Below are positions 1-19,931 of a stretch of 19,931 nt of DNA, one piece after another. Each line of letters starts with the position of its first letter. The stretch's first letter is position 1. Source of the stretch: Candidatus Eiseniibacteriota bacterium. Lineage in GTDB: Bacteria; Eisenbacteria; RBG-16-71-46; JABDJR01; JAWXBZ01. The notes under the pieces are model-generated. The model saw only the letters and a list, made by a program, of their open reading frames with translations. It was not told the DNA's origin and made no database searches. Made by a program: the position numbers and the translations under genes. Location of the stretch: NCBI GenBank assembly GCA_034440375.1, contig JAWXBZ010000198.1, positions 1 to 19,931 on the forward strand, written 5' to 3'.

Positions 1-81
1 CCAGGCCGCGCTTGCCGCGGCTCGCTTGATGCGTTTTCGCGCGGCGCGGCAGGGGGACCGGCCGGTGGCCGTCTGGTTCAA
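1..81 (-). CDS. possible 5' end of a gene running off the left edge (basic, signal-peptide-like N-terminus)
   Basis: TTG at 81-79 opens LNQTATGRSPCRAARKRIKRAAASAAW... with no stop before the window edge. It is divergent from the EIIA gene and the RBS is weak. Confidence 0.25.
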   Translation of the reverse strand, partial: MNQTATGRSPCRAARKRIKRAAASAAW

Positions 82-182
82 CTACCTGTTTTCTTTCCGC
101 CTGCCGTCGTGACACGGCCGTCGTAACAACATCTCGACGGCTCGTCATGGCCGGGCATTGATGCCGCGCGCGCGATTGCGGC

Positions 183-212
183 TTGACAGTGATTTGTTTG
201 GCTCTCTAAAGT
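183..212 (+). promoter_or_regulatory. putative sigma70 promoter for the PTS EIIA gene
   Basis: TTGACA (183-188), 18-nt spacer, TAAAGT (207-212) in an AT-richer patch upstream of ATG 279. Confidence 0.6.
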
Positions 213-278
213 GCCCCGATGCGCGGACTGGATCCGCGTCGATTCGCGTCCCACACCCTCCCAACAGGCCCATTGCCC

Positions 279-749
279 ATGAACCTGACTGAAGTTCTCG
301 ACGAGCGTGCCATCAACCTGGCCCTCGACGGCACCTCCCTGGAGGAGATCGTCGGCGGGCTGGTTGATCTGCTGGCCGCGACCGATGTCATCATCGACAG
401 GGAAACCGTGATACGGGATATCATGAGGCGGGAAGAGGTCATGTCCACCGGTATCGGCGGCGGGATCGCCATTCCGCATGCCCAGAGCAAGGGGGCCTCC
501 CGACTGGCCGTGGCACTGGGGCGAAGCCGGGGCGAGGTCGACTTCAATTCACTCGATGGTCGGCCGGTGCAGCTCTTTTTCCTTGTGGTGGGTCCGGAAG
601 AGCGTGGGGGATATATCCGGGTGCTGGCGCGGATCTCGCGGCTCCTGTACAGCGGTGAATTGCAACGCCGCCTGGGGCAGGCAAGGCACGCCGCCGACGC
701 AATGGCACTGGTCCGCGCCGAGGAAGAACGGGTGACCCACCCGGCCTGA
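279..749 (+). CDS. PTS EIIA (fructose/mannitol/Ntr family) domain protein, PtsN-like
   Basis: Motifs REEVMSTGIGGGIAIPHA (phospho-His), VDFNSLDGRPVQLFFLVVGP and LARISRLL. Start taken at ATG 279 (MNLTEVLDER) rather than 219. Confidence 0.9.
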   Translation: MNLTEVLDERAINLALDGTSLEEIVGGLVDLLAATDVIIDRETVIRDIMRREEVMSTGIGGGIAIPHAQSKGASRLAVALGRSRGEVDFNSLDGRPVQLFFLVVGPEERGGYIRVLARISRLLYSGELQRRLGQARHAADAMALVRAEEERVTHPA

Positions 750-782
750 GCCGGGCGGGCGCCGATCGGATCAGGGGGACGA

Positions 783-2264
783 TCAGCCCTGGCCGCTCTC
801 CATCTTTTCCTTGAGGGGCCGGAGGAGCTCGGCCAGCGGGTTCATGTTTGGCTGCTCCGAACGCTGCGGCTGGCTTCTCTTGAAGTCCTCAAGATCACGG
901 CGCTCATTGCTTGAGGTGTGGGCCGCCATGGAGAGCTTGATCCGTCCCTGTTCGTCAACCTGGATAATCTCCGCCTTGATCGGTGAGCCGACCGGGAAAC
1001 GCTTGGCCAGGTCGGCCCCGCGAGACTCGCCGGTTTCGATGCGCGGCACGAGCCCGCTGACACGCGGCCCGATGGAGGGGAGGTTCACGAAGATGCCGTA
1101 GTTCTTGACGCTGGCCACGGTTCCTTCAACCGACTGGCCGACGTTGATCTCGGGCATTGGTTCCGGTGGTGGCGCCGGCATCAGGGCCTTGAGCGACAGG
1201 CTGATCCGCTTGCGGTCGGGTTCGATGCGCAGGACGCGGGCCGTGACACGGTCGCCGGTGGTGACAGCGTCACGCGGGTGAGCCACCGAGCCGTGTCCGA
1301 GTTCGGTCAGATGGATCAGGCCGTCGATGCCGGGCGCCAGTTCGACGAAGGCGCCGAAGTCGGCCAGGCGAACGACATTTCCTTCGACGACATCGCCCTC
1401 ATGAAACTCGTTGGCGACACTCGACCATGGATCGGATTCGAGCGCCTTCAGCGACAGGCTGATGCGCTCCTTCGCGCCGCCGAGATCCTCGATCTTGATG
1501 ACACGAACCGTGACGGCCTGGCCTTCCTTGAGCACATCCGAGGGGTTGGCCACGCGGGCGCGGGAAAGTTCCGACACGTGAGCGAGCCCCTCGACACCGC
1601 CCAGGTCGATAAACGCGCCAAAAGCCGCCAGGCGTCGGACCACGCCCTCGACATCCTGGCCGGTGGCCAGGCGGCCCCGGGTTTCGCCACCCTTCTTCTC
1701 GCGCTCTTCCGCAAGGAGGGCTCGCCGGGAGACGACCAGGTTTTTCTTTTCGGCATCCCACTGCGTGATACGAAACATCAACTGCCGCCCCACCCAGGCC
1801 GACGGATCGGAAACGTATGCGATGTCGAGTTGAGCCACCGGACAGAAAGCCCGGATGCCGGCGATATCGACAACGACGCCGCCCTTGTTGACGGCCTTGA
1901 TCGACCCCTCGAGCGGGGTTTCGTTCTGGAAGGCGGCATCGATGAGGGAGTGGTCGACCGGGGTGCCCTTTCCCTTTCCCAGGGTGAGCGTGATCCCCTC
2001 GGCGGCCTGAGACACCGTGGCTTCCAGCTTGTCCCCTTCCTTGACGGTCAGGGTGCCGTCTTCGCCGCGGAGCTCCGCCGTCTCGATCGATCCTTCACTG
2101 CGGCCGCCAAAGTCGACGAAGCTGGTCATCTCGCCGATCCTGACGACGGTTCCCGTGACCCGTTCGCCCGCGGCGACCTCGCGCGGGGACTCGATACTGC
2201 CGGCCTCGAATTCGGGGTCGGGGGGAATTTCCTGGGTCTCGGGAGTGTCGTCGTTGAACATCAT
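783..2264 (-). CDS. S1 RNA-binding repeat protein (ribosomal protein S1/RpsA-like, five S1 domains)
   Basis: Five S1 repeats (GERVTGTVVRI, PLEGSIKAVNKGG, GQDVEGVVRRLAAFGAFIDLGGVEGLAHVSELS, GDVVEGNVVRLADFGAFVELAPGIDGLIHLTEL, GQSVEGTVASVKNYGIFVNL). GGAG SD precedes ATG 2264. Confidence 0.9.
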   Translation of the reverse strand: MMFNDDTPETQEIPPDPEFEAGSIESPREVAAGERVTGTVVRIGEMTSFVDFGGRSEGSIETAELRGEDGTLTVKEGDKLEATVSQAAEGITLTLGKGKGTPVDHSLIDAAFQNETPLEGSIKAVNKGGVVVDIAGIRAFCPVAQLDIAYVSDPSAWVGRQLMFRITQWDAEKKNLVVSRRALLAEEREKKGGETRGRLATGQDVEGVVRRLAAFGAFIDLGGVEGLAHVSELSRARVANPSDVLKEGQAVTVRVIKIEDLGGAKERISLSLKALESDPWSSVANEFHEGDVVEGNVVRLADFGAFVELAPGIDGLIHLTELGHGSVAHPRDAVTTGDRVTARVLRIEPDRKRISLSLKALMPAPPPEPMPEINVGQSVEGTVASVKNYGIFVNLPSIGPRVSGLVPRIETGESRGADLAKRFPVGSPIKAEIIQVDEQGRIKLSMAAHTSSNERRDLEDFKRSQPQRSEQPNMNPLAELLRPLKEKMESGQG

Positions 2265-2500
2265 GTCAATTTCTCCGTCACAATTCGTCATGTCGTTCGC
2301 CCAGGCGTTTGCGACCCCGAATCCGCTGGGCTGGCGGGGATCGGGTTCGGCTGAACGACCCCGACGGGCGGGGCACGGCGGGCATTGAACGGAACCGGAG
2401 ATCACCAGGACAACCTGAGCGAACCCTGAGGGTCTGTTACGGGGCCACGTTCCGTGTCCATCGTTCCCGGGCGGGAACGATCGATAACGACAGCGGCCGA

Positions 2501-2530
2501 AGCCTACCAGATGGGGACGAGGCGAAACAA
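2501..2530 (-). promoter_or_regulatory. putative extended -10 sigma70 promoter for the S1 gene
   Basis: Minus strand TTGTTT (2530-2525), 18 nt, TAGGCT (2506-2501) preceded by TG-n. Confidence 0.4.
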
Positions 2531-2598
2531 GCAACGAACCACGACAACGGGTCCGGCGATGGCTTGACGCAGGCGTTCATCCCCGAATGAACTCGACG

Positions 2599-4005
2599 TC
2601 AGGGAAATGGAAAGGCGTCCATCACCAGGAGGCGAAGCGAATTCCCAAAGAGGGAGAACCCGAGCAGGAAGAGCGCGAGAAGGCGACCGGACCAGTTCAC
2701 CTCGCAGCGGGCGGCGTTCGACGTCGAACCGAGGTACCAGCGGATGGCCGCCAGGATGGAAAGACCCCACAGAATCGAACCGACCGCGGCCAGCCACCAG
2801 GCGGGTCCTGTGCGGGCGCTCTCGAAGAGATCCCATCGCCCGATGAAACCGATGGTGCCGGGTGAGCCGGCCAGGGAGAGCAGTGCCGCAAGGCCGGCCA
2901 GGCGCGCGGTGATGACGGCGAGGTCGGTGCGTTGATCGCCGGTTACAACGGATGCGGCGGCGGGTCGAAAGACGAAAGCTCCGAAGAAACCGGTGACCAG
3001 TGCCACGAGCACGGCGCGCGCGCCGACGATCGAGCCCTGGGCGGCGCCGGACAGGAGCCATCCCGCCTGCGCGAGCAAGAGGCCGGCCACGACTTCCGCC
3101 GTGTGACGAGCCCGAAGCGCGTCAAGCGTTCCCTTGAACATGGCTCCGAGCGCGATGAGGCCGACCACCAGGCGCCAGGGAATGGTCGTGATCACGGCGT
3201 CCACTGTCGAACCGACTTGACTGGCGAGACCGCTGCCGGTTGTGCGCAGAAGGAGAAGGAGAAGTCCCGCCGGGATGATCGTCGCCACGGCCGAGCGCGT
3301 GACGGAAGGGACTTCGGCCGGGCGGCCACCGGATTGTTGGGGCGGGGAGCTGTCCGTGAACAGCGCATCGAACGACGGTGTTCCCACCGCGCCCTCTGCG
3401 ATGACCAGAACGGGGAGGAGCGCCGCGCCGGCCAGGAGTCCGCTGAATGTCGTCTGGTGGGCGAGGCTGATGCCGATCGGAACGAATGAGGCCTCCGCCG
3501 TCATGCCGATGAGGCAGGCAAACCCGACGGCGGCGACGGCGCCCCGGCCGGCACTCCGTGCGAGGAATCGCGAGGCCGCTCCCCGCGACGCGCCGGATCG
3601 AACCGCGAGGAACACGAGAGCGAGAGCCAGGAACTGGAGGGCCATGAGAGCCGAGAGCGCATCCGAGGCGCGCGCCGCCAGACAACCGGCAAGGGAGACG
3701 TAAATTAACTCGCTCCGACCACCCAGCAGGAGGGAGGCCAGGGTTGTCGCCAGAATGACGCGGATGACAAGGAGCGTCGGGGCATCGGAACGAAAAAAAT
3801 CGCCGGCCAGGGCAGCCGGTTCGAACGGCACGGCGAAGCTGGCGGCGAGTGCGATCAGCGCGGTGATCGGCGCGAACCGCCGGGCCGTGAGCCAGGAGAC
3901 GTCCCGACTCCGTTCCAGGAGAAGAATGAGGATTCCGCCGATGATCAGAACCAGTTCCGGCCAGAGCCATCGGAGGGACGCGGCAACAGGAAGCGGCTCA
4001 AGCAT
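2599..4005 (-). CDS. NuoN-like (proton-antiporter family) polytopic membrane protein, degenerate
   Basis: LWPELVLIIGGILILLLE N-terminus, ASRFLARSAGRGAVAAVGFACLIGMTAEASF, IALGAMFKGTLDAL and LLSLAGSPGTIGFIGRW follow the NuoN pattern. Start ATG 4005 overlaps the upstream stop by 8 nt; 468 aa. Confidence 0.8.
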   Translation of the reverse strand: MLEPLPVAASLRWLWPELVLIIGGILILLLERSRDVSWLTARRFAPITALIALAASFAVPFEPAALAGDFFRSDAPTLLVIRVILATTLASLLLGGRSELIYVSLAGCLAARASDALSALMALQFLALALVFLAVRSGASRGAASRFLARSAGRGAVAAVGFACLIGMTAEASFVPIGISLAHQTTFSGLLAGAALLPVLVIAEGAVGTPSFDALFTDSSPPQQSGGRPAEVPSVTRSAVATIIPAGLLLLLLRTTGSGLASQVGSTVDAVITTIPWRLVVGLIALGAMFKGTLDALRARHTAEVVAGLLLAQAGWLLSGAAQGSIVGARAVLVALVTGFFGAFVFRPAAASVVTGDQRTDLAVITARLAGLAALLSLAGSPGTIGFIGRWDLFESARTGPAWWLAAVGSILWGLSILAAIRWYLGSTSNAARCEVNWSGRLLALFLLGFSLFGNSLRLLVMDAFPFP

Positions 4006-4618
4006 CGGGGCCGCTTCCCAGGCGCTGACACACGGCGGCGGTGGCCAGGCCGATGGCGACCAGGAGGACGGCCGCCGCCGGCCCTGAGGGACCGATTCCC
4101 GCCTGCTTTGCGGCAATGACGAAAGCCGCCCCGGCAATCAGCGAGGCGCCGAGCACGCCCGCGGCCGGCGAGTTGATCCGGCGAAGCGAGGCCAGCGGGT
4201 CCGGTGACTGGAGTAACTCCGGCCTATTTGATGCCGAAGGCAAGCACTGCCAGGCGATGGCCAGGGTGATGGCCGACCATTCGAATGCGAAGAGATAGCG
4301 CGTCAGGACCAGTCGTGCGATTTCCTGGCGGGACGGCTCTGTTGCGTTGCCTCCCGGGATCAGGTGCCAGACGGCCGTTATGGCGAGCAGGAAAAGAAGG
4401 ACGCCGAGGAGCGCGAGGGCGGGGCGGGGGCGTGGCACGGGTTCTGCGATCAGGCCCGGGGCCAGGAGCAACAGAAACGCCGCGAGACTGGCGGCATAGG
4501 ACAGGAGGCGCCCGCGCCCTGGCACTTCGAACAGCTGCCAGAAGGCTTGCATCAACAGAAGCAACAACGCGGCGGTGAGCAGGGTGTCGCCGGTGCGATC
4601 GCCATGTTTCGGAGTCAT
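3998..4618 (-). CDS. membrane protein resembling a NuoJ-NuoK fusion, degenerate
   Basis: LLSYAASLAAFLLLL (NuoJ TM3 VYAGAI-like), EIARLVLTRYLFAFEWSAITLAIA (NuoJ TM5 YLLPFE-like), then LRRIN...AAFVIAA...SGPAAAVLLVAIGLATAAV (NuoK TM2-3-like). It lies directly upstream of the NuoN-like gene. Confidence 0.65.
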   Translation of the reverse strand: MTPKHGDRTGDTLLTAALLLLLMQAFWQLFEVPGRGRLLSYAASLAAFLLLLAPGLIAEPVPRPRPALALLGVLLFLLAITAVWHLIPGGNATEPSRQEIARLVLTRYLFAFEWSAITLAIAWQCLPSASNRPELLQSPDPLASLRRINSPAAGVLGASLIAGAAFVIAAKQAGIGPSGPAAAVLLVAIGLATAAVCQRLGSGPDA

Positions 4619-4689
4619 TCGGTACCCTTAGGCATGGTTGGGTGTTGAATCGCAGCGGCTGGATGGCCGCCGGAAGCGGCCGACCCACC

Positions 4690-4743
4690 TTGCGCTGATC
4701 GAGCGCGCCTCCGTATCATAGAAACCGCGTCGGACAGCGTCAA
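4690..4743. promoter_or_regulatory. putative bidirectional sigma70 promoter with overlapping -10 elements
   Basis: Minus: TTGACG (4743-4738), 17 nt, TATGAT (4720-4715). Plus: TTGCGC (4690-4695), 18 nt, TATCAT (4714-4719). Confidence 0.6.
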
Positions 4744-4809
4744 TGAAAGTCCCGGCGGCCCCGCCGTCGGCCGTGGGCCGCAGTACGGCGCCCGACCGCT
4801 GGGTGGTAC

Positions 4810-5625
4810 ATGTATATCCTTGGATCGATACTTCGTTGGGCCGTGCTGGCCGGCTATCTCGTCAGCGCCGTGCTGTACATTGCCCGTCTGCGCGGGCGTC
4901 ATCCCCGGCATGCGGACGTGGCGGCAGCCCTCCTGCTTGCCACCCTGACCCTTCACACGCTCCTCCTTGGCGAGACGTTCCTGGAAACCGGTCGTCTGCA
5001 ATTTCTCCGGTCGGGACTGTCGGCCATGACTCTCCTCGCGCTGGCCCTTTCGGCCATCACGCTGATCCTGTCGGCCCGATTGAAGAACGCCTCCCTCGGG
5101 GCATTCACGGTGCCGCTGGCCGCTCTCTTCCAGGTCCTGTCCCTGGTTGATCGACCCAGCCGTGTCGGCATCGATCCGCTGCTCGATTCCTACTGGTTCG
5201 AGGTACACCTGACGAGCGCCTTTCTTGGCTATGCGGCATTCGGCCTGGCATTCGCGGCGGGCATCATGTACCTGGCGCTGGCCGGCTCGATCCGTTCGCG
5301 CCGAATTGGAAACCTGTTCGAGCGTCTCCCGTCGCTGACCACTCTCGATCGGCTCGGCTCGATCGCCGCGCTGACGGGACTCCTGTTTTTCACGATCGGA
5401 CTCATTTCGGGGGCCGTCTGGTCCTCGTCCGCCACCGGCCGGCCGGTCAGCGGCGAGCCCAAGGAACTGCTGGCCCTCATCACCTGGCTGCTCTTCGCGG
5501 GGCAGGTTTTCCTGCGGTGGCGATCCGGCTGGCATGGGCGGCGGTCCGCCCTGCTCTCGATCGCCGGCTTCGTGGCCGCCCTGGTGACGATCCTCGGCGG
5601 CGGGTCCGGGAGACATCCGTTGTGA
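4810..5625 (+). CDS. cytochrome c assembly (CcsA/HemX/YpjD-like) membrane protein
   Basis: About eight TM segments with WFEVHLTSAFLGYAAF, RLPSLTTLDRL, GLISGAVW...EPKELLALITW, GWHGRRSA and C-terminal His (GRHPL). Directly upstream of hemA. Confidence 0.85.
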   Translation: MYILGSILRWAVLAGYLVSAVLYIARLRGRHPRHADVAAALLLATLTLHTLLLGETFLETGRLQFLRSGLSAMTLLALALSAITLILSARLKNASLGAFTVPLAALFQVLSLVDRPSRVGIDPLLDSYWFEVHLTSAFLGYAAFGLAFAAGIMYLALAGSIRSRRIGNLFERLPSLTTLDRLGSIAALTGLLFFTIGLISGAVWSSSATGRPVSGEPKELLALITWLLFAGQVFLRWRSGWHGRRSALLSIAGFVAALVTILGGGSGRHPL

Positions 5626-6941
5626 GCGGGCTTCCCGGCATTCGGGTGACCGGCCTCTCGCATCATACGGCCCCGCTTGAACTGCGCGAACGCCTCACCC
5701 TCCCGATTTCCGAGTACGGGCCGCTCGTCCGGCAAATTGTCAATGAGGATGGATGGCTCGAGGGGGTCGTCATTTCAACCTGCAACCGGACCGAGTTGAT
5801 CGCGGTGACATCGGCGGCGGGCGCCTCCATTCGCCATGAGGCCTTTTCGCGCTTTCTCTCCGGCCGGGCCGGGGAATCGATCGATCGATACCTGTACCGT
5901 TTCGAGTCGGCGGCGGCGGTGGAACATCTCTTTCGCGTGGCGGCCAGCCTCGACAGCCTGGTGCTGGGTGAAGCGCAGATTCTCGGCCAGATCAACGAGG
6001 CGTTTGGCTCGGCGGCCGAGGCCGGCACCGTCGGACCGATTCTGGATCGCCTCTTTTCTCGCGCCCGACAGGCGGCCAAGCGGGTACGTCACGAAACCGG
6101 CATCGGCGAAGGACATGTTTCCCTGGCCTCGGTGGCCGTCGAACTGGCGGAGAAAATCTTCGGCCGGCTGGCCGGTCGTTCGGCCATGGTCATCGGCGCG
6201 GGCGATATCGCCCTGCTCACGCTTCGCCACCTGGCCGCGGCCGGCGTGCGCCGCGTGTCGGTCACCAATCGCACCGGCGAACGGGCGATCGACCTGGCGG
6301 CCCGGATGGGCGGGGTGCCGATCGACTTCGAGCGACGCTTCGACGCATTGACCGACGTTGATATCGTCCTGTCGACCACGGCGTCACCGGCCCCGATCAT
6401 GACCCGCACCGACCTGGCTCCGGTGATGGCGCGCCGCCGGCACCGCCCGATCTTCCTCATCGATCTGGCACTCCCGCGGGACATCGATCCCGCGGTGGCT
6501 GATCTGGAAAACGTCTTTCTCTACAACATCGATGATCTCGGCAACGTGGTCGAACGAAACCGGTCGGAGCGGCGGGGCGAGGCGGACCGGGCCCGGGTCA
6601 TCGTGGCGGACGAGGCGGGGCGCTTCGTCGATTGGCTGGCCACGCAGCATGCAGTGCCGACCGTCGTGGCCCTGCGCGAACGTCTCGATTCGATCCGCCT
6701 GGTGGAGGAAAACCGGCTGCTCGATCGACTTGGCCATTTGTCCGAGAGGGACAAGGAAGCGGTGCGGGCGTTCGCCGGAAACCTGGTGGGCAAGATCCTG
6801 CACGAGCCGAGCGTGCGACTGCGTGACGCACGTGACCCGCGCGAGACGGCGCGATTGATCGAGGCGGCCCGCCTCTTGTTCGCGCTCGACGAATCGAACG
6901 ACGGCGACCAGTCCAACGGACACGATCGACGGAATGATTGA
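5622..6941 (+). CDS. hemA: glutamyl-tRNA reductase
   Basis: GLSHHTAPLELRERL, catalytic STCNRTE, HLFRVAASLDSLVLGEAQILGQI, GAG dinucleotide-binding loop, IDLALPRDID. GTG start overlaps the upstream TGA (GTGA). Confidence 0.97.
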   Translation: MSGLPGIRVTGLSHHTAPLELRERLTLPISEYGPLVRQIVNEDGWLEGVVISTCNRTELIAVTSAAGASIRHEAFSRFLSGRAGESIDRYLYRFESAAAVEHLFRVAASLDSLVLGEAQILGQINEAFGSAAEAGTVGPILDRLFSRARQAAKRVRHETGIGEGHVSLASVAVELAEKIFGRLAGRSAMVIGAGDIALLTLRHLAAAGVRRVSVTNRTGERAIDLAARMGGVPIDFERRFDALTDVDIVLSTTASPAPIMTRTDLAPVMARRRHRPIFLIDLALPRDIDPAVADLENVFLYNIDDLGNVVERNRSERRGEADRARVIVADEAGRFVDWLATQHAVPTVVALRERLDSIRLVEENRLLDRLGHLSERDKEAVRAFAGNLVGKILHEPSVRLRDARDPRETARLIEAARLLFALDESNDGDQSNGHDRRND

Positions 6942-7566
6942 CGTCCGCAGCCGCCGCGCTGCAGGCGCCGCGGTCGTGGTCCTGACCCTCGGCATCGTGG
7001 TGGCGGCACTTCTGTTGTCCGATCCATCGCGCCGGGACACCCGTGTCGTGCTTCTCGGTATCGGGGAGGAGCTGGTGCTCGATCCCTCCGGCGGGAATCG
7101 CCTGCGCCTGGTGACCGTGACCACCGAGGCGGATGGGCATCACACGCTCTTTCTCGAATCATCCCCGCTTGGAGCATCAGCCACCCCGGTCCGGTTGACC
7201 AGCCGGGAGCCTCTCCTCCTGGCCCATCATTCCCTCCGCCTCCTTTCCGTTCGTCCGGACGAGGCGCGGGGGGCGGCCGTGCAACTGCAATGGATTCCCA
7301 GGAACTCCGACGCGCCGAGGCCCCTTTTTTCGGTGGGGGAGGAGGTGGTGCGGTTGCCGGTCAGCGGCCACTCGCTCGAAATTCGGGTGATCGGCGACGT
7401 CCCGCCACCGGGCCGGGGGCCACTCGACATCGAGGTGGCCGGACTCCCCGAGGGGCCCACCCGGGTTCGCCTTGCGTGGAGCGGAACTGCTCCGGTGGGT
7501 TCTCTTGCCGAGCTCCGCTGGATCGGCACCCGCGAACGGCTGCTGGCCCGAATCGAGGTCCGCTAG
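6934..7566 (+). CDS. hypothetical single-TM-anchored extracytoplasmic beta-rich protein with two internal repeats
   Basis: Basic N-terminus plus hydrophobic helix (aa 9-28). Start overlaps the hemA stop (ATGATTGA). Confidence 0.7.
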   Translation: MIDVRSRRAAGAAVVVLTLGIVVAALLLSDPSRRDTRVVLLGIGEELVLDPSGGNRLRLVTVTTEADGHHTLFLESSPLGASATPVRLTSREPLLLAHHSLRLLSVRPDEARGAAVQLQWIPRNSDAPRPLFSVGEEVVRLPVSGHSLEIRVIGDVPPPGRGPLDIEVAGLPEGPTRVRLAWSGTAPVGSLAELRWIGTRERLLARIEVR

Positions 7567-7666
7567 CCCGTTCCACCTGCTCGTGGCATACTTCCCCGCT
7601 CTTGAACCCTTGGTCGGTGGGTACGACATCCATTTCGAGGTACGCCGGGGCGGGAGCGGGGGTACG

Positions 7667-8101
7667 TTGAACTGGATTCGCCGGCTCGAAGATTGGTCGC
7701 CACTTGTCCTTTACACCGCACTCATGGCCGCTGTCTCCACGATTCCGACCCTGACGCCCCCGGGCGACGGGCCATTCTCAGACAAGGTGTGGCATGTCGG
7801 CGAGTATGTCGTCTGGACGCTGCTCATTCGGCGGGCCATCGACCGGAGTCGATCCGACACGTCACGCCGGCCGTTCAAGATGGCGGCCACGTTTGTCCTT
7901 GGCTGTATTCTGGCCGTGGCGGACGAGAATATTCAGCGGCTGGCCGGTCGGCATTATGCCGTCGACGACATGGTGGCGGACGGGGCCGGGTTGGCTCTTG
8001 GACTCCCGATCTATGAACTGATTGCATACCGCGTCCGAGCGGCCCGGCGGGAAACGAGCCGGAGCCCGGCGGACCCGTCCCGAGAGGGGTCGACACGATG
8101 A
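7667..8101 (+). CDS. VanZ-family membrane protein
   Basis: DKVWHVGEY and DENIQRLAGRHYAVDDMVAD match VanZ-like DKxxH and DExxQxxxGR motifs. TTG start at 7667 follows a G-rich SD; stop overlaps the hisS ATG. Confidence 0.8.
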   Translation: MNWIRRLEDWSPLVLYTALMAAVSTIPTLTPPGDGPFSDKVWHVGEYVVWTLLIRRAIDRSRSDTSRRPFKMAATFVLGCILAVADENIQRLAGRHYAVDDMVADGAGLALGLPIYELIAYRVRAARRETSRSPADPSREGSTR

Positions 8102-9381
8102 AATTCCAGGCACCGCGCGGAACGCAGGACATCTTCTCGCCGGCCGTCCTTGCGTGGCAATCGCTCGAGGCCACCGCGCGTCGCGTCATGGGGCGCTACG
8201 GTTATGCCGAGATTCGAACGCCGATCTTCGAATCCACCGAGCTGTTCACCCGCGGCATCGGCGAAGCCACCGACATCGTCCAGAAGGAGATGTACACATT
8301 CTCCGACCGGAAGGGGCGGAGCCTGACCCTGCGTCCCGAGGGGACGGCGCCGGCGGTGCGCGCCTATATCGAACACAACCTGGGTGCCCGGCGGATGCCC
8401 TGTCGCGCCTGGTATCACGGCCCGATCTTTCGCTACGAGCGGCCTCAGGCCGGCCGTTATCGGCAGCACCACCAGGTGGGCGCCGAGCTGCTAGGCTCGC
8501 CCGCGCCCGAGGCCGATTTCGAGGTCATCGACCTCTTCGTCCGCCTGCTCCTGGAACTGGGCCTGGCCGATGTGACCGTGCGATTGAACTCCGTCGGCGA
8601 TGAGAACAGCCGCCCCGCCTTCCGCCTGGTGCTGGAGGAGGCGCTCCGCCCGCGCCTCTCTGAACTGTGCGAGGACTGCCGGCGCCGATTCGATCTCAAC
8701 ATCCTTCGCATCTTCGATTGCAAGGTGCCGAATGACCGGGCCATCGTGGCCTCGCTGCCGGTGATGATCGACCATCTCGATCCGGCGTCCAAATCCCACC
8801 ACGACCGGTTGCGCTCGCTGCTCGACGGGGCCGGCATCCGTTACGAGGAAGACCCGCGCCTCGTTCGCGGGCTCGATTACTACACCCGCACCGTGTTCGA
8901 GGTGCATCACCCGAAACTCGGCGCCCAGAGCGCCGTGGGCGGCGGCGGGCGATACGACAATCTGGTGTCCGAGTGCGGCGGCCCGCCCACGCCGGCCGTC
9001 GGTTTCTCCTCCGGGATCGAGCGCCTTCTCATGGCTTTGGAGGCCGAAGGATGCGCGCAGGGGGCCGTCGTACCGCCGGATGTCATGGTGGTCGGCACGG
9101 ACCGTCTGGCCACCGCCGTCCTGGCCGCGACGCTGCGTCGTCACCACCGCGTGGATGTGGACCTGATGGAACGCTCCTTCGGCAGCCAGATGAAGCAGGC
9201 TGACCGAAGCTCAGCCCGCTTTGCCCTGATCCTGGGCGAGGATGAAATGGCCGGCGATTTCGTGACCCTGCGCGACATGACGGCGGGCACGGAATCCCGG
9301 ATCCCGCGGGACCGGCTGGAGGCCGAACTCGCCACACGATTGACTGAACCGGCCCCCAACGCGGCGCCGAAGGAGCAATAG
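8098..9381 (+). CDS. hisS: histidine--tRNA ligase
   Basis: PRGTQD, KEMYTF, LRPEGTA, FRYERPQAGRYRQHHQVGAE, LVRGLDYYTRTVFE, GGGRYD, GIERL. Confidence 0.98.
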   Translation: MKFQAPRGTQDIFSPAVLAWQSLEATARRVMGRYGYAEIRTPIFESTELFTRGIGEATDIVQKEMYTFSDRKGRSLTLRPEGTAPAVRAYIEHNLGARRMPCRAWYHGPIFRYERPQAGRYRQHHQVGAELLGSPAPEADFEVIDLFVRLLLELGLADVTVRLNSVGDENSRPAFRLVLEEALRPRLSELCEDCRRRFDLNILRIFDCKVPNDRAIVASLPVMIDHLDPASKSHHDRLRSLLDGAGIRYEEDPRLVRGLDYYTRTVFEVHHPKLGAQSAVGGGGRYDNLVSECGGPPTPAVGFSSGIERLLMALEAEGCAQGAVVPPDVMVVGTDRLATAVLAATLRRHHRVDVDLMERSFGSQMKQADRSSARFALILGEDEMAGDFVTLRDMTAGTESRIPRDRLEAELATRLTEPAPNAAPKEQ

Positions 9382-9383
9382 GC

Positions 9384-11156
9384 ATGGACACGATGGGAAA
9401 CTTGAAACGAACTCACCACGCCGGCCATGTTTCCGCCGACCTGACAGGACAGACGGTCACGGTGGCCGGCTGGGTCGACCGGCTGCGCGATCATGGCGGT
9501 GTTTACTTTGTCGACCTGCGCGATTGGACCGGCATCGTCCAGGTGGTCTTTCACCCGGAAAACCTGCCGGCGGAGGCGCTGGCTGCGGCGTACGACCTGG
9601 GGCGCGAGTATGTCGTTGCCGTTTCCGGCGTGGTGACGCCGCGCCCGCCGGAAATGGTCAATTCGAAGCTGGCGACGGGAGCCATCGAGATCGATGCGCG
9701 GGAAATTCGCGTGCTGAACGTTTCCCGCACGCCACCTTTCGCCATCGTCGACGACACCGACGCGTCCGAGGATCTGCGTCTCAAGTTCCGCTACCTGGAC
9801 CTTCGTCGACCGACACTCCAGGAGTCGTTGCGACTGCGCAACCGGGTCACCCTGTCGGTGCGGCACCACCTGAACGAACAGGGGTTCTGCGAGGTCGAAA
9901 CGCCGATGCTGGTTCGCCCGACGCCCGAGGGTGCCCGGGACTATCTCGTGCCGGCCCGGCTGCATCGTGGCAAGTTCTACGCTTTGCCGCAGAGTCCCCA
10001 GCTCTACAAGCAGATCCTCATGGTCGCCGGCATCGACAAGTACTTTCAGATCGCCCGTTGCCTGCGCGACGAGGATCTGCGGGCCGACCGCCAGCCGGAA
10101 CACACCCAGATCGATATCGAGATGTCGTTCGTGACCGAGGATGACGTGTTCCGTCTCATCGAGGGAATGATGGGGCAGGTATTCCGCGAAGTCCTTGGCA
10201 TCTCCCTGCCGGCGGAGTTTCCGCGCCTGACATATCGCGAGGCGATGGACCGCTTCGGCAGCGACAAGCCCGACACGCGCTACGGCCTCGAGATGGTTGA
10301 CCTGACGTTGATGGGAAAAACGAGCGAATTCGGTGTCTTCCGCTCCGCCGTGGATGCCGGGGGCGCCGTTCGGGCCCTGTGCGTTCCCGGTGGGGCCTCG
10401 ATGAGCCGCAAGGAAATCGACGACCTGACCGAAAAGGCCAAATTGTACGGAGCCAAGGGGCTGGCGTGGGTCAAAGTGGCCGAGGCAGGTCTCGAAGGGG
10501 GCTCGGCCAAATTTCTGGACGGACCGGCTGTCACGACGGCGCTGGGCGGCAAGCCGGGTGATCTTCTTCTCTTCGTGGCCGACGCGCGCCTCGACGTGGC
10601 CTGTCGGAGTCTCGGCGCCGTGCGCAGCGTCCTTGGCGAGCCGCTCATCAAGGGGCGCGAGATGGAGTTCAATTTCACCTGGGTCCGCGAGTTTCCACTC
10701 TTCGAGCCGACCGACAACGGCGGCTGGGCGCCGGCGCATCACATCTTCTCGATGCCGCTGGAGGAACACGTCGAGCTGCTCGAATCGGACCCCGGCCGGG
10801 TGCACGCGCAGCTATACGACCTGGTGTGCAACGGCGTGGAACTGGCCTCCGGCTCGATCCGGATTCACCGCCGCGACATCCAGGAGCGGGTGATGAAGGT
10901 GATCGGCCTCTCGATCGAAGAGGCGGAATCCCGGTTCGGATTTCTGCTCGAGGCCTTTCAGTACGGCGCCCCGCCGCATGGCGGCATCGCGCCCGGGCTG
11001 GACCGGTTGATCATGGTGATGACCGGCCGCCGTTCGATCCGCGACGTCATCGCTTTTCCCAAGACGCAGAGTGCCACCAGTCTCATGGACGGCTGTCCGG
11101 CCCAGGTCGACGAGCGGGATGTTCGGGACCTGCACCTGAAAATCACGGCGGAGTGA
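9384..11156 (+). CDS. aspS: aspartate--tRNA ligase (possibly non-discriminating Asp/Asn)
   Basis: RDHGGVYFVDLRD, EDLRLKFRYLDLRR, TPEGARDYLVP, ALPQSPQLYKQ, DEDLRADRQPE, GAPPHGGIAPGLDRL, IRDVIAFPK. Confidence 0.98.
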   Translation: MDTMGNLKRTHHAGHVSADLTGQTVTVAGWVDRLRDHGGVYFVDLRDWTGIVQVVFHPENLPAEALAAAYDLGREYVVAVSGVVTPRPPEMVNSKLATGAIEIDAREIRVLNVSRTPPFAIVDDTDASEDLRLKFRYLDLRRPTLQESLRLRNRVTLSVRHHLNEQGFCEVETPMLVRPTPEGARDYLVPARLHRGKFYALPQSPQLYKQILMVAGIDKYFQIARCLRDEDLRADRQPEHTQIDIEMSFVTEDDVFRLIEGMMGQVFREVLGISLPAEFPRLTYREAMDRFGSDKPDTRYGLEMVDLTLMGKTSEFGVFRSAVDAGGAVRALCVPGGASMSRKEIDDLTEKAKLYGAKGLAWVKVAEAGLEGGSAKFLDGPAVTTALGGKPGDLLLFVADARLDVACRSLGAVRSVLGEPLIKGREMEFNFTWVREFPLFEPTDNGGWAPAHHIFSMPLEEHVELLESDPGRVHAQLYDLVCNGVELASGSIRIHRRDIQERVMKVIGLSIEEAESRFGFLLEAFQYGAPPHGGIAPGLDRLIMVMTGRRSIRDVIAFPKTQSATSLMDGCPAQVDERDVRDLHLKITAE

Positions 11157-11256
11157 GGGGAGAGCTTCCCGACATGGCTTTCCTGTCGGTAAAATTTACA
11201 AAAACGCATAACTGGTTAAATTGTAGACAATTATGGTCTGAAGGCAGCCATCCCGG

Positions 11257-11286
11257 TTGACACGAACCGTCGGACGGCGCTAGCGT
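11257..11286 (+). promoter_or_regulatory. putative sigma70 promoter for the phoH cluster
   Basis: TTGACA (11257-11262), 18 nt, TAGCGT (11281-11286). AT-rich region upstream; GGAGG at 11303-11307. Confidence 0.55.
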
Positions 11287-11310
11287 TCTAATCAAACCTT
11301 TCGGAGGCGA

Positions 11311-12282
11311 ATGAAGGCGCAACGAATCGAGACCATTGACCTGGAATCCATCGATCCACTTCACCTCTTCGGCGAGCGTGACAGTCATCTTCGATGGATC
11401 GAGCAGCGATACGAGGTGGAAGCCACCCTCCGTGGCCGCAAATTGGCTGTGGCCGGCAGTGATGGCCCGGTCGAGTCTGCGGCGAACCTGTTCCGCGAAC
11501 TCATCAGCATGGTGAAACGAGGCCAGTTGTTGACATCCGTGGAGCTCGATTTTGCCGCCAGCCGCCTCGATGGGGGCGCCCCGGCCGGCCAGGCCGAATC
11601 TTCCGGCGACCAGATCCTTCAATTCGAGCGACGGTCCATCTATCTCAAGTCGCCGGGCCAGCGCCACTATGTGGAAGCGGTTCGCAAGAACGATATCGTG
11701 TTCGGGATCGGGCCTGCCGGCACGGGGAAGACCTTCCTGGCGGTGGCCATGGCCGTCTCCGCACTCAAGGATCGGCAGGTCGAGCGAATCGTCCTGGTTC
11801 GTCCGGCGGTGGAGGCCGGGGAAAGCCTTGGATTCCTGCCCGGAAGCTACGAGGAAAAGGTCGATCCCTACCTGCGTCCTCTCTACGATGCCCTGCGCGA
11901 TCTGATCGGGCACGAAAAGGTCCGGCGCTTCATGGAGACCGGCGTAATCGAGATTGCGCCGCTGGCCTACATGCGTGGCCGAACCCTCAGCCGCTCGTTC
12001 GTCATCCTGGATGAGGCGCAGAACACGACGGTCAAGCAGATGAAGATGTTCCTGACCCGGCTCGGCCCCGATTCCCGGGCGGTCATCACCGGGGACGTGA
12101 CCCAGATCGATCTCGAGAAGCCGGAAACCTCAGGCCTGGTGCAGATTCAATCGATCCTCATCGGTATTGCCGACATTCGCTTCTGCTATTTCGAGGAGCG
12201 GGACGTCGTTCGGCACCGCCTGGTGCGCGACATCCTGCGGGCATTCAACACCCACGAGAACCGCGAGAAACAGGGGTCATGA
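11311..12282 (+). CDS. phoH: PhoH-family ATPase (YbeZ-like)
   Basis: GIGPAGTGKT Walker A, RPAVEAGESLGFLPG, KVDPYLRPLYDAL, APLAYMRGRTL, ILDEAQN, TGDVTQIDL, DVVRHRLV. Confidence 0.95.
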   Translation: MKAQRIETIDLESIDPLHLFGERDSHLRWIEQRYEVEATLRGRKLAVAGSDGPVESAANLFRELISMVKRGQLLTSVELDFAASRLDGGAPAGQAESSGDQILQFERRSIYLKSPGQRHYVEAVRKNDIVFGIGPAGTGKTFLAVAMAVSALKDRQVERIVLVRPAVEAGESLGFLPGSYEEKVDPYLRPLYDALRDLIGHEKVRRFMETGVIEIAPLAYMRGRTLSRSFVILDEAQNTTVKQMKMFLTRLGPDSRAVITGDVTQIDLEKPETSGLVQIQSILIGIADIRFCYFEERDVVRHRLVRDILRAFNTHENREKQGS

Positions 12283-12324
12283 TTCTCAAACGGCTCATGA
12301 ACGCAAGCTCATGACCTCCGGTTC

Positions 12325-14691
12325 ATGATTTTCAAACGGCGCGAGGGTCCGGTGAACGGCCGCCCCAGGAACCGGCCCCGTACCGATCGATCCACGCCGG
12401 TCTGGCTCCGACGCCTGACCAAGATCGGGCTGGCGCTCTCGGTCATCCTGGTCACCGTGCCGCTCTTTCCACTCCAACGGCGTGTTGATCCGCCCCACTA
12501 TCAGGTTGGCCAGGTGATCGACGAGGAAATCCTGGCACCATTCTCCTTCGACATCCTGCGCGGCGAGGAAGACATCGACCGCGATCGGATCGACGCGGTG
12601 CGATCGGTGGCGCCGATTTTCACGGTTGACGACACGCGCGCCGAGGCCACCCTGCGGCGATTGACCCGGTTCGGACAGGACGTCCGGCGGGTGGCCACCT
12701 CGCCTCAATTGAAGCGCAGCGAGCGGGTGGAAACCGTCGGCCAGCTCGGCGTGCCGCTGACGCCGGGGACGCGCCGTGCATTGGCCGATCCGGATACGGC
12801 CGGAATGATTGTCGAGGAAGTCAGCCGATTGATGGTGCAGTCCTACCAGGTGGGGCTCGTCGATATATCCGACATGGCCCTGTACGACAATCGCCTCAAG
12901 GTGAAGCTTCGCCGGGACGGAGAGGAAACGGTGAACCCGTCATTCCAGCTCTTCGATCGGCGCCGCATCCAGGAAGTGGCGAACGAACGAGCCGTCCAGC
13001 TTTTCCCTCCCGGGAGCGAGGCGATCCAGGCCATGGTCGAGGTGGCCGGCCGTTTCGCGGAGGCGAACCTCATCTATGAAAAGGTCGAGACGACACGCCT
13101 CGAGGCGGCCGCGCGGAACGCGGTACCAACCATCGCCGGCCGGGTGGAGATGGGGGAACGCATCATCGACAGCCACACCAAGATCACCGCCGAGGAGTAC
13201 GAAAAACTTCGATCGCTGGAGGCGGCCACCAACCGGTTGAGTCACCAGCCCGGGTCGACCGGCTGGTTCATGCCGCTGGTCGGCCGGGCCCTCCTCGTCT
13301 TCATGCTGGTGGTGATCTTCGCGGTCTTCCTCAAGCTCCACCGGCCCCGGCTGTATGACGACCTCACCACGCTGACCTTTCTGACCAGCCTCAGCATCCT
13401 GGTGCTACTCGTCGCGGCCCTGGTGATCCGTTTCGCGCCGGAGGCCTCCCCCTATCTCATTCCCGTGGGCCTGGCGTCGATCCTGATCACGTTGCTTCTC
13501 GATGACCAGCTGGCCGGCGCGGTCAGCGTGGCCATTTCCATTCTCATCGGCATCGTCGGGGGGCTTGGTCTCCCCTTCGTCATCGTGTCGATCGTCGGCA
13601 GCCTGGCGGCCAGCTATGCGGTCGCCGGCATCCGGCACCGCTGGGAGTTCTATCGGGCCATGATCTTCATGTCGCTGGCCTACGCCGTGACGATCCTGGC
13701 CGTCGAGCTGATCACCTCGAGCTCTCCCTTCCAGGTGGCGATGAAGGATTCGCTCTGGGGTGTCATCAACGCGGTATCGGCCACGACGGCCGCCATCGTG
13801 TTGCTGCCGGTGTTCGAGCGCAGCTTCGGTTTGTGCACCGACATCACGCTGATCGAACTCGCCGACCTCAACCGGCCGATCTTCAAGCGGATGATGCTGG
13901 AGGCCAACGGTACCTACCATCACACCATGGTCATCGGGAGCCTGTCGGAGGCGGCGGCCACCGCGGTGGGAGCCAATCCGCTCCTGGCCCGTGTCGGTGC
14001 CTACTACCACGACATCGGCAAGGTGCCCAAGGCCGAGTACTTCGGGGAGAATCTCAAGCCGGGGATGAAGAATCCGCACGAGCGGTTGACCCCGACGATG
14101 TCGTGCCTGATCCTGGAAAGCCATGTCCGCGAGGGGCAGGAAATGGCCCGCGAGATGAAGCTCCCCAAGCGGGTGGCCGACTTCATTCCCGAGCACCAGG
14201 GAACAACCCTGATGAGCTATTTCTTCCACAAGGCGCTCGAGATGGACCCCGGTGTCGAGGAGCGCGACTACCGCTATCCTGGTCCGAAGCCGCAGTCGAA
14301 GGAGACGGCGCTTGTCATGCTGGCCGATTCCGTGGAGGCCACCGCCCGCTCGCTGGCCGATCCGTCTCCCAGCCGCATCAAGGCGGTGGTGAAGCGGATA
14401 ATCGACCAGCGCGCGGCGGACGGGCAGCTCGACGAGTGCAACCTGTCATTACAAGAGTTGGCCCGGGCGCGCGACGCCTTCGTACCGGTACTGGTTGGTC
14501 TCTTCCACGGCCGCATTCAGTACCAGTGGCAGAAGACTCCCGATGGCGGATTTCCGGATGCCGGTGGGGGCCGGCGGGCTGAGGCCGGAGGGGGCCTGAA
14601 TCCCCGCGGTGATGTCGGCGCCCGTTCCGAACCGGGTGGTCCAACGAGCGGCCGTGTCGATCGCGATCCTCTGGAAAAAGAATCCCGTTGA
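12325..14691 (+). CDS. 7TM-HD (HDIG) membrane phosphohydrolase, PgpH-like putative cyclic-di-AMP phosphodiesterase
   Basis: N-terminal TM, large extracytoplasmic domain, about seven TMs, then LIELADLNRP, GTYHH, GAYYHDIGK, YFGEN, YRYPGPKPQSKETALVMLADSVEA. Classic position between phoH and ybeY. Confidence 0.92.
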   Translation: MIFKRREGPVNGRPRNRPRTDRSTPVWLRRLTKIGLALSVILVTVPLFPLQRRVDPPHYQVGQVIDEEILAPFSFDILRGEEDIDRDRIDAVRSVAPIFTVDDTRAEATLRRLTRFGQDVRRVATSPQLKRSERVETVGQLGVPLTPGTRRALADPDTAGMIVEEVSRLMVQSYQVGLVDISDMALYDNRLKVKLRRDGEETVNPSFQLFDRRRIQEVANERAVQLFPPGSEAIQAMVEVAGRFAEANLIYEKVETTRLEAAARNAVPTIAGRVEMGERIIDSHTKITAEEYEKLRSLEAATNRLSHQPGSTGWFMPLVGRALLVFMLVVIFAVFLKLHRPRLYDDLTTLTFLTSLSILVLLVAALVIRFAPEASPYLIPVGLASILITLLLDDQLAGAVSVAISILIGIVGGLGLPFVIVSIVGSLAASYAVAGIRHRWEFYRAMIFMSLAYAVTILAVELITSSSPFQVAMKDSLWGVINAVSATTAAIVLLPVFERSFGLCTDITLIELADLNRPIFKRMMLEANGTYHHTMVIGSLSEAAATAVGANPLLARVGAYYHDIGKVPKAEYFGENLKPGMKNPHERLTPTMSCLILESHVREGQEMAREMKLPKRVADFIPEHQGTTLMSYFFHKALEMDPGVEERDYRYPGPKPQSKETALVMLADSVEATARSLADPSPSRIKAVVKRIIDQRAADGQLDECNLSLQELARARDAFVPVLVGLFHGRIQYQWQKTPDGGFPDAGGGRRAEAGGGLNPRGDVGARSEPGGPTSGRVDRDPLEKESR

Positions 14692-15076
14692 CCGAGTCCG
14701 GCTGGCCCGTCTCGTCCGCCTTGTTCTGGCGGGCGAGGGGCGGCGGGGCGCGCGCGTGGGCATCGTGCTGACCGACAACGAGGAACTCCGCCGCCTCAAT
14801 GCCGCGTATCGCGGCCGGGATTTGGTTACCGACGTGCTGTCCTTCCCCGCCGAGGCGACGGACTCCGAGGACGGCCGCTATCTCGGCGACATCGCCATCT
14901 CGCTCGAGAGGGCCGGTGAGCAGGCGCCCCGATTCGGCAACGAATTTCCGGACGAGGTCGACCGACTGCTGGTTCACGGCCTCCTGCACCTGTGCGGCCA
15001 CGATCATCATGCACCGGCTGACGGGCGCCGGATGAAGGCACGCGAGCGGGCGTATCTCGATCCAGCTTCTCGATGA
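14654..15076 (+). CDS. ybeY: rRNA maturation endoribonuclease YbeY
   Basis: LNAAYRGRD..TDVLSFP, LGDIAIS, HGLLHLCGHDH zinc motif. GTG start at 14654 is inferred. Confidence 0.93.
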   Translation: MSIAILWKKNPVDRVRLARLVRLVLAGEGRRGARVGIVLTDNEELRRLNAAYRGRDLVTDVLSFPAEATDSEDGRYLGDIAISLERAGEQAPRFGNEFPDEVDRLLVHGLLHLCGHDHHAPADGRRMKARERAYLDPASR

Positions 15077-16068
15077 CCTGGATTTTTCTCCCGCTGGCCC
15101 TGTCGTCCGGCCTGGTCGCCACTTTCCTGGCCTTCGCGCAGCATGCGCTGCTGTCGGCGGTTGCCGAGCGGGATCTGGAGGGTCCCCGGGGTGAGGACTA
15201 TGCGGACCAGGCGATGGTCACCCGCCTGATGGAGCGGCCCCGTTCGGTTTATCTCCAGCTGTCGGCGCTGCGCAATGCGCTCCGATGGCTTGCCATTGCC
15301 GCGGCGGCGGCGCTCGGCGTGCCGGCCGGCACCTATGGAGTTCTGGGCGCGGCGCTTCTCGCGGCAGCGATCCTGGTTCTGCTCGAGGAGGAACTGCCGC
15401 TCCGACTGGTGCTGCGCGATCCCATCGGCTGGGCCCTGCGGCTCCTGCCGCCACTGGAGCTTCCCCTTCGGGCGCTCCGCTCCCTCGGCTGGCTGTTCGA
15501 GGGAATCTACACTGGTTGCCGACTCCTGGTCCGTACCAGCCACCGCCGCGAGCCGCCACTCTCGGTCGAGGAGTTGACCATGATGGCCGCCTCGGGCGGT
15601 GCCGATCTCGGCATCGAGGAGCGGCGAATTCTGCGGGGCATCTTTCGATCGAGCGGTATCCTGGTGGCCGACATCATGACGCCGCGGGATCGTGTCCAGG
15701 CCCTCGACGCGGCCGGCAATGTCGGGCGGGCTCTCGAAATGTTTCGTTCGTCCCGCCACTCAAGGGTGCCGGTATACGAGGACTCCATGGACCGCGTTGT
15801 CGGCGTGGCCCATGCCAAGGACTTTCTCCGGCTGACCTACGACGCCACCGCCCAGGCCGCCCCGCTCCAAGATTTCCTGCGCGCCGCCTATTTCGTGCGT
15901 CAGGATCGGCGGATCCACGAACTGTTCGAGGAATTGCGCGAGGGACGCATCCACCTGGCTGTTGTGGTCGACCGACTCGGCCGCACGACGGGCATCGTCA
16001 GCCTGGACGACATCCTGGAAGAGATCGTCGGCGAACTGCACGATGACCTGGAAACGGCGGCCCGATGA
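15073..16068 (+). CDS. CNNM/hemolysin-family (DUF21 + CBS pair) membrane protein lacking C-terminal CorC domain
   Basis: Hydrophobic N-terminal region, VADIMTPR, HSRVPVY, HLAVVVDRLGRTTGIVSLDDILEEIVGE. ATGA overlap with ybeY. Confidence 0.88.
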   Translation: MTWIFLPLALSSGLVATFLAFAQHALLSAVAERDLEGPRGEDYADQAMVTRLMERPRSVYLQLSALRNALRWLAIAAAAALGVPAGTYGVLGAALLAAAILVLLEEELPLRLVLRDPIGWALRLLPPLELPLRALRSLGWLFEGIYTGCRLLVRTSHRREPPLSVEELTMMAASGGADLGIEERRILRGIFRSSGILVADIMTPRDRVQALDAAGNVGRALEMFRSSRHSRVPVYEDSMDRVVGVAHAKDFLRLTYDATAQAAPLQDFLRAAYFVRQDRRIHELFEELREGRIHLAVVVDRLGRTTGIVSLDDILEEIVGELHDDLETAAR

Positions 16069-16084
16069 TGTGGAGCCGAGCCCG

Positions 16085-17293
16085 ATGATACTGTGGCTGG
16101 TCGTGCTGCTCCTCCTGCTCCTGGCTCTTGCACTGCGCTCCGCCGCGGGGGGGCTCACGGCGATGGATCCCTCGCGCCTGGCGCCGACCGAGGAGGCGGC
16201 TGGCCTGGCCGCGCCGCCCCGGCTCGAACAGGCCGTCGCCGTCGCGCAATTCGGGTCCGCCCTGTCGGCGGCCGGGTCGGCAGCCCTGGCTTCCGGCGCC
16301 GCCATGGAACGATTCGGCTGGGGGGGCTTCGCTGCCGTCTGGGTGGCAGCCGGCGTCCTTGCCTACCCCTTGCTTGAAATATTCCCCTTCCTTTACCTGA
16401 CGCCACGCGGCGGGCGACGGATGGCGGCGGGGCTCCTGGCCTACTGGCCGCTCTCACTGCCGCTCGGCGCAATTCGGAGCGCACTCCGCTGGGTCATCGA
16501 ACGGATCATCCCCGGTCCCGGCCCGAACTCGTCGGTCGTGATGGCCGTCCGGCGGGAGACGCTTGCTGCACTCTCCGACGAGCGGGGAGAGGCCCGCACC
16601 TTGCGTCAGGCGCAGAAGCAGCTGGTGACACAGGTCTACGAGTTCAGCGAATCAACCGTGGCGGAGGTGATGGTGCCGCGGAGCCGCGTGGTGGGGCTTC
16701 CGGCCGAGTCGACGGTGGGGGATGCCGTGGCGCTTGAGGCCGAGCATCAATTCAGCCGGTACCCGGTCTTTCGCGGAACGCTCGATCAGATTGACGGCGT
16801 GCTGCATATCCACGATCTCCTTTCCGCGCCGGACCTCGCGTCTTCCATCACGCCGCACCTTCGGTCAATCCCGTTCGCGCCGGAGGCCAAGAAGTGCGAT
16901 GAACTCCTGTCAGAACTCCGGCGCGGGCATCACCACGCCGCCATCGTCGTGGACGAATTCGGTGGTACCGCCGGCTGGGTCACGGTGGAGGATCTGCTCG
17001 AGGAACTCGTCGGCGAGATTCGGGACGAGCATGATATCGAGGAGGAGGCGGTCCGCTCCATTGGCCGCCGGACCTGGATGGTGGATGCCAGCATCCGGAT
17101 CGACGACCTGAATCGATCCCTTCATCTGGAGATTCCCGACGGGGACTACGAGACGCTGGCCGGCTATCTCCTGGAGGAGATGCAGCGGATTCCCCGGCGG
17201 GGCGAGGCACTGCTGATCGAGGGGGTTCGCTTCGTGATGGCCGAGGTGGACTCGCGGCGCATCCTGAAGGTGCGTGTCGAGCGGGTTGACTGA
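16085..17293 (+). CDS. CNNM/hemolysin-family (TM + CBS pair + CorC/HlyC) protein
   Basis: [57 protein letters not shown]...IP...[14 protein letters not shown] at 16072-16075 before ATG 16085. Confidence 0.9.
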
Positions 17294-17323
17294 GTCCGGC
17301 TTTTCGGCGAAAGATGCGATCCC

Positions 17324-18157
17324 ATGGCCATCGAGAAGAGTGAAGCGCTGGTCCTCCGGGCCATCAAGTATGGCGAGACCAGCAAGATTCTGACGTTGCT
17401 CACCCGGGATTTCGGACTCCTCAAGGCGATCGCCAAGGGAGTGCGAGGCAGCCGCCCGAAGTTCGGCAGCGCCCTCGAGTCATTTGCCTGCTGCGAGATC
17501 GTCGTCTACCGCCGCCGCGATCGCGACCTTCATCTGATCGGTTCGGCCGATCTGATCGAGGCCCACCTCCCGCTCGGGGCGAGTCTTTCCCGCTATGCGT
17601 TTGCCTCGGCCATTGTGGAGTTCATTCCGCGGGTGGTGACCGGTGAGGTGAGTGAGGTGGGCGCTGTGCCGGACCCGGTTCCGCTGTCGGAGTCCGCCGC
17701 GCTGTACCAGGAGGCTCGCTGGGCGATCGGTCTCATGAACCTGGCTCCGCTCGACACGCTGCCATATGTTCTGCGGGCCTTCCAGTTGCGATTCGTTTCG
17801 CTCCTCGGGCACGGCATGGAGCTGCACACCTGTCTCAACTGCGGGCGTGAGATCGGCGAGGCCGGCGGCCGGGGCCTTGGTCCCGCCGCCGGCGCACTGG
17901 CCCTTTCCGCCGGGCAGGGGGGCCTGTACTGCGTCGAATGCGCCCATGACACCTCGGGGACGGTGGCCGTGAGCCCCGCGGCCCTGGCTGTCCTGCGGGC
18001 CTACGTGGAAAACGACCTGGCCGTGGCTGCCCGCCAAAATTTACAACCGATGGTGCGCGCAGAAGTTGGGCGTGTCATGGAAGCCTTCCTGACCGCACAG
18101 TTCGACGGCTACCGCGGATTGCGCTCGCTGAAGCTCGCGGCCAGCGTGGGTGGGTAG
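17324..18157 (+). CDS. recO: DNA repair protein RecO
   Basis: ALVLRAIKYGETSKILTLLTRDFGLLKAIAKGVR N-terminal OB fold; CLNC...CVEC zinc finger; LRSL C-terminus. Confidence 0.93.
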   Translation: MAIEKSEALVLRAIKYGETSKILTLLTRDFGLLKAIAKGVRGSRPKFGSALESFACCEIVVYRRRDRDLHLIGSADLIEAHLPLGASLSRYAFASAIVEFIPRVVTGEVSEVGAVPDPVPLSESAALYQEARWAIGLMNLAPLDTLPYVLRAFQLRFVSLLGHGMELHTCLNCGREIGEAGGRGLGPAAGALALSAGQGGLYCVECAHDTSGTVAVSPAALAVLRAYVENDLAVAARQNLQPMVRAEVGRVMEAFLTAQFDGYRGLRSLKLAASVGG

Positions 18158-18167
18158 GGGAGCTGGG

Positions 18168-18248
18168 CCGAACTCGCACCGGTGCGAGTTCGGGCGAAAA
18201 AGGCCGGCTCAACTCGCACCGGTGCGAGTTCGGTTAGACATGTCTAAC
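18168..18248. repeat. cluster of perfect palindromes / 23-bp direct repeat
   Basis: CCGAACTCGCACCGGTGCGAGTTCGG (18168-18193, perfect 26-bp palindrome); AACTCGCACCGGTGCGAGTTCGG repeated at 18211-18233 (40-bp period); GTTAGACATGTCTAAC (18233-18248, perfect 16-bp palindrome). Confidence 0.95.
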
Positions 18249-18319
18249 TCAAATCGGCCCCGGAGCAGGGCCGGCTACTCGCGATTGACTCGATGCGGTG
18301 CGGTCGGGGCCCCGATTCC

Positions 18320-19774
18320 CTATCGAACAACCATGAGGCGTCGGACTGCCACGCCCGGGGAATTGCCGGAACGGGCGAAGTAGTGCCCCGGAGATGCAAG
18401 AGTCCCGTGAGCCGTTCGGCCATCCCATTCGAACTCAATTGACCCCTCCGCTTCCCCACCTCGCCGGTTGGAACGGCGTCCGATGAGATCCGCCACCCGC
18501 CGGCCGGTGATGTCGACGATGGAGACCGTCACGAAGTCTTCCGCCTTTAAGCTCGTGACCTGGCGCGCCCCCGTTTTTTCCGTCGTCGTCGTCGAAAGGA
18601 CAATGCGAACCGGATCACCGGAGTTGACGAGAACCATTGGCATCGCCGGTGGTGCGGGCGTCACCGTAATCTCCGGAACCTCTGGCGCCGCCATCACCAC
18701 CGGAGCCTCCGGTGCCACCGTCATCACCGAAACGTCGGCGGCGCCCTCGGGGTTAACCGGAAACGGGGTGTAACAGAAATAGGGCCAGCCCCGCAGGAAT
18801 TGGGGCACCCGCCGGCCCAGATGCGCCAGCGAAAAGAGCGTGCCGTGGCCCCTGAAGTCGATATCGCCGAGTGAAATTACACTTCCCGTTATGATCCAGT
18901 TGCTGGACGAGAAGTCAAACGTGCCGGTCGAATAGATTCCGATCGGATAATTCCCGCTCCCGATGGCTACCGGTCCCGATGAGATGAGATGCTTGACTGC
19001 GAGGCCGAGACCCGCCACCGGTTCCATCTGGACCCGTCCCTTGAGAATGGTCGTGCCCCCAATCCAGTAGAATTGACTGAGCCGGTCATTTGGGGTGGCG
19101 CCGACGAAACGGGTGTTGATCAGCGTGGCTCGAATCGGCGGTCCGCCGGCACCGATCGTGAGGTTCGTGACCCCGTAAACGAACGGTGTGGCAGCAGCGA
19201 AGTTGCCGATCACTGCCGAATCACCGGCCGTCGGCGGAAATATGCCGGTGGCGGCGTCAAACGGCCACCCGGATCGGCACTCGATCTCGAGAAGATTTCC
19301 AGGTGTAAGCTTCCACACGATGTCCGGGTGGGGAGAGGTCCCATCCGGCCAACTTTCGAGAGTGAGGCCATGGCGGTCACGCAATTCCAGGATCGGCGCG
19401 CCGGCAATGCGGCGGGCCAGGACCTCATAGCAGGTGCTTCCGGGGAACGAGTCGGGTTCGGTGTAGAGCGGTGGCGGGAAAATCGTGTAACTGGTGCCGG
19501 CAAGACCGCCACACCGAACTCGCCGCGCACCGTCAAGATCACCATTCGCGTGAAGGCTGGCGTTGGCGCACAGTTGTCCGCTGATCCGAATGTTGCTGAC
19601 GCCGAGAACGCCATTGAGATGGCAGCTTGGCTGCCCAAGCGCCGTCGGCGGTTGAACCAGCCCGAAGGGCGCGGTCATGATGGCCACCAGGCAGACGATC
19701 GCCACCCGCCGCCCGATCATCACCCTCGCGCCCATCGCCATCCGCCGAACAAGGAACATCGATCCGTTCCGCAT
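18320..19774 (-). CDS. secreted hypothetical protein with C-terminal FlgD Ig-like / sorting-type domain
   Basis: Signal-peptide-like RRVAIVCLVAIMTAPFGLVQPPTALG. C-terminal VTVSIVDITGRRVADL...FEWDGRTAHGTLASPGHYFAR...RRLMVVR is the FlgD_ig-type tail. GAGG SD precedes ATG 19774 (start uncertain). Confidence 0.8.
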   Translation of the reverse strand: MRNGSMFLVRRMAMGARVMIGRRVAIVCLVAIMTAPFGLVQPPTALGQPSCHLNGVLGVSNIRISGQLCANASLHANGDLDGARRVRCGGLAGTSYTIFPPPLYTEPDSFPGSTCYEVLARRIAGAPILELRDRHGLTLESWPDGTSPHPDIVWKLTPGNLLEIECRSGWPFDAATGIFPPTAGDSAVIGNFAAATPFVYGVTNLTIGAGGPPIRATLINTRFVGATPNDRLSQFYWIGGTTILKGRVQMEPVAGLGLAVKHLISSGPVAIGSGNYPIGIYSTGTFDFSSSNWIITGSVISLGDIDFRGHGTLFSLAHLGRRVPQFLRGWPYFCYTPFPVNPEGAADVSVMTVAPEAPVVMAAPEVPEITVTPAPPAMPMVLVNSGDPVRIVLSTTTTEKTGARQVTSLKAEDFVTVSIVDITGRRVADLIGRRSNRRGGEAEGSIEFEWDGRTAHGTLASPGHYFARSGNSPGVAVRRLMVVR

Positions 19775-19931
19775 CACGCGATCCTCTCGATTCTCAGTTG
19801 ACCACCACGACCCGCTCGGTCGAGCGGCCCACGGACGATTCCAGTGAAAGATAGAAGACACCGGAGGAAGCGCCGCGTCGCCCGGATCTCGCGCCCCCGC
19901 CTCCACCGGACGGGCTCCCACCCCCTGAAGC

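Follow-up and report, generated by a model that had tools for sequence, protein, structure and literature searches.

A gene pair for a divergent NuoN-type membrane protein without the proton relay and a small membrane partner in Candidatus Eiseniibacteriota

Organization of the locus

Two overlapping genes for membrane proteins are located on the reverse strand of the window, that is, the whole stretch of DNA analysed here (19.9 kb). The first gene (P0002, positions 3998..4618) encodes, from an ATG, a protein of 206 aa with six predicted helices that is a weak relative of NuoJ in its TM4-TM5 part. The second gene (P0001, positions 2599..4005) encodes, from the ATG at 4005, a NuoN-type antiporter-like protein of 468 aa without the conserved Glu/Lys/His relay. 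These are referred to below as the small and large proteins. The start of the large protein should be noted, since the longest frame opens at TTG 4137, whereas all homologs begin at residues encoded from 4005. The two genes share 8 nt (3998..4005, reverse strand; ATGCTTGA), and the stop codon of the first lies within the start of the second, suggesting that their translation is coupled. The C-terminus is PDA in all six homologs of the small protein and the N-terminus is ML[ED]P in all full-length homologs of the large protein. Such ends and starts are as expected from a conserved overlap, and the overlap of 8 nt may thus be conserved across the homologs.

A candidate promoter of the sigma-70 type (TTGACG-17 nt-TATGAT, 4715..4743, reverse strand) lies about 97 nt before the start codon of the first gene (4618). 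It matches the consensus at 10 of 12 positions, and the single site observed compares with 0.2 ± 0.4 expected from 50 shuffles. A putative Shine-Dalgarno sequence, AAGGG (4625..4629, reverse strand), precedes the ATG at 4618 by 6 nt. The pair is flanked by unrelated housekeeping genes, namely an rpsA-like gene for an S1 protein on the same strand (783 to about 2291) and, on the forward strand, a ccsA-like gene (4810-5625) and hemA. Of the other ORFs of the window, 17 were scanned and none matches a nuo or Mrp family. Neither mrp genes nor a DabA-like (carbonic-anhydrase-like) gene was found in the window, and an Rfam search of the window gave nothing. The original prediction, which described two intact ORFs overlapping by 8 nt with a near-consensus promoter of their own, unrelated neighbours and no other nuo genes nearby, thus agrees with the layout of the locus.

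The GC content at third codon positions (GC3) is 0.77-0.78 in both ORFs and 0.75-0.83 in the neighbours. Among the overlapping alternative frames it is 0.53-0.55 in two of three and 0.72 in the remaining one. With this native-like GC3 and with full-length homologs, both ORFs are real genes.

Similarity of the two proteins to complex I subunits

The large protein scores just above the threshold of the Pfam model PF00361 (24.8 bits against a gathering cutoff of 21.5, E = 1.5e-5), and the match is confined to residues 272-413, which correspond to profile positions 141-291 of 294. Its scores for the NCBIfam NuoN models are far below the cutoffs (26.9 against 590 bits for NF004446, and 16.4 against 332.6 for TIGR01770). 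The sequences P0008 and P0010 likewise give at most 35 bits with these models, whereas P0011 and other full-length canonical matches pass TIGR01770. A profile search of the PDB with the large protein found the Paracoccus NuoN chain 8qby_N (E = 3.3e-6). When its profile was searched against 1.84 billion representatives, only NuoN-type proteins were found beyond the family among the 10 matches checked, the best being P0011 over the full length (E = 4.6e-17).

Modelled with AF2, the large protein has about 14 helices (pLDDT 88.6, pTM 0.91). The helices are broken at residue 208 and residues 380-384, corresponding to the discontinuous TM7 and TM12 of the NuoN fold. In a Foldseek search with this model, NuoN chains come on top (E = 5e-14, TM-score 0.73-0.77) and those of Mrp follow from rank 28 onwards (E = 2e-10 and weaker), though this fold match is partly built in, since 48 of the 54 rows in the alignment used for AF2 are canonical NuoN sequences. 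In a careful tree search, NuoN together with the family is supported at 100/99 and the family alone at 100/100. The family stem is 2.62 changes per site in this tree, compared with a median tip of 0.85, and is 3.67, 2.54 and 2.51 in three quick trees. All four trees place the family with NuoN, and in the careful one it lies on this side of the division between NuoN and NuoM. Its sister group within NuoN is unstable between the trees; a NuoN clade of P0011 and P0034, which took this place in one quick tree, lost it under two other taxon samplings and in the careful search. The large protein is genuinely an antiporter-like protein of the NuoN type, though a most strongly diverged one, as the original prediction of a NuoN homolog had it.

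The residues of the proton relay should be compared between the family and canonical NuoN. Each of E133, K217, H224, K247 and K395 (E. coli NuoN numbering) is retained in 46-48 of 48 canonical NuoN sequences. In contrast, no family member has the canonical residue at the positions equivalent to E133, K217, K247 and K395. The position of E133 is occupied by Q in four members and L in one, and that of K217 by G, F or R. No member has K at the position of K247, and all six intact members have R at that of K395, where the surrounding TM12 motif G-R-W-[DES] is conserved in the family. The position of H224 is occupied by A, H, S, R or F. In a residue-pattern table of 154 rows, at least three of the four key residues are missing in family members only. 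The changes from K to R are partly attributable to mutational bias, since the proteins of the window are generally poor in Lys (K/(K+R) of 0.03-0.39). According to one study, the K247A and K395A substitutions in E. coli NuoN cripple complex I (PMC13073174). For the large protein, the predicted loss of pumping residues is thus confirmed.

The likeness of the small protein to NuoJ is weak. With PF00499 it gives 17.7 bits (E = 0.0032) against a cutoff of 33.2, and only one of its six homologs matches this model at E ≤ 1. The NCBIfam NuoJ models NF005165 and NF005167 give 15.6 bits against a cutoff of 192 and 13.7 against 137 (E = 0.006 and 0.039 for the two NuoJ models). In hhalign comparisons with a profile of five NuoJ sequences, the probability is 59-68% (E = 5e-5 to 9e-5) over only about 50 residues, and all matches place residues 69-122 on E. 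coli NuoJ 97-151, that is, TM4-TM5. Nothing in the N-terminal helices aligns with NuoJ TM1-3 by hhalign. Glu113 in the sequence E113-W-S aligns with E. coli NuoJ Glu142, and the aligned Glu is present in four of the five sampled NuoJ sequences. E113 as a universal feature of NuoJ was considered and rejected, because PMC8357420 describes Glu142 as specific to E. coli.

The hhalign probability with NuoK is 0.5%, and the two C-terminal helices contain no Glu. The original term 'NuoJ-K fusion' is therefore unsupported, the small protein having no similarity to NuoK and a likeness to NuoJ that is weak and limited to TM4-TM5. The AF2 model of the small protein is poor (pLDDT 50.9). Foldseek found no match to it at E ≤ 0.001, and an Atlas search found none above 0.83. 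The PDB profile search with the small protein gave one irrelevant match (E = 0.97). At best, judging from these alignments, the small protein may be a remnant of NuoJ TM4-TM5 accompanied by four other helices.

Distribution and constraint of the family

The family is small, amounting to about five clusters among the 1.84 billion representatives. Homologs of the large and small proteins are paired in three of five other cases, as indicated by longest contigs of identical length (34386, 20618 and 2364 nt). Family members share 43-67% identity, the values in the constraint analysis being 66-70% and 42-44%. Full-length large proteins of at least four distinct sequences occur, the most distant being 43% identical. 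The homologs agree in their starts, ends and lengths. One homolog, P0005 (424 aa), diverges from the family near residue 378 in a frameshift-like manner. For the large protein, identity at sites on one branch pair predicts identity on a disjoint pair (odds ratio 2.7-2.9, p about 1e-6), while the same comparison for the small protein gives an odds ratio of 1.2-2.1 (p of 0.03-0.6). The small protein evolves faster, with 48-53% identity against 66-67% for the large one. The conservation, co-occurrence and site-specific constraint argue against decay, in line with the earlier view that the pair is kept.

Searches for further loci gave no additional members. Scanning a genome collection with the family profile of the large protein yielded 53 pattern stretches, none of which was confirmed by tblastn. 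A scan of the collection with HemA of the window kept 80 loci from mixed phyla, the best being 35-46% identical, and tblastn with five queries found no match in them. Among 6501 stop-to-stop ORFs from these loci, the HMM of the small-protein family matched none. The sole match of the large-protein HMM there (E = 0.0046) was judged to be spurious, being a soluble frame rich in Ala and Arg. No match to the large protein was found in a plasmid collection by tblastn, and PADLOC and PHROGs gave none for the pair. A full-text literature search found no report of a relay-less NuoN/NuoJ pair among the papers listed, which does not prove that none exists. The family models now in use (NCBIfam and, at its cutoffs, Pfam) essentially give the pair no name, and it stands outside the described families, as originally supposed.

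Proposed role and comparison with known systems

Antiporter-like subunits (NuoL/M/N and MrpA/D) are defined by a buried chain of Lys and Glu residues, and which of them actually pump is a subject of current work. [quoted passage not shown] The large protein arose by duplication of a canonical NuoN, changed very fast and later came under constraint. The canonical relay, consisting of Glu in TM5, Lys and His in TM7 and one Lys each in TM8 and TM12, has been replaced in it. The small protein, which is not NuoK, would retain only the TM4-loop-TM5 signature of NuoJ within a six-helix protein. Judging from their genetic linkage, the two proteins are predicted to form a heteromeric membrane module, which presumably has lost the ability to translocate protons through the Lys-Glu mechanism of complex I and Mrp. 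Because the residues needed for pumping are lost, the pair probably has another job. The pseudo-antiporter would most likely be kept as a structural or accessory unit, for scaffolding or docking, rather than as an autonomous ion pump, and scaffold, decoy and regulator are conceivable roles.

The small protein may instead be a membrane partner unrelated to NuoJ, its matches being noise from hydrophobic helices, as would fit the scores that are all below the curated cutoffs, the single PF00499 match among six homologs, the modest hhalign probability across some 50 columns, the absence of a structural match, and the designation of the residue aligned with E113 as E. coli-specific in PMC8357420. 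However, three independent libraries or profiles agree on NuoJ in the same segment, the aligned Glu recurs in most of the sampled NuoJ sequences, and the gene overlaps that of a NuoN-type protein, which makes a chance top match to NuoJ unlikely; an unrelated origin is possible but somewhat doubtful. The pair might also consist of residual nuoJ and nuoN copies in the course of being lost. The extreme stem branch, the lost functional residues, the very narrow distribution, the apparent frameshift in P0005 and the faster evolution of the small protein could all be understood in this way. Contrarily, both frames in the window are intact with native-like GC3, at least four distinct full-length large proteins persist down to 43% identity with conserved starts, ends and lengths, independent branches have site-rate heterogeneity in common (p about 1e-6), and short branches within the family follow the long stem. 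We regard decay as very improbable.

The pair could also replace or add to the canonical NuoN and NuoJ of a complex I-type enzyme encoded elsewhere, leaving one pumping module silent and lowering the H+/e- ratio. The NuoN fold, length and both broken helices kept in the model, the conserved G-R-W-[DES] around the former Lys and the NuoJ-type TM4-TM5 of the small protein are consistent with such substitution, and natural complex I enzymes vary in the number of antiporter-like subunits that take up protons, according to a preprint (bioRxiv 10.64898/2026.10.08.757549). We nevertheless consider it unlikely, since the 19.9 kb contains no other nuo gene, the region of NuoJ TM1-3 that forms the E-channel with NuoK is unrecognisable, and the K247A and K395A substitutions in E. 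coli strongly reduce the activity of the whole enzyme, beyond one pump site (PMC13073174). The antiporter fold might alternatively move another substrate or ion, or work with a soluble partner. Membrane-embedded polar and charged residues are conserved site-specifically, including, in the large protein, R390 with an acidic residue two positions later and, in the small protein, E113-W-S, and a stand-alone PF00361 protein, DabB, is described as acting with DabA in CO2 uptake. On the other hand, Arg is a poor proton carrier, DabB-type proteins retain cation-coupling residues whereas all the Lys are gone here, no partner gene is evident within the window, and models of known transporter families give no match; such a transporter is just as improbable as the substitution. 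A further reading, a 'silent module' in which a non-pumping NuoN isoform with a NuoJ-derived adaptor is inserted into or docked on a complex I-type enzyme encoded elsewhere, gearing down the H+/e- ratio or capping the membrane arm in an uncultured lineage with limited energy, is a speculation that we hold to be quite unlikely. If true, the large protein would become the first known case of an antiporter-like subunit that selection maintains without any ionisable relay.

Returning to the pseudo-antiporter that we prefer, a NuoN-type fold kept under selection after relay loss, with a NuoJ-like partner that we regard as co-evolving, provides a natural experiment on the non-proton roles of the fold, which may include scaffolding, handling of lipid or quinone, and tuning of stoichiometry. 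The weight of the finding is limited by its rarity, the family being known from a handful of metagenomic contigs.

Comparison with known systems places the pair nearest to complex I. DabB of the DAB CO2 uptake system resembles the large protein in concept only, being an antiporter-like protein outside complex I in a small gene set; it differs in its association with DabA, for which the window has no gene. MrpD and the Mbh, Mbs and Hyf subunits share the PF00361 fold, but they are farther than NuoN by all measures used, the window lacks mrp-type genes, and the large protein has none of the conserved Lys/Glu. NuoK (ND4L) is similar only in size to the hairpin that ends the small protein, which has two helices against three, and the membrane residues E36 and E72 of NuoK, invariant in the alignment examined, have no counterpart. 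NuoJ (ND6) shares the TM4-loop-TM5 including the stretch Y-x4-E-x2-[SA], and the small-protein gene adjoins that of an antiporter-like subunit. The small protein, however, has six helices instead of five, N-terminal helices that cannot be aligned with TM1-3, the site of E. coli Glu55 and Tyr59, and two additional C-terminal helices rich in Gly and Ala. The large protein differs from NuoN in its scores (16-27 bits, where the curated cutoffs are 333-590), in a longer variable loop in place of the stretch P-F-H-x-W-x-P-D-x-Y-E-G-A-P, in a deletion of 13 residues between TM3 and TM4, and in the location of its gene outside a nuo or ndh operon, with no nuoM, nuoL or nuoK in the window. Nevertheless, it belongs to the same length class as NuoN, ND2 and NdhB, has about 14 helices with the breaks in TM7 and TM12 in the model, retains the TM12 motif S-L-A-G-x-P-x-x-G-F of NuoN, and finds its best sequence, profile and structure matches among these proteins.

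Gene pair and its surroundings

The two genes lie on the minus strand. The gene of the small protein (P0002) runs from the ATG at 4618 to 3998 (206 codons, TGA at 4000-3998), and that of the large protein (P0001) from the ATG at 4005 to 2599 (468 codons). Both frames are intact and overlap by 8 nt, reading ATGCTTGA, as originally predicted. AAGGG is located 6 nt ahead of the first ATG. The promoter that had been proposed for the pair corresponds to a sigma-70-like site, TTGACG-17-TATGAT (4743..4715, minus strand), with 10/12 positions matching the consensus; one such site was found, compared with 0.2 ± 0.4 in shuffles. The longest version of the large-protein frame starts from a TTG at 4137. 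However, the start is placed at 4005, because the N-terminus of every full-length homolog corresponds to the residues encoded from there. GC3 is 0.77-0.78 in both frames and 0.75-0.83 in nine other genes measured; in the overlapping alternative frames it is 0.53-0.55 in two of three and 0.72 in the third. Both frames of the pair are real genes, native in composition.

The other ORFs scanned in the window, 17 in all, include no membrane gene of the nuo, mrp or hydrogenase type, and therefore the pair stands alone within 19.9 kb, in agreement with the original prediction. An rpsA-like S1 protein gene follows downstream on the same strand, beyond an untranslated gap of about 305 nt (2292-2598) that separates the stop codon of the large-protein gene from the likely start of rpsA. 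No terminator-like site is listed and no Rfam match is found in this gap, so that transcription from the pair possibly runs on into rpsA.

Upstream, a ccsA-like gene and hemA are divergent from the pair. The ccsA-like ORF (CcsB/HemX-type) runs into the longest hemA frame (together 4810-6941, plus strand). Since the GTG of hemA at 5517 overlaps this ORF by 109 nt, the true hemA start is probably further downstream. Farther along the window are hisS, aspS, phoH, a 7TM-HD protein gene, ybeY, CNNM/CBS/CorC genes, recO and a gene for a FlgD_ig-domain protein. Two plus-strand ORFs there, 15073-16068 (CNNM and CBS domains) and 15962-17293 (CBS and CorC_HlyC), overlap by 107 nt and are either tandem paralogs or a single split or frameshifted CorC-type gene. 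A large ORF (18320-19921, minus strand) runs off the window end; it bears no NCBIfam name, and its sole match is a C-terminal FlgD Ig-like domain (E 4.9e-6, just under the cutoff).

Descent of the two proteins

P0001 narrowly passes PF00361 in Pfam (24.8 vs 21.5 bits), over residues 272-413 only, and reaches 16-27 bits with the NCBIfam NuoN models, whose cutoffs are 333-590. In a PDB search, a profile built from three family members matches Paracoccus NuoN (E 3.3e-6). Among 1.84 billion representatives, searched exhaustively with HMMER, 153 proteins reach E ≤ 0.001 and five reach E ≤ 1e-10, namely the family's own cluster, P0008 (a family relative of 463 aa, 43% identity), two fragments and P0011, which is a canonical NuoN by NCBIfam (399.6 bits, cutoff 332.6). 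All ten further matches checked are NuoN-type.

In the AF2 model of P0001 (pLDDT 88.6, pTM 0.91), helices are interrupted at the positions of TM7 and TM12. Foldseek places complex I N chains (E. coli, Paracoccus and mycobacterial) among the best matches, together with cyanobacterial NDH-1 B chains (E 5e-14 to 1e-12, TM 0.72-0.77). Part of this agreement in fold comes from the input, because most of the 54-row alignment (6 family and 48 canonical rows) is canonical NuoN. The first Mrp chain appears at rank 28. P0001 belongs to the PF00361 superfamily and descends from NuoN, and the assignment as a NuoN homolog stands.

In the careful IQ-TREE run (26 rows), NuoN and the family are split from NuoM at 100/99 support, and the family is monophyletic (100/100). 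The family stem measures 2.62 changes per column, the median tip 0.85 and the within-family branches 0.22-0.99. The same points emerge from three quick trees, whose family stems are 3.67, 2.54 and 2.51; the sister group inside NuoN differs between trees. The overall pattern suggests a burst of change and then slower evolution.

The ESM Atlas clusters nearest to P0001 are weakly annotated PF00361-like families: one (score 0.95) has 180 members, mostly Chloroflexota, with Pfam on 67%, and another (score 0.92) has 99 members from Dormiibacterota with no Pfam family. Divergent antiporter-like proteins may thus be commoner than this family alone.

For P0002, AF2 gives six helices (7-31, 36-56, 66-84, 97-124, 150-173 and 178-202) at low confidence (pLDDT 50.9), and Foldseek and the Atlas yielded nothing usable. 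PF00499 matches under its cutoff (E 0.0032), and only one of six homologs reaches it at E ≤ 1; two NCBIfam NuoJ models give E 0.006 and 0.039. By hhalign, the six-member family matches five NuoJ (E. coli and four plasmids) at 59-68% probability (E 5e-5 to 9e-5). All the NuoJ matches fall within residues 62-122 (69-122 by hhalign), equivalent to TM4-loop-TM5 of E. coli NuoJ, and no part of P0002 aligns with NuoJ TM1-3. This sequence evidence is weak but consistent, and P0002 probably originates from NuoJ. The original prediction of a NuoJ-NuoK fusion, on the other hand, is unsupported, because the hhalign probability with five NuoK is 0.5%, and because NuoK has three helices with two invariant Glu residues whereas the C-terminal part of P0002 has two helices and no Glu.

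Relay residues of the large protein

Positions in the family were assigned by E. coli NuoN numbering for comparison with 48 canonical NuoN. Glu133 (E in 46/48) is Q in four members and L in one, Tyr159 (Y in 46/48) is F or D, and Lys217 (K in 48/48) is G, F, F, F and R. His224 (H in 48/48) is A, A, H, S, R and F. Lys247 (K in 47/48) is never K, but R or A, varying with the alignment, and on the branch of P0008 V or T. Ser301 and Ser302 (S in 48/48 and 37/48) are L/L, V or I, and Lys395 (K in 48/48) is R in 6/6 intact members. The family also has a longer variable loop in place of the post-TM7 P-F-H-x-W-x-P-D-x-Y-E-G-A-P stretch and lacks 13 residues between TM3 and TM4. The large protein is indeed stripped of pumping residues, as had been claimed: Glu133, Lys217, Lys247 and Lys395, retained in 46-48 of 48 canonical NuoN, are replaced. 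As reported in PMC13073174, the E. coli K247A and K395A variants show NADH oxidase and pumping activities of 6-35% of wild type.

A second mapping of four relay residues by hmmalign (154 rows) gave E-K-K-K in 78 rows, and 53 fragments retain K at every site covered. At least three of the four are missing only in family rows. Partial loss is observed in other NuoN-type representatives: the unrelated P0065, which has a long branch to itself, shows E-K-F-R, and of two fragments, P0110 shows Q-Q-R and P0017 carries R at the TM12 position. The proteins of the window are generally Lys-poor; even so, no canonical NuoN among 25 counted has fewer than five Lys, whereas the total in the family is 0-3.

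Conservation and possible role of the pair

Word-based searches added three large proteins (66-67% identity) and five small ones (48-53% identity to P0002). The longest contigs of a small- and a large-protein homolog are equal in length in 3/5 cases (34386, 20618 and 2364 nt), implying that both genes are on one contig. The small proteins end in PDA in 6/6, and all full-length large proteins begin with ML[ED]P; such ends would fit a ATGCTTGA overlap conserved among the homologs. One of the three added large proteins, P0005 (424 aa), no longer follows the family beyond about residue 378 and is cut short as if by a frameshift, which would point either to an error in assembly or to a broken gene copy on its contig.

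The family profile has no match in 185,579 species-representative genomes. This collection has 463 confirmed relatives of the window's HemA (5517-6941, plus strand); the best 80 share 35-46% identity with it and come from mixed phyla including Acidobacteriota, Armatimonadota and Thermodesulfobacteriota; the source lineage therefore seems to have no close representative in this collection. Neither pair protein is encoded within 10 kb of hemA in any of these 80 loci, though a ccsA-like gene is just upstream of hemA in 70, so the pair does not belong to the ccsA-hemA neighbourhood, which is widespread. The ccsA-like gene and hemA are a standard pair unrelated to the NuoN-like gene pair. The plasmid collection has no record with a relative of the large protein. 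Sulfitobacter and Gordonia plasmids (L083, 1630-8086, and L085, 1-8242) carry nuo-like membrane sets H, J, K, L, M and N, with A also in the Gordonia set and E/F/G genes absent from either stretch shown; in S. meliloti pSymA, nuoK and nuoM are separated by extra Mrp-type genes.

The data show a genetically coupled and conserved pair, made up of a NuoN-type protein that lacks the relay and a small membrane partner. We favor, at a probability of about 0.5, a combined reading in which the two proteins would bind each other and, having lost the Lys/Glu/His chain and with Arg in place of the TM12 Lys, would be unable to transfer protons in the manner of complex I or Mrp. The module would then persist in the membrane as a pseudo-antiporter that serves in structure, docking or regulation.

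Decay of both genes is very improbable. In the large protein, identity in one sequence pair predicts identity in a branch-disjoint pair (OR 2.7-2.9, p 7e-7 to 7e-6), and therefore sites differ in constraint alike in independent lineages. Neutral decay would not give this pattern, which bears out, for the large protein, the claim that the module is kept; the same test on the small protein gave OR 1.2-2.1 (p 0.03-0.6). It is unlikely that the pair swaps, as a silent module, into a complex I whose genes lie elsewhere, an idea favored by the natural variation in which antiporter-like subunits of complex I take up protons, as reported in bioRxiv 10.64898/2026.10.08.757549. A transporter that has gained a new substrate or partner, by analogy with DabB, would be a similarly doubtful explanation.

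A shallow search of literature summaries gave no account of a relay-less NuoN paired with a small partner. Compared with the known systems, P0002 falls below the NuoJ model cutoffs and departs from NuoK in every test, and P0001 departs from NuoN in the equivalog models, the residues and the operon. P0001 is predicted to work like nothing described.

Follow-up and report, generated by a model that had tools for sequence, protein, structure and literature searches.

A relay-less NuoN-like gene and its NuoJ-like partner as remnants of a second, now lost complex I operon in a Candidatus Eiseniibacteriota bacterium

The stretch of DNA analysed here, referred to as the window, comprises 19,931 nucleotides from a Candidatus Eiseniibacteriota bacterium, and its minus strand encodes a pair of overlapping genes for membrane proteins. 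The second gene of the pair (N-like) derives from the gene for the complex I subunit NuoN, and the first (J-like) encodes a protein with a remaining resemblance to NuoJ. The features of the locus are as follows.

2599..4005, minus strand: N-like, a NuoN-derived ORF of 468 aa with a 14-TM-type fold and a single Lys, the Glu/Lys relay being absent
3998..4005, minus strand: overlap of 8 nt between the J-like stop and the N-like ATG, read from the sequence
3998..4618, minus strand: J-like, a NuoJ-like ORF of 206 aa with six predicted helices
4253-4372, minus strand: NuoJ TM5 motif of J-like (residues ~83-122), the only part still matching NuoJ
4715..4743, minus strand: sigma-70-like promoter match, TTGACG-17-TATGAT, 10/12, a consensus match only
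4810..6941, plus strand: a ccsA-like (HemX-type) gene and hemA, divergent neighbours that link the locus by synteny to the second nuo operon found in relatives

The open reading frame around N-like extends over 2599-4137 (minus strand), and the ATG at 4005, giving 468 aa, was chosen as the start because three orthologues share the N-terminus Met-Leu-(Glu/Asp)-Pro. The 8-nt overlap suggests translational coupling of J-like and N-like. The promoter-like site precedes the J-like ATG by ~95 nt, in the spacer of 190 nt that separates J-like from the divergent ccsA-like/hemA; it was the single match, with an expectation of 0.1 from shuffled sequences. Scans of the window with Rfam and for tRNAs revealed no RNA genes.

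N-like was compared to profiles and structures of known antiporter-like proteins. It belongs marginally to PF00361 (Proton_antipo_M), scoring 24.8 bits in Pfam against a cut-off of 21.5, with a match confined to residues 272-413 and to profile positions 141-291 of 294. The NCBIfam NuoN equivalog models (NF004446, NF004440, TIGR01770 and others; cut-offs 330-630 bits) all gave at most 27 bits, the best of them scoring 26.9 bits vs a cut-off of 590, with an E-value of 2.5e-6 across residues 31-410. Chloroplast NdhB (7wff_B, E 0.0019) was the sole sequence match in the PDB. An AlphaFold2 model of N-like, computed from a 27-row alignment with canonical NuoNs among the rows, reached a pLDDT of 86 and a pTM of 0.89. 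In Foldseek the model was most similar to 6khi_B (E 1.7e-13, TM 0.76), with a TM of 0.74 to E. coli NuoN (7p61_N), and the first 26 matches were all NdhB, NuoN or ND2 chains, ranking above MrpD, NuoM and NuoL. The predicted fold is antiporter-like, of the 14-TM type, with NuoN as the nearest structure, as modelled from an alignment that includes canonical NuoNs. N-like is thus a true though very remote, extremely diverged NuoN homologue by descent and fold, and the first-pass annotation, made by eye, had recognized it as a NuoN homologue. Its position is not that of a nuoN following nuoM in a nuo operon: J-like lies upstream and rpsA downstream.

The residues forming the charged axis of NuoN were examined in an L-INS-i alignment of E. 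coli NuoN (NC_000913.3), 11 further canonical NuoNs and the degenerate family to which N-like belongs. E133, K158, K217, K247 and K395 were kept in 12/12 canonical NuoNs, and the corresponding positions of the degenerate family read as follows.

E. coli E133 (TM5): Q124 of N-like, 3634..3636, minus strand; Q, Q and L in other degenerate members
E. coli E154: G in N-like; K, R and A in other degenerate members
E. coli K158: R146 in N-like; R, R and D in other degenerate members
E. coli K217 (TM7): codons of E204-G205, 3391..3396, minus strand, with an ambiguity of one column; neither residue is kept in orthologues
E. coli K247 (TM8): P245 of N-like, 3271..3273, minus strand; P, P, V and T in other degenerate members
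E. coli K295: A in N-like; A, T, G and S in other degenerate members
E. coli Y300: G in N-like and all degenerate members
E. coli H305: Q in N-like and all degenerate members
E. coli K395 (TM12): R390 of N-like, 2836..2838, minus strand; Arg in all five family members covering the site

At the four central-axis positions (E133, K217, K247 and K395) N-like accordingly carries Q, G (with E adjoining), P and R. H224, W226 and the remainder of the P-F-H-x-W-x-P-D block after TM7 are missing as well. Of the 71 columns in which at least 11 canonical NuoNs out of 12 agree, N-like keeps 29 and differs in 42. The E. coli numbering and most of the substitutions were given correctly in the first-pass annotation: the exchanges of E133 for Q, K247 for P and K395 for R recur here as Q124, P245 and R390, and the Pro/Ser-rich insert described in place of PFHxWxPD is present in the closer members, with a length of 10 residues. 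The proposed inversion of a TM7 Lys to Glu, on the other hand, could not be confirmed in that form, as it hinges on a shift of one column. K217 aligns with E204 in one alignment (A1) and with G205 in the L-INS-i alignment, where E204 adjoins it, and orthologues carry L/F, R/F and H/R at these two columns, with no conserved Glu. Because the orthologues differ and the alignments shift by one column, the inversion is regarded as a peculiarity of this sequence. The 'new Lys' of the same annotation does exist, K291 being the only Lys of N-like, but relatives have R, M, V, R and R instead. When the Q, E, P and R substitutions were followed through the family, R was present in all five members covering the site, Q and P were partly conserved, and E was not conserved.

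Arg, the residue found at the TM12 site, is reluctant to release its proton. In purified E. coli complex I, single K247A and K395A changes left 10-17% of the wild-type NADH oxidase activity and 6-8% of the wild-type proton pumping, and in NuoN of the same organism E133A was silent and K217A had a partial effect, as given in the available excerpt of PMC13073174. Since the chain of protonatable Glu and Lys residues is gone from N-like, and since K247A and K395A are severely defective in E. coli, N-like is probably not a conventional pump, as had been proposed at first pass; judged from its sequence, this reading fits the data. The J-like/N-like pair would likewise no longer translocate protons via a Lys/Glu relay. 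As relay residues, equivalog thresholds and operon context all speak against it, N-like should not carry an annotation as complex I subunit N.

J-like is more difficult to place. It stays below the cut-off of PF00499 (NuoJ/ND6; 17.7 bits vs 33.2, E 0.0032), and the NCBIfam NuoJ model gave an E-value of 0.006. BLASTP against the NuoJ of the second operon in the relative G055 (see below) gave an E-value of 4e-5 across 26 residues, and hhalign against NuoJ gave an E-value of 7e-4 and a probability of 26%, restricted to the TM5 motif. NuoJ TM1 is absent, TM3 is not conserved, and ~85 extra residues are found at the C-terminus. This extension is colinear with NuoK TM2-TM3 (profile score 19.4, E 0.0065, probability 6%), and its NuoK profile score was reached by 0/100 column shuffles; BLASTP of the extension against NuoK gave an E-value of 0.02, with NuoL scoring equally. 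An origin of the last 82 aa from NuoK TM2-TM3, which would make J-like a J-K fusion, is considered only tentatively. Residues 1-82 had no match anywhere in the G055 operon. The one homologue of J-like found, P0043, is likewise 206 aa long and 53% identical to it. The AlphaFold2 model of J-like reached a pLDDT of only 51, and a search of the protein atlas returned only sub-threshold matches, the best at 0.83. Prediction of a complex between N-like and J-like scored 0.20 and 0.08 vs a mark of 0.32, the fold of J-like being itself uncertain, and these scores speak neither for nor against binding.

The genome to which the window belongs (G000; 3.96 Mb, 93.7% complete) also encodes an ordinary complex I, with nuoA, C, E, F, H, J, K, L, M and N on one contig (C20) and nuoD on another (C64). 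Its nuoL-M-N set retains all canonical residues, and the PF00361 genes of the genome are three canonical ones plus N-like. A search of the genome found no second nuoH, nuoA, nuoJ, nuoK or nuoD. Two nuoH and two nuoD are on the other hand present in each of four relatives (G055, G046, G062 and G061), three of which have two L-M-N sets; the carriage of several complex I isozymes by one bacterium is common according to the available excerpt of PMC4453560. In G055, which belongs to another genus of the same family and whose ccsA-like and hemA products are 54% and 56% identical to those of the window, an intact nuoA-H-J-K-L stretch lies divergent from ccsA-like/hemA on contig C95, extends beyond the end of that contig and resumes as nuoL-M-N on contig C12. 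This is the same place as that of J-like/N-like in the window. The gene order is EIIA - nuoJKLMN - hemA - phoH in G046 and nuoLMN - ccsA-like - hemA in G062, and EIIA, hemA and phoH also flank the J-like/N-like pair. The linkage of ccsA-like/hemA to the second nuo operon was kept in 4/4 relatives examined.

The sequence of N-like points to the same operon. It matches P0012, a NuoN of the operon-2 type, over its full length with 32% identity (E 5e-16) and the operon-2 NuoN of G055 with an E-value of 1e-16, whereas BLASTP against the operon-1 NuoN of its own genome gave an E-value of only 4e-5 (31.6 bits), with 28% identity in the C-terminal half. We therefore conclude that J-like and N-like are remnants of a second, now lost complex I operon, nuoA-H-J-K-L-M-N, as the relatives carry a syntenic second operon, the second-set genes are absent from G000, and NuoNs of the operon-2 type are the best matches. 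A, H, L and M have been lost from this operon, and K at least in part. A quick IQ-TREE analysis of 25 rows placed the degenerate clade near the base of NuoN, on a stem of 3.63 changes per site. A tree constrained to unite the degenerate family with P0012 and the second NuoN of G055 was not rejected by the AU test (p-AU 0.62) and was better by 1.43 log-likelihood units; because the constrained tree has this slightly better likelihood, the basal placement was read as long-branch attraction.

The degenerate N-like family is small. A profile search of 5.8 billion clusters yielded five near-full-length members and two fragments, one member carrying the source annotation NADH:ubiquinone oxidoreductase subunit N, and the family occurs in 1/206 genomes of the phylum. 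Searching metagenomes for orthologue DNA returned only the identical contig, and a search of genome contigs returned none; among the listed sequencing runs with the locus, 20 were of DNA and 0 of RNA. Four full-length members (463-469 aa), with identities down to 43-45%, can be aligned over their whole length, all gaps being in frame, and P0008 shifts out of frame ~50 residues ahead of its end. The path from the window's protein to P0009 is 1.68 changes per site in the quick tree, vs 0.34 for the operon-1 NuoNs of G000 and G055.

Rapid change is also seen between strains. Compared to contigs of a diverged strain from sequencing run X14, 42/553 bases differ in a piece of N-like (7.6%) and 64/595 in a piece of J-like plus spacer (10.8%), vs 9/332 (2.7%) in rpsA, 19/410 (4.6%) in ccsA-like and 31/781 (4.0%) in hemA, so that the pair diverges about two to four times faster than its flanking genes. 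In other metagenome strains, three indel events listed within the pair amount to net changes of +6, -6 and +1/-1, and the listed variants of the pair include V280I, which results from two substitutions within its codon, and a silent substitution at L14 of J-like; the strain variants comprise 9 further indels and 303 further SNPs beyond those itemised. The residues F, Y, I, M, N and K make up 13% of N-like vs 25% of canonical NuoN, GC2 is 0.55 vs 0.41-0.45, and GC3 is the lowest of the window; the composition has drifted as GC-biased mutation would push it.

Conservation within the family is distributed unevenly. The 149/468 invariant positions are clustered, with a variance of 9.7 per 20-aa window vs 4.2 +/- 1.2, a value reached by 3/10,000 permutations, and the clustering resembles that between pairs of canonical NuoNs. 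In the N-terminal 120 residues and TM12 35-60% of the positions are conserved, compared to 0-10% in TM7 and residues 341-360, the TM7 region being the least conserved part of the family (5-10% of positions invariant). The family-specific invariant polar or charged residues include R112, D115, H183, R390 and R398, and each of the 15 helices of the model retains its hydropathy in all four members.

On balance we consider it probable that J-like and N-like are a weakly selected, non-pumping membrane pair. The ancestor would have possessed a second membrane-arm operon, nuoA-H-J-K-L-M-N, beside ccsA-like/hemA, of which nuoN and nuoJ (possibly as a nuoJ-nuoK fusion) would have survived degeneration. 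With the basic residue at TM12 kept as Arg, relay translocation would have been lost. The two membrane proteins of the pair would still be produced, by coupled translation, and would represent the middle part, J-(K)-N, of the membrane arm; weak selection may maintain them as an inert structural element or scaffold, not as a transporter. Continued selection is suggested by the frames, the helix hydropathy and the patchy conservation kept in four full-length members, and by the start/stop overlap, the promoter-like site and the orthologue of J-like with its equal length. The tiny family, its fast evolution, long stem and GC-ward composition and the frame loss of P0008 point the other way, and no neighbouring gene indicates a positive function.

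The same observations lend some weight to the reading of the pair as dying relics, that is, functionless leftovers of the deleted operon that are unbroken so far and in which the high G+C content keeps stops rare, although we regard this as rather less than probable. Functionless genes could show the excess nucleotide divergence over the flanks, the very long stem branch, the drift to GC-rich codons, the very narrow distribution and the broken frame of P0008, and in N-like it is the core of the former pump that is least conserved. There is also a precedent, as only a nuoN pseudogene is left in Mycobacterium leprae, where the nuo operon is missing (PMC10068793, available excerpt). Relics would on the other hand hardly be expected to stay in frame in four lineages along 1.68 changes per site, with only in-frame indels among those listed, nor to retain clustered conservation, hydropathic helices, invariant motifs of their own, a partner equal in length in its orthologue and the start/stop overlap.

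A more specific role for the pair, as a selected, charge-free 'fossil block' with a non-pumping function, e.g. a membrane scaffold tied to the HemX-type CcsA-like protein and HemA, appears unlikely. We find it very unlikely that N-like is a repurposed transporter, in which the NuoN fold moves another solute without the Lys/Glu relay, as the first-pass annotation had offered as an alternative. The fold is predicted, with high model confidence, to be retained, and the invariant polar and charged residues, e.g. R112 and H183, could serve such a function. Nothing points to a different solute, however: when the 16 ORFs of the window were scanned with Pfam, none besides the J-like/N-like pair was Mrp-like (CPA3), none belonged to the family that we take to be DabA, which would be required for a DAB pair, and neither a hydrogenase nor any other partner gene of known antiporter-like systems was found in the window. 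The broken helix of TM7 and the TM7-TM8 loop, where the fold handles substrates, are moreover the least conserved parts, and the family evolves faster than a tuned transporter should. Least credible is that the pair replaces NuoN and NuoJ in the remaining complex I, giving fewer pumping sites: NuoJ and NuoN are indeed neighbours in the membrane arm in published structures, and the pair corresponds to these two, but the NuoN and NuoJ of operon 1 are intact and very unlike the pair (31.6 bits between N-like and its own NuoN), more than half of the conserved NuoN columns (42/71) are changed, and J-like lacks NuoJ TM1 and a conserved TM3.

The case bears on how respiratory complexes disappear, as it shows a redundant complex being dismantled stepwise, with the parent operon intact in a sister genus and two coupled remnants here, in which the fold is retained and the proton relay wholly lost. 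If the pair is under selection, it would provide a natural antiporter-like fold that folds and inserts without buried Lys or Glu and would be useful for separating the structural from the catalytic roles of these residues. It would then also enlarge what may be a class of 'dead' complex I subunits put to new use. If it is not, it calls for caution in annotation, as the label of subunit N would overstate the respiratory capacity of such genomes.

In the open-access literature searched, we found no report of a NuoJ/NuoN remnant that is coupled, intact and relay-less. The pair was compared to the known systems closest to it. With canonical NuoN/ND2/Nqo14 (7p61 chain N), N-like shares the fold (TM 0.74-0.76), the length class, a detectable descent and the TM12 motif G-F-I-G-x. 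It differs from them by a deletion of ~13 aa between TM3 and TM4, by the replacement of eight residues (E133, E154, K217, H224, K247, K295, Y300 and H305), by Arg in place of K158 and K395, by the disappearance of P-F-H-x-W-x-P-D and by the lack of a nuo operon around it. The MrpD/MrpA subunits (6z16 chain D, 7qru chain D) belong to the same superfamily and have the same fold, ranking lower in Foldseek (E 2e-9 to 1e-8). The relay residues common to MrpD and NuoN (correspondence according to the available excerpt of PMC13073174) are missing from N-like, and no other mrp genes lie nearby. The operon-2 clusters of the relatives (G055 contigs C95 and C12, G046 and G062) and P0012 share with the pair the genomic place and are the closest canonical sequences, and NuoNs of this type also have N-terminal motifs in common with N-like. 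In the relatives this operon is complete and its NuoN keeps all relay residues, whereas the window has degenerate forms of J and N, with K either lost or fused and with A, H, L and M lost. Among published cases, the nearest parallel that we found is a nuoN pseudogene which, according to the available excerpt of PMC10068793, stands alone in Mycobacterium leprae, an organism from which the nuo operon is absent. N-like resembles it as a lone nuoN remnant after the loss of nuo genes, and differs from it in a frame that is intact in several lineages, in a coupled second remnant and in patchy conservation.

hemA was found to be linked to the second nuo operon (the nuoA-H-J-K-L-M-N set of the relatives) in all four relatives examined, in varying orientations (extracted loci including L022, L024 and L025), and a CcsA-family (HemX-type) gene immediately precedes it in three genomes, namely that of the window and those of G055 and G062, two relatives carrying two complex I gene sets. 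The corresponding features of the window, together with those further downstream, are as follows.

4615-5616, minus strand: 333-aa ORF with a high content of Arg, Gly, Glu and Gln, antisense to the ccsA-like gene
4810-6941, plus strand: ccsA-like gene and hemA
6934-7566, plus strand: 210-aa ORF 3' of hemA, without family assignment
15073-17293, plus strand: tandem pair of CNNM/CorC-type genes, assigned by domain matches
18320-19921, minus strand: 533-aa ORF with a C-terminal FlgD-Ig-like domain

The 333-aa ORF was rejected as a gene, being a shadow frame on the strand opposite the ccsA-like gene, and no family was found for the 210-aa ORF in Pfam or NCBIfam. The first gene of the CNNM/CorC-type tandem encodes CNNM and CBS domains without CorC_HlyC and the second CBS and CorC_HlyC domains, the listed ORFs overlapping by approximately 100 nt. 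The FlgD-Ig-like domain is the only one in the 533-aa ORF (E 4.9e-6, slightly below the Pfam cut-off), and the product may be secreted or located at the cell surface.

Contig depth rose 10- to 100-fold over part of rpsA (1122-1543), with many loose ends, in all four sequencing runs compared. This is conserved S1-domain sequence of other organisms piling up and does not reflect the genome itself.

The working complex I operon of the same genome (L023; contig C20, 28000-41116) has the order nuoA-C-E-F-H-J-K-L-M-N, immediately preceded by one further ORF.

L023:11361-11717, minus strand: ParE-toxin-family ORF (Pfam E 7.8e-9), immediately upstream of nuoA

No nuoB, nuoD, nuoG or nuoI lies between the L023 genes; nuoD is encoded on a separate contig, C64. 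Such a split order of working complex I genes is unusual.
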